From the IMG/VR virus record IMGVR_UViG_3300018417_002450: a DNA stretch of 64,000 nt, one strand, 5' to 3'. This document shows positions 1 to 64,000 of this stretch, one piece after another. How positions within the stretch are numbered: position 1 is the stretch's first letter; every line of letters starts with the position of its first letter. The position numbers were made by a program, and so were the translations under genes. Source of the stretch: an uncultured virus (IMG/VR IMGVR_UViG_3300018417_002450). Taxonomy: Duplodnaviria; Heunggongvirae; Uroviricota; Caudoviricetes. The notes beneath the pieces were generated by a model. The model ran no database searches. It was not told the origin of the DNA and saw nothing but the letters and a program-made list of their open reading frames with translations.

Positions 1-718
1 AAAACAAAGTAGCGTCAGCCACATCTTCAGCATGAATATAATGACGGCTTCCTGGAATTGTTTTTGATGCATCACTATGAATTGTAACAACCCCGCCATC
101 GCGTACATTCCTAATAGTCATAGGAATAAACTTTTCTGGATGTTGTCGTTGACCAAATACGTTCATCGTATGCGTAATATAGATTGGCATATTATAAGTA
201 TTCTGATATGCAACAGCTAATTCTTCAGCCCCAGCCTTAGATGCTGAATATGGATTAGTACAATTATAACGATCGTACTCATCATACTTAACACCTTCAG
301 GCGCAGGACCAAAGACTTCGTCTGTTGAAAAGTATAAGAAACGTTCTAGGTTATCCTGTCTACGACCATAATCTAAAAGGTTAGCCGTACCAACAACATT
401 GTCCATTACGAATTCCATTGGTCGCTCGATAGAACGATCCACGTGAGAACCCGCGGCAAGGTGCGCGATAATATCAACAGGCCCAATGTCTGCTTCAAGC
501 ATTGGGTTGATTTCAGCTTTTAAATCGTGAAAGATTGTCCGTACGCGTTTGCGTTCAGCAGGAGTTCGTTCCTGAAGTAAATCATGAAGGCGATTGAGAT
601 TACCGCTATAATCTAAACGATCAAGCGTTACAATTTCCCAGTCTGTTCGGATAAGTACTTGATTAATCAAGTGGTGCGCAATAAATCCACCGCCACCGGT
701 GATTAGTATTCGCTTCAT
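1..718 (-). CDS. rmlB: dTDP-glucose 4,6-dehydratase-like NAD-dependent epimerase/dehydratase (3' end beyond window)
   Basis: Manual translation from ATG 718: MKRILITGGGGFIAHH...DRLDYSGN...HLAAGSHVDRSI...STDEVFG...NPYSASKA...QHPEKFIP. Confidence 0.85.
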   Translation of the reverse strand, partial: MKRILITGGGGFIAHHLINQVLIRTDWEIVTLDRLDYSGNLNRLHDLLQERTPAERKRVRTIFHDLKAEINPMLEADIGPVDIIAHLAAGSHVDRSIERPMEFVMDNVVGTANLLDYGRRQDNLERFLYFSTDEVFGPAPEGVKYDEYDRYNCTNPYSASKAGAEELAVAYQNTYNMPIYITHTMNVFGQRQHPEKFIPMTIRNVRDGGVVTIHSDASKTIPGSRHYIHAEDVADATLF

Positions 719-729
719 AGTATAACTCC

Positions 730-924
730 TCAGTCAATGCTTATTTCATTATAATCTTTCTTGTATTTTAAAGGCTTTCCTTCTTCACCTTTTTCCATAC
801 ATTCATCACTGCAATACCAAACTGTTTCATTTTCTAACACATGGCCACACCATGTATCTATCGCTTTGTAAGATCCATTACTAACTTTTTCAAATAAAAT
901 GTGTTGTTTTTTGCAGCGATTCAT
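730..924 (-). CDS. hypothetical protein (Cys-containing)
   Basis: ORF in operon context, YCSDEC motif. Confidence 0.55.
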   Translation of the reverse strand: MNRCKKQHILFEKVSNGSYKAIDTWCGHVLENETVWYCSDECMEKGEEGKPLKYKKDYNEISID

Positions 925-934
925 TCTTATTTAT

Positions 935-1354
935 TTACTTTAGCCAACCAATTTTTTTACCATCAGCAATACGTTTTTCAGCAATTGCTTGTGAGCCTGG
1001 ATAACGCCATGCCCACGTTACAATCAACGCAAAGGTAATAAACATATAGAGTGTTGCCTTTTCGTTACCTGTACCAAAATACATAAATGCCAAAGATGTC
1101 GACATAACTGCAACCATTAACCATTTGGCTGCGGTTGGATATACGCGATACTTTGACCAGTTTTTAACAAATGGACCGAACCGTGGATGATTCATAATCC
1201 AATTATGCAGTCTGTCACTTGATTTAGCGAAACAAAATGTTGCGCCGAGAATTGGTGTTGACCAAGGTAGACCAGGTAGTAACACACCGAGATATGCTAC
1301 ACCTACCAAAATAATTCCTAGGCAAAACCAAAATGCCTTTTTTACTTTACTCAT
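935..1354 (-). CDS. YbaN/DUF454-family inner membrane protein
   Basis: LGVLLPGLPWSTP...CFAKSSDRLHNWIMNHPRFGPFV matches the YbaN pattern. Confidence 0.8.
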   Translation of the reverse strand: MSKVKKAFWFCLGIILVGVAYLGVLLPGLPWSTPILGATFCFAKSSDRLHNWIMNHPRFGPFVKNWSKYRVYPTAAKWLMVAVMSTSLAFMYFGTGNEKATLYMFITFALIVTWAWRYPGSQAIAEKRIADGKKIGWLK

Positions 1355-1503
1355 GTTTTTTTTCCATTCTTTAAATAGGTACCGTCAAGATTGTAGCGTT
1401 GGTAGTTATACCATGCCCACGATAACGAGTACACAAAAGGATAGCCTTTTTCTCTTAATTGTTTGAACCAATTCCAGTAATGACTATTTAGAGTCGGCTT
1501 CAT
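1351..1503 (-). CDS. small hypothetical protein, 50 aa (not in ORF track)
   Basis: MKPTLNSHYWNWFKQLREKGYPFVYSLSWAWYNYQRYNLDGTYLKNGKKT; stop overlaps the next start (ATGA). Confidence 0.5.
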   Translation of the reverse strand: MKPTLNSHYWNWFKQLREKGYPFVYSLSWAWYNYQRYNLDGTYLKNGKKT

Positions 1504-1684
1504 TCAAAATATCTTTCATTACATTGGTTGCGGTGTGTGTAAAGAAGCGAGGTGCTACAGAATGAATGACTAGAGCCGGAACCAATAGCTGTAATTTAAC
1601 AGCGGTCTTCAGTGCAAAAGCCATATGTTCTGGTCCTGATTTACCTATCTCTTCTAAGTGTAATTTGCATTGTTTACTAAACAT
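1484..1684 (-). CDS. DUF6356-like small protein
   Basis: HLEEIGKSGPEHMAFA...LVIHSVAPRFFTHTAT pattern. Confidence 0.6.
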   Translation of the reverse strand: MFSKQCKLHLEEIGKSGPEHMAFALKTAVKLQLLVPALVIHSVAPRFFTHTATNVMKDILNEADSK

Positions 1685-1860
1685 TAAACTGACCTTGTTT
1701 TGTAATAATTTCTATATATTTCAAAAAGTTCAACTTGATCTAAAGATTCTTCTATTATATATTCTTCTCTTTTATGTGTTTTTTCAGCAAATATAATTGC
1801 TTCTTCTTTTCGGGGAGACATAGAAAGTAGTTCACCTTCTTTGTTACGGGCTACCCACAT
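1684..1860 (-). CDS. small hypothetical protein, 58 aa (not in ORF track)
   Basis: [21 protein letters not shown]...; TAATG coupling to the downstream gene. Confidence 0.5.
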
Positions 1861-3049
1861 GCAATACCTCTTTTAATGCTGACACTAATTCTATCATCAT
1901 CACATCTGTATGATATGGCGTCGGTGCAATTCTTAATCTTTCAGTGCCCGGATCAACTGTCGGGCTATTTATAGGTTGAATATAAATCCCGTATTCATTT
2001 AATAATTTATCGCTTGCAGCTTTACATTTGAAAGCATTGTTTACCATTACTGGTACAATGTGTGTACAAGCATTTTGATGAACTGGAATCTCTGCGGCTC
2101 CCAGCATATATTTTAATTGTTCTGCCCGTTTTTGGTGTTTTTTACGGAGGGAAGTTCCATCACGGAGATATTTGATTGAGGCGATAGCTCCGGCGCAGAT
2201 GGCTGGCGAGATACTTGTTGTAAAGATGAACCCAGAAGCCACGGACCGAATACTGTCAACAACAACACTGTCCCCAGCAATATAACCACCTTGAACCCCA
2301 AAGGCTTTTCCCAATGTTCCATTGATGATTGTTATCCTATCTTGTACACCTAACCATTCACAATATCCAGCTCCTGTATCTCCATAAAGACCAACAGCAT
2401 GAACCTCGTCAATGTAGGTAATTGCGTTATATTTATCAGCAAGATCACAAATATCTTTTATCGGTGCTACATCACCATCCATAGAATAAACTGATTCAAA
2501 AAGAATAACAGGAACTTGCTTGTTCATTTCGCACGTTTGTAATGCTAACTCAAGATCTTCCATATCATTATGTTGAAAGATTATCTTATCAGCACGACTA
2601 TGCTTAACACCCATGATAATGGATGCATGGTTTTTATTATCAGAAATAAAACAAATGTTTGGAATAATTCTGCTCAACGCGACAATGGCCCATTCGTTAG
2701 CCACATACGCAGATGAAAAAAGGAGAGCTCCTTCCTTTTTATGAAGTAAAGCAAGCTCTCTTTCGAGCGTAACATGGTACTGAGATGTACCACCAATGTT
2801 ACGAGTGCCACCAGAACCGGCTCCGGTCTGATCTAAAGCAGTATGCATTGCACTAATCACATATTCATTTTGGCCCATACCAAGATAGTCATTAGAGCAC
2901 CAGTTTACAATATTCTTTGGTGCGTATTTACCATACCAAATTGCCTTTGGAAACTGACCACGTTCTCTAATGATATCATTGAACACTCGGTATCGACCGT
3001 CAGATTTAAAATTATCAATGGTTTTTTCAAAGTGTTCAATATATTTCAT
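1844..3049 (-). CDS. hemA: 5-aminolevulinate synthase (PLP-dependent, Shemin pathway)
   Basis: [49 protein letters not shown] (PLP Lys), GFIFTTS. Confidence 0.95.
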
Positions 3050-4176
3050 TACAAACTAAATCCTTTAAATGTATCTGTTGAAACGTCTTGTTTCGTTCCA
3101 CCTTGTACATAAGATGTGATTTCTGTTTCTTGTGGAGCAACCTGTACTTCGGCGCCAGAAATCCATTTTTGTGTCCAAGGTAATGGGTTACTTGGTTTGC
3201 CATATGGTGATGTAAGTTTTACATTAGTCATACGTTTTGATGCAATATATTCTATATATTGTGAAAGCAACTCTGTGTTCAAGCCGATCATTGAACCGTC
3301 TTTAAATAGGTAATCAGCCCATGCTTTTTCTTGGTCAACTGCTTCAACAAACATTTGGATGCATGCTTCTTCAGTTTCTAAAGCAATTTTTTCAAAATCT
3401 GGATCTTCTTTACGAAGCAATTTCAGCATCATTTGCGTTGAAGCCAAATGGAGATTCTCATCACGAGCAATAAGCTTAATAATCTTAGCATTACCTTCCA
3501 TTTTCTTGAGCTCTGCAAACGCCCACGAGCACGCGAATGATACATAGAAGCGAACTCCTTCCAAGATGTTAACACTCATCAATGTTAGGTACAATAGCTT
3601 TTTCATTTCATATTTGTCAACAACTACAATATCACCATTAATAGCATGGCGGCCTTCGCCTAGCAAGTTATAGTAGCCTGCCATTTTAATAAGTTCGTCG
3701 TAATAACCTGAAATTGAGTCTGCGCAATCTATGATTTCTTGAATGTCCATCATTTCATCAAAGATTTTAGATGGATTAGAATATACGTTACGAATGATAT
3801 GAGTATATGAGCGACTATGAATTGTTTCAGAAAACGTCCAAGTAATAATCCAATTTTCAAGTTCAGGTAACGAAACAATAGAACCAAAGCTTTCAGCAGG
3901 TGCACGGCCTTGAACAGAATCAAGAAGGATTTGGCGCTTTAGATTGGAAGTAAAAATGTGTTGCTCGTGTGCTGTAAGTGCTTTAAAATCTTTAGCATCC
4001 TGATAGATGTCTACTTCTTCAGGGCGCCAAAAGAAACCAAGTTGTTTGTCAGTTAACTGATCAAATTGTTTATACTTCAAAGTGTCATAACGTTGAATTG
4101 TTGGACCACCCGATGGATCGAGAAAAGATGCAACAGCAGTATGGTCAACACGGTTTTGTACGTCAAAAACGCTCAT
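3049..4176 (-). CDS. nrdB: ribonucleotide reductase class Ia beta subunit
   Basis: [49 protein letters not shown]. Confidence 0.97.
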
Positions 4177-4199
4177 TTGAATTCCTTTATAGTAAGTTG

Positions 4200-6506
4200 T
4201 TAAATAGTGCAGCTTTCGCAGTCTGCTTCGTCTAGTTCACCTTGGGGCAATTCTTCTTCAGTCATTTTATCAATATCAAGTTCGCCTTGCCCGTCATACG
4301 TATTAAAGTAATAGAGTTGTTTTCCACCATACTTATAGAACATAAGCAGGTCTTGTAGAAGAACACTCATTGGAATCTTTTCATCTTCAAAGAATTGCGG
4401 ATTGTAACTAGTATTTACACTAATACCTTGATCGATATACTTTTGTAATACTGCCATAATCTTTAGATAACCTTGAGGTGATTTTTGATCCCATAAAAGA
4501 TCGTATTTGTTTTTAAAGTGGAAGTACTGAGGCACGACTTGCTTCAATACACCATGCTTAGATTGTTTTACAGAAATCAAACTGCGAGGTGGTTCAATAC
4601 CGTTTGTTGCATTTGCCACCTGAGCAGAAGTTTCTGAAGGCATAAGAGCCATAAGTGTAGAGTTACGAATACCTGATTTTTTAAGTTGCTTGCGCAATCC
4701 TTTCCAATCCATGCGTTCTTTGTGCTTAACAAGCTCATCAAGATCTTTCTTATAAGTTTGGTTAGGAGTAATCCCATGCCCATACTTAGTTTCCATAATA
4801 CCAGGAATAGAACCCATGTCAACAGCTAAATCAGCAGAAGCCTTAATTAAATAGTATGACCATGCCTCAGCATACTCATCGACCAATTCTAGCCCCTCTG
4901 GAGTGATGTCCTGATAGGATAGATCATGCTTGGCCATCCAATAAGCAAAGTTAATAATGCCAACACCGATAGGACGACGCTTTTCAGTAGACAACTGAGC
5001 TGCTAAAATTGGATAGTTTTGATATGAAAGCAAAGCATCTAGACCGCGAACGGCAAGTGTACAAGCTTTTTCAAAGTCTTCTGGAGTTTTTACGTTACCC
5101 CAGTTAATTGCAGACAATGTGCATAGACTAATCTCACCATCTGGATCGTTAATATCATTTAATGGCTTAGTTGGCAAGTCGATCTCAGCACAAAGATTCG
5201 ATTGACGAATAGGAGCAACCTCTGGCAAAAACGAACCATGATCATTTGCGTTATCTACATTTTGAAGATAGATACGACCAGTGTTCTTTCGTTCTTCCAT
5301 AAAGCTAGAAAATAGCTGAGCAGCAGGAATAGACTTTTTACGAAGACGAGTATTGCGCTCAGCAGTTTCATATAGTTCACGAAACTTGTCTTGGTCTGCA
5401 AAGAAAGCGTCATATAATCCAGGCACATCGGCAGGAGAGAACAATGTAATATCGCCGCCTGTAATCAAACGTTCATACATCAACTTATTAAACTGTACAC
5501 CATAATCCATATGGCGAACACGATTATCTTCAGTACCTTTATTGTTTTTCAATACAAGAAGATCTTCTACTTCATAATGCCAAATAGGATAGTACAAAGT
5601 TGCAGCACCTCCACGAACACCGCCTTGAGAGCAAGACTTTGTTGCTGATTGGAAGTGCTTATAGAATGGAATTACTCCTGTGTGGTATGCGTCCCCTTTC
5701 CTAATTGGTGATCCAATCGCTCTAATAGAACCCGCTCCGATGCCGATTCCTGCTTTTTGGGAGACATACTTGACAATACTGCTACTAGTAGCATTGATAC
5801 TGTCAAGAGAATCGTTTGTTTCGATAAGAACGCAGGAACTGAACTGGCGCTGAGGAGTACGAACACCTGCCATAACAGGAGTAGGAAGACTAATATCGTG
5901 AAGGCTGATAGCATCATAATAATCCTTAACCCATTGCAAACGGGTTTCTTTTGGGTAGTTATTGAAAAGAGTAGCAGCAATCAACACGTAACACATTTGA
6001 GGAGTTTCAAAGATCTGACCTGTTACTCGGTTTTGGCAAAGATACTTACCACGAAGCTGTTCCATTGCGACGTAAGTAAGGTTCTCATCTCGTTTGTGAT
6101 TTACAAAGGAATTGATTTTATCCCATTCCTCGTCATCGTAATATGTAATCAATTCAGGATCGTAAAATCCTTTTTCAATATTACGTTCTACAAGCTCTTG
6201 AACTCTAAATGGCTGATAGCCATCATATACTTCTTTACGAAGAGCATAGTTAATTAAGCGACCACCCACAAACTGATAATTTGGAGTGTCTTCACTGATA
6301 AGATCTGCCGCTGCTTTGATAAGAGTTTCTTGAATTTCTTTAGAAGATATACCGCTATAAAATTGAATTTGGCTTTTGATTTCAACTTCACTAGGACTTA
6401 CTCCATTAATTCCATCGCATGCATAAAATACTACTTTGTGAAGTTTATCTACGTCAAGAGCTTCCTTCGATCCATCTCTCTTAACAACTTGAACGGCTTG
6501 AATCAT
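4200..6506 (-). CDS. nrdA: ribonucleotide reductase class Ia alpha subunit with ATP cone
   Basis: VVKRDG ATP cone, QFSSCVL, SNLCAEI, MPSETS, C-terminal CESC. Confidence 0.97.
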   Translation of the reverse strand: MIQAVQVVKRDGSKEALDVDKLHKVVFYACDGINGVSPSEVEIKSQIQFYSGISSKEIQETLIKAAADLISEDTPNYQFVGGRLINYALRKEVYDGYQPFRVQELVERNIEKGFYDPELITYYDDEEWDKINSFVNHKRDENLTYVAMEQLRGKYLCQNRVTGQIFETPQMCYVLIAATLFNNYPKETRLQWVKDYYDAISLHDISLPTPVMAGVRTPQRQFSSCVLIETNDSLDSINATSSSIVKYVSQKAGIGIGAGSIRAIGSPIRKGDAYHTGVIPFYKHFQSATKSCSQGGVRGGAATLYYPIWHYEVEDLLVLKNNKGTEDNRVRHMDYGVQFNKLMYERLITGGDITLFSPADVPGLYDAFFADQDKFRELYETAERNTRLRKKSIPAAQLFSSFMEERKNTGRIYLQNVDNANDHGSFLPEVAPIRQSNLCAEIDLPTKPLNDINDPDGEISLCTLSAINWGNVKTPEDFEKACTLAVRGLDALLSYQNYPILAAQLSTEKRRPIGVGIINFAYWMAKHDLSYQDITPEGLELVDEYAEAWSYYLIKASADLAVDMGSIPGIMETKYGHGITPNQTYKKDLDELVKHKERMDWKGLRKQLKKSGIRNSTLMALMPSETSAQVANATNGIEPPRSLISVKQSKHGVLKQVVPQYFHFKNKYDLLWDQKSPQGYLKIMAVLQKYIDQGISVNTSYNPQFFEDEKIPMSVLLQDLLMFYKYGGKQLYYFNTYDGQGELDIDKMTEEELPQGELDEADCESCTI

Positions 6507-6573
6507 TTTCTTTTCCTTTATTATCTTTCATACAACATGTTGTATTTATTATGCTTAGTTGTACTATATGTAG

Positions 6574-7260
6574 TTATTCTTGAACAAAATTGGTTATATT
6601 TGGATAAATTTGGGATATAGCCAAGGCAATTGCTCGAGCTAACTCCATATGTTCTTTTTGTGTTCCATTGCCAGAACGTAGTTCAATAAAATGGATCCAA
6701 GAACGAATAGTACCATTAACATATAAGCGAGATTTAGTTAATCCTTCTGGTAGAACAGCTCTTGCTTGTTCTTTTGCAATACCATTTTCAATAGCCCAGT
6801 TATAAACTTCTTTAACTTTTTCAATTAACTCTTCTTGTTTATCATCCCACATATGAATTAATTCAGTATTTTCAGTTGGAATAGAGTTTTGGCGATTTGT
6901 AGTATCCTGCAAACGAGCTTCTCTTAAAACAAAATCATCGCCAAGATCGCGAACGTCAGCATACCGCTGAGAAAACTCTTGAAATGAAAACGAACGGTGT
7001 CTAAGGAGTTGTCTTGCGATGTCTCTGGTTGTTTCGACTTCGAGGCAGGCGCTTGCCATTTCGAACGGGGACCAGTGCTTGTGCTTGATGAGATATCCAA
7101 GTAGCTTTTCTGTTGTCTTGGTGTTAGCTTGGTTTGATGGATTGGAGACACGGGCGCAATATGCGACGAGGTCTTGGATGTTATCAAGTCCCTTGAACGC
7201 AGGTTCTCCTGCGTGGATACGACCTGCGGGTTGGCTATGGGAAATAAGCTTTGCATGCAT
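6574..7260 (-). CDS. thyX: flavin-dependent thymidylate synthase
   Basis: HWSPFE, QLLRHRSFSFQEFSQRY, AKEQARAVLP. Confidence 0.95.
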   Translation of the reverse strand: MHAKLISHSQPAGRIHAGEPAFKGLDNIQDLVAYCARVSNPSNQANTKTTEKLLGYLIKHKHWSPFEMASACLEVETTRDIARQLLRHRSFSFQEFSQRYADVRDLGDDFVLREARLQDTTNRQNSIPTENTELIHMWDDKQEELIEKVKEVYNWAIENGIAKEQARAVLPEGLTKSRLYVNGTIRSWIHFIELRSGNGTQKEHMELARAIALAISQIYPNITNFVQE

Positions 7261-7284
7261 TAACTGTTTGCTCCTTATGATAAT

Positions 7285-8292
7285 TTATGCTTTGCGCCAG
7301 TTGGCGAGTTTCAATTCGGCTTGCAAGCCTTTGTAGGTATTTTCTTCAATAATTTTTTCAGGATTTATTCCTGCAATAAACATTTCGTTTATGTCTTTGC
7401 CTGGAACATCGTGAGGCCATATACAAATCTTATGTCCATTTTTAATTACTTTTTCCATGCGTTTGTGAATTTCTTTGTTACGTGGCTCGGCATCGAACAC
7501 AAAGATTCCATTTTCAATTTGTTGTATATCATGAGTGGTTCCTTCGGCGCCATTCATTGATATAGCATTTTCAAGAAAGAAACTGTCAATTGCACCTTCC
7601 ACAATATAATATGGATGATTAAAGTTTACTTTATCTAGTCCGAAGATCTTTTGTCGTTCCTCGAACATAATAGTTATATATCTGATTCCATCAGGATTAA
7701 AACCACGAGCTGAAACGCCAAAGCAATTTCCATGCTCATCTAGGAATGGAATAACTAAACGCGGTTCATCCTTGCCAACATAATCAAATTTGCCTGGAAT
7801 AATTTCATTAATCCAGGTTTTAAACTTTGGTGCAAAGTAAAGTCTATAATGATGATGAGAAGGAATTTGCCTTTGTTTTATATATCTAACAATCGCGTGA
7901 TTATGTGGCAATTGACTCACTTTTTTCAATTTTTTTAGCGGGTTAGCTTTAAACTTTGGTGCTTGAGTTTTAAATTGTTCAGTGATATCTTTTGTATCTT
8001 CATTTACAGTATTAGATACAAACTTTTGCGCAATATAATCGTTATAAAGCAAAGGGTCCTGTTGCTTCAGAAAGTTCTTGAATGAATGCGAAGCACCGCA
8101 GTTATGGCAATAATAGGAGAACTTGTTATCCCTCTCCAGCAGCCATCCACGGGCCTTAGACCTTGATTTCTGGGAATCACCACAGATAGGACATCTGAAG
8201 TTGATTTTATACGGATTCGTATGTTTGATTTTGAAATTATCTAGCCTCCCAGAAAGCATCTGGGCAAACTGAATATCGATAAATTCTGCCAT
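7285..8292 (-). CDS. 61: T4 gp61-like DNA primase
   Basis: RCPICGDS...YCHNC zinc finger, VEGAIDS, KDINEM TOPRIM motifs. Confidence 0.93.
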   Translation of the reverse strand: MAEFIDIQFAQMLSGRLDNFKIKHTNPYKINFRCPICGDSQKSRSKARGWLLERDNKFSYYCHNCGASHSFKNFLKQQDPLLYNDYIAQKFVSNTVNEDTKDITEQFKTQAPKFKANPLKKLKKVSQLPHNHAIVRYIKQRQIPSHHHYRLYFAPKFKTWINEIIPGKFDYVGKDEPRLVIPFLDEHGNCFGVSARGFNPDGIRYITIMFEERQKIFGLDKVNFNHPYYIVEGAIDSFFLENAISMNGAEGTTHDIQQIENGIFVFDAEPRNKEIHKRMEKVIKNGHKICIWPHDVPGKDINEMFIAGINPEKIIEENTYKGLQAELKLANWRKA

Positions 8293-8324
8293 AATATAAA
8301 ACTCAAAGTTTGTTACATAATTAG

Positions 8325-8353
8325 ATTATAATTGGATCAGGCCCAAATGTCAA
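8325..8353 (-). promoter_or_regulatory. sigma70-type promoter for primase
   Basis: TTGACA-N17-TATAAT on the minus strand. Confidence 0.75.
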
Positions 8354-8847
8354 CCAAAAAATCCTCCAAGATTCACAACTTTTGCTAATAAAAACATAAC
8401 TACCGCACCCATACCGGCAAGATAGTATTTCCAGTTTTCAAGACTTCTAATGCGTCTATTTTGATCATCCATTCTTTTCATCATTACTTGGTTATTAGAT
8501 TTGATTTCGACCATCATTTCTTTATGACGTTCTTCACGGGACCTTTTATTTTCTTCAGACAATCTCAAGTGATCGTCAAAGGCGGATTTACGATACTCTT
8601 CCAAACGTTCATAAATAACTTTAGTTCTAGCGGATTCTTCTTTACGGTGTTCTTCCACTATATTATCAAGATCTTCTAGTTTGTCAACTGTATTTTTAAT
8701 GATTTCTTGTTGTACTGCGACCTGAGTCGAAATATCTGACATCATATCAATAGATCCTTCAACTTTCGCGAAGAACTTATTAATTTGTTTGATGTCGGCT
8801 TTAATGAGCGCGATATCTGTTTTCATTTCTTGCAATTCGTCCTGCAT
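8350..8847 (-). CDS. coiled-coil protein with C-terminal TM helix (possible holin-like)
   Basis: Heptad-rich body, WKYYLAGMGAVVMFLLAKVV tail; lies after the spanins. Confidence 0.55.
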   Translation of the reverse strand: MQDELQEMKTDIALIKADIKQINKFFAKVEGSIDMMSDISTQVAVQQEIIKNTVDKLEDLDNIVEEHRKEESARTKVIYERLEEYRKSAFDDHLRLSEENKRSREERHKEMMVEIKSNNQVMMKRMDDQNRRIRSLENWKYYLAGMGAVVMFLLAKVVNLGGFFG

Positions 8848-8865
8848 TTAAGTTCCTCTTAAGCG

Positions 8866-8888
8866 AAAAAAGGGTCACATGGACCCTC
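8866..8888 (-). terminator. intrinsic terminator after o-spanin
   Basis: AGGGTC-CATGT-GACCCT then TTTTT on the minus strand. Confidence 0.6.
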
Positions 8889-8923
8889 ACTTCATTCATA
8901 ATGTACACTTATGCATCTATTTA

Positions 8924-9304
8924 TTACTCTGGCTGTACAGCCTCTTCATAGTATACAATTATTTCGCCTTGCTGTTGAATATATCTTCTCATTTCTGCTA
9001 TGTTTAAAGCTAGGTTCTCATAATCTTTAACACTAAATGCTACAAATGCACGATTGCCGTTAACTTCTTCAAACTCTTTGAGGAAATCCTCTAAGTTATC
9101 TTCATTAACTACGTATAATCGTGTATCAGTCAGATTGATTGGCTTCGGTCGAGCTACTGTCGGCACCGTCGTCTTCTGGATTTCCGTCACCACTTGTATC
9201 TCCGGTTCCGGTCTCCCGAGGGCGCAACCAGCTAGGAAGAGGGTCAGACCCATCGCCGCCAGTTTCTTGCTCAAGCTCGCGCCAAAGTTTTGCTGTAGCG
9301 CCAT
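8924..9304 (-). CDS. o-spanin (Rz1-like outer-membrane lipoprotein); start uncertain
   Basis: Lipobox LFLAG-C, Pro-rich segment, YENLALNIAEMRRYI; overlaps the i-spanin 3' end. Confidence 0.75.
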   Translation of the reverse strand: MALQQNFGASLSKKLAAMGLTLFLAGCALGRPEPEIQVVTEIQKTTVPTVARPKPINLTDTRLYVVNEDNLEDFLKEFEEVNGNRAFVAFSVKDYENLALNIAEMRRYIQQQGEIIVYYEEAVQPE

Positions 9305-9626
9305 TCATCTTTCCTTCAAGTTGACCTGGCTCTTTTAAAGCTAGGTTTGTTAAATTATGTCTTTGAAGTTTACCACGAAGATCATCACCGTATGCTTCTG
9401 CTTTTTGTAAATCTGCTTGTAGATTGTTATTGAGCTCAGTCATTTTGGCTGCATCTTCTTGCAACGTTGCTATACTAGCTTCGGCGGTTGCAACAGCTAC
9501 TTCCATCTTAGCTACGTTTGCACGAGCTGTTTCAAGATCTGACTGGAGCTTTTGGACGTACAAATATCCAACACCGCCGGTTGCTAATACAACTACAACG
9601 ATTGCAATTTTGATTGACGTAAACAT
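9126..9626 (-). CDS. i-spanin (Rz-like)
   Basis: N-terminal TM helix followed by a long coiled coil; downstream of the endolysin. Confidence 0.75.
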   Translation of the reverse strand: MFTSIKIAIVVVVLATGGVGYLYVQKLQSDLETARANVAKMEVAVATAEASIATLQEDAAKMTELNNNLQADLQKAEAYGDDLRGKLQRHNLTNLALKEPGQLEGKMNGATAKLWRELEQETGGDGSDPLPSWLRPRETGTGDTSGDGNPEDDGADSSSTEANQSD

Positions 9627-9644
9627 GATTACTTCGAGAAGGTC

Positions 9645-9923
9645 TTACTTCTCGTCTTCGTCCTCATCTTCTTCGTCGTCATCATCATCCTCGTCTTCAT
9701 CTTCGTCTTCCTCGTCGTCATCTTCTTCTTTTTTCATTTTATATTTTTCGTCGAGTTCTTCGTCAGATGCTTCTTCTTCTAGCTCTTCTTCACCAGCCAT
9801 AAGTTCTTCGGCTTTAGCTTCAAGAGCAGCTTCAATACGAGTTTGAATTTCTTCTTCGAACGCTTCTTTCATTTCAAGCGGACGACCTGCCATTGCTTCT
9901 GCAACGATTTTTTCTAAAGACAT
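9645..9923 (-). CDS. gp67-like prohead core protein with acidic tail
   Basis: Short amphipathic N-terminal helices and an E/D-rich C-terminus, as in T4 gp67. Confidence 0.55.
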   Translation of the reverse strand: MSLEKIVAEAMAGRPLEMKEAFEEEIQTRIEAALEAKAEELMAGEEELEEEASDEELDEKYKMKKEEDDDEEDEDEDEDDDDDEEDEDEDEK

Positions 9924-9961
9924 GTCTTTCTCCTTGTTTAATTACTATAGTGTTCTATTTA

Positions 9962-10813
9962 TTATTCGAACATTTTAGCTTGAGTAGCAGGTCCAACGAT
10001 ACCGTCTGCAACTAAGCCATTTAGTTTTTGCCATTTTTTAACTGCAACTAATGTACCTGGACCAAAGTCTCCATCTGCTCCTACACCAATTGCTTTTTGC
10101 ATTTTCTTAACGTCATCACCTTTCATACCTTTTCGTAAAGTACGTACTGCAGATGAAGATGCTTTAGGAGTAGGTGCAGGCACTTTACCACCAAGAATAG
10201 CAAGAGCTTCTTCCCAACGGCGGTTACGATCATCTAATCCAATTGTACCACCATTAATCTTCTTTGTCAACCCTACATTGTCACCTTTATCGGCCCATTT
10301 GTCGAGTTTATTTGTTTTCCAAAACCAGCATGCAGATTCAATAGCACCTTTTGGTGTAGCTACGTATTCTGCTGCTTCTTCTGCTGACATTCCGACTGTT
10401 TTGCCAAACGCTGTATAATTGTTTCGGCCAGTAAGTTGCTTGATCCCCCGGCCACGAAACCGCCACCCATCGCCGTCGTTAACGTTACCCATTGCTCCTC
10501 GCTTAGATCGGAACTCATCTTGGTAAACATAGTTTGCAATTTTTTCAGGTTTACGCGCATAATCTGCAGCATCTCTTTTTCCTTTTCCGAAATAACGACC
10601 AAACACTGCGTTCAATGCTTTTTCGCTATAGTTAAGGTTTTCCTCTAAACGAGTAAAGTCCAATGATTCGTGAGCGCATTGCGCCATGAAACCAGCAATA
10701 CGATTTGATGTATTAATATCATATGCTTCAAACATTTCAGTTGCAGCTTTGTACCATGATTCAGGATCTTTATTTTTTGGAATCATCGCACTAAATTGTT
10801 CTAATGTAATCAT
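9962..10813 (-). CDS. endolysin: GH19 domain plus C-terminal peptidoglycan-binding domain
   Basis: FMAQCAHES, EENLNYS, FRGRGIKQLTGRNNY, INGG; LRKGMKGDDVKKMQ...DGIVGPAT. Confidence 0.92.
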   Translation of the reverse strand: MITLEQFSAMIPKNKDPESWYKAATEMFEAYDINTSNRIAGFMAQCAHESLDFTRLEENLNYSEKALNAVFGRYFGKGKRDAADYARKPEKIANYVYQDEFRSKRGAMGNVNDGDGWRFRGRGIKQLTGRNNYTAFGKTVGMSAEEAAEYVATPKGAIESACWFWKTNKLDKWADKGDNVGLTKKINGGTIGLDDRNRRWEEALAILGGKVPAPTPKASSSAVRTLRKGMKGDDVKKMQKAIGVGADGDFGPGTLVAVKKWQKLNGLVADGIVGPATQAKMFE

Positions 10814-12003
10814 AGTTTATCTCCTAACATATCTCTAAGCTTCTTCTTTTTAGATTTATTTCCTGAAGTCCATTTCTTTTGAGCAGCTTTTGACATGTGG
10901 CCACCATCCATTCCAGCTATATTCCCGTCACCCACGTTATTTGCTGGAGTTTCTTGCAGTTTATCCATAATCCATGCCTTAGCATTGGCTTTACCATATT
11001 CGGTAGTTTCCCATTCCCAATTATTTCTGCGCTTATCCCAGACCATTACTTTCCACTCACCTTTATGGCGTTCATTATGGTCTAGTGCTTTTTCAATTTG
11101 ATATTTCTTTCCACCAATAGTAGCTTGAATCTCACCGTTAGGACCAGCGCGCTTCCATCGTGGTGCTGCAGCTTCTTCTAATTCTTCTTTTGGTACACAG
11201 TTTGGCACTAGCTTGTTACCTTTCTTCTTCATACCTACTTGTTTATGAGTATCCCAGCAAGGTCCATCTTCTTTCATATTTTGTAATTGAGTGCGAAGCT
11301 TAATATTACCTTGCATATCAAGACCTGGATGATGCTGCTTGATTTTTTTAGATAAAGTATTCGCAGTTCTTGTAACAGCTCTTTTAGTATAAGTCGTACC
11401 GTAGTCTCCATCCCTGTGCTCAGCATTTCGAGAATTCTTATAAGCTTTTACTACATCTGGATGGATTTCTTCATCCATAGCATCGAGCTTTGCAGCAACA
11501 GCCATCTGACGGCGTTTTGCTTTTGATTTGCCTTTGAATTGAGGAGCATCTGAGTCATAGAAATCTTTAATCCATGTACCCATATCATCAGATTTTTTTA
11601 ACTTTTCTGATAAAAAACCGTTGACACGGTCGTCTAATGTGGTATAATTGAGGTATGCCTCAGAAAATAAAGACAAAGACTTTTCTAAATCATCTTCATC
11701 TATATCTTCGGTAATAAGAGATTCTTCGGTAAAAGCTTTATGCTCTTTAATTAAGAATAAAGCAGCCGCATATGAAGCCAGTCTAGTACTACCGCCTGGA
11801 AGCTTTGCTAGAATTCTTTTCATATTTCTAACCATAACATCAAAAACTCCAAAAGCTTTTTTCTGTTTGGAGTCACGATCTTTTTTCTTGATTAGAATAT
11901 TACCTTTATCGTCAATAACGCCTTCTTTGTAAGCATCCCACTTATTAAAAGGGGTCGCTAATCTACGGATAAATTGGTATACTAAAAATAAATCAACGAC
12001 CAT
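10810..12003 (-). CDS. conserved T4-like virion (probable internal head) protein
   Basis: DLFLVYQFIRRLATPFNKWDAYKEGVIDDKG N-domain; modules joined at (L/I/M)xE sites. Confidence 0.7.
   Translation of the reverse strand: MVVDLFLVYQFIRRLATPFNKWDAYKEGVIDDKGNILIKKKDRDSKQKKAFGVFDVMVRNMKRILAKLPGGSTRLASYAAALFLIKEHKAFTEESLITEDIDEDDLEKSLSLFSEAYLNYTTLDDRVNGFLSEKLKKSDDMGTWIKDFYDSDAPQFKGKSKAKRRQMAVAAKLDAMDEEIHPDVVKAYKNSRNAEHRDGDYGTTYTKRAVTRTANTLSKKIKQHHPGLDMQGNIKLRTQLQNMKEDGPCWDTHKQVGMKKKGNKLVPNCVPKEELEEAAAPRWKRAGPNGEIQATIGGKKYQIEKALDHNERHKGEWKVMVWDKRRNNWEWETTEYGKANAKAWIMDKLQETPANNVGDGNIAGMDGGHMSKAAQKKWTSGNKSKKKKLRDMLGDKL
11621..11648 (+). promoter_or_regulatory. antisense sigma70-type promoter inside virion gene
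   Basis: TTGACA-N16-TATAAT with extended TG and an upstream A tract. Confidence 0.55.
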
Positions 12004-12006
12004 TGG

Positions 12007-12381
12007 TCAGATTCCTTTAAGCTTCTCAGATATAAAAGCATCTGATTTAATATTACTTTTGTGTAAAACCACGTCTTCGTACAAGATGAATTCAGGCATG
12101 AAGTTCAAATATTCAACAAATGGCTTAAGGTACTCATGATACTCGTGCAAACGCATGAATAACATGTTTGTAGCTTCAGGCCCAAAAACATTGTATATGA
12201 TAATCAAGTGGTTAAGAATCAACCTCTCTTTTAAATCATCGTCTTGTCTATATCTTCCAAACAACTTTCTTAAATATTGAAATCGCTTTAAGTCTTCCTC
12301 AAATTCTGAAATGTCAGAGCATTGAGGATTTTCGTAATGTTTAGAAGCATATAACAGAAAGGTTGATTCTGCTAATCTCAT
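12007..12381 (-). CDS. conserved T4-like hypothetical protein
   Basis: FLLYASKHYENPQC...FEEDLKRF...ERLILNH pattern familiar from marine T4-like phages. Confidence 0.75.
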   Translation of the reverse strand: MRLAESTFLLYASKHYENPQCSDISEFEEDLKRFQYLRKLFGRYRQDDDLKERLILNHLIIIYNVFGPEATNMLFMRLHEYHEYLKPFVEYLNFMPEFILYEDVVLHKSNIKSDAFISEKLKGI

Positions 12382-12397
12382 AATATATTAACCGTTA

Positions 12398-12700
12398 TTA
12401 ACTGTCTGCTGCGATGGCGTCTTCGTCAGCTGTATCACCTGTTACACCCAAGTCGCCAGCATCAGCTGCAGATACCTTCATAGGTACTAAGCATTCTGCA
12501 TAATGACGGCCACCTGATGTATGATACAACCACCAGCCTGGACCAGTCAAGCCTTTTGCACGGTTAGATGCAATACCTGCTTCTGTCAAGTCGATGAAGA
12601 TCGCGTTATCGCGGTCATTTGATTTATTTGTGTTATTTGCATCGTCTTCTAACCATTTTGGTACTGAAGCTAATGCGTCTGTTTTTCCCCAAAGTGCCAT
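12398..12700 (-). CDS. putative virion structural protein
   Basis: MALWGKTD N-terminus, GPGWW; strong RBS. Confidence 0.65.
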   Translation of the reverse strand: MALWGKTDALASVPKWLEDDANNTNKSNDRDNAIFIDLTEAGIASNRAKGLTGPGWWLYHTSGGRHYAECLVPMKVSAADAGDLGVTGDTADEDAIAADS

Positions 12701-12743
12701 TTGTTTTTCTCCTTGATAGGGTTTTTATTATTATAGTTATTTA

Positions 12744-13511
12744 TTACGAGCTACGCGCAGCCTTTTTAGCATCTCTCAGTCTTTGTTGAGCTTTTTGAAT
12801 GCGTTCACGGTCTTTGTTTTTCTTTTCTAAAGCGTTTGCTTTCTTTTCAGCAGCATCAGCTCTTCCAGCAACAGTCGTTCTATTAGCTGCTTTTTTAGCC
12901 ATACGACCAGCTCCTACAACTGCTTTTGCCCCAAGTTTAAATGCACCGCCAACTGCTTTACCAATAATTTCATTGATTTCTTCTTCGGTTAACTCAGCAA
13001 GTTGATCTGCATTTACGTTTTCACTTAAAGCATATTGACGTAGAATCTCAGCAATATCTGCTTCTGTAAGTTCTACTTCTTCACGGATTTTAACTTTAAA
13101 CATTTTTTCAACTGTTTGTTTACCCATAGTCTTAGCAAGATTAGTGATTAACCATTCACGTGGTTCTGTATCAAGATCGTCTACAAACTTAATGAAGTTT
13201 GAACCCGCGTTACCAGATGATAGCATCTTTGCTGCTTTCATAAAGTCTGCTTTATCAATGCCACCATGCTTTTTTGCATATGCTTCGATACTTGCAGCTG
13301 CCTTTTTCATTTGAGGCGTTGCGGCTTCATCTAGTTCTACTTTTTCTTTTTTAAGACCACCCATCATATTCTTATATACAGATTTCTTTGCTGATTTATG
13401 ATCCATACTTGGGCGATTTTTCCCAGCATTTTCTTTCTTTTTGTCGGCATCGATTTCTGCTTGAGTTGGCTTGCGATATGCTTCTTCAATATGGTTTTTA
13501 AAGCTTTTCAT
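12744..13511 (-). CDS. putative internal head protein
   Basis: CTS-like MKSFKNHIEE; VELDEA and VELTEA sites; Lys/Ala-rich. Confidence 0.65.
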   Translation of the reverse strand: MKSFKNHIEEAYRKPTQAEIDADKKKENAGKNRPSMDHKSAKKSVYKNMMGGLKKEKVELDEAATPQMKKAAASIEAYAKKHGGIDKADFMKAAKMLSSGNAGSNFIKFVDDLDTEPREWLITNLAKTMGKQTVEKMFKVKIREEVELTEADIAEILRQYALSENVNADQLAELTEEEINEIIGKAVGGAFKLGAKAVVGAGRMAKKAANRTTVAGRADAAEKKANALEKKNKDRERIQKAQQRLRDAKKAARSS

Positions 13512-13548
13512 TAGATTACCCGTTTTTTGTTTATTTCTATTTATTAAA

Positions 13549-13905
13549 TTAACTATCTACTTTAGCACCGGCGCGCCACTGATAGCAAGACCAATACTTA
13601 GCTTTCCATTTAGGACCCGGATTATCGCAACCGTGACGAGCTCTAAAAGATGCACGACGCTTTGGATCGTCTCTTTTAATTTCCATATTTGGATCGCCAA
13701 AACGAACTACAACAACATTGCCTTTTTCGTTCTTTACATAAACTTTAAACTTTTTACCAGATACTTCAGATGTACGAATAGGATCGTTAAGTTTAACTTT
13801 TTTACCTTCGTATTCAGCTGCTTCAACAACTAGATCTTCGTATAAATTACATTCTTCGCAAATGGCATCAATACGATTTTCTGTATATGTACTAAATTTA
13901 TCCAC
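13549..13905 (-). CDS. putative internal head protein (DUF6321-like)
   Basis: KKFKVYVKN...RFGDPNM...RRASFRARHGC...KYWSC. Confidence 0.7.
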   Translation of the reverse strand: MDKFSTYTENRIDAICEECNLYEDLVVEAAEYEGKKVKLNDPIRTSEVSGKKFKVYVKNEKGNVVVVRFGDPNMEIKRDDPKRRASFRARHGCDNPGPKWKAKYWSCYQWRAGAKVDS

Positions 13906-14350
13906 CGAACTCGTGCCCCGCTACTCTTTTCATTTGCTTGTTAAACTCAGCCTGTGATGGTTTTTCTTTATAAAGCTTAATAGAAATCTCAGGACGATCT
14001 TTACCTTTAATGCGCCAGTTATGACCTTTTTCTTTATGCTCAGGTTTAGTTGTCTTTACGACACGGCGCTTATAACCTGCTTCCCAAGTCTCAGAACCTT
14101 CATCAACTTGCCCTGTTTCTTTTTCTTGAGATTTCATATAGTCACGAGCAGTATCAATGTAATCAGTCGCCTTTGTAATCTTACCTTGAACCCACTCAGG
14201 CATGTTCTCATCATCTTCAAGCATATCATGTAATGCTTGAGCTGCATCGATCATTGTACGTAGCTGAGTCTTAGCCATGCTACCCTCGTAATCGTACTCG
14301 CCTTTGTCTTTTTCTTGTAGTACTTCTACAAAATCTCTAAAGTTTTTCAT
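13898..14350 (-). CDS. putative internal head protein
   Basis: CTS-like MKNFRDFVE; EYDYEGSMAKTQL...PEWVQGKIT. Confidence 0.65.
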   Translation of the reverse strand: MKNFRDFVEVLQEKDKGEYDYEGSMAKTQLRTMIDAAQALHDMLEDDENMPEWVQGKITKATDYIDTARDYMKSQEKETGQVDEGSETWEAGYKRRVVKTTKPEHKEKGHNWRIKGKDRPEISIKLYKEKPSQAEFNKQMKRVAGHEFGG

Positions 14351-14640
14351 TTCATTAGCTTCTCTATTGTTTTTAACGCCTTTTTACCATCAGGATGGTT
14401 TGGATTAATACTTACCTCATCCCCATTTACGAAGTCAGATATATTAGCAGACTTCCCTAAAGCAGCAATTGCTTTATGTAACGGATCTTTTGGATCGTAT
14501 TTTTTTTCGAAACCAGGTTTACCTCTCAGTTCAACCCACTTCTTATCACCTTTATTCCACATCTTAAGCACATCTTGATCCTTACCACGAATCAATTTAA
14601 GCTTAATACCTTCTGCAATGTATTGCTTTAGTCCGAGCAT
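14347..14640 (-). CDS. putative internal head protein
   Basis: CTS-like MLGLKQYIAE. Confidence 0.6.
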   Translation of the reverse strand: MLGLKQYIAEGIKLKLIRGKDQDVLKMWNKGDKKWVELRGKPGFEKKYDPKDPLHKAIAALGKSANISDFVNGDEVSINPNHPDGKKALKTIEKLMK

Positions 14641-16751
14641 GGTGTGTCTTTTTTATACTTCTTTACTAGCTTATCAGTACCTTCTTCACCTGCACCAGAT
14701 TCTTCTTTACGCATATCCTTTAGTTTTTTCTTTGGTTTTCTTTTATTATCAGACATGGCCATATCGTTTGACTTTTGTTGCATATCTCTAAGTCTATCCA
14801 TTGTAGAACGACCACGCTTTGCTTCATCAAGTTCGACTTCTTCTTTTTTCATACCTGATAATTTCATACGATCACTATAATGTTTAGCTCTATCCATGCT
14901 ACGCTTCAGACCCATTTTATGAAGTTTATCAGTTGCTTTATTTCTATCAATTTCTGTGTTTGCAGTAGCAGTACGTGCTTTATTTCTAGCTTGCTTTTCT
15001 TTTTCACGTCTTAGATCATTAGCTAAATCCTCATCAAGCTCAACTTCTTCTTTCCTTACTTTAGCAGCTAGGTCAGAATCAGCTTTACCCCAAGTACCAG
15101 ATGATTTAGTTACAAATGAGTTAACACGAGCATGGCCCCATTGTTCTGGAGTTGTACCAGGACGATGACCTGATTTCCAAGCTGCTACACCGCGATTATA
15201 AACTTTACGAAGAATACCCATTGGCATACCAGTCTTATCAGCTTTTTTCTTTAATGATGCTGTTGGATCTTCATTAAGATCTAATGCATAATCTTCAGTT
15301 GATTCCATTAAATCGCTTAAATCAAACTCTTCGTTTTTAGGTTTATACATCTTAAAACGCTTGTCGAATTTAACTTTACCGTTTTGATCCATTAACATAT
15401 GAGGACGTTTCTTTAGAGTATATTTTCCCCATAGATTTTCGTTTAAGTTATTTCCATCACACATGCAAGGTTCTGCATGGCAGTTACCGCATACCCAGTC
15501 TTCAGATTCACCGTACATTTGCTTGTATTTCTTAGTATGCTTAGAAACCTTAGTCTTTACGCGCTTACCGTCTTTAAAGTCGCCAGGAGCTGGTTTGTAG
15601 TTGGAATCTTTATCTGGTCCGTCACCTGGCTTTTCAGCGTTTCTTTTAAAGTGAGCTTCACGGTCGTCCTTCTTATCTTTTGGAACACCTTTATAATAAT
15701 CTTCCATGAACATTTCAAAACGCGAATTAAAATCAAAGCTTTCTTTTTTACCAGCTACAGCACGCTTACGATCTCTTTCGGCTTTTTTAATTTTTGGAAG
15801 TAGTTTTCTTTCTAGTGAAGCTAAACGATTTTTACTTACTTTTTCAATGCGCTTATCGATTTGCATCTTTTCGCCATCGCCCAACTCAGCATAACGACGA
15901 TTTTTAGCAAACTTATCTTTAAGCATTTTGCGAGCAGCTTTCTTAGCACGCTTTTTAAGAGTTTCAAGATTTGCCATACGACGCTTTGCTCGGTCTCTGC
16001 CAATCTTCATTTTATGACGATTCTTTTTCATTCTTAAACCAAGTTTACGGCGCTGTTGGCGATCCAAAACTCTTTCTTCTAATGGTTCCATATCGTCAAT
16101 GTGAATTTCTTCTGATTCTGACATATTCATACCTTTTCTTACAGAGTCGTAAACATCTTTTGCTGAGCTTTGAAGCTTACGTGGCAACCCTTTTTTAAAC
16201 GAATTAAAGTCACCGTCTGCTGCAGCTGCTCTCATTTTAGAAGCTGACATACCTGACACATCATCTGCATCAGGGTCTCTATCTCCAGCTGAGACTACTT
16301 TAATTTCATCAAATTTATAATCTTTACCGTTATATCTTTGAAGCAAATCATTAAATTCTTTTACTCTATCTGAACCAGCAACCAATACAACTTTATTAAA
16401 TCTTTTTTCTAATTGAACCATTAATTGAATAATAGTTTTAGCAGTAGATTTTTTTACTACTTGTCCAAAAGATTTTTGAGCTAATTTAATTTTATCATCA
16501 TACGATAATGGATTCTTTTTCTTATCGTATGAATGAGTAAGAAAGATGTGTGGCATTCCTCTTTCTGATTTTGCAACCGAAGCTACCTTTGCAACAAGCT
16601 TTTCATGGCCAACAGTCATAGGATTCATTCTACCCCATGCTACTACTGCGGTTCCTCTTGCTGCTTCATCTAATGTTGGTTCTGTATTGATATATTTAGA
16701 TGAGTCGTGTTCTTTGTCACTGACTTTCTTTTTCTTTTCTGGCTTAGCCAT
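14628..16751 (-). CDS. HxGH-type (cytidylyltransferase-like) nucleotidyltransferase fused to basic modules
   Basis: WGRMNPMTVGHEKL, KNPLSY, VAGSDRV, RDPDADDVSGMSASKMR; C-terminal VYNRGVAAW...QWGHARVNSF; EEVELDE twice. Confidence 0.8.
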   Translation of the reverse strand: MAKPEKKKKVSDKEHDSSKYINTEPTLDEAARGTAVVAWGRMNPMTVGHEKLVAKVASVAKSERGMPHIFLTHSYDKKKNPLSYDDKIKLAQKSFGQVVKKSTAKTIIQLMVQLEKRFNKVVLVAGSDRVKEFNDLLQRYNGKDYKFDEIKVVSAGDRDPDADDVSGMSASKMRAAAADGDFNSFKKGLPRKLQSSAKDVYDSVRKGMNMSESEEIHIDDMEPLEERVLDRQQRRKLGLRMKKNRHKMKIGRDRAKRRMANLETLKKRAKKAARKMLKDKFAKNRRYAELGDGEKMQIDKRIEKVSKNRLASLERKLLPKIKKAERDRKRAVAGKKESFDFNSRFEMFMEDYYKGVPKDKKDDREAHFKRNAEKPGDGPDKDSNYKPAPGDFKDGKRVKTKVSKHTKKYKQMYGESEDWVCGNCHAEPCMCDGNNLNENLWGKYTLKKRPHMLMDQNGKVKFDKRFKMYKPKNEEFDLSDLMESTEDYALDLNEDPTASLKKKADKTGMPMGILRKVYNRGVAAWKSGHRPGTTPEQWGHARVNSFVTKSSGTWGKADSDLAAKVRKEEVELDEDLANDLRREKEKQARNKARTATANTEIDRNKATDKLHKMGLKRSMDRAKHYSDRMKLSGMKKEEVELDEAKRGRSTMDRLRDMQQKSNDMAMSDNKRKPKKKLKDMRKEESGAGEEGTDKLVKKYKKDTPCSD

Positions 16752-16789
16752 TGATTAGATTCCTAGATTAATACGTATACACTATTGCT

Positions 16790-17488
16790 TTATTTATAAT
16801 TTTCTTGAAAAGAAGGTATAAAATTATAATTTCTGTGAGCTGATCCACCCCATATTGTTGACTTTCTAAGCCATCCCATAGCAGGTGTTGGAGACATAAT
16901 TGCTAATGGTACTTGAGTTCTTCTTTGTCGATAAATGAAATAATCATTATCAATTGCAGAATGAATACCTATTTGTTCCATTTCTTTAATTAAAAATTGA
17001 GCAGTACTTTTCGTCATTGCATATGCATGGGCGCCTTCATGGCCAGCAAGATTATAGTATTCTTTTGGAGGTCCTGCCTTTATATGATTGTAGCGAGAAG
17101 GATCTGTAAGCTTATATCCTAATACGACTATTCTATCATTTGGAATATCAATATCAACTGGCTGCAACATAATTGCATCATGTTCTAATACACACGCTGC
17201 TTCGTCTGTGCCTTCTGCTATTTTTTTCCAAATTGTATAATGACCTGCAGAGCAACACATTGCTTTGTGACCCGATGACGGATTAGCCAAAGGCTCATGA
17301 GGTGAGTTTGCAAATTGTGTTTGAATTCCAGTTTTTGCTAATGCCGACGCACCAGTTTGATTTTGATAACCCATAAAGTATTCAAAAGGTAATTCTACCT
17401 TTGTACAAGACTCAGCACAAACTTGAGCATACTCGTGTGATACTGGATCATCAATTTTGAGAATATAAGCTTTAGTTATTTTTGCCAT
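16790..17488 (-). CDS. glycosyltransferase family 25-like
   Basis: CCSAGHYTIWKKI...CVLEHDA, GAHAYAM. Confidence 0.7.
   Translation of the reverse strand: MAKITKAYILKIDDPVSHEYAQVCAESCTKVELPFEYFMGYQNQTGASALAKTGIQTQFANSPHEPLANPSSGHKAMCCSAGHYTIWKKIAEGTDEAACVLEHDAIMLQPVDIDIPNDRIVVLGYKLTDPSRYNHIKAGPPKEYYNLAGHEGAHAYAMTKSTAQFLIKEMEQIGIHSAIDNDYFIYRQRRTQVPLAIMSPTPAMGWLRKSTIWGGSAHRNYNFIPSFQENYK
16791..16798 (-). promoter_or_regulatory. T4 late promoter TATAAATA
   Basis: Exact motif 40 nt upstream of the 16751 start. Confidence 0.65.
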
Positions 17489-18144
17489 TATTCATATCTT
17501 TTACTATAAAAATGACCAGTTGAACCCCAGTAATGGTCTGCATAAACCTTATCAGGGCCATCATATCTTTTACATTCTCTTAAATAAAATTGAGGAATAA
17601 AATAATGTGATGGCCAAATATGAAGAGATTCTTGCCATGTTGGAACATGTTGAGCAAGAAATGCATTTCCTGTAGATCTAAAAGGCTCAGGATGCAATTG
17701 TTCTGGCGTTAACTTACTTAATTCATTTACCAAATGCTGTAAAAATTTATTACCGGGATTTGCAGCCATAATGGGCTGTACGTTGTTTCCGCGGTATAAC
17801 TCATTTTCGAAACAAGTGTATGCATGACATGCAGGAGCATTGAATAGTTCCTCCGTATTTTCTAAACAAACCATATCTGCTTCAGGCCAGAATCCACCTT
17901 GTTCCAATATTAATTCATATCGAATTAAATCAGATACTCCTTGAAATCTTCCTGTATTATAATAACGTTCAATAAGACGGGCGTTTTTCCAATTACGATT
18001 TCTTAACATTTCATCTGTGAAAATAGAATATTCCCAATCAGGATGTTTGTCCCGCCAAGTATGCATCCATTCTAATGGAGCCTTTTTTGGACCAACCCAA
18101 ATTTGAGTTATCTTTTTTTCAATGTTCATTTTTGGATCCACCAA
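17488..18144 (-). CDS. glycosyltransferase family 32 (OCH1-like)
   Basis: KKITQIWVG, SDLIRYELILEQGGFWPEADM, YADHYWGS. Confidence 0.78.
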   Translation of the reverse strand: MVDPKMNIEKKITQIWVGPKKAPLEWMHTWRDKHPDWEYSIFTDEMLRNRNWKNARLIERYYNTGRFQGVSDLIRYELILEQGGFWPEADMVCLENTEELFNAPACHAYTCFENELYRGNNVQPIMAANPGNKFLQHLVNELSKLTPEQLHPEPFRSTGNAFLAQHVPTWQESLHIWPSHYFIPQFYLRECKRYDGPDKVYADHYWGSTGHFYSKRYE

Positions 18145-18689
18145 ATGAAATCTTCTTCAACATTCCAAGAGTTTGGTCCATAGAATTCTGTTACTGCTTT
18201 TTGGACGGTTGGGAAATGAATATCATGGCCGAACACAATTCCGCCTTCTTTTACTTTACCTTCCCAAGCTTGGATATCTCTTAAACATCCTTCGTAGCCA
18301 TGATCAGCGTCTATGAATACAAAATCTAAAGATCCATCTTCTACTTCATTACACGCATTTGTAGTGAAATCTTTAATTACAGTTGTGCGGTCTGGATAAC
18401 TCTCGCAAAACCGAAGTAACTCTTTATAATGTTGATTGTGATCCCATGCCCAACCATTTTCGCCGGGTGTCCATTTTTCGGGTCCGGTACTCATAGGTTG
18501 AGATTCATATAAATCTACGCCAATTAAATGTAGATTAGGGCAATTTTCTACTAGGTATTTAAAACAAACACCGGTATGAACGCCAAGCTCTGCTCCCTTT
18601 GTCCAGCCGTTAGAATTTACAAATTGAGCTAAGGTTTGCCATCTATAAGTATTACCACCATCGTGGCCTCTATCACGTATTCTTCCCAT
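18126..18689 (-). CDS. class I SAM-dependent methyltransferase (Methyltransf_24-like)
   Basis: GAELGVHTG, GVD, LDFVFIDADHGYEG, GGIVFGHD. Confidence 0.82.
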   Translation of the reverse strand: MGRIRDRGHDGGNTYRWQTLAQFVNSNGWTKGAELGVHTGVCFKYLVENCPNLHLIGVDLYESQPMSTGPEKWTPGENGWAWDHNQHYKELLRFCESYPDRTTVIKDFTTNACNEVEDGSLDFVFIDADHGYEGCLRDIQAWEGKVKEGGIVFGHDIHFPTVQKAVTEFYGPNSWNVEEDFIWWIQK

Positions 18690-18702
18690 AATTTAATCTC
18701 CA

Positions 18703-18737
18703 TAAAAAATAAAGGGTAAGCTTCATGCTTACCCTTG
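18703..18737 (-). terminator. terminator-like hairpin after the atpE-like operon
   Basis: AAGGGTAAGC-ATGAA-GCTTACCCTT then TATTTTTT; TATAAATA at 18738-18745 abuts it. Confidence 0.65.
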
Positions 18738-18740
18738 TAT

Positions 18741-18953
18741 TTATATCACTTTACAGTCGAATGTTGACTTATCTAATTTGACTGGAACTCCGCCTGCCTC
18801 AATGCAAGCTTCGGCCCAAGTAGGTTGTTTAAACTCTTGAATTACTGCAAAAAATCCAAATGCAATACATACTACGGTTAAAAGTGTCATTACAAAGAAA
18901 GAGTAGAAACCAACCTTATCGACTATCTCAGCCGAAGGTGTTGTTGGTCCCAT
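18741..18953 (-). CDS. small membrane protein
   Basis: Single TM helix, CIEAGG...C. Confidence 0.6.
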   Translation of the reverse strand: MGPTTPSAEIVDKVGFYSFFVMTLLTVVCIAFGFFAVIQEFKQPTWAEACIEAGGVPVKLDKSTFDCKVI

Positions 18954-19178
18954 TTAGACAACGGCAAACATTAGTAAAAGCGCTACGAGAAATGCGAAGA
19001 TTCCTAATGCTTCAGCAAACGCGATACCAACAAACATTGTACCTGTATCTGGTTTCTTAGGCATTACTTTGAGTACACTACCAACAATCATTCCTACTCC
19101 GATGGCAGCGCCACCCATTCCGAATGTTGCTAGTCCTGCGCCAATTAAGGCGCCCATTGTTGCAATATCACCGGTCAT
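18954..19178 (-). CDS. atpE: F0 ATP synthase subunit c homolog with divergent loop
   Basis: [18 protein letters not shown] and [23 protein letters not shown] (carrier Glu kept); no R(N/Q)P. Confidence 0.88.
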
Positions 19179-19356
19179 TATATAATCCTTTGATTTCCAT
19201 CATACACGCTTTCGATTCCTCGTGATATCCCAATCTTGCGAGCTCCGACGCCGCTCTCGAATATCCCACTACTTGCGCCCAACGATCTACTGCAGACCAC
19301 AAGCCCGATAATGGCGCAAAGACATAATTTTTTGCTAAAACTGTCATTAAACCCAC
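19168..19356 (-). CDS. small hypothetical protein
   Basis: [19 protein letters not shown]; coupled to both neighbours. Confidence 0.65.
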
Positions 19357-19592
19357 CCCTTTAGATTTTCGTTAACGATTTCATCATAATGATGTTTTGC
19401 AATTCCACGAATTGCACCACGATGTAAACCCATGTCGTTGAGTTCACGATCTGTAAGTTTTGAAAGTTCGTTGATTGTTTGTTTGGCAAGTTGGCGCGCG
19501 CGCCATTTAACTTTAATACCACGGAAGAAGAATACTACTTCTTGCAATGCAGGTGTTAGCCATCCTGCTACTGTTAAGACTGCTTGAGTCAT
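19347..19592 (-). CDS. DUF1127 (YjiS-like) protein
   Basis: RQLAKQTINELSKLTDRELNDMGLHRGAI. Confidence 0.85.
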   Translation of the reverse strand: MTQAVLTVAGWLTPALQEVVFFFRGIKVKWRARQLAKQTINELSKLTDRELNDMGLHRGAIRGIAKHHYDEIVNENLKGWV

Positions 19593-19748
19593 TTTTTGCT
19601 CCTAATGTATATGTAATGTATGTGATCCGATCTTAGACGACCGTCTAAGTTTAATCCTTTTTACAAATATATTTATTAGGAAAATAGGTAAATAAGGGTT
19701 ACTAATTCGGAATAGCCGCTATTCAACTGTGTCAACTGTGACAAAATG

Positions 19749-20132
19749 TTAAGTGGTATATCCAGCTTCTTTCGTAAGTTTCATTATGCAATGGAATTCT
19801 CCATCACCTATAATTCTTATGTCTCTATCTGAGTATACATCATCTACAAAGCCAACATATTCGTGAGAACCTGAGTTTACGAGATAGTAATGACCGTGCG
19901 CAGTTGCGCCATCCCATCGTGAGATGTCTATGTGTTTATTGTGTTTACAACCCCAAAAGATTTCTTTAATAGTTACTGAAGCCGTACCTGCGTCAAATGT
20001 TTCGCCACTAGCAACAAGGTCTGATAAAGCCACATCAATAGTATCACCAGACGAGTCTGTTACATATACTTTGATTACTGCTTCGTTATGAGATCGTTTT
20101 AAGTAGTGAACATTAGCCATTATTTCTGCCAT
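19749..20132 (-). CDS. hypothetical protein, likely structural (start may be 20120)
   Basis: Beta-rich ORF directly downstream of the ligase-like gene. Confidence 0.6.
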   Translation of the reverse strand: MAEIMANVHYLKRSHNEAVIKVYVTDSSGDTIDVALSDLVASGETFDAGTASVTIKEIFWGCKHNKHIDISRWDGATAHGHYYLVNSGSHEYVGFVDDVYSDRDIRIIGDGEFHCIMKLTKEAGYTT

Positions 20133-21349
20133 CCTTTAATGTATCGGTCAGAAAAATTAGCATTACTAAATTCAAGGCGATCAACCAGTTTGACTGCATT
20201 CTTACCCATTCGGTCAATTGCAACAAAGCCCTCTTGCTTTGTGACTTCATAACCATCCTTAGTTCTGAGGAATGTACCAATGCTTTTTGCACGATCTAAT
20301 TTACCGATAAGCATATGCTTTGCATCGATAAGCAAATTGTACAATTCAAACATTGCAGTAATCTGAGATTCTGGTGTGCGCTTAAAGTATTCTAATGTAG
20401 CGTCTTTTTTCTGACGTTGTGCAGCTTTACCTTTTTCGGTCTTACGAGTTGCTGCTTGCTTTTCGTAATAATCATCAATATAAGCAGTTAGATCCTTCGC
20501 CAGTTTACGAGGATTCTTAATTCGCTCACCAACGCGAATTTTACTGTTGACGAATGTTTTTACTTTTTGTAAAGTATCATCATTCTGAGAAATACCATCA
20601 AGAGTTTGTCTCTTAATTGTATTAAATTTCTTACCAGCAGCTGACAGGATTTTAGTAACCTGCTCAGTTTCTTTTTTGGTCAAGTTTGCTGTACCTGACA
20701 AATCTCTATACATGGCATCAACTGACCAAACGCCTTTTACTTTTTTGAGGCCAGACGCGATCTCCTCTCCAAAGCTTGCAGACATTTCTTCAAAGCTTGA
20801 TCCTCTGTATACTGTATGCCAGACCACTCCGATCTTGGATCTGAGAATTTCTTGACCGAGGTCTGATGATTTAGGTACCGCGTAAACGATCGTATTAGGA
20901 TGGAAAGTAATATGCGGTTCACCATCAATGTCCACTTCTTTGAGATCTTCTTTAGCATATAAAAAATCACCTTGTACTACACCCTTGATACCAAGCTTAG
21001 GTAGCTCAGTAAGGGCCAGTTTCAATTTTGTATTCAAATCACCCTTTGTATCCGCATCAATATCAGCCATTGTTTTGTATACTTTAGGGTTTTTATTAAA
21101 GATGCCTTTCTTAGCAACAAAGAACTTCTTGTCACTAGGATCAACACCTGCAAAAACAGCAGGAGCTCCGTCCCACTTAACAGTTACATTTACACGAGAC
21201 GTGCTACCACCAGCGAGCATATCACGCAATGCACGAAGAAAGTTAATCGATTGACGAGTACCTTCTACACCATTATTTAAGATATTATCCTCTAGGTGTT
21301 CCATATGAGTATTCTTAGACTCATTTAAATATTGTTTAAATGTTAACAT
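20120..21349 (-). CDS. ligase/nucleotidyltransferase-superfamily protein (DUF6267-like) with CTS-like N-terminus
   Basis: Motif I TVKWDGAP, III VVQGDFLY, IV QEGFVA, V AVKLV; MLTFKQYLNE. Confidence 0.7.
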   Translation of the reverse strand: MLTFKQYLNESKNTHMEHLEDNILNNGVEGTRQSINFLRALRDMLAGGSTSRVNVTVKWDGAPAVFAGVDPSDKKFFVAKKGIFNKNPKVYKTMADIDADTKGDLNTKLKLALTELPKLGIKGVVQGDFLYAKEDLKEVDIDGEPHITFHPNTIVYAVPKSSDLGQEILRSKIGVVWHTVYRGSSFEEMSASFGEEIASGLKKVKGVWSVDAMYRDLSGTANLTKKETEQVTKILSAAGKKFNTIKRQTLDGISQNDDTLQKVKTFVNSKIRVGERIKNPRKLAKDLTAYIDDYYEKQAATRKTEKGKAAQRQKKDATLEYFKRTPESQITAMFELYNLLIDAKHMLIGKLDRAKSIGTFLRTKDGYEVTKQEGFVAIDRMGKNAVKLVDRLEFSNANFSDRYIKGWQK

Positions 21350-22127
21350 TAAATAGTCCTTTGAGTGTTTCCATCATTTTTTCTGAGTTAATGCTAACAG
21401 TTTTACCTACTGTTGGAGCAATGTTATGAGGAGAGTTTTTTGATCTTGGTATAGAAAAGCTCATTTCAAAAGTAAATTGATAACTACCGCCACCTTTAGA
21501 TTGTACACGAGCTCTATAACCTGCTTTTGCAGCAGTTCCAAATCTAGGTACATTATTTAATTTAAGAGGATTTTGTGTACCAAGTAAATAGAATCCATTA
21601 GTTCCAACATTTACATAATATGTTTTCTTTTTATTATAATAATCTTCAATTTTAGTTGCCGGAATATTTCCCTTCATTTCTGGAAACCGTTCTCGCTCTG
21701 CGGTGTATTTAGATCTTTTATCTAAATCTTTTATTTCATCTAAAACTTTTTGATTCTTTGTAAACTTATAAGGTTCGTTTTTCCATTGCTTATTCAGCTG
21801 ATCAATAATTCCAACTTCTTTGGCGAGTTCTATAATGAATAGCTTTTCGTCATCAGTTTCTCCTTCTTTACCAATAGACCATCCAGCTTTAGGATCCCAC
21901 TTCATTACAAGTGAACCCGCAGAGGCTGCTGTAATTTTAAGTTCACAACCTGCTTGTTTAGAAGAACCTGGAAGTTTAATCATTAGATCTGGAATATCGC
22001 TACCAGCTCCGGCCGGAGTAAATGATTTAGGAACCACATCATATGGCTTCAATGCGGCGGCTGCATTATTTTCATATTGAAAACCTTGCTGAGCAGCTTC
22101 TGTAATATATTTTTTAAAGGTAAGCAT
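21336..22127 (-). CDS. PD-(D/E)XK nuclease-like protein with CTS-like N-terminus
   Basis: GFQYE...IPDLMI...GCELK; MLTFKKYITE. Confidence 0.6.
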   Translation of the reverse strand: MLTFKKYITEAAQQGFQYENNAAAALKPYDVVPKSFTPAGAGSDIPDLMIKLPGSSKQAGCELKITAASAGSLVMKWDPKAGWSIGKEGETDDEKLFIIELAKEVGIIDQLNKQWKNEPYKFTKNQKVLDEIKDLDKRSKYTAERERFPEMKGNIPATKIEDYYNKKKTYYVNVGTNGFYLLGTQNPLKLNNVPRFGTAAKAGYRARVQSKGGGSYQFTFEMSFSIPRSKNSPHNIAPTVGKTVSINSEKMMETLKGLFNVNI

Positions 22128-22927
22128 TAGGTAGATCTTACTCTTGAATGTGTAAATGGATTTTTCTTTTTAGTACCAGGTTTAATAGAGTAAGGACTGC
22201 TTTCCATAGTTTTAACTTTAACTTCTGGCTGAATTTCGTACTGTTTAGAACGAATACCAACTCTCATACGAAAATCGCCTTTTCCTCCAAACATAGGAAC
22301 ATCAGAAGCCACACCCAATGGATCTTCATTACTCAATCTGTAAAAATCGTCTGCAGCTTGCAAGTAATATGCTGCTTCTGTTTTACCGCCTTTAGAATAA
22401 TGGTCTCTAACAACTAAGCCAAGATCTTGATTTGGTACTGTAACAATATACTGATCACGCTGTTTTGCCATATAAGCTTTCATTTCTTCGTGATTTACAG
22501 TATCAGGATCGTTCTTTTGAGGGCCAATATTTGTATTAAGCTTTTTCTTACCAGTTGCTTTTAAAATATCAGATACAAATTTATTAGCATGTTTCTTTAA
22601 CATCTTTGCAATGTAAACTTTCAAAGGACCCATCTTGCCAGCAAGAGGACCCTTTTTCTCTGGAGCTGAAGTCCATTTACTTCCGTCATAAGAAGCACGA
22701 GTATTACCAAGGTTGTCAGTATGGTTCATCTTAACTTCTATCCATACTTTTTTACCTTGGTGTTTTACTAAGACGTCTGAATAAGTAGAATCAACTCTAG
22801 GTCTTGAAGCATCAAAACCCATTTTGTTTAGCTCGCTTGCAACATCGTTTTCGAACTTATCTGATGCTCTACTTTCACGTAAAGATTCTCTGTCGTCGGC
22901 ATATTGCCTAAATCTCATTAAAGACAT
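22127..22927 (-). CDS. PD-(D/E)XK nuclease-like protein
   Basis: DKFENDVA...YSDVLV...WIEVKM. Confidence 0.62.
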   Translation of the reverse strand: MSLMRFRQYADDRESLRESRASDKFENDVASELNKMGFDASRPRVDSTYSDVLVKHQGKKVWIEVKMNHTDNLGNTRASYDGSKWTSAPEKKGPLAGKMGPLKVYIAKMLKKHANKFVSDILKATGKKKLNTNIGPQKNDPDTVNHEEMKAYMAKQRDQYIVTVPNQDLGLVVRDHYSKGGKTEAAYYLQAADDFYRLSNEDPLGVASDVPMFGGKGDFRMRVGIRSKQYEIQPEVKVKTMESSPYSIKPGTKKKNPFTHSRVRST

Positions 22928-22952
22928 GAAATCACTCTTAATTGTTTTACTT

Positions 22953-22960
22953 TATTTATA
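22953..22960 (-). promoter_or_regulatory. T4 late promoter TATAAATA
   Basis: Exact motif upstream of the 22927 start. Confidence 0.7.
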
Positions 22961-22964
22961 AGAG

Positions 22965-24383
22965 CTATGAAATGCCACCAGCAGAGAATAATGTTTTCTT
23001 ACTTTGACCGAAAGCAGATTTATCAAAAACAGGTGAATCATTGCTTGGACTACCAAATGCAGTATTTGCAACTGATTGGGCATTGCTTACATTGCGTTGA
23101 GCACTTTCTTCTAGATTATAGAGTTGCATTTTAGCACGATCAATACCGACGACAAATCTACGATAGTAACTTAGATCACCCCAACGATTCTTGAGCTGCT
23201 TAATCATGAGTTGGCCAAGGTTGTCTAGTTCTTCGGATGATATAAGTCCAAGTATACAGTCAGCAGTATGAGTAATCCCCATAGACTCAGATGTATTGGT
23301 AAGATCCACATCGGAGTTACCGTAACCATCGCGATTAAATTGAGAGCTAGTAACAACGCTACAATTATATTCCATCGCAAGACCACGTACCTCCTCTGCA
23401 ATTGACTTGACTAGCGTATATGAATTAGCTGCTGCAGCACCTTTTACTCTAGCGCTTGCACATATATTTAGGTAATCGATCATAATGATATCTGGCTTGA
23501 AGTTTCGTTTCATACGAAGCTCAGTGAGTAGATGTCTGAAGTGACCGACATGAGCAGAGCCAGTTGGATATTCTTTTACAACAAGCTTGCCCGTAGATTT
23601 ACCTTTGATGCGTTCAAGACGTTTGTTGTAAACATCTCGTGGCATCTCAGATACTTCATCGATTGTAACATCAAGAAGGTTAGCGTCAATACGTTCTGAG
23701 ATACGTTCTTCAGCCATTTCCATAGTAATATAAAGAACATTCTTACCAGCAAGTAACGCGTTAGCTGCCATATGACACTTGACAAGTGATTTACCACCAC
23801 CTGTTGTTGCCAATAGTACAGTCATAGATTTACGAGGTAAGCCACCCTTAGTAATCTTGTTGAGTAGCTCAATGTCGAATGGAATACGTTCTTCTTTCTT
23901 ATGATAGAAATCATATCGAGCTTCATAGTCTTCAAGGAAGTCGTGACCTACACTTGTATCAAAGCTAATACTCAAAGAATCTTGAAGCAATCCTGGCAAT
24001 GCATCTTTACCGAGAGTAGATTCAGTGCCATCCACCACCAGGATTGCTTTTCGAATTGCATTAAATAGATCTCGATCTTGACAGAACTTCTCGGTCTCAG
24101 ACACGAGCCAATCAAAGTCTGTTTGTTCATCAACTTTGAGTTGGTCAAGGCTCGCCATTACATTTTTGTAACTATCTTCATTTAGATCTTTACGTTTATC
24201 AATGACGAGTTTGAGAACCTCCACAGAGGGAGGCTCTCGATACTCTTCTACATACTCAGAGTATGCATCGAATATTTTTTGAAGATTGCCATCTTCGAAG
24301 TAATCCTTTTTAATATAAGGATATACTTTACGAAAATAATCTTCGTTGTAAACAAGGTTAGATACTACTGTATTCTCAATCAT
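22965..24383 (-). CDS. 41: T4 gp41 replicative helicase
   Basis: ATTGGGKS Walker A, YITMEMAE, KEYPTGSA, IDYLNIC, SESMG, KNRWGD. Confidence 0.95.
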   Translation of the reverse strand: MIENTVVSNLVYNEDYFRKVYPYIKKDYFEDGNLQKIFDAYSEYVEEYREPPSVEVLKLVIDKRKDLNEDSYKNVMASLDQLKVDEQTDFDWLVSETEKFCQDRDLFNAIRKAILVVDGTESTLGKDALPGLLQDSLSISFDTSVGHDFLEDYEARYDFYHKKEERIPFDIELLNKITKGGLPRKSMTVLLATTGGGKSLVKCHMAANALLAGKNVLYITMEMAEERISERIDANLLDVTIDEVSEMPRDVYNKRLERIKGKSTGKLVVKEYPTGSAHVGHFRHLLTELRMKRNFKPDIIMIDYLNICASARVKGAAAANSYTLVKSIAEEVRGLAMEYNCSVVTSSQFNRDGYGNSDVDLTNTSESMGITHTADCILGLISSEELDNLGQLMIKQLKNRWGDLSYYRRFVVGIDRAKMQLYNLEESAQRNVSNAQSVANTAFGSPSNDSPVFDKSAFGQSKKTLFSAGGIS

Positions 24384-25461
24384 CTTCCACCACTTCTTCT
24401 AGCACTTCATTATTGGATTCGTCGTCTTCACGCATAATACTACCGGATGCACCAATGGTAAACGCGTCTTTAATATATTTAGAAAAATCTGTCTTCTCTA
24501 ACATATTAAGCCAAAACTCAGAATTGTCAACAATTTCTTTTGCTCGAAGAAGTTTTTCGGAAAGAAGCTCACCTGTTTCAGGATTTACTGCTTCATACCA
24601 ACCAACCTTTGGTTTGCGTAGATAACCACCAGCTTCGGCGATTTCCATTAAACCAGACCATTTAACAATACCACCTTCCCAAGATACTGAGATTGGAATC
24701 TTAGATTTCTCTTTTACATGGCGAGACTTTTCGATGTTAATCACAAAGTGGTAGCCTGTAATTTCTGTGCCAACCTTTTCTTGACGTCGACCGATGATCC
24801 AAATAGCATCTGCTGAATAGTAGATACCTGTACCACCTGATACAACATCCTTAGGAAACAGACCAATCTCTTTATAAGTGTGATTGACTGCGATAAGTGG
24901 AATGTCTTTAAGATTGAGATGTGGTGTAACAATACGGAACAAAGACTTAAGAGCTTTTGCACGAGACATATCAGCAACTGATTTACCGTCAAGCGCATCT
25001 TCAACTTCTTTCTTAGATGCAAGGTTACCAACTGAATCGATAACGATCATGACTTTATCGCCCTTCTCGATCTTATCCAGCTGTTGTGTAATATCAAACT
25101 TAAGCTCTTCAGCATTGGTAACTGGCGTGTGTACTACACGATTCATATCAATACCAAAGGATTCAAAGTATGCTTGAGGTGTACCAAACTCTGAATCATA
25201 AAACAGAAGAACTGCGTCTTCATTCTTTTTCAAAAAAGCAGCTGCCATTAGAAGAGCAAAAGCTGATTTAAAGTGCTTTGATGGACCAGCCAAGACCAAA
25301 AGGCCAGGACTTACACCGCCATCAATACGGCCAGACAACGCTACGTTCACCATAGGAACTGACGTCGGAGCCATTTCTTTCTTACCAAAGACTTTCGATT
25401 CCGCAATGGGAGCCGTCATCTTAATAGTAGAATTTTTTACCAATTTGTCTAATAGACTCAT
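24376..25461 (-). CDS. uvsX: UvsX RecA-like recombinase
   Basis: AGPSKHFKS, YDSEFG, DSVGNLASKKE, SGGTGIYYSAD. Confidence 0.96.
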   Translation of the reverse strand: MSLLDKLVKNSTIKMTAPIAESKVFGKKEMAPTSVPMVNVALSGRIDGGVSPGLLVLAGPSKHFKSAFALLMAAAFLKKNEDAVLLFYDSEFGTPQAYFESFGIDMNRVVHTPVTNAEELKFDITQQLDKIEKGDKVMIVIDSVGNLASKKEVEDALDGKSVADMSRAKALKSLFRIVTPHLNLKDIPLIAVNHTYKEIGLFPKDVVSGGTGIYYSADAIWIIGRRQEKVGTEITGYHFVINIEKSRHVKEKSKIPISVSWEGGIVKWSGLMEIAEAGGYLRKPKVGWYEAVNPETGELLSEKLLRAKEIVDNSEFWLNMLEKTDFSKYIKDAFTIGASGSIMREDDESNNEVLEEVVEDD

Positions 25462-25462
25462 A

Positions 25463-25789
25463 TTAACTTCCTTCTACAATCTTAAGCAATTTTCCTTTAT
25501 AGGCCTCGATCTTGGCAACTCGATCTGGCCAGTAAATAGTTGATTTATCCGAATTCTTACACAGGTTGTCTAAGAACGGAGAGATAGATTTATATAGAAG
25601 TTCTAATCGATATTCAAGATCGTCAGCTTTGACTTTAGCATCGGTGAGTTGATCCTCAAGTGATTGCTTTTCAGAGCTGACTTCTTGAATCTTTTGTTCG
25701 GCCTCAGCTTCTTTTTCTTGAAGCTCTTCATCAATAAAGCTGAAGCCGAAATCAAAGTCTAGAACTTCTTCGTAGACTTTATTAGCCAT
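25463..25789 (-). CDS. hypothetical coiled-coil protein
   Basis: FDFGFSFIDE...PFLDNL...IYWPDR. Confidence 0.7.
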   Translation of the reverse strand: MANKVYEEVLDFDFGFSFIDEELQEKEAEAEQKIQEVSSEKQSLEDQLTDAKVKADDLEYRLELLYKSISPFLDNLCKNSDKSTIYWPDRVAKIEAYKGKLLKIVEGS

Positions 25790-26705
25790 TAGCTAGTTCC
25801 TTAAAGATTGATAGATCATCGTCATCATCCATTGAAAGATTAGAAACTGGTTCTGGTGCCGCAGCTGGCATAGTTGGCTGAGGCGCAGCTTGTTGGGTAT
25901 TACCCATGCTGCTTAGATCAAACTCATCATCATCTTCAGCTGTAGTTGGTGTAGAAGGTTCTTCATCAAGTGCAAGTACTCGATAAAGCTTTGCTTTCAA
26001 CTCAGCATATGATTTAAAGTTTTTCGGATCAACCAATTCCTGCAATGAATGCTCTTGGTTATAGATGCGTTCCAACGCTGCGTCATCATCAGACAATGCT
26101 GAAGGAGCATCGAATTCTGATTTATCATAGTTTGGATAACCTTCGAACTGGCGAATTTTCAGGCGAAAGTTAGCACCTTCCCATAGATCAAATGGGTTTA
26201 CTGGAGTTTCATCTTCAAACTGAGGATTCATTAGATCATTCAGCTTGTCGAAGATTTTCTTACCGAACTGATAAAGGAATACTTTACCGTCGTTTTCTGG
26301 GTTTGCACCATCCTTAATTACCTGGATGTTAGCAACATACTTCAGACGACGCTTTTGCTTACGCGCAAGATCTTTGTCTGAATCGATACCAGAATTCCAC
26401 AGCTTAGAGTTATACTCAGAAACTGGATCATCTTGGTTAATAGTAGTAAGGGAATTTTCGATGTACCATAGACCTGTTGGGCCTTGGAAACCGTGATCCC
26501 AGATACGAACGAATGGCATTTCTTCACCAGCAGGTGCAGGCAAGAAACGAATAATAGCAAAACCATTACCAGCTTTATCGCGGGTTGGTTTCCAGAATTT
26601 ACCTTCGTTGGGATCTGAGTAGCTCTTTGTAGAAATTTTTTCGAGCTGGCTGTTCAATTTGTCGAGTGACGATGAACGGTTCTTTTTGAGTGCATCAAAT
26701 GACAT
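25782..26705 (-). CDS. 32: T4 gp32 single-stranded DNA-binding protein
   Basis: GNGFAIIRFLP, WYIENSLTT, GKKIFDK, GANFRLKI, NYDKSEF; acidic tail. Confidence 0.95.
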   Translation of the reverse strand: MSFDALKKNRSSSLDKLNSQLEKISTKSYSDPNEGKFWKPTRDKAGNGFAIIRFLPAPAGEEMPFVRIWDHGFQGPTGLWYIENSLTTINQDDPVSEYNSKLWNSGIDSDKDLARKQKRRLKYVANIQVIKDGANPENDGKVFLYQFGKKIFDKLNDLMNPQFEDETPVNPFDLWEGANFRLKIRQFEGYPNYDKSEFDAPSALSDDDAALERIYNQEHSLQELVDPKNFKSYAELKAKLYRVLALDEEPSTPTTAEDDDEFDLSSMGNTQQAAPQPTMPAAAPEPVSNLSMDDDDDLSIFKELANG

Positions 26706-26782
26706 ACGTATTCTCCTTGTATTGCAATGTATGTTTAGTATAAGCGAAATATGTGTCGGACCATCCGACCATACTATTTATA

Positions 26783-27385
26783 TCAGAAAAATCGTTTTCG
26801 GACAAGATCTTTAAACTTTTTTTCATCAATCTCTAAGAAAGGTCTATACTTCCTTATGAGTTTTATTATATCACCTGCTACGATTTTGTCAACTATTTCT
26901 TTGTCCCAATAGGGAAAAATATTTGATATCGTAGCAAGGATAGTAATTGTTTCAAGAGTAATTTTTTGTTGCAGATATAGTGTGATGAGAAGCGGATGCT
27001 GCCCATTTACCGAAGTAAAATTAGCTTGATAATTATCATCAAGTTGATTTAGATCTTGACTGAAAACACGAGACAAAGAATCCATCTTGCGTTGCCATTC
27101 AGTATATCGATCTTCACCTTCTTGCTCTAAGATAGCACGAATCCAAATATCTGGCTTTACAATAAAGTTTGCAAGCATCAGCTTTTCTGGATTGTCTCTT
27201 TCTGAGAGTTTTGCGAAAAAATAAGCATCATTACGAGTACGAAACTTGTCATATGATGCTCTGATTTTTCCGTTGTATTTGTGATAATCGTAGCTAGCTT
27301 GAGTGAAGTGCTTCTTCATTGCTAGGTATTTTACATACCAGTAATAAGAATCCTCATTCGCATAACTTAGTGATGTCCGGATCAT
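26783..27385 (-). CDS. 59: T4 gp59 helicase loader
   Basis: YLAMKKHFT..YDYHKYNGK...RNDAYFFAKLS...ITLET. Confidence 0.88.
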   Translation of the reverse strand: MIRTSLSYANEDSYYWYVKYLAMKKHFTQASYDYHKYNGKIRASYDKFRTRNDAYFFAKLSERDNPEKLMLANFIVKPDIWIRAILEQEGEDRYTEWQRKMDSLSRVFSQDLNQLDDNYQANFTSVNGQHPLLITLYLQQKITLETITILATISNIFPYWDKEIVDKIVAGDIIKLIRKYRPFLEIDEKKFKDLVRKRFF

Positions 27386-27605
27386 CCGAGTGTACCATTT
27401 TCAATTCTACAGCTTCAGATCTTACTTTTTCTTTTAAGATCGAAGACTTTTTCACAATATCGGCAACTGTTTCGATTTCGAGCTCATTAATCCGAGCGTA
27501 TTCACAAAGTGCATCAATATAGTTTGTACCTTTAGATAGCATCTCTTGAATTTCGTGATGAACTCGTTCGGGCGTGCGAGGTTTAACTGACATAATACTA
27601 TCCAT
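27354..27605 (-). CDS. 33: T4 gp33 late transcription coactivator
   Basis: YIDALCEY...IETVADIV...LKEKVRSEA; adjacent to gp59 as in T4. Confidence 0.8.
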   Translation of the reverse strand: MDSIMSVKPRTPERVHHEIQEMLSKGTNYIDALCEYARINELEIETVADIVKKSSILKEKVRSEAVELKMVHSDDPDITKLCE

Positions 27606-27807
27606 TTAGTGTTTTAATACCCGCTAGCCAATTGTTTGCTGCATCCTCTACGTAATGCACGCTATGGCCCATAATTACTTCCTCTTTAATAAATTGCCCG
27701 TTAATAAAATAGTTAATAGTATAACCTTGTCCAGCTGTATAGATTTCGGCTCTTAACTGTTGACCGTCTTTTTCACCGAGAAACTGATTGACCAAATTGT
27801 TGCTCAT
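27598..27807 (-). CDS. hypothetical protein
   Basis: RBS; HSVHYVEDAANNW. Confidence 0.6.
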   Translation of the reverse strand: MSNNLVNQFLGEKDGQQLRAEIYTAGQGYTINYFINGQFIKEEVIMGHSVHYVEDAANNWLAGIKTLNG

Positions 27808-27979
27808 GCCTGCTCTCCTTTATATGTTTAATATATGACGTGGGTTCCTTTTGTGAACCACAGTTTTTACAAAATGTAACATGTACTATATATTTGTGCC
27901 TACCAAACATAATGTATGTTGTTCCACTTGTTATATTTACTGTATCACAACATCCCTGACCTGTCAACTGTTTTTCCAT
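27773..27979 (-). CDS. hypothetical protein with CxxC
   Basis: RBS AAGGA; FCKNCGS. Confidence 0.45.
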   Translation of the reverse strand: MEKQLTGQGCCDTVNITSGTTYIMFGRHKYIVHVTFCKNCGSQKEPTSYIKHIKESRHEQQFGQSVSR

Positions 27980-27990
27980 TTATATTTCCT

Positions 27991-28275
27991 TTATACCGCA
28001 AAACTTTCACCGCAACCGCAAGAAGCTGTTGCATTTGGGTTAACTACTTTTAAATAGGAGCCACCCAGCTCTTCAACGTAATCAATCGTACAGCCAAAAA
28101 TAAACATTTCAGCCATAGGATCTAGCCACAAATTTTCAATAGTAGGATCTTTATCAGTAACACCCCACTCATATTGAAAACCAGAACAACCTCCGCCTTT
28201 TACGGTAAGTGATACATTTGGTTTCCCAACCTTTTTAAGATAAACTTTAGCATTTTCTGTTACAGTTAAATTCAT
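27991..28275 (-). CDS. A-type Fe-S cluster carrier (IscA/HesB)
   Basis: GGGCSGFQY, IDY, NPNATASCGCGESF. Confidence 0.92.
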   Translation of the reverse strand: MNLTVTENAKVYLKKVGKPNVSLTVKGGGCSGFQYEWGVTDKDPTIENLWLDPMAEMFIFGCTIDYVEELGGSYLKVVNPNATASCGCGESFAV

Positions 28276-28916
28276 TCCATACTGCTTTCTTCCTTAGTTT
28301 TATATTGCCATTCATCAGTATGTCCTACAGACCACTTTGGTTCGTCTTCTACAGCATAGTTTTGAGTGCAAACCTTAAAGTCAGGACGCTTTAAATCGGA
28401 AGGTGTTAGCGAGCTATCTCGCCAGATAACGCGGTTATTGGGCTGGGCTGCAAACTGTCCGTTGTCAAGTCTAATGACATTGAATGACTTATGTTCGGGA
28501 TCGTGCTCTGAAAAGTTGGTGTTAAGGACCGACTTGTCGCGATGGGCGTTATCAATGGTAAATTCATATTCACCAGCGTGCATTCTGCGATCCTTTCCAA
28601 AAAATTCACATCTGCACAATATGGGTTTTTCGATAACAGTGATATCGTAGTCAAAGCAATCCCAAAGCTGAAGCACGTCAAGAGGAAGAAGCTCACCATG
28701 ATCTGTTTTCCAGAGGAAAGCTGAGATAGGTAGTTTATCATATAAAGCACCATAGTCTGTTAGTAATGTTTCAAAATAGAGAGCTTTACTCATAGTGCTT
28801 TTAACACTGATCCAGATTCCTGGCGTAAGTTCTCCGTGACCTTTTTCTAGGTCATACAAATATTCCTTGCGAACATATACATTCACAGGCGGCAGAGGGT
28901 GTACTAAAAAAGCCAT
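28272..28916 (-). CDS. conserved hypothetical protein
   Basis: YVRKEYLYD...GALYDKLPISAF...LQLWDCF...GQFAAQPNNR. Confidence 0.75.
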   Translation of the reverse strand: MAFLVHPLPPVNVYVRKEYLYDLEKGHGELTPGIWISVKSTMSKALYFETLLTDYGALYDKLPISAFLWKTDHGELLPLDVLQLWDCFDYDITVIEKPILCRCEFFGKDRRMHAGEYEFTIDNAHRDKSVLNTNFSEHDPEHKSFNVIRLDNGQFAAQPNNRVIWRDSSLTPSDLKRPDFKVCTQNYAVEDEPKWSVGHTDEWQYKTKEESSME

Positions 28917-29599
28917 TATATCTCCTCAAATAAAACGTTGTCAACGTAACGATTTTTATCCTCTTCAGAGATTCCCATTGCCGAAATTGAACGATGCAAA
29001 TGAGGATTCATTTTTTGATTAGTACAATATTTATTTAAAAGATAAGTAGTATCTCTATCAGATTTAAACGCGTTTTGTTCTATATTTTCTAAATAATAAT
29101 CGAGCAAACAACTTGTAACTTTAATAAATTGTTCGAGTTCTTCGTCAGTATTAATATTGCCAACTGCAATCATGTTTTCTGAAAAAATCTCTTGAGCCCA
29201 AGGTGGAAGTTCGCGAGCTTTGACCCACTCTAAACTTTTTACTTTATGAGCCATAAAATCTGTATATGGATGCGGCCGTCCATGTAAAGGACTATAATCC
29301 ATAAATGAACCGGTAACTTTTTTAGGACCGGCTACAATATCAAATCCAAGAATAGGAAGTTCAATACCTGGCTTTGGAAATACATTTACATGCATAAGCC
29401 ATAGACCTCTACCGTTCTCAGGTACGATTGTTTTAAGATGTGCTTTTGATACAATATCAGATTTCCAAAAGTTATCTCTCCATCCTGGAAATCTCATGCC
29501 GTCATCATATTTTGGATTATCAAATTTTGTTAAATGCTTATTGAACTGATTTTCAATATGAGTTGCTAATCCGTCAAGTTTGATCCACAGTGGGTGCAT
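28916..29599 (-). CDS. ferredoxin-dependent bilin reductase (PcyX/PcyA-like)
   Basis: KAHL, MHVNVFP, LPILGFDIV, DYSP, RELPPWAQEIFS, YCTNQKMNPH. Confidence 0.85.
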   Translation of the reverse strand: MHPLWIKLDGLATHIENQFNKHLTKFDNPKYDDGMRFPGWRDNFWKSDIVSKAHLKTIVPENGRGLWLMHVNVFPKPGIELPILGFDIVAGPKKVTGSFMDYSPLHGRPHPYTDFMAHKVKSLEWVKARELPPWAQEIFSENMIAVGNINTDEELEQFIKVTSCLLDYYLENIEQNAFKSDRDTTYLLNKYCTNQKMNPHLHRSISAMGISEEDKNRYVDNVLFEEI

Positions 29600-29759
29600 T
29601 TTTTTTCTCCAACGACCATGTGCCGTCTTTGTTGTCTATCCAAACCAAAGTATCACCGACAGTCCATCCCATTTGATCCATCAGTTCATCGGTAAGTTGC
29701 AAATAAAGATCCCCAGATTGAGGATCTTTATCGACTGTTAAAGTCTTAAGATTTTCCAT
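29574..29759 (-). CDS. AbrB/MazE-like small protein
   Basis: GDLYLQLTDELMDQMGWTVGDTLVW. Confidence 0.65.
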   Translation of the reverse strand: MENLKTLTVDKDPQSGDLYLQLTDELMDQMGWTVGDTLVWIDNKDGTWSLEKKNAPTVDQT

Positions 29760-29922
29760 TTTTTCTTGCGCGGCGAGACTTTGCCCAATGTGCTATAGTT
29801 CGCTGCTCCCGAATTTGTTTTGTTTCTTTCCTTCGAGCCCTTGCAGACTCACTTCGTAACATTCTATCGGATTTTTTATAATCTTTGAATTCGATATCTT
29901 CGTATGATACATTTTCTTGCAT
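29746..29922 (-). CDS. small basic hypothetical protein, 58 aa (not in ORF track)
   Basis: GGAGG RBS; MQENVSYEDIEFKDYKKSDRMLRSESARARRKETKQIRE... Confidence 0.5.
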   Translation of the reverse strand: MQENVSYEDIEFKDYKKSDRMLRSESARARRKETKQIREQRTIAHWAKSRRARKNGKS

Positions 29923-29970
29923 ATCATTCTCCTCCTATTGTTACTTAGATATATTATATTATAAAGCTGA

Positions 29971-30540
29971 CTAAATGTCAACCGTTTCGTTCTCCATTTC
30001 TTTGGATAACTCATCAAATAATTGTGAAGCGAAGTCAAAACATTTTTTTGCTTCCTCAGCCATACTGTCATCGAGAAGTTCTCTAAACTTTTCAATTAAT
30101 TCTTTAGTATCGCCGTCGAACTCGTACATCAGTCCGTTGCCGGGAATTTTTTTCTTAATCATTTGTCCACCATGTAACTCGCCAAAATGACGAACATACA
30201 TGTGAGCTAGCAATGCGTGATTATTTTCTTCTTCTTGAAGTTTCCAGATATGTTGTTCATAGTCATAAACTGACTGAGGAAACTCTCCGGTAGGACTTAA
30301 ATTATAAGCATCTTCGAGCTCTCGAATATCTTCAAAAATACGACGAGCTCTTTTAATACGATTTAAGTTTGGTGGTATAATTGCTGCTTGCTCAAGTACA
30401 TTATAGTTCATGTATTGACAAGTAAGAAATTTATGATATAGTTTTGGATCGATTTTGCCAGAAAGAAGTACTTTTGCAAATGCTCTTCTTTCAGCTGCTT
30501 GGTGGTGAGCCCATGTGAGCTCTTTCAATTTAAGGGACAT
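29971..30540 (-). CDS. heme oxygenase (biliverdin-forming)
   Basis: LKELTWAHHQAAE (proximal His), AHMYVRHFGELHGGQMI, EAKKCF; start at ATG 30540 with GGAGG; TATAAATA at 30567-30574. Confidence 0.9.
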   Translation of the reverse strand: MSLKLKELTWAHHQAAERRAFAKVLLSGKIDPKLYHKFLTCQYMNYNVLEQAAIIPPNLNRIKRARRIFEDIRELEDAYNLSPTGEFPQSVYDYEQHIWKLQEEENNHALLAHMYVRHFGELHGGQMIKKKIPGNGLMYEFDGDTKELIEKFRELLDDSMAEEAKKCFDFASQLFDELSKEMENETVDI

Positions 30541-30634
30541 AATAAACCTCCAGCTGTTGTTTATTATATTTATAATGACCAACGGGGCCCCGAAAGGCCC
30601 CGCTACCAAGATTTTTCTATAGGTTTCTCTCAGC

Positions 30635-31411
30635 TTAGAAGCTGAATGAAACAGATGCAGTAGGTGTCAATTCTTCGTTGTCTAGGTTATATGTAGCACC
30701 AGCTTCTAGATCAATACCTAGAAGTGTGTACTCATAAGAACCACCTACGTTTTGAAGCATTTCATCTTGATCGCCATTTACGAATACCGTAGCACCGAAC
30801 GCGCCAGCATCTACTTCAAATCCAATATCTTCTGATTCTGACTCATAAGTAACAGCAGCACCAAGTCCAATATTGTCGTTCAACAGATAATCATTGCGGG
30901 CACCAACCGCAAACTCTTCTTTGTCTAAGTTGTATGAACCTGCGGCCTGCAGATTAATAAGACCAACGTTCATTTCGTACATACCACCGACTGTTTCGAT
31001 TTCTGTTGCATCTGCTTCGATATCTTTCCAGCTAACGCCCATTTGTGCGCCAAGGGCTTTTACTTGGATAGATTCTTTCATGGCTGGATCAGCCATTGTT
31101 GAACCGTCTTCTGTGTCGATCCAAACATTTCCTTGATCTCCAAATGAGATCATTGCGTCCCCGTTAACTACAGTACCAACTTGCCACTCATCAAGAGTAA
31201 CATCACCGTCTGTGTTTACGTCTAAATCAATAGCAGCGAATGCAGGTACTGATGTACCCATAGACGCGATTCCTAGATCAAAAGATGTAGTAGCACCCCA
31301 TTTGTCGTCTGCGTTTTCTGCGATTTCAGTTGTAATTTTTCCGCCCATATCTGCTGCTGATACTGAACCAGCGAAAAAAACAAGTGCTGTAGTAGTTAAA
31401 AGTTTATTCAT
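30635..31411 (-). CDS. outer-membrane porin-like beta-barrel protein
   Basis: Signal peptide MNKLLTTTALVFFAGSVSA, amphipathic strands, C-terminal ASVSFSF; RBS before 31411. Confidence 0.75.
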   Translation of the reverse strand: MNKLLTTTALVFFAGSVSAADMGGKITTEIAENADDKWGATTSFDLGIASMGTSVPAFAAIDLDVNTDGDVTLDEWQVGTVVNGDAMISFGDQGNVWIDTEDGSTMADPAMKESIQVKALGAQMGVSWKDIEADATEIETVGGMYEMNVGLINLQAAGSYNLDKEEFAVGARNDYLLNDNIGLGAAVTYESESEDIGFEVDAGAFGATVFVNGDQDEMLQNVGGSYEYTLLGIDLEAGATYNLDNEELTPTASVSFSF

Positions 31412-31443
31412 CTTTTGTCCTTTCTTATTAATTTTTAAATGAA

Positions 31444-31762
31444 TGTGCCACTTTTCTGTTGCTAGGTAAGTGGCCAACCCCCTGTGTTATGCAGCTAGTG
31501 CGTAACCAGATGGTGCAAAATTATCGTTTGCATTTGTAGTTTTTGGCTGAATAACGTAGGCCAACACGGTGAACTCCACTCAACTATTCCGTTCGTCGAT
31601 CCTAATTCGCCCCCATCATAAATGCACTAACTTCGACCACCCATACGGGCCATCTATGTTCTGCAAAACTTCCTGTTGCAGCAGGACATAATGCATTTAT
31701 GGTGGAGGCGTCGGGAATCGCACCCGAGTCCGATCCGTTTTTATCTTGTTTCAACGTCCACA
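31444..31762 (-). ncRNA. ssrA: circularly permuted two-piece tmRNA, tag ANDNFAPSGYALAA
   Basis: Acceptor piece ends CGCCTCCACCA at 31700; coding piece starts GGGGGCGAATTAGGATCGAC at 31614; G3-U70 pair; tag at 31531-31487; outer ends approximate. Confidence 0.93.
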
Positions 31763-31767
31763 TTCTA

Positions 31768-31808
31768 TATATACATCAAAAGGGGCTGAATGTCAACCCC
31801 TTTTTTTA
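31768..31808 (-). promoter_or_regulatory. tmRNA promoter overlapping the pstS terminator hairpin
   Basis: AAAAGGGG-TTGACATTCAG-CCCCTTTT; TTGACA-N17-TATATA. Confidence 0.65.
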
Positions 31809-31850
31809 ACTTTTTTTATATTGACAAAAATGTCACACTAATAAAGCCAC

Positions 31851-32834
31851 TTAAAGTCCAGCGACCATGTCTTGTGTGGCTGCCAGCTCAGGATCAGATA
31901 CCAAACCATAGTCAGCAAGAGGACTATCAGGGCCAGCCATTTCATCTGAGATAAAGAACTCAATGTATTCACGTAGTCCAGGAATTTCATCTAAATGCTC
32001 CGTTTTTACATAGAATTGCAAAGGACGAGAGATAGGATATTCACCAGATGCAATTGTTTCAGTTGAAGGCGCAACACCATTTACATTTGCCGCATAGATT
32101 GAATCTGTATTATTCAACAAAAATGACAGACCAAATACGCCAATACCATTTGGATTGTTTTTCAACCGAGCAAGAGTTTCTGTATAATCACCATCAATAT
32201 CAATGCTTACACCATCAGTACGAACTTTCATACATTCTTTTTCGGCTTTCTTTTTATCTCCACCGTTCTGTTTAAAGAACAAGTCATATGAACCAGCTGC
32301 TTTACAACCTGCTGTCATAACCTTCTTATCAAACACTTCACGTGTACCATGCTTGGTGCCTGGAATGAATGTTTTAATAGCACGATCTGGGAATGATGGA
32401 TCTACATCTTTCCAGTTTGTTGCATTTGATTTATCTGATACTGCCAAATAGATATGCATAGGTGTAATATTTTCAAACCCCTTTGTTTCTAAGCGGCTTG
32501 CAAATACGATACCATCATATCCAATACGAACTTCAACAGGTGCGCTTACACCGTTTTCAGCACAACGGTCAATATCTGATTGCTTAATATGTGATGATGA
32601 GTTTGCAATATCAATAGTGTTTGATCCAACACCCTCACATAATCTTTTACGTCCAGCACCTGAGCCACCTGACTCGATTACTGGTGTTGGAAAATCAAAG
32701 TTTTCTCCAAAAGCTTCTGCAACAATTGCTGCATAAGGTAGTACTGTTGATGAACCGGCAACATGCACTTGATCACGAGCCGCTACTGCTGTTGCCGTGA
32801 GTGTGACTGCGGCCGCTAATATTAAATTTTTCAT
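31851..32834 (-). CDS. pstS: phosphate ABC transporter periplasmic binding protein
   Basis: Signal peptide, AGSSTVLP, GGSGAG, DIANSS, GYDGIV, HGTREVF, YPISRPL. Confidence 0.93.
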   Translation of the reverse strand: MKNLILAAAVTLTATAVAARDQVHVAGSSTVLPYAAIVAEAFGENFDFPTPVIESGGSGAGRKRLCEGVGSNTIDIANSSSHIKQSDIDRCAENGVSAPVEVRIGYDGIVFASRLETKGFENITPMHIYLAVSDKSNATNWKDVDPSFPDRAIKTFIPGTKHGTREVFDKKVMTAGCKAAGSYDLFFKQNGGDKKKAEKECMKVRTDGVSIDIDGDYTETLARLKNNPNGIGVFGLSFLLNNTDSIYAANVNGVAPSTETIASGEYPISRPLQFYVKTEHLDEIPGLREYIEFFISDEMAGPDSPLADYGLVSDPELAATQDMVAGL

Positions 32835-32918
32835 GGAATTCCTTTCTTGTTTAGTATTTCAACTAATACGTTACACTATAAGCCACTACAGCCTATATAC
32901 ACTATATATCACGCAATT

Positions 32919-32958
32919 GTAACAAAAGTATAACAGTGTTATAAAGGTTTTGTAATAA
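32919..32958 (-). promoter_or_regulatory. Pho box array upstream of pstS
   Basis: Heptamers TTATTAC/CCTTTAT/CTGTTAT/TTGTTAC at an 11-nt period; -10-like TATATA 10 nt downstream. Confidence 0.7.
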
Positions 32959-32962
32959 ATGC

Positions 32963-32993
32963 AAAAAGGGAGAAATAAATTCTCCCTTTGTTT
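32963..32993 (-). terminator. intrinsic terminator
   Basis: AAAGGGAGAA-TTTAT-TTCTCCCTTTTT. Confidence 0.7.
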
Positions 32994-33020
32994 ACTATAT
33001 GAAATTTTTAAGAATTGGGT

Positions 33021-33272
33021 CTACCATTCTTTTTTGTTACCGAGCTCTTCATTATCATTATAGCCTTTTGTGTAGGCAGTAATTTCTTCAGCCGTCATAT
33101 CAGCCATTTCAACTCTTTCAGATTGATATGTGGAACCTTCGTAATAGTGAGGATCAAAGCCACGACCATAGTAGCTATCAGCCGAGCCACGGTCGTATGG
33201 ACCTCCGTGGCGTTCGTCATATTGCTCAAGATAATCACCGGCAGTTGTAAATTTAAGATCGCTCATTACCAA
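33021..33272 (-). CDS. hypothetical early protein
   Basis: HGGPYDRGSADSYYGR...EITAYTKGY. Confidence 0.7.
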   Translation of the reverse strand: MVMSDLKFTTAGDYLEQYDERHGGPYDRGSADSYYGRGFDPHYYEGSTYQSERVEMADMTAEEITAYTKGYNDNEELGNKKEW

Positions 33273-33454
33273 GCACCTCCTTGAAGTTTGAATTCAACTT
33301 GACGAAAAACTTTGGATTGCTCTGTTATATATGATTGAGCTTTTTCCATTGCCTTCTCAGCACCGAGTTCATCAATGCTATAGCTTATAGTCATACCAAA
33401 CTCGTCTTGAGCTGGTGCTTTTGACATCACCATGATCCACTGTTGCTTTTTCAT
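33266..33454 (-). CDS. hypothetical early protein
   Basis: ORF with RBS in an early operon. Confidence 0.6.
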   Translation of the reverse strand: MKKQQWIMVMSKAPAQDEFGMTISYSIDELGAEKAMEKAQSYITEQSKVFRQVEFKLQGGAW

Positions 33455-33456
33455 AC

Positions 33457-33738
33457 TTACGCCTCCATACCAAGAAAATCAGTTTTAAGAACTTGCAAAC
33501 GGTCATAAGCAATATCTAGATCAAACTCATCTGCAAGTTTTTCGAATGCCTCATCGATATATGTTGACTTGTAAAAGTCAGACAAACCCATGTACATATC
33601 AGACTCAACGAAATTCCAGAAATCAGTTGAACCAACGCCAGGACGACGATTGAATTCATCTTGAGTTGCTTTATCAAAGCACTCAACGATATCTGCGTGG
33701 ATTGCTGAGCCATTATCTAGGTGTACGATTCTTGACAT
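33457..33738 (-). CDS. hypothetical early protein
   Basis: FWNFVESD motif; first gene after the promoter. Confidence 0.7.
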   Translation of the reverse strand: MSRIVHLDNGSAIHADIVECFDKATQDEFNRRPGVGSTDFWNFVESDMYMGLSDFYKSTYIDEAFEKLADEFDLDIAYDRLQVLKTDFLGMEA

Positions 33739-33769
33739 TTTTATTTCCTTTGTTTTTCCTTATATTAAT

Positions 33770-33798
33770 AATATAGTACTTTTTCAGGGTAATGTCAA
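33770..33798 (-). promoter_or_regulatory. early sigma70-type promoter
   Basis: AAAAAAGGG-TTGACA-N17-TATATT. Confidence 0.75.
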
Positions 33799-33869
33799 CC
33801 CTTTTTTCAAATAAAATGAAAAAACGTTTGTAATGAAATCAATGGCTTATAAAAAAGTTGAAAAAAAAA

Positions 33870-34115
33870 TCAATCGTATCCAAGGACAGCAACTGATTCT
33901 AACTCTTTTGATAATTTATCTGCTTCTCTGGCTTTCCAAGCTTGCTCAAAACCTACTAATCCATATTCAGCTCTTTCACAATTACCCCAGAGTCTTTTAA
34001 TATATGAATTGTAAGTAGCTTCAGTATCTTTGTCTGAAGTGTTTGGATGTAGTAAATGGCCTTTTACTAACCAGTTCAAACGGTTGGCTTCTTTACGTAC
34101 AAATGGACTGCACAT
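33870..34115 (-). CDS. hypothetical protein
   Basis: AAAGGAGG before ATG 34115 (MCSPFVRKEANR). Confidence 0.65.
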   Translation of the reverse strand: MCSPFVRKEANRLNWLVKGHLLHPNTSDKDTEATYNSYIKRLWGNCERAEYGLVGFEQAWKAREADKLSKELESVAVLGYD

Positions 34116-34227
34116 GGTGGGACCTCCTTTTGCAAATGCGCTCATAACAATGTAACCGTATTTATATGCAAAAGGTAAAATTGTTACCGGTAACAAAAAA
34201 TGATAACGGTAACAATTGCACTTTTTT

Positions 34228-34446
34228 TTATTCTATTTCTTCGCCACAATGTGGACAGCACTGGCCGCCCATTTGTTTCTTACATTCACGAAACAATTGG
34301 CGAAGACTTTTTGCTTCTTGGCTCCACTTTTTCATATTGCCTTTGTTGCGTTCTTCTTTTGGCTTAGCATATTCTTTTTCAATGTCTTTAAGTAGCCTTT
34401 TGAACTTTTGTTCGAACACAGGAATGAATGCCGTGTTAATTGCCAT
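34228..34446 (-). CDS. hypothetical protein with C-terminal CPHC
   Basis: ORF track. Confidence 0.6.
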   Translation of the reverse strand: MAINTAFIPVFEQKFKRLLKDIEKEYAKPKEERNKGNMKKWSQEAKSLRQLFRECKKQMGGQCCPHCGEEIE

Positions 34447-34447
34447 T

Positions 34448-34894
34448 TTACCATCTACCTTCAGATTTTACTTGTGGAAGTTGATCTAAGGCTTTTTCAA
34501 AATCGCCATGATTACCATCATGTGTTGGTGGTGTCCATCCACCTGGCTTTAGGAGATCAGGGAGCCCAAACGGGTTAGGACGTCCCGGCTTAACTCCAGG
34601 CTCTTTAGCCATATTAGCACTATAAACACGATCCCAAGCGTCATTAGCATCAACACCAAATACGTCGAGAGTGCCAATAGCAAAAACACAAAGATCAATA
34701 AGACCGTCAACGATTTCTTCAGCATCTCCATTATTGATTGCGGTAAGAGTTTCACTCAATTCCTCCTGACACATTAAAGCACGGAACATAAGATACTTAC
34801 GCATCAGTTCCTTGTTATCTTTATTTGCTTCAAACCAATCACGCACACCAAATTTGTTATGCATCATGTAAATATCATTTGCCCAATCAGACAT
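34448..34894 (-). CDS. all-alpha NTP pyrophosphohydrolase (MazG/PRA-PH superfamily)
   Basis: QEELSET...EEIVDGLIDL...WDRVYSANMAK...LLKPGGW. Confidence 0.82.
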   Translation of the reverse strand: MSDWANDIYMMHNKFGVRDWFEANKDNKELMRKYLMFRALMCQEELSETLTAINNGDAEEIVDGLIDLCVFAIGTLDVFGVDANDAWDRVYSANMAKEPGVKPGRPNPFGLPDLLKPGGWTPPTHDGNHGDFEKALDQLPQVKSEGRW

Positions 34895-35147
34895 CTAGAT
34901 TACTCCATTTTTTAAGTTTCGCGCGTTTATTTGCAATTGCTTTTTCAACGCTTTTAATATCAATTAGTTTTGCTTCTTCGAGTAGCATTACCATACACAT
35001 AAGATCACCAATTTCTTTTTCGAGATTTGTAACGTTATCTTTTAAACCAAATCGTTTGATCTTAGAACATTCAACGGTGACTTCAGCGCATTCTTCCATT
35101 ACGATAGTAAGAAGTTCCTGTTGTTTGTTACCTTCCAACATAATCAA
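34887..35147 (-). CDS. small MazG-like protein
   Basis: MEECAEV...LEKEIGDL. Confidence 0.72.
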   Translation of the reverse strand: MIMLEGNKQQELLTIVMEECAEVTVECSKIKRFGLKDNVTNLEKEIGDLMCMVMLLEEAKLIDIKSVEKAIANKRAKLKKWSNLDV

Positions 35148-36310
35148 TTTCCAATCGTAGAACTTTCAAATACTCGATTATGAGTATCATTACATCTTAT
35201 AAATGTCGTGCACTTAGAAAGTTGCTTAAGCTTTCGAGCTCCAACATATGTACAAGCAGATCTTATTCCACCTAAGATGTCTTGTATAGTTATATTAACA
35301 TCACCTTTGTATTTTGTCAATACTGTTCTTCCCTCTGACGAACGATATTCTTTTAATCCACCAAAGTGTTTATCATTTGCAGACTTAGAGCTCATTCCGT
35401 AGAACTCTACAAACTGTTTTTTCTTAATAACTTTTTCAAGGGAGCCTGCTCCGCCTTGATGGATCTCATAATCATACTCGCCAGTGTCATACCATTTATC
35501 AACTACTTCACCGCCACCTTGATCATGACCAGCGAGCATGCCACCTAGCATTACAAAATCGGCGCCCCCGCCAAAAGCCTTAGCCACATCACCAGGCACA
35601 GAGCACCCACCGTCAGCAATAATATGTCCTCCGAGTCCATGTGCCGCATCGGCGCACTCAATAACCGCCGACAATTGTGGATAGCCCACCCCAGTTTGTA
35701 TCCGAGTCGTGCACACACTCCCCGGTCCGATTCCGACTTTGACGATGTCTGCTCCATTTAAAATTAACTCCTGTGTTTGATCTGCTGTAACTACGTTACC
35801 TGCAATAATTACAATAAAAGGGAATCTTTCCCTCAGGTCTTTAATAAACTTAACAAACCTCTCGCTATATCCATTTGCAACATCTACACAAACGTATTTC
35901 AGGTTTCTACCAACTTCATTATATACATGCACAAACTTTTCCATATCTGGTTCAGTAATGCCTATACTCATTGCCGCGAATTCTGTTCGTAGATTTACTT
36001 GTGGATGAAAGAAAGAAATAAGTTCTTCAGCACTATATGTTTTGACTAGACAAGTAAACATATTGTAGCGTTCACTTAATTCGTCGGCCATTTCAAACGT
36101 ACCAACACCATCCATATTAGATGCCATAATAGGAATACCTTCATAAGTATAAGTATTAGCATCTCGCCAAGGGCTTGGATAGTATGGATTGAAGTTTTTA
36201 TAAACGAAAGATCGAGACAGACTTACGTCTTTTCTTGATCCAAGTGTACTTCTTTTAGGTCTGATTAGAACATCTTTATAATCTAATTTAAGATCATGCT
36301 CAATATGCAT
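35144..36310 (-). CDS. guaC: GMP reductase
   Basis: [48 protein letters not shown]. Confidence 0.93.
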
Positions 36311-36444
36311 TACTTTTGCTCCAATTGTGCTTTAAGAATGCGAGCCTGTTTTCTTAACGGCTCGACATACTTGTCTTGTGTTTTTTCATCTTCCATTACT
36401 TTAATACGGTTTAGAAGATTTGTCAACTGTTCTTTTTTTGTCAT
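36310..36444 (-). CDS. small hypothetical protein, 44 aa (not in ORF track)
   Basis: [21 protein letters not shown]...; TAATG coupling at both ends. Confidence 0.5.
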   Translation of the reverse strand: MTKKEQLTNLLNRIKVMEDEKTQDKYVEPLRKQARILKAQLEQK

Positions 36445-38975
36445 TATACGAAAAAATCCTCGATTGAGTTTGTCTTTTCGGCAGACCATCCAAGGGCTTC
36501 GAGTATCGATTCAAGTGGGCTGAGAAAGACTTTGTTGAATTGAGTTTCGTAATCCACATACGGTGCTAAGTTAAATTCTTCTGGGAGAACCGCTGGAAAC
36601 GAGATGATATTCTCACGAATTGGATTGGGTACTTTTAGATATACGAACTTGATCTTGTCGCCAGATGTAACTGATTCATAGCGATTACTCAAGCCATTTT
36701 GTTTGAGTTGTTGGTTATATAGAATACAACCGCGAACGTGCATTGGACAACCTTTTTTGTAAGTACCGTGAGCCATATACTTTTCAATGTTGTCAGTACC
36801 TGAGTTACGACCAACAGCTTCTGGTGGAAGTTTAAAGAACTCAGATTTAAATTGAGCGATGAAGTCTTGAATTGCTTCTTCACCTTCGTTCATAATTACT
36901 TTGAATGACGCTTTGAGTTTATCACGACAAACTTCAGGAGTTGAAGATCGTACTGATTCGAGGCCGGTTACAGATACCTTAGGTTCTTCGTAATGAACAC
37001 CTTCTGAGTTGAGAGTATTCATAATGTACCGCTTCTTAGCGATAAACACAGATTTATCAGTAATCTTTTCGCGTTTCATTACCATCGCTTGACGATAAGC
37101 GTTCATACGATTTTTAAGATCGATATAACCTTTTTCGATTACTTCTTCGATCTTAGTAGCACAAACTTTATCAAGGAATTCCTCACCTTTCTTACGATCA
37201 ATATCAGTAGTACCGAACGAAGCTTTAACAAGAGGACCAAAATCAACATAGATACTATCGGTATCGATATAGATGATGTAGTCCTTATCATTTGTTTTGA
37301 GTATCTTGTTGAGATAATCATTCACAGACTTTTGAGCATATCGAATAGATAGCTGGCCTGATGTGGTAATAGCTTCAGCCATGTCGTTAATATAATAGAG
37401 GAAGTAAATATTAGCAGTTGCGCCATACAAACTGTTCATAGCAATTTTGATAGCCATTTGATTGTTATGAAGCTGTGTCTGCTGAGATTGAAGCTGACGT
37501 TTTCTTGTAGGATCAGTTTCATTTTCGATTTCTTGTTCAACTCGAAGCATGTCTTTCTTAATCAAAGAACGACGGTTGTAGTATTCGTCAATGATTTCAG
37601 GAATGATGCCGAGCTTATCTTTACGGAAACATGCACCATTTGCACACACAGCATATTCAGTGTTATTTTGGTATTTGCCGTCGAGTACCATTTCTTGTGA
37701 GATGTATTCACGATGGTCGTGCACATAAGTTTCAGGTGAAAGATTATATTGTAACATTAAGTGTGGATATAGAGAGTTAAGATCGAAAGATACAACCCAA
37801 GGATGCATGCCAACTTTTGGATCTTTAACATAACCACCAACAAGTTCACCAGCCCGTTCACCAGGTCCAGATTTAAGATGTGGTACAACTTTATCAGCCA
37901 TTAAGCGACGATATATTGTTGTTTCCCATATGCCCACCGTACCGAAGGCGTCAGAAAAGTTAACACCGCCACCATAGGCAACAGTAAGAACAAGGGACAA
38001 AAGGCCAGATTCATCCTCCATACGCTGGATGAGCTGAGTATCCTTAAGGTTATAATCAAGATAAAGCTGAGGATTTTGTTCCCAAAGTGCGTTAAGGTTT
38101 CCATATTCAGAATAGTCCAGTTTTTTCTCGCCGAGAACGACGTGAGCAATGTGGTCGAGTTTGTAAGATTCTTGTGGACCGTACTTATAGCCAAACTTTT
38201 TAAACGCATCCATGTAATCGATAACAGACATACCAGAGATTTTATAGGTACGTTGTTCTTTACCAAACTTTGTAATCGATGTTGGTTGGATCTTACCCCA
38301 AGGTGAAAGCTTTTTAGCAGCTTCTTCACCGAGCAATCGAATGATACGAGTAACAATGTATTGAACATCGAAGTACTCAACGTTCCAACCTGTTACAACT
38401 TCAGGATACTCAGATTGCCAAATTTGAATGAATCGTTGAAGCAAAGCAATCTCGGAATCAAACTTCATAAACGAAATATCATCAGGATCAATGCCGGTAA
38501 TTGTCTTTTGCTTATCGAAGTCTTTCATACCGAGTAGATGATATGTGTCAGACTTAGAAGATTTGTATGCGATTGAAGTGATTTCTTTGTCAGCAGAGTT
38601 GATGTCTGCATAGCCACCACTGATATCAACCTCGATATCGAAAGAAGCAATATTGATCTTAGACATGTCAAAGTCGACTGTGCCTGGATACTGTTCTTGA
38701 ATGTATTGAGCTACATAGTTTGTAGTACCACAGATCTCAAAGCCGTGTACACCTTCATATTGTTGTACAAAGTTACGAGCCTCGGACATCGTATCAAATC
38801 GAGTGGCACCAAGGGGGATGTCACCGAGTAACGATTTGTGTGTTGCGTTGTCACGAGCACGAACATAAAGTGTTGGTTTGAATTTTACCTTACGGGCAAA
38901 TGGCCGGCCATTTTCATAGCCACGAACGAGGATGTCATTGAACATACGTTCGACACTGGTATAGAATTTAGACAT
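36444..38975 (-). CDS. 43: T4 gp43 family B DNA polymerase
   Basis: FDIEV exonuclease [34 protein letters not shown]. Confidence 0.97.
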
Positions 38976-39027
38976 GTTTTCTCACTTTTTGCATACTTTA
39001 TTAATATATCATAGGAAAGTGGATGTG

Positions 39028-39258
39028 TCAACTTTTTTCTTTCCAAGAATCCATTTCAGTTATAATTTCATCGCCTTCTTTGTCTTGCGCAATACCAAGA
39101 GCCAGAGCCTGTATATCAGCAATAAGCTCGTTACAAGTCTGTTTGTCGTAGGTTTTTTCTGCTTGCTCAGAAAACTCATTACGAAGACGGTGAACCATGA
39201 TGGCTTTGTCTTTCATAGCATTTATTCTTGTGATAAGATCTTCTATAGAGTGTTGCAT
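39028..39258 (-). CDS. hypothetical protein
   Basis: ORF with GGAG RBS. Confidence 0.6.
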   Translation of the reverse strand: MQHSIEDLITRINAMKDKAIMVHRLRNEFSEQAEKTYDKQTCNELIADIQALALGIAQDKEGDEIITEMDSWKEKS

Positions 39259-39267
39259 ACCAGTCTC

Positions 39268-40980
39268 CTATGCTGCTATTTCACTGAAGTTTTTCACCTT
39301 TTGGAACTTAATGTGGCTTTCAAACTTGTCACCAAACTGATCACCACGATGGCTGATAACAAAGATATTGTCGTCAGCATTGAGATTATGAAGAGTTTCA
39401 ATCAAGTTTTCAACACCAACACCGTCCATAGCACCGTCAAGAGTTTCGTCAAGTACTAATAAATTAGTTGATACTGAGTTACGAAGCTTAGCAACTGCGC
39501 GCCAAGCCAGCATAATTGATAATGTAATACGAAGCTTTTCACCTTCTGAAAATGACGAGTACGAGAACGTATCACGGAAACGAGATTTGATTACCTCATT
39601 AAAGTTTTCGTCAATTTGAAAGTCAACAAACAAATCAAATGCTCCAAGATACTTATTAATAAGCTTATTCATAATTGGAATATATTGACGAATAATTTTT
39701 GATTTGATGCCACCATCTCTAAGCATTGCTGCTACAACAGTCAATACTTCTTTTTGATTAAATAATGAAGTTTGTTCAGTATCAATACTGTTCAATGATT
39801 CAGCCAATTCTTTTAGCTTGGTTGTATCAACAGATTCTACTTGTTCTTCTGCTTTAGTCAATTCATTCTTGTATGAAACCAAAGCACTCTTAGCCATTTT
39901 GATAGTTGCTCGATGATCGCCTATCTCAAGATTGAGAGAAGATATTTCTGTTTCAACATTAGAGATTTCTTCAAGTCTTTGAATGTATCCTAATGCTTTT
40001 GATTTACATTCTTCGATACCTCCTTCAAGCTCTTCAACCTTCTTACCTTTTTCTGATACAACGTTTTCTTTAAAGTCGTGATCAATTCCTTGCTTACATG
40101 TCGGACAGTTATCATGATCATGATAGAATGCAAGCTCTTTCATATAAGAGTTTAAATTCATTTGCATTTGCTGTATTAGTGCATTTGCTTTTTCATTTTT
40201 CTTCTTGATATCTGCTTTATCTTGTATCTGTTGAACAAGTTCTTCGATCTTGGTTTGAACAAGCTCAATCTTTTCGTGTTCATCTTCAATTTCATTAATA
40301 TGAAGGAACATCTTTTTCTTAATCTTGTCAACTTCATCCTGTTTAATCTGACGAATAGAAGCGTTGTGTTCTTTTGCTGATTCTAATTTAGATCCAATAA
40401 GATCTTTTTGATAAGAGTTTTCTGTAATTAACTCTTTGTTTAAACTCAGCTTTTCTTTTAATAGAGTATTCATAGTACTAAACACTTGAATATCTAAAAG
40501 ATCTTCGATAATCTCACGGCGAGCATGTGTTGTAAGCTCCATAAAAGGAACATAAGTAGCGCTGCCAAGAATTACAATTTGATTAAATGATTTATAATTC
40601 AGTTTTAGAATACTACTTTCAAGGTATGCTTGATAATCTCGTGACGCAGCATCTTGATTTATGAGAGCCCCATTACGATAAATTTCAAGAAAGTTTGGCC
40701 TAATACCACGCTTTACTGTATAGTTAAACTGGCCAATTTGAAAGTCAATCTCAACTGCCATATCTTTTTGATTAATAGAATTAATCAATTGTGGCTTATT
40801 GATTTTACGGAAAGGCTTGCCATATAAAGCAAAAACAATAGCATCAAGCATTGTAGATTTGCCGGCACCATTTGATCCGCTTACCAAAGTTGTTGTACGA
40901 CCATTTAGCTGAATCGTTGTAAAAGTATTCCCTGTTGAAAGGATATTTTTGTAACGTAACTCTTTAAACGTTATTTTCAT
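39268..40980 (-). CDS. 46: gp46 Rad50/SbcC-like recombination ATPase
   Basis: GSNGAGKS, CPTC hook, FSEGEK, LVLDE, ISH. Confidence 0.95.
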   Translation of the reverse strand: MKITFKELRYKNILSTGNTFTTIQLNGRTTTLVSGSNGAGKSTMLDAIVFALYGKPFRKINKPQLINSINQKDMAVEIDFQIGQFNYTVKRGIRPNFLEIYRNGALINQDAASRDYQAYLESSILKLNYKSFNQIVILGSATYVPFMELTTHARREIIEDLLDIQVFSTMNTLLKEKLSLNKELITENSYQKDLIGSKLESAKEHNASIRQIKQDEVDKIKKKMFLHINEIEDEHEKIELVQTKIEELVQQIQDKADIKKKNEKANALIQQMQMNLNSYMKELAFYHDHDNCPTCKQGIDHDFKENVVSEKGKKVEELEGGIEECKSKALGYIQRLEEISNVETEISSLNLEIGDHRATIKMAKSALVSYKNELTKAEEQVESVDTTKLKELAESLNSIDTEQTSLFNQKEVLTVVAAMLRDGGIKSKIIRQYIPIMNKLINKYLGAFDLFVDFQIDENFNEVIKSRFRDTFSYSSFSEGEKLRITLSIMLAWRAVAKLRNSVSTNLLVLDETLDGAMDGVGVENLIETLHNLNADDNIFVISHRGDQFGDKFESHIKFQKVKNFSEIAA

Positions 40981-42041
40981 GCAATATTCGATGCCTCATT
41001 GTATAGCTCATCAACTACTTGTTTGATGCTTGCTTTATTTACGGTTGTTTCGATAGACTCAATGTAAGTATAGAGAATGTCTTTAGTGTCTTGAGCTTCG
41101 TCAAGAATTTCATCCATTCCCTCATTTTCTAGATTAAGAGCATCTTCGATAGATTTAACATCGGCTGCACCTGCATCGTTTAAGCGATTCATAAACAAAT
41201 CGTAAAGATAAGGATTGGTACGATTCTTAACAATTACTTTGATGTAAGTGTCTTTTAAGTTATCAGTATCGAGATGCGCAATATCTTCAATAGTCATATC
41301 GGTATCATCATATTCAATCTTATAGAATACTCTGAATGGATTGCGTACACGCTCAAGCTCACGTGTTTCAGTATCAAATACGTGGAAACCACGAACACCG
41401 TCGTAGTCTGTCCATGTCATTTCATAAGGTGCACCAAGATAACGAATGTTGCCATACTCAGATGGATGATGGAAATGACCGGACCATACTTGCTCAAAGT
41501 GAGTAAATAGATCTTTGTCAGTACCATGTGTACATAGCTGACCTTTCATCATTTCAAATCCTTTGAGCTCAAGATGGCCAGCCAATACATGCGCTTTCGA
41601 ATCTTTGATAGCATCATAACAAATTTGAGCGTTATCTTTTGCAATCCACGGTAACATCATAACACGGGTTGATCCGAATGTCAACTCTTTTGGCTCACTT
41701 TCGTAGATATGAAAATTATCATATTCTTTTAAAAGCAAATTCATAGAGTTTACTTCATTCGTGTTTGTGTAGTAAGTACAATGGTTACCCACTAGAGCAT
41801 GATACTCAATACCACGTTTAGCGAGTTGGTCGAACCAATACTCTTTACCACGCTTTAAAGAAACGTAATTAATAAATTTACGACGATCAAAAGTGTCACC
41901 AAGATCAAATACAGTCGTAATGCCATGTTCGTCCAAATACGGGAAAAAGCATTCGAGAAAAAATCTTTCTTGATGATCTGCGAATACCTTCGAGTCACCT
42001 CTTACTCCTATATGCATATCTGTTACAATTGCTATTTTCAT
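40977..42041 (-). CDS. 47: gp47 Mre11/SbcD-like nuclease
   Basis: TDMHIG, LGDTFDRRK, VGNH, GHLE, SGHFH. Confidence 0.95.
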   Translation of the reverse strand: MKIAIVTDMHIGVRGDSKVFADHQERFFLECFFPYLDEHGITTVFDLGDTFDRRKFINYVSLKRGKEYWFDQLAKRGIEYHALVGNHCTYYTNTNEVNSMNLLLKEYDNFHIYESEPKELTFGSTRVMMLPWIAKDNAQICYDAIKDSKAHVLAGHLELKGFEMMKGQLCTHGTDKDLFTHFEQVWSGHFHHPSEYGNIRYLGAPYEMTWTDYDGVRGFHVFDTETRELERVRNPFRVFYKIEYDDTDMTIEDIAHLDTDNLKDTYIKVIVKNRTNPYLYDLFMNRLNDAGAADVKSIEDALNLENEGMDEILDEAQDTKDILYTYIESIETTVNKASIKQVVDELYNEASNIA

Positions 42042-42251
42042 TTACCACCATCCTAGGGTTCTACCATTGCCAGTTATAATCATACAACATGTTACTATAT
42101 GTAATACGATCCAAAAAGTTCTAAACCATAAAGCTCTTACAACATCACGTTGAGGTATAGGCAAGAACTCCGGTTTATCGTCGTCAGTAATACCAACGGG
42201 CATTCCAACAGTTCTTGCGTACCATTTAAGAAATCTTCTTTGTCCGCTCAT
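42042..42251 (-). CDS. small membrane protein
   Basis: C-terminal hydrophobic helix. Confidence 0.6.
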   Translation of the reverse strand: MSGQRRFLKWYARTVGMPVGITDDDKPEFLPIPQRDVVRALWFRTFWIVLHIVTCCMIITGNGRTLGWW

Positions 42252-42721
42252 AAATTTCCTTTGCTATGAATTAACCATACTATAAACACAAAAACACTGG
42301 ATGTCAATAGAAATAAGAATATTCCTATGGTCCATTCTATAATTCTTTCTTTCATCTCTTGTGCGGCGTATACCGCATCCTTTTGATCTTGTCTTATTTG
42401 AGCTTCGATTCTAAGGATTTCTTGCCATGCTGATGGGCCATAATGCGAGGATATGAAACTACGGAGTTCATCTCTCATATTTTCAACCTTTTTCTTTTCA
42501 GCCCAAATTTGAACAGCATCTGCTTTATGTTTGCTACCAAGAGCTTTATACCATTTTGGCTTTTCAGCCTTGTCTGCGGCATAGTTAAAATCAGATATAG
42601 CTTTTGACCATTGACCAAGTTGACCTGCCATATCTTGGATGTCACGCCCAACGGAAATTGCTTTTTTGATTCCGTTAAACGCTGCAGTTGCCGCAGCAAC
42701 CGCCGTAAATGGATCTACCAT
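42248..42721 (-). CDS. hypothetical protein with C-terminal TM helix
   Basis: MVDPFTAVAAATAAF...YGPSAWQE. Confidence 0.7.
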   Translation of the reverse strand: MVDPFTAVAAATAAFNGIKKAISVGRDIQDMAGQLGQWSKAISDFNYAADKAEKPKWYKALGSKHKADAVQIWAEKKKVENMRDELRSFISSHYGPSAWQEILRIEAQIRQDQKDAVYAAQEMKERIIEWTIGIFLFLLTSSVFVFIVWLIHSKGNL

Positions 42722-42807
42722 ATGATAACCTTTCTAGATTGAACATTTTGTATATCATATGGTGATTATATAAAGCAAGGTTGTAAAAAACTATTTATTC
42801 GTCAATA

Positions 42808-43311
42808 CTATTTTTTCTTCTCTTTATCTCGTTGAAGCTTATCTTCAAAATCTTGGATAAAGTCGTTCATGTAATCTGCATTTGTATTTAATTGTAAGTT
42901 TAGATCTTCACCAGAGTATGTTTCGCCGGCGGCAATCATAGCCTGAGATGATTTAAAGCGGATATACATTTGTTTCTTTTCTTTTTGAATACGACGAAGA
43001 AATGCGTACCAAATGATCTGTGTAAAATAAGCAAATGGATTCTGAGATTTTTCAGGGTTAAAGTTGTTGATGTACAATAGACAGTTCTCAATTCCATCTG
43101 AGATCATATCTTCTTTGTATGAGTAACCAGAAAAATTTGGTTTGGTTGCTAATCTTGTAGCGATCTGATAAATGCATGTTCCAATGTAGTCTGGAACTCT
43201 AGGACGATCGTCGCCCGCGTCCTCAGCCTCTCTACAATCTTTTTGGTATGCCATCAGCGCTGCAAGAAGGTCAGCATTGTTAACGTAGTTGCGTGTCTTA
43301 CGCTTAGCCAT
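42808..43311 (-). CDS. 55: gp55 late sigma factor
   Basis: NYVNNADL, KPNFSGYSYKEDMISDGIENC, NPFAYFTQI...RIQKEK. Confidence 0.95.
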   Translation of the reverse strand: MAKRKTRNYVNNADLLAALMAYQKDCREAEDAGDDRPRVPDYIGTCIYQIATRLATKPNFSGYSYKEDMISDGIENCLLYINNFNPEKSQNPFAYFTQIIWYAFLRRIQKEKKQMYIRFKSSQAMIAAGETYSGEDLNLQLNTNADYMNDFIQDFEDKLQRDKEKKK

Positions 43312-43342
43312 GTGTTACCTCCTATGTAGTGTGCTTAATACT

Positions 43343-43411
43343 AATATAATACATTTTTTTGAAATGTCAACTGAAAAAAAAGGTTGACAAATTTTCAGAA
43401 CCGTGTATAAT
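43343..43411. promoter_or_regulatory. back-to-back sigma70 promoters (minus: gp55; plus: antisense to uvsW)
   Basis: Minus TTGACA at 43370-43365 with TATATT; plus TTGACA 43384-N16-TATAAT 43411. Confidence 0.6.
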
Positions 43412-43436
43412 CTGATTTATCAGGAACAAAACAATA

Positions 43437-44927
43437 TTAGATCTCTACTGTGTACACCTTGAATGGGAACTGCTCCCGCCCATAGATTTCCACTCTTTTC
43501 CTGAAATGTTGCAATGTATAGTTCGTAAACGAGCCGACCGTCAGGTCGTCAGTGATGTCGTACAACGTGGCACGGTCAGCATCATTTCCTTTACGAAGAG
43601 CTCGACCAATCGATTGCAATACTTTGATTTCAGACTTAGAACCAGACGCAAAGATCACATTGTCAAGCTTCTTTAGATTTACACCAGTTGAAAAAACTCC
43701 ATAAGATGCAAGGATATCGTGTTGTTTGATTGGATCGTTTTCCACCAAATGTCGAATGCGCTCACGTTCTTCTCCTTTAGTAGCTCCATAGATAAAATGC
43801 AGTTGTCGACCATCTTTTTGAAGCAAAGGCTCAAGGATCTTACCATGCTTTTCAACTAAATCAAACAAGACCAAATTGTTCTGGCCTTCAAGGCTCCAAA
43901 GAAGATTTCGAATGAACATATTACGTTTATGATTGTTTACAATGAACTCTCGTTCAGCAGGATATTTCTTACCAGCTTCTTTAATTTGCTTAAAGGCTTT
44001 CAAAAAATCTTTACGCTGCTGTTCTTCATATGACAACACAATTGCTTTCACATTAAAGTCAGCAACAGTTCCAGCATCCATCAAATCTTTTGTTGATACG
44101 TGTTTACGAACAGCTCCAAAGCATCCTTCTAATACAAGTCTATGAGTCTTGCTTTCTTCTGATTTTAAAGTGCCGGTAAAGCCATGTCGATAGTAGCATT
44201 GATCTAAACCTTCCATAATCTTTTGAAGTGATTTAGCCTGGAAGTTATGTGCCTCATCACCAAGCACCACATTAAATTGGCCAAACCAATCTTTGGGAAG
44301 TTTAATCAATGATTGCCATGTACTAATCACAATTGGATGATCTGTGTTCTTGTCGACTCCACCTTGAATTTTATAAATCATATCTTGATCGCACCCATAG
44401 TCGACAAAGTCTCCAGCCATCTGATGAACCAGAGAAATTGTTGGTACAATAATAAGTGTTCTATGATTATATGTTTGAAGGTAGTGCTGAGTAATCAGAT
44501 AAATGATAAGAGATTTACCAGAACTAGTTGGAGACAAAGATAGCGATCGTGAATCTCTAATTGCATCAACAACGTATTGATTTTGGTAATCTCTTGGTTC
44601 AAATTTACAGTCAATTTCTTTGGCAATTTGATAGCCATAATCATCAGGAATCTCTTCTGCAACATACAAGTGGTCAGGTGCTTTGAGATCATAACCACGA
44701 TCTTCACAGAATTTTACAAGCTTTGAGAATAGACCAACATATAGCTTTGGGCGCAATGCTTGGAACAAACGAATCCATCCATCCCATACTCGATTCTTAT
44801 ATGAAGGATTAAATTGATAGCCGGAAGGCTGGAACTTAAAATAATCTTCTAGCTCCATTTTAACGCCTGAGTCAGCATTGATCTTTAAATAGACCGCATT
44901 TATAATTTCAACGCTGACCGTATCCAT
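43437..44927 (-). CDS. uvsW: UvsW helicase
   Basis: WDGWIRL, PRDYQ, SPTSSGKS, GDEAH, FSTGVN, LQSIGRALR. Confidence 0.95.
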   Translation of the reverse strand: MDTVSVEIINAVYLKINADSGVKMELEDYFKFQPSGYQFNPSYKNRVWDGWIRLFQALRPKLYVGLFSKLVKFCEDRGYDLKAPDHLYVAEEIPDDYGYQIAKEIDCKFEPRDYQNQYVVDAIRDSRSLSLSPTSSGKSLIIYLITQHYLQTYNHRTLIIVPTISLVHQMAGDFVDYGCDQDMIYKIQGGVDKNTDHPIVISTWQSLIKLPKDWFGQFNVVLGDEAHNFQAKSLQKIMEGLDQCYYRHGFTGTLKSEESKTHRLVLEGCFGAVRKHVSTKDLMDAGTVADFNVKAIVLSYEEQQRKDFLKAFKQIKEAGKKYPAEREFIVNNHKRNMFIRNLLWSLEGQNNLVLFDLVEKHGKILEPLLQKDGRQLHFIYGATKGEERERIRHLVENDPIKQHDILASYGVFSTGVNLKKLDNVIFASGSKSEIKVLQSIGRALRKGNDADRATLYDITDDLTVGSFTNYTLQHFRKRVEIYGREQFPFKVYTVEI

Positions 44928-44930
44928 GAT

Positions 44931-45371
44931 TTAGTATTCCCCGTGTTGGAACTTCAATATGTCAACCATATTTTTAATAACAAAGTTTCTGCTATGTATT
45001 GTCTTAATAATATCTTCAAGATAATTAGCGCGAGTAGAGTGATAATCAATCTTGAGACTCAGATTAATAATATCTCTGTCTGCTTGAATATATTTATCTA
45101 TATCTTGACGAATGATTTTCTTGGGCTGTGGTTTCCATCCACGCTCTCGTAAATCTTCTTCTGCCATAGAACCATCAAACCACTCGCGTTTTGCAAGCTC
45201 AAGTTCCTTATAATCATAACGAAGCTTCTTTACTTTTAAAGCCTCTTTATAATATAAGCTGTAATACTTGTTATGAAGTTCAGGAATTCTTTTGGATTCA
45301 CCAGCAAGGTTAGCCTCATCAATCCTACAGTCAACAGCCCACAACTCATTAATATCATCAGTACTCATCAC
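44931..45371 (-). CDS. uvsY: UvsY recombination mediator
   Basis: WAVDCRID...IPELHNKY...YIQAD...SRNFVIKN; next to uvsW. Confidence 0.88.
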   Translation of the reverse strand: MMSTDDINELWAVDCRIDEANLAGESKRIPELHNKYYSLYYKEALKVKKLRYDYKELELAKREWFDGSMAEEDLRERGWKPQPKKIIRQDIDKYIQADRDIINLSLKIDYHSTRANYLEDIIKTIHSRNFVIKNMVDILKFQHGEY

Positions 45372-45424
45372 ATGCCCTTCGCACAGTTGTTACTTAATTA
45401 TACTATCACAACTGTTTGGAAATG

Positions 45425-45913
45425 TCAACTAATTTTTTCGAACCTCATGTTCGTATAGCGCATTGTGGCACTGACTTCTGGGTAGATTACGTCAGATCCT
45501 GTAACATCTAGATTGACTCCACTTAGAGCGATGGGGAAGCATTCTGTAAAGGTAAATTTGATATTTTGACGGCGGTTGCTGTTCTCTATTAATATAGACA
45601 CATCAGACACCAAACCGTATTTTCCATCTTCTAAATTTGCAAACTGGTCAGATCTTTCTGGTGTTCCCATACCTTCCATCCATGATAAGATTTCATTATA
45701 ATTATCCATGTTCTCATCGACGATAAAGCTTAGGTCCAACTCTGCGTACTCGATACGATCCGGAGTTTTATAAATACGATGCAAGGGAGATAATTGCTCC
45801 GGTGCACCCATGCTTAAACCGGGAATACTAACACGCTGAGTAAAAAATTCAACGTTAGGCATACGATCTACGACGACCTTAAACGAGATCGGTGACAAAT
45901 AATTTGTAATCAT
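45425..45913 (-). CDS. gp3-like tail tube terminator/completion protein
   Basis: NYLSPISF...PNVEFF...FIVDENMDNY...FPIALS; gp3-uvsY-uvsW synteny; TATAAATA at 45953-45960. Confidence 0.75.
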   Translation of the reverse strand: MITNYLSPISFKVVVDRMPNVEFFTQRVSIPGLSMGAPEQLSPLHRIYKTPDRIEYAELDLSFIVDENMDNYNEILSWMEGMGTPERSDQFANLEDGKYGLVSDVSILIENSNRRQNIKFTFTECFPIALSGVNLDVTGSDVIYPEVSATMRYTNMRFEKIS

Positions 45914-45985
45914 TTCAAATTTCCTATTGACATTTCTGAAAGGTTATGTTAGTATTTATAAAGTGCAACAACCGAAAGGTTCTAA

Positions 45986-46060
45986 ATGCAAGAAGACTAT
46001 CGATGTTACATGTGGGACGACCCATGTGACGATTGTACACATTGGATTGGAAAAATCTAG
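45986..46060 (+). CDS. putative 24-aa Cys-containing peptide
   Basis: MQEDYRCYMWDDPCDDCTHWIGKI; GAAAGG RBS; TTGACA upstream. Confidence 0.35.
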   Translation: MQEDYRCYMWDDPCDDCTHWIGKI

Positions 46061-46089
46061 TTGACAAACCTTTAGTTATGTGTTAGAAT
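46061..46089 (+). promoter_or_regulatory. sigma70-type promoter for topoisomerase
   Basis: TTGACA-N17-TAGAAT; same design at 48182-48210, 48445-48473 and 52291-52319. Confidence 0.7.
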
Positions 46090-46121
46090 AGCTAAATAAT
46101 GTTCTCAATGGAGAGAAAACT

Positions 46122-47942
46122 TTGACTGAACAATTTAAAATCTTAACAGCCCGCCAACACGTCAGAGAACGTATTGGTATGTATATGGGTTCAAGTGCTC
46201 AAGAAGAAATCGAGCGCTTTGTGATGGGTGAATGGAAAACTGCAAAGTATGTTCCAGCTCTATCCAAAATGATTGATGAAATTCTAGATAACTCGATCGA
46301 CGAGGCAATTCGCACAAATTTTAAGTTTGCGAACAAAATCAACGTGTCTATAGATAATAATAAGGTAACCATTACCGACAACGGTCGTGGTATTCCACAA
46401 GAGCTTGTTTATGATGAAACCACTGACAGCAAAATTGCTCGTGCCACAGCAGCTTGGACTCGTGTAAACGCAGGTACAAGTTTTGACGATGAGCGAGTAA
46501 CCATCGGAACGAACGGCGTAGGATCTGCTGCTACCAACTTTCTTTCTTCTAAGTTTGTTGGTAAGACTTGGTCTAATGGTAGCATGCTTACAGTTGAATG
46601 TAAGAATGGTGCTGAAGATGTTCGTGAAAAGAAAACAGCCAAAGATGGAAACGGAACTGAAGTCTGGTTTACTCCTGATTTTGAATTATTTGAAGTCGAC
46701 AGTTTACAAGAACACGATACGGTTGCTTTAGTTGAAGATCGTTTGTCTTCACTTCAAATGGCATTCCCTGAAATCGCATTCTCTTTTAATAAGCGTCGTG
46801 TTAAGGTAAACAACCTAAAGAAATACGCAGAGCTTTTTGGTGAGGAAGCAATCATTGAGAAAACTGAAGATCTTTCATTCTTCATCACTACATCTGAAGA
46901 CGGTTTCCGTACCAACTCATTTGTAAATGGTGTAAATACACGACAAGGTGGAGCATATGTCGACTTTATCGTGAATGGCATTGTTGAAGAACTTACAACT
47001 ATGATTAAGCGTAAGCATAAAATTGAAGTTGTTAAGTCGACAATTAAGAATGGCCTCACGTTCGTCATGTTCGCTAAAAACTTTACTAATCCCAAATTCG
47101 ATTCACAGACAAAAGAAAAACTGACGAATCCAATGAGTAATGTAAAGGAACATGCAATTGCCTCTGGCATTCGTGAGGCCGACTTCTTTGCTCGTAAGAT
47201 CTTGAATACTCCATCTATCATTGATCCGATTATTGAGGCTCAGCTTGCAAAGAAAATTGCCGCAGATAAACGTGCTGCTACTCTTGCTCAAAAGAAATTG
47301 CGCAAGGTTAAAGTGGCTAAACATATTGCAGCAAATAAGGATGACGCTACACTTAAGATTGTAGAGGGTGACTCAGCTATGGGCTTCCTTCTTAAAGTAC
47401 GTGATCCAAATAAGGTGGGTGCTTACCCATTACGTGGTGTTATCATGAACACGTGGGATATGAAACCTGCTGACGTTCTCAAAAATAAAGAGTTGTCAGA
47501 ATTAATCTCTGTTCTTGGTTTGGATATCACTAATCCAAACTCAGTTGATTATATGACATATGAGAATGTTGCAACATTGACCGATGCTGACCACGATGGT
47601 ATTGGTCATATCTCTCCATTACTTATTGCATTTTTCTATAAGTTTTGGCCACGCCTTCTTTTGGAAAAGAAAGTTAAAATCACTCGTACTCCAATCATGA
47701 TCTCTTCGAAAAAAGATCAAGTTCAGTGGTTTTATACATATGAGGAGGCACGTGATTTTAAAGCCAATAACGCAGGTTGGAAGCATCGTTATATTAAAGG
47801 CTTGGGCTCACTTACCGAAGATGAATATCATAAAATTATTAACGAGCCAGTATATGATACAGTTACTGTTGATGATGCTGGTATATTTCAAATGATGTTT
47901 GGACGTGACAGTCAATTAAGAAAGGACTTTATGTTCCAATAA
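46122..47942 (+). CDS. 39: type II topoisomerase large subunit (gp39+gp60 fused)
   Basis: EILDNSIDE, DNGRGIP, GTNGVGS, VEGDSA, PLRG, TDADHDG, YIKGLGS. Confidence 0.95.
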   Translation: MTEQFKILTARQHVRERIGMYMGSSAQEEIERFVMGEWKTAKYVPALSKMIDEILDNSIDEAIRTNFKFANKINVSIDNNKVTITDNGRGIPQELVYDETTDSKIARATAAWTRVNAGTSFDDERVTIGTNGVGSAATNFLSSKFVGKTWSNGSMLTVECKNGAEDVREKKTAKDGNGTEVWFTPDFELFEVDSLQEHDTVALVEDRLSSLQMAFPEIAFSFNKRRVKVNNLKKYAELFGEEAIIEKTEDLSFFITTSEDGFRTNSFVNGVNTRQGGAYVDFIVNGIVEELTTMIKRKHKIEVVKSTIKNGLTFVMFAKNFTNPKFDSQTKEKLTNPMSNVKEHAIASGIREADFFARKILNTPSIIDPIIEAQLAKKIAADKRAATLAQKKLRKVKVAKHIAANKDDATLKIVEGDSAMGFLLKVRDPNKVGAYPLRGVIMNTWDMKPADVLKNKELSELISVLGLDITNPNSVDYMTYENVATLTDADHDGIGHISPLLIAFFYKFWPRLLLEKKVKITRTPIMISSKKDQVQWFYTYEEARDFKANNAGWKHRYIKGLGSLTEDEYHKIINEPVYDTVTVDDAGIFQMMFGRDSQLRKDFMFQ

Positions 47943-47951
47943 GGAGAAAGG

Positions 47952-48185
47952 ATGAACATCATGACCGACGAGCGTAACGATGCATTACAGGAAGTAATGC
48001 TTAAATCAATGAGAGCTCATGCGCATGGGCATATTCAAAAACACAAAATGAATGTTGAGATCTATCTTAACAATCCAGCTGGCATCGGTGAACACCCAGA
48101 TGTTTTCGAAGCTATGGAAGGTGAGCTATTGGAAATGGCAAAATATCAAGATGTTTTAGATATGCTTGATAAATATTTTGGTTGA
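47952..48185 (+). CDS. hypothetical protein
   Basis: NVEIYLNNPAGIGEHPD. Confidence 0.7.
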   Translation: MNIMTDERNDALQEVMLKSMRAHAHGHIQKHKMNVEIYLNNPAGIGEHPDVFEAMEGELLEMAKYQDVLDMLDKYFG

Positions 48186-48236
48186 CAAACTAAAAAAACT
48201 GGTATAGAATAACTATATCAAATCAAAGGAAATGCT

Positions 48237-48467
48237 ATGAATAAGCAAGATATCCACAAAACAAAACAAGCCGGTGCATTGGCTTTAGACATCTTACAAA
48301 GTCAATTGCACCTGCCTTTAAATAATGGTAAAATCAATGAAGATAAAATCAACGATCACATCATTATTGCTATGTATTGTGGTGATCTTGGTCCGATTAC
48401 TCAAAACGTAATCGATTTAGCAATAAGCAGTGTGCAAGATATGGTTGACATTGTAAAGAAACCGTGA
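48237..48467 (+). CDS. hypothetical protein
   Basis: Own promoter and RBS. Confidence 0.6.
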   Translation: MNKQDIHKTKQAGALALDILQSQLHLPLNNGKINEDKINDHIIIAMYCGDLGPITQNVIDLAISSVQDMVDIVKKP

Positions 48468-48501
48468 TAGAATATATCTATAAGCTGAAAAAGGGTTTGT
48501 T

Positions 48502-49842
48502 ATGTCATTGATGGAGTTTACAGTGGAAGCAAATGAATATCCAATTTCAAAGGTAGCCAAAAACGAATGGTTATCCTTTGCAATGTATACTGTGGAATCT
48601 CGTGCGATTCCTAACATGATAGATGGTCTGAAACCTGTCCAAAGATTTTACCTTTATAGTTCTATACTAAACTCAAAGCGTGATTTCAAAAAGGTTTCTG
48701 CAGTAGCTGGTATTATTTCCGATTATGGTTATAATCACGGTGAAGGATCTGCCGCAGGGGCGGGGCAACTTATGGCTGCAACGTGGAATAACAATGTCTG
48801 CTTGGTCGAAGGGAGGGGTTCTTTTGGAACTCGACTAGTCCAAGAAGCAGGCGCACCACGTTATGTTTATACACGCCTCCACGAAAACTTTGATAAGTAT
48901 ATTCGTGATGTTGACCTCGCCCCTGCACACGAGGATCCTGAGCATGAACCACCTGCATTCTACTTACCAGTAATTCCACTCGTATTAACTAACGGAACCA
49001 AGGGTATTGCTACCGGCTTTGCTACAAACATCCTTCCAAGAAGCCCAGAGGACCTCTCTCGCCTCGTTCGTGAGTACTTGTTGGATGGTAATATAACCAA
49101 CAAGGCTCCAGTGACTTTCCCAGACTTTAAGGGACGAGTCGACTATGATCCAGTTGAAGATCGCCATGTAGTCTATGGCAAATACCATAAGAAAACAAAA
49201 ACAGTAATGATGATTACTGAAGTTCCTTATGGCTTTGATCGTGAGTCATATGTGAAGGTACTTGATAAGCTTGAAGATGAAGGTGATATTGTATCCTATG
49301 AAGATCTTTGCGATAAGACTGGTTTCTCATTTGAAATCAAATTAAAGCAAAACACTTCAGCTAACTGGAACGATGCTAAGATTATTTCTAAATTCAAGCT
49401 GAGTAAGCCATTAAGTGAAAACCTTACAGTAATCGGTCCGGACGGAAAGCTTCGTGAGTATGACGACGAGCGTCTTTTGATTAAAGACTTTGTTGATTTT
49501 CGCCTTGGTGTTCTACAACAGCGTATTGAGAAGCGCAGAGAAGAAGCTCAAGAAGATCTTCGTTGGTTAAATGTAAAGATGCAATTTATTCAAGCTGTAC
49601 TTGATGATCGTATCGTATTTAAAAACCGTAAGAAGAAAGATGTTGGTAATCAGATCCTACAAAACACCCATGCTGTTGAGTCTGATGTTGATAGATTGCT
49701 ACGTATTAACATCATGAGCTTGACAGATGAAATGGTAAAGGAACTAGCCAAGGAAATCAAATCAACTCAAGCAGAATTAAACTTTTGGAATAAAACTACT
49801 CCAAAGAAACAATTTGTAAAGGATCTGGAGGAAATAAATTAA
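48502..49842 (+). CDS. 52: type II topoisomerase gp52 subunit
   Basis: RAIPNMIDGLKPVQR, YNHGE, GAPRY (catalytic Tyr), GIATGFAT. Confidence 0.95.
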   Translation: MSLMEFTVEANEYPISKVAKNEWLSFAMYTVESRAIPNMIDGLKPVQRFYLYSSILNSKRDFKKVSAVAGIISDYGYNHGEGSAAGAGQLMAATWNNNVCLVEGRGSFGTRLVQEAGAPRYVYTRLHENFDKYIRDVDLAPAHEDPEHEPPAFYLPVIPLVLTNGTKGIATGFATNILPRSPEDLSRLVREYLLDGNITNKAPVTFPDFKGRVDYDPVEDRHVVYGKYHKKTKTVMMITEVPYGFDRESYVKVLDKLEDEGDIVSYEDLCDKTGFSFEIKLKQNTSANWNDAKIISKFKLSKPLSENLTVIGPDGKLREYDDERLLIKDFVDFRLGVLQQRIEKRREEAQEDLRWLNVKMQFIQAVLDDRIVFKNRKKKDVGNQILQNTHAVESDVDRLLRINIMSLTDEMVKELAKEIKSTQAELNFWNKTTPKKQFVKDLEEIN

Positions 49843-50043
49843 ATGAAGTGGTTGAAGATGTACGGTTTAAAAGATCGTAGAATTGCTGATGATGAGATGG
49901 ATTTCGACAACGATGTGTCTCCTGTTAATCGTGAAGAATTACCAGAGCCTCGTGAGTTGTCGGTAAATGAGCAATTAAACGAAATTATGTTTAGACTAGG
50001 TAAAATTGAAGCAAAACTAGAAATGCTATGCAAATTGAAGTAA
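49843..50043 (+). CDS. hypothetical protein
   Basis: ORF track, RBS. Confidence 0.55.
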   Translation: MKWLKMYGLKDRRIADDEMDFDNDVSPVNREELPEPRELSVNEQLNEIMFRLGKIEAKLEMLCKLK

Positions 50044-50417
50044 CAGATCTAGAACCAGTTTTGACAGAGCAATTTGTAAACTTTTGCTGTGAGGAGCTAG
50101 AAATATCTCCTGAAAATATTTTCGTTGAAGGATGGGATACACCTTTATTCAATAAAGCCAATGGTTTGTGTTATGAAGTAGAACATAACTACGAATATCT
50201 TATTATGGTACAAACAAAAAATCGTGATATCACTGAAATATATAATACTATAGCACATGAGATGATTCACGTAAAGCAGTTTATTAAACAAGATTTAGTC
50301 AATCACATTGAAAAAGAAAAACCAATTTATACAGAACGATGGTGGGAGAAAGAAGCAAGTTCAGAAAGTTTGAACCTTGTGAAAAAATATGTTGACATTT
50401 TGTACGAAATGGTATAG
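50028..50417 (+). CDS. zincin-like metallopeptidase (HExxH)
   Basis: TIAHEMIHVKQ...WWEKEA. Confidence 0.7.
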   Translation: MQIEVTDLEPVLTEQFVNFCCEELEISPENIFVEGWDTPLFNKANGLCYEVEHNYEYLIMVQTKNRDITEIYNTIAHEMIHVKQFIKQDLVNHIEKEKPIYTERWWEKEASSESLNLVKKYVDILYEMV

Positions 50418-50445
50418 ATTATGCTCAGAAGAAAGGATAATAATA

Positions 50446-50583
50446 ATGAGTATTATAACGTCAGCTGCTCTAATTTGCACAATTTGTGGTGGTGTAATTG
50501 GATATATTGTCGGCTATCGCCACGGTCATCAAGATACAGAAAAGGCATATAAAGATGTTTATGAAATCAAAGATTGGATTTAG
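50446..50583 (+). CDS. small membrane protein
   Basis: RBS before ATG 50446; TM helix then GYRHG. Confidence 0.5.
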   Translation: MSIITSAALICTICGGVIGYIVGYRHGHQDTEKAYKDVYEIKDWI

Positions 50584-51031
50584 TCTCATAGCTCTATTGG
50601 TAGCAACTCCTGTTTACGCTAACCAATCAGTGAGTAAAGTTAAAGTTTTCGATCATACTAAAATCATCTATAAACAAGTTCCAACAACTCAGACGTTTTG
50701 TCGAGATGTAAAAGTTCCTGTTTATGAAAATGTACAACGCAAAGGCGATGCTGCCGGTGGTGCATTAGCTGGTATGATTATTGGTGGAATCCTTGGTAAA
50801 GGAATATCTGGTAATGACGACGGCGCAGCCGCTGGTGCAGTTATCGGTGGTCTTATTGGAGCCGATAAAGGATCTAAACCAAAGAACGACCAACGAGTAG
50901 TTGGATATGAATACGTTGAAAAATGCAATAACGAAACGATTATTGAAGAAGTTAAAACAGAAGTTTATAGCCATTCAACAATTCGTTTTTATGTAGATGG
51001 AAAACGCTACGTATTGACTTTTCAAAAATAA
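50555..51031 (+). CDS. secreted glycine-zipper 2TM protein
   Basis: Signal peptide; GALAGMIIGGILG...AAAGAVIGGLIG; VVGY. Confidence 0.75.
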   Translation: MFMKSKIGFSLIALLVATPVYANQSVSKVKVFDHTKIIYKQVPTTQTFCRDVKVPVYENVQRKGDAAGGALAGMIIGGILGKGISGNDDGAAAGAVIGGLIGADKGSKPKNDQRVVGYEYVEKCNNETIIEEVKTEVYSHSTIRFYVDGKRYVLTFQK

Positions 51032-51038
51032 AGTTAAT

Positions 51039-51116
51039 GTCTCCTTAGCTCAGCTGGATTAGAGCAACAGCCTTCTAAGCTGTGGGTCGCAGGTTCGAGT
51101 CCTGCAGGGGACGCCA
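51039..51116 (+). tRNA. tRNA-Arg(UCU)
   Basis: GTCTCCT/AGGGGAC acceptor stem, ACAGC-CTTCTAA-GCTGT, GGTTCGAGT, CCA. Confidence 0.95.
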
Positions 51117-51128
51117 ATATTATAGAGG

Positions 51129-51410
51129 ATGATAATGAAAATAAATGATATCGTAACTGTACTCAGTTCCCTTGGTACAGAATATGTAGGTAAATTTAAA
51201 TCAATGGATACGAATGGCATTATGCTCGAAAATCCAAAATTGATTTCAATGTCTGAAAAAGGAATGGGATTCGCAGGCGGCATTGCTATGACAGGAAACC
51301 CAGATCCAAAGCAGGTCCTCATTAATATTAATCAAATTGTGTTTGTGACTGAAACAAACGAAGCCGTTATAAAGGCTTACCACCAAGCAACTTCAGGATT
51401 GGTAGTATAA
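51129..51410 (+). CDS. small beta-barrel protein (possibly Sm-like)
   Basis: IVTVLSSLGTEYVGK...MLENPK...AYHQATSGLVV. Confidence 0.6.
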   Translation: MIMKINDIVTVLSSLGTEYVGKFKSMDTNGIMLENPKLISMSEKGMGFAGGIAMTGNPDPKQVLININQIVFVTETNEAVIKAYHQATSGLVV

Positions 51411-51416
51411 CGAATA

Positions 51417-51501
51417 GCTCTCGTGGTGGAATGGTAGACACAAGAGACTTAAAATCTCTCGCTCACAAGGCGTCCCGGTTCGAGTCCGGGCGAGAGCACC
51501 A
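51417..51501 (+). tRNA. tRNA-Leu(UAA)
   Basis: GCTCTCG/CGAGAGC stem, AGAGA-CTTAAAA-TCTCT, long variable arm, CCA. Confidence 0.95.
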
Positions 51502-51540
51502 ACATATAAATATTCCTTTAAGGCAGTAAAGGAGAGCAAT

Positions 51541-51753
51541 ATGTTTGCTTTAATAGTAATACTGCTAACAGGATCAGTAGATGAAGTGACTATAAGAGCC
51601 ACAAATTTAGGTCTCTTTAATTCATTTCCAGAATGTTTTGCAGCCCGTGAATCTTTCTCAGCTACCGTGTTTGGAATGCCAGAAGGTTATTATCCTCCAA
51701 ACACACAAGCTGTTTGCATCCCTTTAGTAGTAAATAAAGGCGAAGGAACTTAA
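51541..51753 (+). CDS. small hypothetical protein
   Basis: AAGGAG RBS; FNSFPECF...AVCIP. Confidence 0.6.
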   Translation: MFALIVILLTGSVDEVTIRATNLGLFNSFPECFAARESFSATVFGMPEGYYPPNTQAVCIPLVVNKGEGT

Positions 51754-52277
51754 TAAATACCAGCTACTTTTTGGTAGTATGGTTCAGAACTCAATCGGCG
51801 GATGCTTAGTAACTTACTTGCTGGGTATGGTTCGATTGAGACTTTATTGCTTTGATTACCCCCAAGAACATTGTAAAATTCTTTACCTTGTATTATTGTT
51901 GTACTTACATAAAAAGCTACGTGACCTTGCCATCCATTATTTCCTCTTTCAAAGATCATAATATCACCTTGCTTTGGCTCGTCTACAACTTCGTCGCCCC
52001 AGAATAAAAAGCTTCTAGCCATTAAAGGATAATCACTGACTGCTGCTGACGTCGGGAAATCTTGTTCTAATAAGACCATATTTACAAATGCGGCGCACCA
52101 TTCAGTCGTGACTGGGTCTACACCGGTAATATCTTTAAGGGTTTGCCGGTCATTTTCTTCGGATAGACCATGCCAGTAATAGGCTTTATGGGCAAGAGTA
52201 TTGTTGTCCCTTTTTAAACTTAAAGAGGGTTCGGCGGCGCAAGCCGCGAGGGGGAGTATCAATAATAAATTCTTCAT
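51750..52277 (-). CDS. NlpC/P60-CHAP-type (TIGR02594-like) peptidoglycan hydrolase lipoprotein
   Basis: Lipobox LAAC; WCAAFVN, GHVAFY, LGGNQ; TATAAATA at 52282-52289. Confidence 0.8.
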   Translation of the reverse strand: MKNLLLILPLAACAAEPSLSLKRDNNTLAHKAYYWHGLSEENDRQTLKDITGVDPVTTEWCAAFVNMVLLEQDFPTSAAVSDYPLMARSFLFWGDEVVDEPKQGDIMIFERGNNGWQGHVAFYVSTTIIQGKEFYNVLGGNQSNKVSIEPYPASKLLSIRRLSSEPYYQKVAGIY

Positions 52278-52345
52278 GATTTATTTATAGTTGACATTTG
52301 GCTAAATATAGTGTAGAATATTAATAATTTGTAATGGAGGAATTC

Positions 52346-53218
52346 ATGAAAGTATTAGTTACTGGTGCCACTGGTTATATTGGCAGTCACGTATGTAAGT
52401 TACTCAAAGAACACGGTCATTATGTTGATGGCTGGGATACGAATATTCATGGTGAGCATAATGACATATCAGAATATGTAAATATGTTTGAAAAGGTTGA
52501 TGTGACCTGTCCTTTTGCTGTGCACGGAACATACGATGCTGTAGTACATTTGGCCGGTCGTAGTGTTGTACCACAATCGTTGAAAGAGCCAACAGAGTAT
52601 TATCGTGTAAATGCTATGGGCACATCAAACATGCTTGATAAAGTAAAAACACCAAACTTTATTTTTGCAAGTACTTCATCTGCTTGGGAAATGGCTTCGC
52701 CTTATGCCCGCAGTAAAGTAGCTGCTGAAGATATTATTAAGGAAAAAGCAGATGGTTATACTATTTTTCGTTTTTTTAATGTTTCTGGCACTGACGGAAG
52801 CAACCGTCAGCTCGGCGATCCTACTCACCTTATTCGTGTGGCTGCTATGGCTGCTGCTGGCAAATTTGCCGAAATTTCTATTTACGGCGATAATTATAGC
52901 ACTAGGGATGGTACTTGCATCCGAGATTATATCCATGTTGTAGATCTTGCTGCAGCAATCGTAAAAGCGGTTGAAAATGGTCCTACAAATACTCCTTATG
53001 AATGCCTTGGTAGTAATACAGGGTATAGTGTTCTAGAGGTTTTAGATACTATGGATAAGGTTACAGGTAAGCCACTTAAACGTAAAATGGCGGGCCGTAG
53101 AGAAGGCGACGCTGTTGCTTCTGTAGTTGATGAATTATCTGAGTATTGTACTTTAACAAAAACAATTGAAGATATGTGCCGTGATCAGTACGAATTGGAA
53201 ATAAATAGTAGTAGATAA
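52346..53218 (+). CDS. galE: UDP-glucose 4-epimerase-like
   Basis: VTGATGYIGSH, SPYARSK, FRFFNV, DGTCIRDYIHVVDLA, RREGD. Confidence 0.88.
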   Translation: MKVLVTGATGYIGSHVCKLLKEHGHYVDGWDTNIHGEHNDISEYVNMFEKVDVTCPFAVHGTYDAVVHLAGRSVVPQSLKEPTEYYRVNAMGTSNMLDKVKTPNFIFASTSSAWEMASPYARSKVAAEDIIKEKADGYTIFRFFNVSGTDGSNRQLGDPTHLIRVAAMAAAGKFAEISIYGDNYSTRDGTCIRDYIHVVDLAAAIVKAVENGPTNTPYECLGSNTGYSVLEVLDTMDKVTGKPLKRKMAGRREGDAVASVVDELSEYCTLTKTIEDMCRDQYELEINSSR

Positions 53219-53236
53219 CAATGATAGGAGGAATCT

Positions 53237-53749
53237 GTGTCTGACGTTTTGATTCTAAATGCCGACGCACAGCCTGTAAGTTATCTTCCCCTCAGCGTAA
53301 TTCAATGGAAAGAAGCAATTAAATACTTGTACCACGATAAGTGCGATGTACTTGAGTGGTATGACGATTGGCTTGTTCGGAGTCCCAGTTGGGAAACCAA
53401 AGTCCCCGCAATCATTATGATGCGTCAATATATCAAACAAAAAACAGAGGTTAGGTTTTCAAAATCTAACCTTTATTTACGAGATCAGTACACTTGTTTA
53501 TATTGCGAAGAAAAGCCAGCTAAAATGCATTTAACTATGGATCATGTATTACCAATAAGCAAAGGTGGAGAAACTCACTGGAACAATATTGTGACAGCTT
53601 GTGCAGACTGTAATTCTAGAAAAGGAAATAAAACTTACGGCTGGAAGCCAAAATACAAACCGTATAGGCCTGGATATTGGGAATTGGTTCGTAAGCGTAA
53701 ACAGCTAAATTTTACAATTAGACATCCAAGTTGGGAACAATTTATTTAA
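53237..53749 (+). CDS. HNH endonuclease (McrA-like)
   Basis: LILNAD, RDQYTCLYC, TMDHVLP, WNNIVTACADCNSRKG. Confidence 0.88.
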   Translation: MSDVLILNADAQPVSYLPLSVIQWKEAIKYLYHDKCDVLEWYDDWLVRSPSWETKVPAIIMMRQYIKQKTEVRFSKSNLYLRDQYTCLYCEEKPAKMHLTMDHVLPISKGGETHWNNIVTACADCNSRKGNKTYGWKPKYKPYRPGYWELVRKRKQLNFTIRHPSWEQFI

Positions 53750-53768
53750 AAAATAATTAAAAAAAGGG

Positions 53769-53797
53769 TTGACATTCACAGTAACTTGACTTATATT
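53769..53797 (+). promoter_or_regulatory. early sigma70-type promoter
   Basis: A tract-GGG-TTGACA-N17-TATATT. Confidence 0.72.
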
Positions 53798-53852
53798 ATT
53801 AATATGTTGAGAGGTTTTCTATCTCAGCCACTTACAAACTGGAGATTATATT

Positions 53853-54038
53853 ATGATGTTACGTGATTCTATCCAAGATGCTGAAACTGTCAAGCAACGC
53901 CTTGAAAGTTTGATTCGTCGTTCTAAGAACTATGGCAAATCTCGTGAAGATATTTTGATGGAACTTCAGTTTCTCGTAGAGGATGCTCAAAAGTCTATCA
54001 ATGAGATAGACCGCCGTATGGCTAGGGAGTATGCGTGA
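53853..54038 (+). CDS. hypothetical early protein
   Basis: GGAG RBS after the promoter. Confidence 0.6.
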   Translation: MMLRDSIQDAETVKQRLESLIRRSKNYGKSREDILMELQFLVEDAQKSINEIDRRMAREYA

Positions 54039-54247
54039 AGTGGTTGGCGACTGCCCTTTTCCTCTCAGCAGGTACCTTACTATCTCTTAATGTTGAGATA
54101 TCGCGTTTTGGGTTTTTATTGTTTTTAACAGGCCATGTGCTGCTTACCTTATATTTCCTTCAGCACAAGGACTGGGCAATGATTACTCAAAACGCGTTTT
54201 TTATTTTAATCGATATATTAGGAATATATCGTTGGTTTTTAGTTTAA
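54035..54247 (+). CDS. small multi-TM membrane protein
   Basis: Three hydrophobic segments, GIYRW. Confidence 0.65.
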   Translation: MKWLATALFLSAGTLLSLNVEISRFGFLLFLTGHVLLTLYFLQHKDWAMITQNAFFILIDILGIYRWFLV

Positions 54248-54262
54248 CAAGAAGGATACATA

Positions 54263-54400
54263 ATGGCAGCAAAAGTTGGTGTACCAGTTCGTACAAAAAA
54301 TTATAAGAAAACATCTATTGGAGGCAAAAATCTTAAACTGTCTTCTATGAATAAATCTAAAAAGAGAGCTTATAAGAAATATCGTGGACAAGGTAAGTAA
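54263..54400 (+). CDS. small very basic protein, 45 aa (not in ORF track)
   Basis: MAAKVGVPVRTKNYKKTSIGGKNLKLSSMNKSKKRAYKKYRGQGK; AAGGA RBS. Confidence 0.7.
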   Translation: MAAKVGVPVRTKNYKKTSIGGKNLKLSSMNKSKKRAYKKYRGQGK

Positions 54401-54653
54401 ACAAATTAGGCTGCGCATTCGTTTGAGTGTTGCAGCCTATGCTTATGAATTACGGAATGAATCTATAATTCCTGATAGTGAATTTGATTGCATGTGTTTA
54501 AAGGTAGAACCTGAAATAGAAACAGGCAATAAAAAGCTCGACAACTTTTTTCGTTCTGAGTTTAATCCATCTACTGGTCAGTGGATTCATAAACACCCAG
54601 AGCTACACAAAATTGCCGAGCTCTATGAAAAATTTTACATTACTCGGACTTAA
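54384..54653 (+). CDS. stand-alone LigA N-terminal (domain Ia)-like protein
   Basis: AAYAYE...SIIPDSEFD resembles Y-Y...ISDxEYD. Confidence 0.6.
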   Translation: MDKVSKQIRLRIRLSVAAYAYELRNESIIPDSEFDCMCLKVEPEIETGNKKLDNFFRSEFNPSTGQWIHKHPELHKIAELYEKFYITRT

Positions 54654-54792
54654 GTAACGTTACAACTCCCCATGCAATTGCTGCATAGGATACTAAATCA
54701 AGTGGCATCATAAGCCCCACGATACCGACTGCGATAAGCATGCCACCGTCCCACGATGTACGCTCCATTAGTCTGCTTTTAATCCATCCCAT
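54640..54792 (-). CDS. small 2-TM membrane protein
   Basis: MGWIKSRLMERTSWDG...; RBS. Confidence 0.6.
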   Translation of the reverse strand: MGWIKSRLMERTSWDGGMLIAVGIVGLMMPLDLVSYAAIAWGVVTLLKSE

Positions 54793-54793
54793 T

Positions 54794-55105
54794 TTATTTC
54801 TCCTTTTGTTTGATGATCTTGTTTCCCTGATTGGACTCAAGAACTTTAATACGTAGTTCCAGATCATCTATTTTCTTTGTTACTTTCGGATATCTTTTAC
54901 GCCAAGCTTCAGGATCATCTTGCAGCCAATCCCAGCCAAAACGATCTACCAAGTAATCCAAAAAGTTATCAAATTTTCCCATTAAATAAAGTGCTGCGTG
55001 TGTGTTACGAAACCATGCTAAAAATGCTGCTCCAAACAATGAGCCAGCGATAGCGGTATAAATCCATAGCGTATCACCAAACATTCTTGTTATCATTTCC
55101 CACAT
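54794..55105 (-). CDS. membrane protein
   Basis: LWIYTAIAGSLFGAAFLAWF TM; WRKRYP. Confidence 0.65.
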   Translation of the reverse strand: MWEMITRMFGDTLWIYTAIAGSLFGAAFLAWFRNTHAALYLMGKFDNFLDYLVDRFGWDWLQDDPEAWRKRYPKVTKKIDDLELRIKVLESNQGNKIIKQKEK

Positions 55106-55106
55106 T

Positions 55107-55814
55107 TTAGTACTCCACTTTCTCAGTACACCGCACGTAATTAGGCATACCATGATCAGCTACTGAATCAAGTATTCCAGATCTCATCCCGCGCCAACGA
55201 TCTTTGATCAATTGCCACCCAGTCATTTTACGTACGTTGCCATAAAAGTTAATATATTGAAGTTTGCCATGATGCTTATATCCCATTAATGCTAATGGTA
55301 CACGACATACAATATCGTTATTGTTTACAAAGCGCCAATGAGGCGTTGAAATATTCTTTACAAACTTGCGTGTTCCAACTCTCGGAGAACCAAACGTTGT
55401 TAGTTGATGAACATTTGTATATTCTTCAAAACGAGAAGTTGCAATAGTAGCCATTGCTGCACCGAGCGAATGACCCGTAATCATAAATCTTTTTTCGGCA
55501 TGTTTTGCATAGTGCGGCACAAGATCATTCCATAATTTATCAACTTCATCTTTAAATCCAGTATGAACTTTACCGTGAGTCATAGCTCCAGCCGGCCATG
55601 CTTTTAAGTCTGCTAATACGTCGCTAATTTCATCTGGTTCAGTACCACGAAACGCAAGAACATATTCTTCTTTATTCCATACTGCGTGGCATTGCGCTCC
55701 GTCGTTTTCAAAGAACTTATGACCTGTATAACCCAAGGCCTTCATTTTAGGTTTTGCTTGTTTTCCGTCTAAATATGCAATCTCGGCCAACTGAGCCATT
55801 TTGTTACAGATCAT
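55107..55814 (-). CDS. class 3 lipase
   Basis: LAFRGT, VHTGF, TGHSLGAA, TFGSPRVG, NNNDIVCRVP, DHGM. Confidence 0.9.
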   Translation of the reverse strand: MICNKMAQLAEIAYLDGKQAKPKMKALGYTGHKFFENDGAQCHAVWNKEEYVLAFRGTEPDEISDVLADLKAWPAGAMTHGKVHTGFKDEVDKLWNDLVPHYAKHAEKRFMITGHSLGAAMATIATSRFEEYTNVHQLTTFGSPRVGTRKFVKNISTPHWRFVNNNDIVCRVPLALMGYKHHGKLQYINFYGNVRKMTGWQLIKDRWRGMRSGILDSVADHGMPNYVRCTEKVEY

Positions 55815-56074
55815 TTTTTCCTTCCTCCCATTAGGTTTTTTCTAATATCATCCATCTCTGTTTCTCTCGTCGATTTTTTGTTTTTTCCTCGTTCCACGAC
55901 TGGTGCCGGTTCATCCACTTTTGGTGTTTCTCGTATTCCCACGGGTCGTGTTGGATAAAGATCGTTCCTGAGTTTTTCAATTCTTCTTTTGAGGTCTCGA
56001 ATTTTAAAATCAAATTCCAGCCATTTGGCAAGTTCATTGTCATCCCTTTCTTCTACCTTAAATAACCATCCCAT
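55811..56074 (-). CDS. hypothetical protein
   Basis: ORF track; ATGA overlap with the lipase start. Confidence 0.55.
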   Translation of the reverse strand: MGWLFKVEERDDNELAKWLEFDFKIRDLKRRIEKLRNDLYPTRPVGIRETPKVDEPAPVVERGKNKKSTRETEMDDIRKNLMGGRKK

Positions 56075-56220
56075 GATCGCGCATCCGTATTTGTTTTGTT
56101 TTCGTCCGGTGTTTTACAATCACATTTAACACATATGTCGTTTATACAATCATCACAATCCGGTCTATAACAGTGGCACGCATGTCCACAGCTTTTGCAC
56201 GTTCGTTTTGGTCCGATCAT
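56053..56220 (-). CDS. Cys-rich small protein, 55 aa, metallothionein-like (not in ORF track)
   Basis: MIGPKRTCKSCGHACHCYRPDCDDCINDICVKCDCKTP...; AGGAG RBS. Confidence 0.6.
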   Translation of the reverse strand: MIGPKRTCKSCGHACHCYRPDCDDCINDICVKCDCKTPDENKTNTDARSWDGYLR

Positions 56221-56229
56221 ATCTTACTC

Positions 56230-56871
56230 CTAATTTGCTAATGGGTTATCTAAAGCCTTTTGTAATTTATTCATTAATGATGTTTCTAGGTCACGCATAT
56301 CTCGTTCTACTTTATTTTCTAAATCAGTCATCCGAGTGTCACTGGATTCTCTTAATTGAGAAGCTTTATTATCATATTGATTTTGTAGCGCATCCCTTTT
56401 ATTATCAAAACGCTCTTCAGCATTTTGAATTACTTGTCTTACGTCTGCTTCTGTATCACGCACGAGCTTTTCGACACGGCGAACCTGCGAGTCCATGTTG
56501 TTAATCTGATCTCTCATATCAACTTTATTTTCTCGTGTGCGTTTTTCTAGATCATCTAATTGTTTTTGGATAGAAGCAATTTGTACTTCGAGTTCGGACT
56601 GCACATTGCCGACCAAAGTTTCGATTTCGTTATTTCGTGTTGTAATTGCATCAACATCGATATTTTGGACAATTTCTTTCATGTCCGTGTAGTCTTTGTA
56701 TACCTCAAACGCCCCGTATAGGGATCCGCCAATCGCGCCAAGTAGCGCAAAAGCAGCACCGATCGTAGTTGGTGTCATAGAAATACCAAATAACTTAAAC
56801 TTGGTATTCTTTAATTTTTCAACTTCTTCGTCAAACTGTTCGAGGCCATCCCCTAGGTCTTTACCGGCCAT
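56230..56871 (-). CDS. membrane-anchored coiled-coil protein
   Basis: TM IGAAFALLGAIGGSLYGAF; long heptads; ends ALDNPLAN. Confidence 0.75.
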   Translation of the reverse strand: MAGKDLGDGLEQFDEEVEKLKNTKFKLFGISMTPTTIGAAFALLGAIGGSLYGAFEVYKDYTDMKEIVQNIDVDAITTRNNEIETLVGNVQSELEVQIASIQKQLDDLEKRTRENKVDMRDQINNMDSQVRRVEKLVRDTEADVRQVIQNAEERFDNKRDALQNQYDNKASQLRESSDTRMTDLENKVERDMRDLETSLMNKLQKALDNPLAN

Positions 56872-56882
56872 TCAAACTCCTA

Positions 56883-57305
56883 TTAGTTTTCAAACACGTC
56901 GGTATCCTCACTAGACTCATTCAAACGACGAAGTTGCTCTAATTCTTGTTGTAATTTCAAGACTTCGAGACGCTTCTTTCTCAATTCTAATTCATACAAA
57001 TCGTTGCAATTAATTCTTTCTTTTGGCCCGTCAAGCGGAATAATAATTCTAGCATAAACACCGACATCCCTACTGCTATCAATATCGCTTCCGCCATTAA
57101 AAGGACTATTATAATTATCAATAATACCGGTAACACCAAATTCTAAATTTGTAGAGCCACCGATTGAGTTTTTACAATCAATGTCACCTGAGCGAATACT
57201 ATCTTGTCCATAGGACTGACCCATATTGGGTAATTGCAATCCAATATTGTCTGCCCACGCTGCTGGACTAAATAGTACCACCGCTAATAATATATATCTT
57301 TTCAT
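56883..57305 (-). CDS. secreted protein with beta-hairpin and C-terminal coiled coil
   Basis: Signal AWA; TNLEFGVTGII...VGVYARIIIPL; two Cys. Confidence 0.7.
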   Translation of the reverse strand: MKRYILLAVVLFSPAAWADNIGLQLPNMGQSYGQDSIRSGDIDCKNSIGGSTNLEFGVTGIIDNYNSPFNGGSDIDSSRDVGVYARIIIPLDGPKERINCNDLYELELRKKRLEVLKLQQELEQLRRLNESSEDTDVFEN

Positions 57306-57706
57306 TAATCTTCACCGGATCTTTTCACCTTAGAACAAATTCTAGATGAAACTGCCGTCCTTGTCATGTTGCTCTTACGTAGTTTAGACTTTGAGCATAT
57401 ATATCTCACCTTATATTTATCATCCACTCGTATATAAACATCAAAAGATACTGTACTTAAGTACGGAACTTTCCATATTTTATAATTGGAAACAAATTTA
57501 ACGGGTTCCCAATTATCATCATATACGCCAATTTCATAATATTCAACTTCAGGTCTTTTATTAAACATAGTCATAGTTGTCGTATAAAGACCATCCATGT
57601 ACGACTGTTTTAATTTTGGGTACGTTGGTACCATCTCATGCGCGCTAGCTTTACTAACAACTAGTAAACCATATAATATAATAGCTAGCGCAAACAAATA
57701 TCTCAT
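57305..57706 (-). CDS. secreted Ig-like protein (pilus chaperone-like, tentative)
   Basis: Signal ASA; MFNKRPEVEYYEIGVYD; ICSKS...RICSK. Confidence 0.6.
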   Translation of the reverse strand: MRYLFALAIILYGLLVVSKASAHEMVPTYPKLKQSYMDGLYTTTMTMFNKRPEVEYYEIGVYDDNWEPVKFVSNYKIWKVPYLSTVSFDVYIRVDDKYKVRYICSKSKLRKSNMTRTAVSSRICSKVKRSGED

Positions 57707-57725
57707 AGCAAATACCTCAGCTTAA

Positions 57726-58235
57726 TTATTGAGCGATACACTCAGCTTGTACTATTGCCGTGTAATTACCGCCTGGGAACGCTTTGTTGCCACCCATAAC
57801 CGCAACCGATGAAGTTGTAAACCATGTTGAACCAGTTGCCGTCATATCATAACGATCCATCATACCGATTTCTACTTTATTTGTTTCGTAATCGGCCATA
57901 TTAGTGGCATCTGACAATGAGTCAACTTCAGTATCTCCAGTCCATGTAATTACATCTGGAAGATTAGGAGATGATGAAAACTCTGAAGGTGCAGTAATTT
58001 CAACGTAGTAAGCATTTGCTAAAGATACGTCAACACGAATTCTTGCATCCTCACCACCATCTGAAGCAGAAGTGGTTAGTGTATAAGCGTTTGGGTTGGC
58101 ATAAGTACCAGATGTATCAGTTTGAATAATACATCGTGATTGTACTGTACCGTTAATTGGTGTATCTGCAGCTAAAGCTATTCCACACGACGTGAATAAC
58201 GCACCTACAGTTACTGCTAAATTTAATTTGAACAT
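57726..58235 (-). CDS. secreted pilin-like beta-sandwich protein (tentative)
   Basis: Signal ALA; INGTVQSRC; C-terminal GGNYTAIVQAEC. Confidence 0.6.
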   Translation of the reverse strand: MFKLNLAVTVGALFTSCGIALAADTPINGTVQSRCIIQTDTSGTYANPNAYTLTTSASDGGEDARIRVDVSLANAYYVEITAPSEFSSSPNLPDVITWTGDTEVDSLSDATNMADYETNKVEIGMMDRYDMTATGSTWFTTSSVAVMGGNKAFPGGNYTAIVQAECIAQ

Positions 58236-58246
58236 AGAAATTCTCC

Positions 58247-59176
58247 TTATTGTCCTGTACTTAGTTTATATTGCATATCAATCATTTGTTGATGTAAAAG
58301 TTGTTGGGCAAGTCCATTACGTAAACCACTTTGGTTTTCAGGAAGTTTGGTATCTAATAAAACAACAGTATCATTATATGTACCACCCGGAATTTCTGCA
58401 CTATAATAAGTTTGCATATTTAAATTTACCGCGTCTGTCATTTGACCCCTCGCAAAAGCCAACGCGAACAGCTCGGCACGGCCAGCTTCAAACATTGCCT
58501 TTTCTAATCGGTCGTTCCTTTCACGTTCTTCTTCATCAAGCTCTGCTAGCTTTTCATCTTCCGTCTTTTCATCTTCCTGTAATTCTTCTTCTTCATAACT
58601 ATATTGTTCACGATCTGCGTCACCTTCAGCAAAGGCATCGTAGATTTCATAATCAATTTCTGGTGGTTCCACATATGGAACCTCGTAACCTGGGCAGTTC
58701 GGATCAAACTGCGGGTTGTAACATGGATCGACTCTATAAGTGTAGATTACACTAGGATTTTCTACAGATCCATTACCTTGTACATCTATTTCTCCGTCAC
58801 CCCAAAGATCACGGGGTAAATTACCAACAGGTATTACTTTACGTACTTCCTGTCCTGATGGCGATGTAGGAGACCAATCTTCTCGATCTCTAAAAACATA
58901 TTGGTCAGTTGAACCAGCCAATCTGTTTTGAACATATACTGTAACAGCTTCACCATCTTCTTTAATAATAGTATAACTATACAATACGTTCTGAATATCT
59001 AATCCTGGAGGTGTAGGCAATACGCTGCCCATAGACCATGATAGTCCATTTGCAGCAGCATTTGGTGTAGCTCCGTAGTAAGGCTTAATACTCTCAGAGT
59101 AAGAGTAAGAAGGCCAAAATACCAAGCCCAGCAAAAGGAGCGTTATCTTTAACGCCTTGTTTGAAATCGACACCAC
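58247..59176 (-). CDS. secreted protein
   Basis: Signal peptide; DPC...DPNCPGY; acidic linker; start uncertain. Confidence 0.7.
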   Translation of the reverse strand: MVSISNKALKITLLLLGLVFWPSYSYSESIKPYYGATPNAAANGLSWSMGSVLPTPPGLDIQNVLYSYTIIKEDGEAVTVYVQNRLAGSTDQYVFRDREDWSPTSPSGQEVRKVIPVGNLPRDLWGDGEIDVQGNGSVENPSVIYTYRVDPCYNPQFDPNCPGYEVPYVEPPEIDYEIYDAFAEGDADREQYSYEEEELQEDEKTEDEKLAELDEEERERNDRLEKAMFEAGRAELFALAFARGQMTDAVNLNMQTYYSAEIPGGTYNDTVVLLDTKLPENQSGLRNGLAQQLLHQQMIDMQYKLSTGQ

Positions 59177-59657
59177 CAGTTTCCTCTTTTATTTTCTCTT
59201 CGTGTGTTTCCCATCCTAATTTAGCAGCTTCACCAATTTGTCCATCGTATGGGCATGGTGTTCCAGCTTGCATCATAGCGTCAAAAACATTTTCATCTTG
59301 ACACATTACAGATACAGCAGCAACTTTCATTCCCATATCATATAAAACTTTCGCATTCTTTAAACGCTTACAATTTTCTTCTGTAAACGTTCCACCACCA
59401 CTAATACCCAAAATTTGGGTTTGCACCGCAGCAGCCACACCAATAGTACACAAATCGTTATTGTTTCCAGCACTAAATTGGGGGGAAACTGCAGATGGTG
59501 GCGGTTGAACTATTGTTGTTGTCATCTCTCCATTAGACGTAATAGTACTATCTGTGCCCGATTGAGTACATACATACCCTGTCGGACAATCCGGAACTTC
59601 TTGAGCCACTGCAGCAGACCCAAGAAACAACATACAAAGTAATAACAAAAAGCGCAT
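59094..59657 (-). CDS. secreted Cys-rich protein with C-terminal membrane anchor
   Basis: Signal AVA; PPPSAVSP, DLC, ENCKRLK, GMKVAAVSVMCQD, AGTPCP; hydrophobic C-terminus. Confidence 0.75.
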   Translation of the reverse strand: MRFLLLLCMLFLGSAAVAQEVPDCPTGYVCTQSGTDSTITSNGEMTTTIVQPPPSAVSPQFSAGNNNDLCTIGVAAAVQTQILGISGGGTFTEENCKRLKNAKVLYDMGMKVAAVSVMCQDENVFDAMMQAGTPCPYDGQIGEAAKLGWETHEEKIKEETGGVDFKQGVKDNAPFAGLGILAFLLLL

Positions 59658-59705
59658 CGTTTATCCTCCAAAAAAACATGAATATAACTTCAATTCATTC
59701 AATGT

Positions 59706-59713
59706 TATTTATA
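59706..59713 (-). promoter_or_regulatory. T4 late promoter for the secreted-protein operon
   Basis: TATAAATA upstream of 59657; divergent copy at 59811-59818 (+). Confidence 0.65.
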
Positions 59714-59872
59714 TGAATGCAACTGAGAATAAATACTCTCATATGTGTATTTATTTGACGGTTAATTTCTGCTGTCAAAAATTTGACAGTTAATATGTAC
59801 AATATACACTTATAAATATTCTTGTGATTTCTTTGCCATGATAATAATAATAACGCTAAGGTGGAGGAACAC

Positions 59873-60352
59873 ATGGCAACGCAAAATGAATATGACGTAA
59901 CAGTCGTTAAAGTAGTTGATGGTGATACTGTAGATGTAGATATTGATCTAGGTTTTGGTATCTGCCTTAAAGACGAAAGAGTTCGAATTATGGGTATTGA
60001 TACACCCGAAAGTAGAACATCAGATAGAGTAGAAAAGCTCTTCGGTAAAGCATCTTCTAAAAGATTAGGTGAATTATTAGAAGAAGGTGCAAAACTCATT
60101 ACTACCGAAGATAAATCAGGTGAAGATATGAAGGGTAAGTTTGGTCGTATCCTTGGCGATTTTCGCGCTGCAGATGGCCGCTTGGTGACTGACATCATGA
60201 TCGAAGAAGGTCATTGTGTACCTTATTTTGGTGGATCTAAAGATGAGATTCAAATGAAGCATATGGCAAATAGAGAAAAGCTTCTAAGAGAAGGTATTGT
60301 CGATCGTGAAGATTACGACAAAATGGTAATAGCCGAAGCCAACGAAAAATAA
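59873..60352 (+). CDS. thermonuclease (SNase-like)
   Basis: VVDGDTVD, RVRIMGIDTPESR, GKFGRILG; GGAGG RBS. Confidence 0.88.
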   Translation: MATQNEYDVTVVKVVDGDTVDVDIDLGFGICLKDERVRIMGIDTPESRTSDRVEKLFGKASSKRLGELLEEGAKLITTEDKSGEDMKGKFGRILGDFRAADGRLVTDIMIEEGHCVPYFGGSKDEIQMKHMANREKLLREGIVDREDYDKMVIAEANEK

Positions 60353-60445
60353 TTTCTAAGCCATTGATTTGTAAGGAAACGTTTTTGTTGACATTTCCTT
60401 CAAATCTGTGGTATAATATACATATATTCAAATGGAGATGTATGT

Positions 60446-60865
60446 ATGAATATGGTAGAAGTCAAAGGTGGTCCTGCTAAAGAACGGGAAATCGTTGAGC
60501 AAACCGTGTACTGGTGTATTAAGAAATTAATGCCAAGAGTTCGCACTTTAGATATTGAAGTCAAATTGACAAAGTGTGACGCATATGGCTATTGCTTAAT
60601 GACTGACAATCATAAAACATTTGAGTTAGAAATTCGTAAAGGAATGAACTTATACGATTTAATTAGTACTGTTTGCCACGAAATGGTTCATGTTAAGCAA
60701 TACTATCGTAAAGAAATGGATGATGATAGCAATCGTTGGAAGTCTAAGCAATTAGGTGATATGAATTATGTGGATCGTCCTTGGGAAAAAGAAGCATTTC
60801 GTATGGAAGAAAAATTGGCTGTTGAATGCTTCAAAAATATTGCAATAAATTTTGCAAAAAAGTGA
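60446..60865 (+). CDS. zincin-like metallopeptidase (HExxH)
   Basis: TVCHEMVHVKQ...PWEKEA; promoter TTGACA 60388 / TATAAT 60412. Confidence 0.72.
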   Translation: MNMVEVKGGPAKEREIVEQTVYWCIKKLMPRVRTLDIEVKLTKCDAYGYCLMTDNHKTFELEIRKGMNLYDLISTVCHEMVHVKQYYRKEMDDDSNRWKSKQLGDMNYVDRPWEKEAFRMEEKLAVECFKNIAINFAKK

Positions 60866-60884
60866 AAAAAAGTGAAAAAAAGGG

Positions 60885-60912
60885 TTGACATTTCGTAGAA
60901 AAGGTATATATT
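60885..60912 (+). promoter_or_regulatory. strong sigma70-type promoter upstream of the ncRNA
   Basis: A tracts-GGG-TTGACA-N16-TATATT. Confidence 0.7.
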
Positions 60913-60919
60913 AATAATA

Positions 60920-61270
60920 TAAGGAATGAGGGAATAGGCCACGACGCTATCACCTTCGGGTAAAAAAGCATGACGGTAACGAATCTTATTCCTTTTATCT
61001 GGTGAATATACCGCCCGTGAAATACCGGTGACGTGAAACCCAGATAGTCTGTAGCCTGGCGCAGACGTTAAACTTCGCCCAGGTAGCAATTCAAAGTTTT
61101 CACTCGACGGAGTGAGATTGTGGTGACTGAATAATCCCTTACAAACGGGGATAAGGTAATATCGAAGGATCTTAGCGGATCGCCTTAGCGGGTGCAGGTA
61201 GGTACGGGCCGAGTCGGACAGGTAGTTTGTCAGTGGCGCTGTTGAAGGAAAACCTAATCCTTCCCACACA
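60920..61270 (+). ncRNA. candidate large structured ncRNA, domain 1
   Basis: No credible ORF, raised GC, many stems and two possible pseudoknots. Confidence 0.65.
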
Positions 61271-61310
61271 TTTATTATAAATAGTGGTATGAACACTAAA
61301 GAGGAATAAA

Positions 61311-61580
61311 ATGCCAGTTACAGCAAATACAGATCTAACCGCGTTAACCGTTGCTCAAATTAATGAATTACTAGACGACGCAGGATCTGAAATTATAGTT
61401 GATGGTGCTACCTATATTGGTAGAAATGCTTCTGATGAATATCAGTGGGAAGTAACTTATGACTCTCCACAAGCAAATGCATATGTCACGAATCATGCTT
61501 TTGTTGATGTTCATTTAGATGGCGAACCATTTATAGCATTAAATGATTTGGTAGAAGAAGACGATATTTTTGCTGAATAA
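61311..61580 (+). CDS. acidic hypothetical protein
   Basis: TATAAATA at 61276-61283, GAGG RBS. Confidence 0.7.
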   Translation: MPVTANTDLTALTVAQINELLDDAGSEIIVDGATYIGRNASDEYQWEVTYDSPQANAYVTNHAFVDVHLDGEPFIALNDLVEEDDIFAE

Positions 61581-61583
61581 GAA

Positions 61584-61856
61584 TTCTCTGAGGCAGCGGC
61601 GACAATTATAAGAGCGCCAGTCTAAAACTCAGAGCAGACGATGTGACTTAGGTCGTTATATCATTTGTCTGATACGCGGTAACGACCTATGCCTGAATTG
61701 CCCGTCGGTTCAGGAAGAAATCTAAATACGTGCTCATTGCACACGAGACGTATAGGGCGGGCCATATTTGAGATAGGCAAATCCCAAGGCAACCACGCCG
61801 CCTATCAATCGGCAGAGTAAGACTCGGATTAACAATGGGTGTCACTCAGACGAGAA
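61584..61856 (+). ncRNA. candidate structured ncRNA, domain 2
   Basis: Stems CTCTGAG/CTCAGAG, TAGGTCGTTA/TAACGACCTA, CCTGAATTG/CGGTTCAGG, TACGT/ACGTA, GATAGGC/GCCTATC. Confidence 0.6.
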
Positions 61857-61887
61857 AGGGAGAGCTTCGGCTCTCCCTTTTTTATTT
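61855..61887 (+). terminator. intrinsic terminator
   Basis: AAAGGGAGAGC-TTCG-GCTCTCCCTTTTTT. Confidence 0.85.
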
Positions 61888-62197
61888 ACTTACGAATAGC
61901 GTCAGCACCAAAGAAGGCTGCAACTAAAGCTGAAATAGCAACAAAATATGTTGGAGCAATATCACCAACAATAGCTGCTGCAGTATCTAAACCAAAATAT
62001 GATGTTAAGACAATTGCAAATGGATAGAGTAGCATGCCAAATAAAGCAAACCATGTCATTCCACGCATCGCATCCCGCTGTGCGTCTTTATCTTCTAATT
62101 CTTTTCTTTTAAATTCAAGATACATTTCGCGCTCAACGTCGTCTACAACGCCATCGCCATTTGTATCTGCTGGATGATAACTTTTATCTTCAGCCAT
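61886..62197 (-). CDS. 2-TM membrane protein with EF-hand-like loop (holin-like?)
   Basis: DTNGDGVVDDVE; two hydrophobic helices. Confidence 0.7.
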   Translation of the reverse strand: MAEDKSYHPADTNGDGVVDDVEREMYLEFKRKELEDKDAQRDAMRGMTWFALFGMLLYPFAIVLTSYFGLDTAAAIVGDIAPTYFVAISALVAAFFGADAIRK

Positions 62198-62247
62198 TTT
62201 AGTCTCCTATATTATTAAAATCAAACATGCCGAAGAATTCACCTAAC

Positions 62248-62259
62248 TATTTATAAATA
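62248..62259. promoter_or_regulatory. bidirectional late promoter
   Basis: Palindrome TATTTATAAATA between divergent genes. Confidence 0.6.
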
Positions 62260-62263
62260 TACT

Positions 62264-62479
62264 ATGTATATAACACCATGCATAGGCGTTTGCATAGCAG
62301 ATCCAGAGACTCGGCTATGTCGAGGCTGCAAAAGAACTGTATGGGAAATACGAAATTGGAATAATTATACAGATGAAGAGCGCATGAAAGTAATGCGTAG
62401 ACTTGGCTATGGAAAACGAAAAAAACGTATAAATAATAAAAACGCTAATAGTCATATAGGAGACGAAGATGGCACTTAA
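62264..62479 (+). CDS. DUF1289-family Cys protein
   Basis: TPCIGVC...CRGCKRTVWEIRNW. Confidence 0.82.
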   Translation: MYITPCIGVCIADPETRLCRGCKRTVWEIRNWNNYTDEERMKVMRRLGYGKRKKRINNKNANSHIGDEDGT

Positions 62480-62663
62480 AGTAACGGGCAATACAGTCGT
62501 ATCTGATACACTTATTTTATCAAACATCGCCAACACAGATGTAACCACAGATACTACAATTAATTCATCTATTATCAAGCAAGGTAATGTTTTACGTATT
62601 TACGATTCTGCTGGAGATGAGATTAGAACTCTTTGGTGCGCTGCAACAACAGCAGTGACTTAA
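62469..62663 (+). CDS. small putative virion/tail protein
   Basis: TATAAATA at 62428-62435; MALKVTGNTVV...LRIYDSAG. Confidence 0.6.
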   Translation: MALKVTGNTVVSDTLILSNIANTDVTTDTTINSSIIKQGNVLRIYDSAGDEIRTLWCAATTAVT

Positions 62664-62678
62664 TAAGGAGTCAAAATC

Positions 62679-64000
62679 ATGGCAGTACGTTTACCTTTAG
62701 CCGCACAACCAGTAGACGGCGATACCGCAGGTCTTCAAATTTTTGAAATGGCAAGTGCAGGCGTTGATAACATTCATAAATTTGCTACTTATGCATATGC
62801 TCAAGATCCTTCAGTAAATCTTGAAGTTGATACAGCAAATGGTACTCTATTAAGTGGACAACCTTTTGTCGATACTTACTATGTTGCTGGCGCTTATAGT
62901 ACTAGAATAGATCGTTATGCTACAGAAGCAGAAACAGCTAATATTGTATTAACAACAGATAATTATAACAGATTAAGATATGTTCTTGATTCTGTTACGT
63001 TACCAACTGGTGACACGAACGATACTCAATTTCCTCTTTATCTGTATAATGCTCAAGGAACTTATGGCGGAGAAAATCCAAATAATCCAAATACGCATAT
63101 GAGATGTATGACTCGCCAGGACTTTATTGATACATTTGTACTGCCAGCATTATCGATGATGGATTCCGACGGTTTTTATAACGGAACAAACAATATAGAG
63201 CAAAACGGTACTTATTTTTTAACTACGACCAATACACCGACTAATGCTACAGTTGTTTCAAACACTCCCGTAGCAATCAACAGTGAAGCTAATGCTGGTG
63301 CTTATCAAGCTGCTCAAATTCCTGAAGCTGTAAAGCAAACTGTTGATGTAAACTATTATATCGCAAAAGTAGATTTCCCAGCAACATCGTACGCAATTTA
63401 TGACGCTGTTTTAGGAACTTATGACTTGCCTTTATATTTTAATTCAGGCGATGAGATGATATATCAGCATACACCAACAACTTGGTCAAACCTAATAGGA
63501 CCTTTCCTAAGATATTATTTTGGAACTGCTGGCTCAGGATATGATTATACGTATAGTTTATCGGCCGGCACACAAAAAGGAACAACATACGTTGATACTC
63601 GTTTGACTAACTCAAGCACATACGAGCAGCGTTTTGTTAATGCAGATGATTATCGCACGCAAGAATTTCCTAATGGTACGCAAACAACAATTAGCGCCAA
63701 CCAACAAATTCTTTATATTAACAGAGCAGGAACACCATCTTATGGTGCATCTTCTAATCCATCAGGTTCAGTAAGTGAAGGTGCATCAGTTACATTTACA
63801 CTCACTACAACGAACGTATTAGATGGAACAAACTTTAATTACGCAATTACGGGTATTACGGCTGCAGACATTACATCTGGAAGCTTGACCGGCACAGTAA
63901 CCACGAGCTCAGGTGCTGCTTCTACATCCATCACACTTAAAGTAGATGGATTAGCAGAAAGCGAAACAGCAACATGCACATTTACTACTCCAGGCGGTGA
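62679..64000 (+). CDS. large virion structural/tail-fibre-like protein (runs off window)
   Basis: AAGGAG RBS, MAVRLPL...; Thr/Ser/Gly-rich; DDYRTQEFPNG; Ig/Calx-beta-like SVSEGASVTFTLTTTNV. Confidence 0.75.
   Translation, partial: MAVRLPLAAQPVDGDTAGLQIFEMASAGVDNIHKFATYAYAQDPSVNLEVDTANGTLLSGQPFVDTYYVAGAYSTRIDRYATEAETANIVLTTDNYNRLRYVLDSVTLPTGDTNDTQFPLYLYNAQGTYGGENPNNPNTHMRCMTRQDFIDTFVLPALSMMDSDGFYNGTNNIEQNGTYFLTTTNTPTNATVVSNTPVAINSEANAGAYQAAQIPEAVKQTVDVNYYIAKVDFPATSYAIYDAVLGTYDLPLYFNSGDEMIYQHTPTTWSNLIGPFLRYYFGTAGSGYDYTYSLSAGTQKGTTYVDTRLTNSSTYEQRFVNADDYRTQEFPNGTQTTISANQQILYINRAGTPSYGASSNPSGSVSEGASVTFTLTTTNVLDGTNFNYAITGITAADITSGSLTGTVTTSSGAASTSITLKVDGLAESETATCTFTTPGG

Follow-up and report, generated by a model that had tools for sequence, protein, structure and literature searches.

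A divergent manA-like RNA among shuffled RNA modules around a small gene of an uncultured T4-like marine phage

The window, that is the whole 64,000-nt stretch of DNA that was analysed (IMG/VR record IMGVR_UViG_3300018417_002450), contains a locus that is probably one early transcription unit, in which a mosaic of independent RNA modules is co-transcribed in the leader and trailer of a small gene. To judge by its match to the Rfam model RF01745, one of these modules, at 61099-61274, is a divergent manA RNA. The window encodes the T4-type replication genes gp43, UvsX, gp41, gp46/47, topoisomerase II and NrdAB, and the best cultured match to its gp43 (44% identical) is found in T4-like cyanophages. 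Judged by these genes, the source is an uncultured T4-like marine myovirus. The features of the locus are as follows.

60446-60865, plus strand: upstream neighbour and left border of the variable island, a 139-aa gene (phrog_10499) with 36 related viral loci
60885-60912, plus strand: early promoter of the sigma-70 type, TTGACA-16-TATATT, with 11 of 12 consensus positions and a predicted start near 60919
60921-60994, plus strand: module A1, a 5'-terminal hairpin AAGGAAUGAGG / CUUAUUCCUU with an inner ACC-UUCG-GGU hairpin (minimum-energy fold)
60995-61047, plus strand: module A2, a 49-nt hairpin with the near-invariant interior UGAAUAUACCGCCCGUGAAAUACCGGUGACGUGAAA
61048-61099, plus strand: A3/A4, the hairpin GUCUG-UAGCCUGGCG-CAGAC followed by AAACUU/AAGUUU, read from the sequence
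61099-61274, plus strand: manA-like RNA with a P1 hairpin, the closing helix UGUGG/CCACA, a four-way core and two UUAGCG-loop hairpins
61297-61580, plus strand: Shine-Dalgarno sequence AGAGGA, 8 nt before the ATG, and an ORF for an acidic small protein of 89 aa (ORF at 61311-61580)
61581-61772, plus strand: D1-D3, a GC-rich trailer with predicted hairpins
61773-61850, plus strand: D3', an element of about 78 nt just before the terminator, with the stem UAGGC/GCCUA and the hairpin AAUC..GAUU
61852-61883, plus strand: intrinsic terminator with a 14-bp stem, a UUCG loop and a U-run, facing the convergent 103-aa gene
61886-62197, minus strand: downstream convergent neighbour and right border of the variable island, encoding a 103-aa membrane-type protein

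We propose that promoter, 89-aa ORF and terminator would form a core cassette within a hypervariable island between two conserved genes, and that independent structured-RNA modules would have been recombined into its leader and trailer. The transcript would then carry, in this order, A1, A2, A3/A4, the manA-type RNA, the ORF and a GC-rich trailer that ends in D3' and the terminator. An earlier note on this DNA had described a strong promoter, a stretch without credible ORF, a GC content above that of the flanks and a UUCG terminator, and the structured non-coding RNA locus that it placed between a real promoter and terminator is borne out on each of these points. No plus-strand ORF of at least 30 aa occurs between 60866 and 61310, the GC content is 0.43-0.49 in both blocks (5' and 3' of the ORF) compared to 0.32-0.35 upstream, and the transcription unit from promoter to terminator measures about 965 nt. 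The promoter motif GTTGACA-N15-18-TATAWT occurs in 12 copies within the 64,000-nt window, where 0.01 are expected. From the -10 box to A2 the sequence is 94% identical to loci L156 and L125, and the promoter stretch is all that the nearest record (G001) has in common with the window. GenBank phages gave no DNA match to the whole locus, to block 1 (5' of the ORF) or to block 2 (3' of the ORF). Relatives of the 103-aa protein are encoded in 596 of 600 pattern matches, of which the best 80 were retained.

On the opposite strand, 60766-61296 encodes an ORF of 176 aa that the earlier note missed and that has no Pfam or PHROG family match. It is taken as spurious because it matches no family and overlaps both the promoter and the 139-aa gene's end.

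Contigs identical to the window at 60937-61452 and 61487-61867 are present in two salt-marsh metatranscriptome runs, in which DNA carry-over is possible. The RNA-library runs X15 and X16 cover all of the region and may contain DNA, and the contigs of runs X17 and X18 leave 60400-60847 uncovered, a part that carries no evidential weight. The presence of the locus in RNA libraries lends weak support to its transcription.

The Rfam model of manA (RF01745) matches 61099-61274 with 51.4 bits and an E-value of 6.7e-12 over model positions 1-192 of 192, a score that lies below the gathering cut-off of 55.2. Three of the five related records searched likewise match positions 1-192, with 49.3, 40.6 and 39 bits, all below 55.2. 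Our own model (R1) scores the window copy at 186.6 bits. The core GUGACUGAAUAA...UAAGGU, the P1 hairpin and the closing helix are all contained in the alignment to the RF01745 consensus, and across 20 distinct members of the clade their columns vary little or not at all. Among these 20 distinct sequences compensatory changes occur in 22 of 34 pairs and 99.1% of cells pair, compared to 35-53% with slid partners; the alignment had been fitted to our own model, which favours the structure, and the clade was gathered by a pattern requiring both UUAGCG loops, so that the sample is biased to one subclade. A compensatory change in P1 is also found in a strain that is about 97% identical (61104 T>C with 61111 A>G). 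By these comparisons, the manA-like RNA is under selection for its fold.

The ten stems that were listed earlier for block 1 can all be read in the sequence, and five of them fall in the manA-like RNA. TCACTC/GAGTGA, ATCCC/GGGAT, GAAGGA/TCCTTC and TGTGG/CCACA are manA helices that are paired in 97.8-100% of cells. The first three covary and TGTGG/CCACA never varies; it is conserved and so beyond the reach of covariation. GACAGG/TTTGTC belongs to the Rfam manA structure and lies outside our own model. Block 1 had been regarded as new in its entirety, with a strong hit to a known Rfam family named as what would refute this. Since RF01745 matches, novelty is refuted for the manA part, which makes up half of block 1. 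The Rfam scan that had been proposed thus returned a divergent manA match below the cut-off. As had been stated, no RNase P, tmRNA or intron core was matched at the locus in the Rfam scans; at the gathering threshold the whole window gave a tmRNA and tRNAs alone. This tmRNA is of the permuted type and was hit by the alphaproteobacterial model of Rfam, which offers a lead to the host. The covariation among homologues that had also been called for is present in the manA-like RNA, and there is little or none in A1, A2 and D3', for which reason an RNA function of these three modules is putative.

Weinberg et al. (2010, PMC2864571) put manA, located in the 5' UTRs of T4-like cyanophage genes, forward as a candidate riboswitch. 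More recently, manA RNAs were described to form decamers and 60-mer cages in vitro, with a pentamer-based assembly via kissing loops (Ren et al., 2026, bioRxiv 10.64898/2026.07.01.735769). The window copy shares with manA the full-length match, the core, P1, the closing helix and the multi-stem junction, as well as a T4-like marine phage as carrier; at this locus it also sits in a 5' UTR. The clade differs in that a pair of invariant UUAGCG-loop hairpins takes the place of a variable insert of the Rfam model, and the phage, with a gp43 that is 44% identical, is not close to the cyanophages. Furthermore, the clade lies mostly flush with tRNA genes, whereas the word 'tRNA' occurs 0 times in the text of Ren et al. 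(2026) and the portions of the manA literature cited here make no mention of tRNA adjacency.

The 5' UTR position raises the question whether the manA-like element, possibly with A1-A4 included, acts as a cis-regulatory leader, a riboswitch or other sensor that controls translation of the 89-aa ORF or mRNA stability. The proposal of manA as a riboswitch candidate, its Rfam type (Cis-reg) and the end of the manA-like RNA 37 nt before the ATG agree with this. Six of 19 representatives of the clade, inspected by eye, precede an ORF, with a Shine-Dalgarno sequence and ATG within about 60 nt. The 19 representatives are the window, L004 and 17 of 18 groups; the group of L214, whose sequence is cut, was omitted. 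The same inspection counts against a leader, since the next feature 3' of the RNA is a tRNA in five representatives, a terminator in four and other non-coding sequence in four. Of 31 viral loci, 23 have a same-strand tRNA gene within 12 nt of the manA-like RNA, as do 12 of 18 distinct sequences, and in L040 the order is M, tRNA-Gly, manA-like RNA and tRNA-Thr. The window copy itself has no adjoining tRNA. Neither a terminator (predicted or by eye) nor an anti-Shine-Dalgarno platform was found between 61274 and 61311, a homologue of the ORF in L113 needs no leader, and to our knowledge no manA ligand is known. Control of the ORF by such a sensor therefore seems unlikely, although it deserves to be kept in mind. 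The context of the clade argues against a purely cis-regulatory role, because the RNA is movable, is mostly associated with tRNAs and travels with other conserved folded RNAs.

The 89-aa ORF had been claimed before and is a real small gene. It has no Pfam or PHROG match, and tblastn against the collected loci found homologues in L113 (47% identity over 77 aa, E-value 5e-17) and, weaker, in L039 (2e-5) and L106 (8e-6); a pattern search of viral loci with the ORF gave 14 matches of which 0 were confirmed. L113, which would represent the base state of the cassette, has the 139-aa gene, promoter, ORF homologue, terminator and 103-aa gene, and the RNA modules are absent. L039 contains promoter, M, A2, N, X, Z and terminator, and both ORF and tRNA are absent. 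Homologues lacking the ORF, which the earlier note had suggested to look for, are thus represented by the related island of L039, but L113 keeps the ORF and lacks the RNA modules.

These two loci bear on the claim that the locus is one large RNA split by a gene. According to this reading, 60919-61310 and 61581-61850 fold together as an RNA of the GOLLD or ROOL kind, with the ORF in a loop. The whole unit has a single promoter and a single terminator, both halves are GC-rich, and large phage RNAs near tRNAs are known. GOLLD and ROOL are phage-borne, tRNA-associated, self-assembling RNAs that form single conserved units of about 600-800 nt. The locus, in contrast, is a string of separable modules of about 50-175 nt, and Rfam, searched up to an E-value of 10, returned neither GOLLD nor ROOL nor any other large RNA for it. 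The two halves show no excess complementarity, as the duplex energy between the blocks is -124.8 where shuffles average -126.3, and 108 of 200 shuffles do equally well. Together with the ORF that stands without either half in L113, the ORF-free island of L039 and modules that are found apart and in other orders in relatives, this makes a single large RNA very improbable; the reading is largely refuted.

The separate modules of the favoured mosaic can be followed in relatives. A1 has homologues with 91-94% identity directly behind the same promoter in L125, L127, L129 and L156. Its structure is predicted only, because the changes fall on one side of the stem. The stem GGAATAGG/CTTATTCC that had been listed for this part is probably mis-paired, since the minimum-energy fold and the L125 homologue favour AAGGAATGAGG as the partner of the same 3' strand.

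Eleven viral loci carry A2, as do 14 of 49 metagenome matches, and altogether they provide 9 distinct flanking contexts; the other 35 matches of its 18-mer are chance matches in unrelated GC-rich DNA. A pattern with the inner hairpin freed gave the same 10 contigs, so that no wider A2 family was found. ATCTGG/CCAGAT is the outer stem of A2, and A-U and U-A pairs are swapped between contexts with pairing kept. The module carries three GUGAA pentads, which could form T-loops. That the 49-nt interior is identical across 9 unrelated flanks argues for selection, but exchange in recent times or a function of the DNA itself could explain the invariance just as well. In L131 and L132, A2 is one arm of a fold of about 170 nt, and this fold ends where the ribosome-binding site for a MazG-like gene lies, which would fit a regulatory leader; only 1 of 55 pairs of this unit is compensatory among four sequences, too little variation to judge. 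Neither A1 nor A2 had a match in the Rfam scan of the window or in the E-value scan of 10 loci.

A3/A4 has relatives in the near-identical strain L136 alone (blastn and nhmmer, all collected loci). The loop of A4, CGCCCAGG, is complementary to the A3 loop (CCTGG/CCAGG), and 61088-61099 matches the L040 spacer between the tRNA and the manA-like RNA. A3/A4 is similar to the 3' pseudoknot of module M, both topologically and in the loop UAGCCUG. An origin of A3/A4 as the 3' part of M was set aside as unproven, as the M model (R2) gave no match at E-values up to 10 with filters off and nhmmer found none.

Block 2 had been described as containing five or more stems, and of this the last 80 nt or so and the terminator stand, while the remainder is without support. 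D1-D3 likewise has relatives in L136 alone (blastn and nhmmer, all collected loci), an 18-mer of its hairpin at 61692-61714 had 0 viral matches, and its short ORFs have no family match in Pfam or PHROG. D3', however, recurs at the corresponding position of L106 (= L119), L120 and L121, where it follows an unrelated ORF and precedes the terminator. Its 3-bp inner hairpin differs with pairing kept (GGC/GCC, AGC/GUU and GAC/GUU, by eye), and a pseudoknot AUCCCA/UGGGU is possible.

The island content is different in every relative. L122 contains N, M, A2, X and Z, where X was read by eye and missed by nhmmer, and L127 contains promoter, A1, A2, M, a tRNA-like stretch, two tRNAs and Z. In the strain with about 97% identity, known from RNA-library contigs, 132 extra letters that start like module M lie between A1 and A2. 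Judged from these arrangements, the modules are separable and are shuffled among related phages. In module M, compensatory changes are seen at 12 of 27 pairs and pairing is kept in 90.5% of cells, compared to 35-40% with the partners slid, a pattern that marks M as a covarying RNA. A kissing contact between the loops of N and M was rejected, as in L142 the M loop is changed and N is not; M's own downstream partner is changed instead. The Rfam E-value scan of the 10 loci with A1, A2, M, N, X and Z gave 9 tRNAs and two weak matches over tRNAs, and a scan of 20 loci at the gathering threshold gave tmRNA and tRNAs alone.

Such exchange could also leave debris. The modules other than manA would then be hitch-hiking remnants or linkers for shuffling at the DNA level, without an RNA function of their own. 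PeSLs (PMC2839356, PMC4122927) are promoter-terminator cassettes of the hyperplastic regions of T4-type phages, and they are regulatory DNA motifs. As with PeSLs, the island has small exchangeable units between conserved genes, flanked by an early promoter that is repeated, which accounts for its shuffling. Debris is also consistent with A2 being invariant rather than covarying, with close strains that differ by insertion or deletion of whole modules and with the variable island content, and folding energies are unremarkable. The 5' block (60919-61310) has a z-score of -0.96 and 19 of 100 shuffles fold equally well; 60915-61100 has -1.88 (8 of 200 shuffles as good) and the 3' block minus the terminator (61581-61850) -1.96 (7 of 200), which becomes -3.97 when the terminator is counted in. 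A3/A4 and D1-D3 stay within about two standard deviations of shuffles. By folding energy alone, both blocks are thus no more than chance. On the other hand, PeSLs leave the covarying folds of M and the manA-like RNA unexplained, the A2 interior is constant across its unrelated flanks, and the modules, being GC-rich hairpins, show neither the promoter nor the terminator features of PeSLs. We therefore consider debris an improbable explanation for the modules beside manA, though one with some standing.

For the co-transcribed mosaic, we propose that the manA-like RNA would be a free-standing folded RNA rather than one that switches the ORF. The enzymes that trim tRNAs would set it free in relatives; in the window it would simply be co-transcribed with the ORF, as relatives mix tRNAs, such RNAs and ORFs in one operon. 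RNAC and RNAD of T4 are encoded in the tRNA region and are matured with the tRNAs. They are the best analogy for the making of the manA-like copies of relatives, and the window copy differs in having no flanking tRNAs. RNAC and RNAD (species 1 and 2) are described as small phage RNAs of unknown function (PMC9697503). By analogy with manA, the manA-like RNA may self-assemble via loop-loop contacts; by eye, no conserved partner for the UUAGCG loops was found in the clade alignment. A more speculative idea, to which we give little credence, is that the island is an architectural-RNA tool-kit. A manA cage clade borne on tRNA arrays and the partner modules A1, A2, M, N, X, Z and D3' would be made early and would assemble, alone or together, into RNA-only particles or scaffolds, with A2 as a docking module (e.g. 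for the tRNA elbow) that various RNA scaffolds could take up.

For 15 years manA has been a riboswitch candidate, and the 2026 preprint gave RNA-only cages in vitro and no biology. The window alone adds one atypical member, a manA-like copy in an mRNA leader. Together with its relatives, the locus would provide the natural context for a divergent manA clade in T4-like marine phages other than cyanophages, and concrete constructs are named with which assembly and processing can be tested. In this context the manA-like RNA appears to behave as a movable, free-standing gene that travels with conserved folded RNAs that are absent from the catalogues.

The window derives from an uncultured marine myovirus of the T4-like kind, with genes for a gp43 polymerase, UvsX, a gp41-type helicase, gp46/47, topoisomerase II and NrdAB. 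Across the 2,672 GenBank phage records that match its gp43 polymerase, identity does not exceed 44%, and T4-like cyanophages come closest. Rfam also identified two tRNAs and a permuted tmRNA. This two-piece tmRNA (31396-31800, - strand; tag peptide ANDNFAPSGYALAA) matches the alphaproteobacterial tmRNA model, which may be a clue to the host; permuted tmRNA was also found in the related viral loci L040-L042 and L081 near 2200-2900, and in several relatives it directly adjoins the 103-aa gene that borders the flagged stretch. The 300 nt between tRNA-Arg(UCU) and tRNA-Leu(UAA) (51117-51416, + strand) seem by eye to contain a small ORF and not an RNA module.

A conserved 139-aa gene (phrog_10499) borders the flagged stretch on the left, and a convergent, widely conserved 103-aa gene on the right. 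A single promoter and a single terminator enclose a row of separable units:

60885-60912, + strand: promoter, near-consensus sigma-70 site
60921-60994, + strand: module A1, with homologs in L125, L127, L129 and L156
60995-61047, + strand: module A2, interior identical in relatives
61048-61099, + strand: module A3/A4, loop-loop match
61311-61580, + strand: 89-aa ORF with a good Shine-Dalgarno sequence
61773-61850, + strand: element D3', conserved in other loci at the same position before the terminator
61852-61883, + strand: strong terminator

The promoter motif GTTGACA-N15-18-TATAWT occurs 12 times in the window, this site included, where 0.01 were expected. A direct repeat, AAAAAGTGAAAAAAAGTGAAAAAAAGGG, occupies 60856-60884 immediately 5' of the -35 box; 10 of its bases are missing from a ~97% identical strain. 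An antisense 176-aa ORF (60766-61296, - strand) runs across the promoter, A1-A4 and the manA-like RNA described below; it had no family match in Pfam or PHROG and is probably an artefact of conserved RNA sequence.

All stems named in the earlier note can be read in the sequence. By folding energy alone, the structure of the locus is barely beyond chance: the 5' block (392 nt, before the ORF) gave z = -0.96 with 19 of 100 shuffles equally good, its first 186 nt z = -1.88 (8 of 200), and the 3' block without terminator z = -1.96 (7 of 200), while the z of -3.97 obtained with the terminator included comes from the terminator itself. The argument for RNA structure thus depends on comparing relatives, and its strength is sharply unequal from one piece to the next.

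At curated thresholds Rfam had no match in the flagged region, and a permissive scan placed RF01745 (manA) in the second half of the 5' block, at 61100-61273, with the whole model covered (score 51.4 bits, below the cut-off of 55.2; E 6.7e-12). The manA helices are those previously read as TCACTC/GAGTGA, ATCCC/GGGAT, GACAGG/TTTGTC and GAAGGA/TCCTTC with the closing TGTGG/CCACA, and the ACCTA/TAGGT match corresponds to the doubtful pseudoknot drawn by Weinberg et al. 2010 (PMC2864571). RF01745 was also found full-length in three of five relatives' records searched (39-49.3 bits). Our own model, built from five relatives, together with a clade-specific pattern scan (31 viral loci) gave 33 matches, 20 of them distinct; these show compensatory changes in 22 of 34 pairs, and 99.1% of cells pair versus 35-53% with partners slid, in an alignment that is biased towards the structure by being fitted to that model. 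RNA-library contigs of a ~97% identical strain carry 61104 T>C and 61111 A>G, a compensatory pair in P1. In this clade, a variable insert of the Rfam model is replaced by two hairpins whose UUAGCG loops are invariant. We conclude that this half is a divergent member or subclade of the known manA family, below the curated cut-off. The novelty claimed for the RNA falls away for this part. The first-half pieces A1, A2 and A3/A4 had no match in Rfam.

Of 31 viral loci, 23 (in distinct sequences, 12 of 18) have a tRNA gene on the same strand no more than 12 nt from the manA-like RNA, counts that cover one subclade only since the scan pattern demanded both UUAGCG loops. Usual gaps are 11-12 nt from an upstream tRNA and 0-5 nt to a downstream one, and the spacer of ~12 nt found between tRNA-Gly and the manA-like RNA of L040 is still present in the window copy. 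The 130 nt on the 3' side were judged by eye in 19 representatives (the window, L004 and 17 of 18 groups, omitting the cut group of L214): a tRNA follows in five, a Shine-Dalgarno sequence with ATG in six, a terminator in four and other non-coding sequence in four. A switch for a downstream gene cannot account for the tRNA and terminator cases; a stand-alone RNA covers all four classes. The manA-like RNA behaves as a free-standing gene that is selected for its fold and moves between tRNA arrays, the leaders of ORFs and sites close to terminators. In the text of the Ren et al. 2026 preprint (10.64898/2026.07.01.735769) 'tRNA' occurs 0 times. Several arrays have a conserved ~95-nt non-coding stretch between manA-like RNA and tRNA-Pro (L198 603-697, + strand; L206; L216), which may be a further module.

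The first half of the 5' block consists of separate modules, and the island is shuffled in relatives (M, N, X and Z being further modules):

L039: promoter, M, A2, N, X, Z, terminator; ~420 nt without ORF or tRNA
L122: N, M, A2, X, Z; X read by eye, not detected by profile search
L127: promoter, A1, A2, M, tRNA-like stretch, two tRNAs, Z
L125: same order as L127 up to one tRNA
L040 and L182: M, tRNA-Gly, manA-like RNA
L131/L132: A2 as arm of a ~170-nt fold preceding a MazG-like gene
L106: small ORFs, then D3' and terminator

A ~97% identical strain has 132 additional letters between A1 and A2, M-like at their start, and in another phage A1 is joined to X-like sequence. The four A1 homologs are 91-94% identical at equal distance behind the same -10 box; their differences are one-sided and favour AAGGAAUGAGG as the 5' strand over the GGAATAGG proposed earlier. 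Eleven viral loci carry the A2 interior unchanged, as do 14 of 49 metagenome hits (the remaining 35 being chance matches), and it stands in nine different flanking contexts. A looser pattern with the inner hairpin left free returned the same 10 contigs and nothing further, so the family is narrow and its covariation limited to the outer stem. The A2-bearing ~170-nt fold, a predicted three-way structure closed by CAUACGUC/GGCGUAUG (L131 1101-1273, - strand; L132 1146-1318, + strand; L123 546-718, - strand), ends in L131/L132 at the ribosome-binding site of the MazG-like gene; it looks riboswitch-like, in sequences that vary too little to be judged by covariation.

Module M is a genuine structured RNA without an Rfam entry: 12 of 27 pairs are compensatory, one of them in the pseudoknot, and 90.5% of cells pair versus 35-40% when slid. 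Its ~115 nt comprise a closing stem of 9 bp, a pair of small hairpins, a strand with the conserved sequence AAAAAUG..UAAAGAGAU and, on the 3' side, an H-type pseudoknot; it occurs at L039 3596-3716 (-), L040 3978-4094 (-) and in L122, L125, L130, L142 and L182. Between M and the first tRNA lies a tRNA-like stretch with a GGTTCGATTCC T-arm (L125 ~1360-1455, + strand; L127 ~945-1060, - strand), on which ARAGORN made no call. The loop-loop match proposed for A3/A4 is present (GCCUGGCG with CGCCCAGG, eight pairs, one bulge) and is reminiscent of M's pseudoknot; even with filters off, the M covariance model gave no match at this place up to E 10, and A3/A4 is common only to the near-identical strain L136.

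That the ORF interrupts a single RNA, one of two readings in the earlier note, is not borne out. The two blocks show no excess complementarity, and an ORF homolog in L113 (47% identity over 77 aa, E 5e-17), flanked by the same two neighbours, has its promoter directly before the ribosome-binding site and is followed by a short trailer with a terminator; RNA modules are absent. Weaker ORF homologs occur elsewhere in L039 and L106. Within the 3' block only D3' is conserved elsewhere: it has copies at the same pre-terminator position in L106 (= L119), L120 and L121, and its small inner hairpin varies by eye with pairing kept. For 61581-61772 we found no relative beyond L136, marginal folding and short ORFs without a protein family, and a GC content of 0.47-0.49 is the only other sign.

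The earlier observation is thus confirmed, and its interpretation supported, in part. Host RNA polymerase would transcribe the unit early, and the manA-like RNA would act as a folded RNA in its own right, which tRNA maturation would free in the relatives, as it does RNAC and RNAD of T4. The functions of RNAC and RNAD are unknown according to PMC9697503. Contigs identical to the window in two metatranscriptome runs (60937-61452 and 61487-61867) are weak evidence of expression. According to Ren et al. 2026 (10.64898/2026.07.01.735769), manA RNAs form decamers and a 60-mer cage in vitro via kissing loops; by analogy, the window's clade may assemble likewise. The shuffling of modules is consistent with the exchange mechanism by promoter-terminator cassettes reported from hyperplastic regions of T4-type phages (PMC2839356 and PMC4122927). 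Most likely, the locus combines a divergent manA RNA with uncatalogued companion modules in the leader and trailer of an mRNA.
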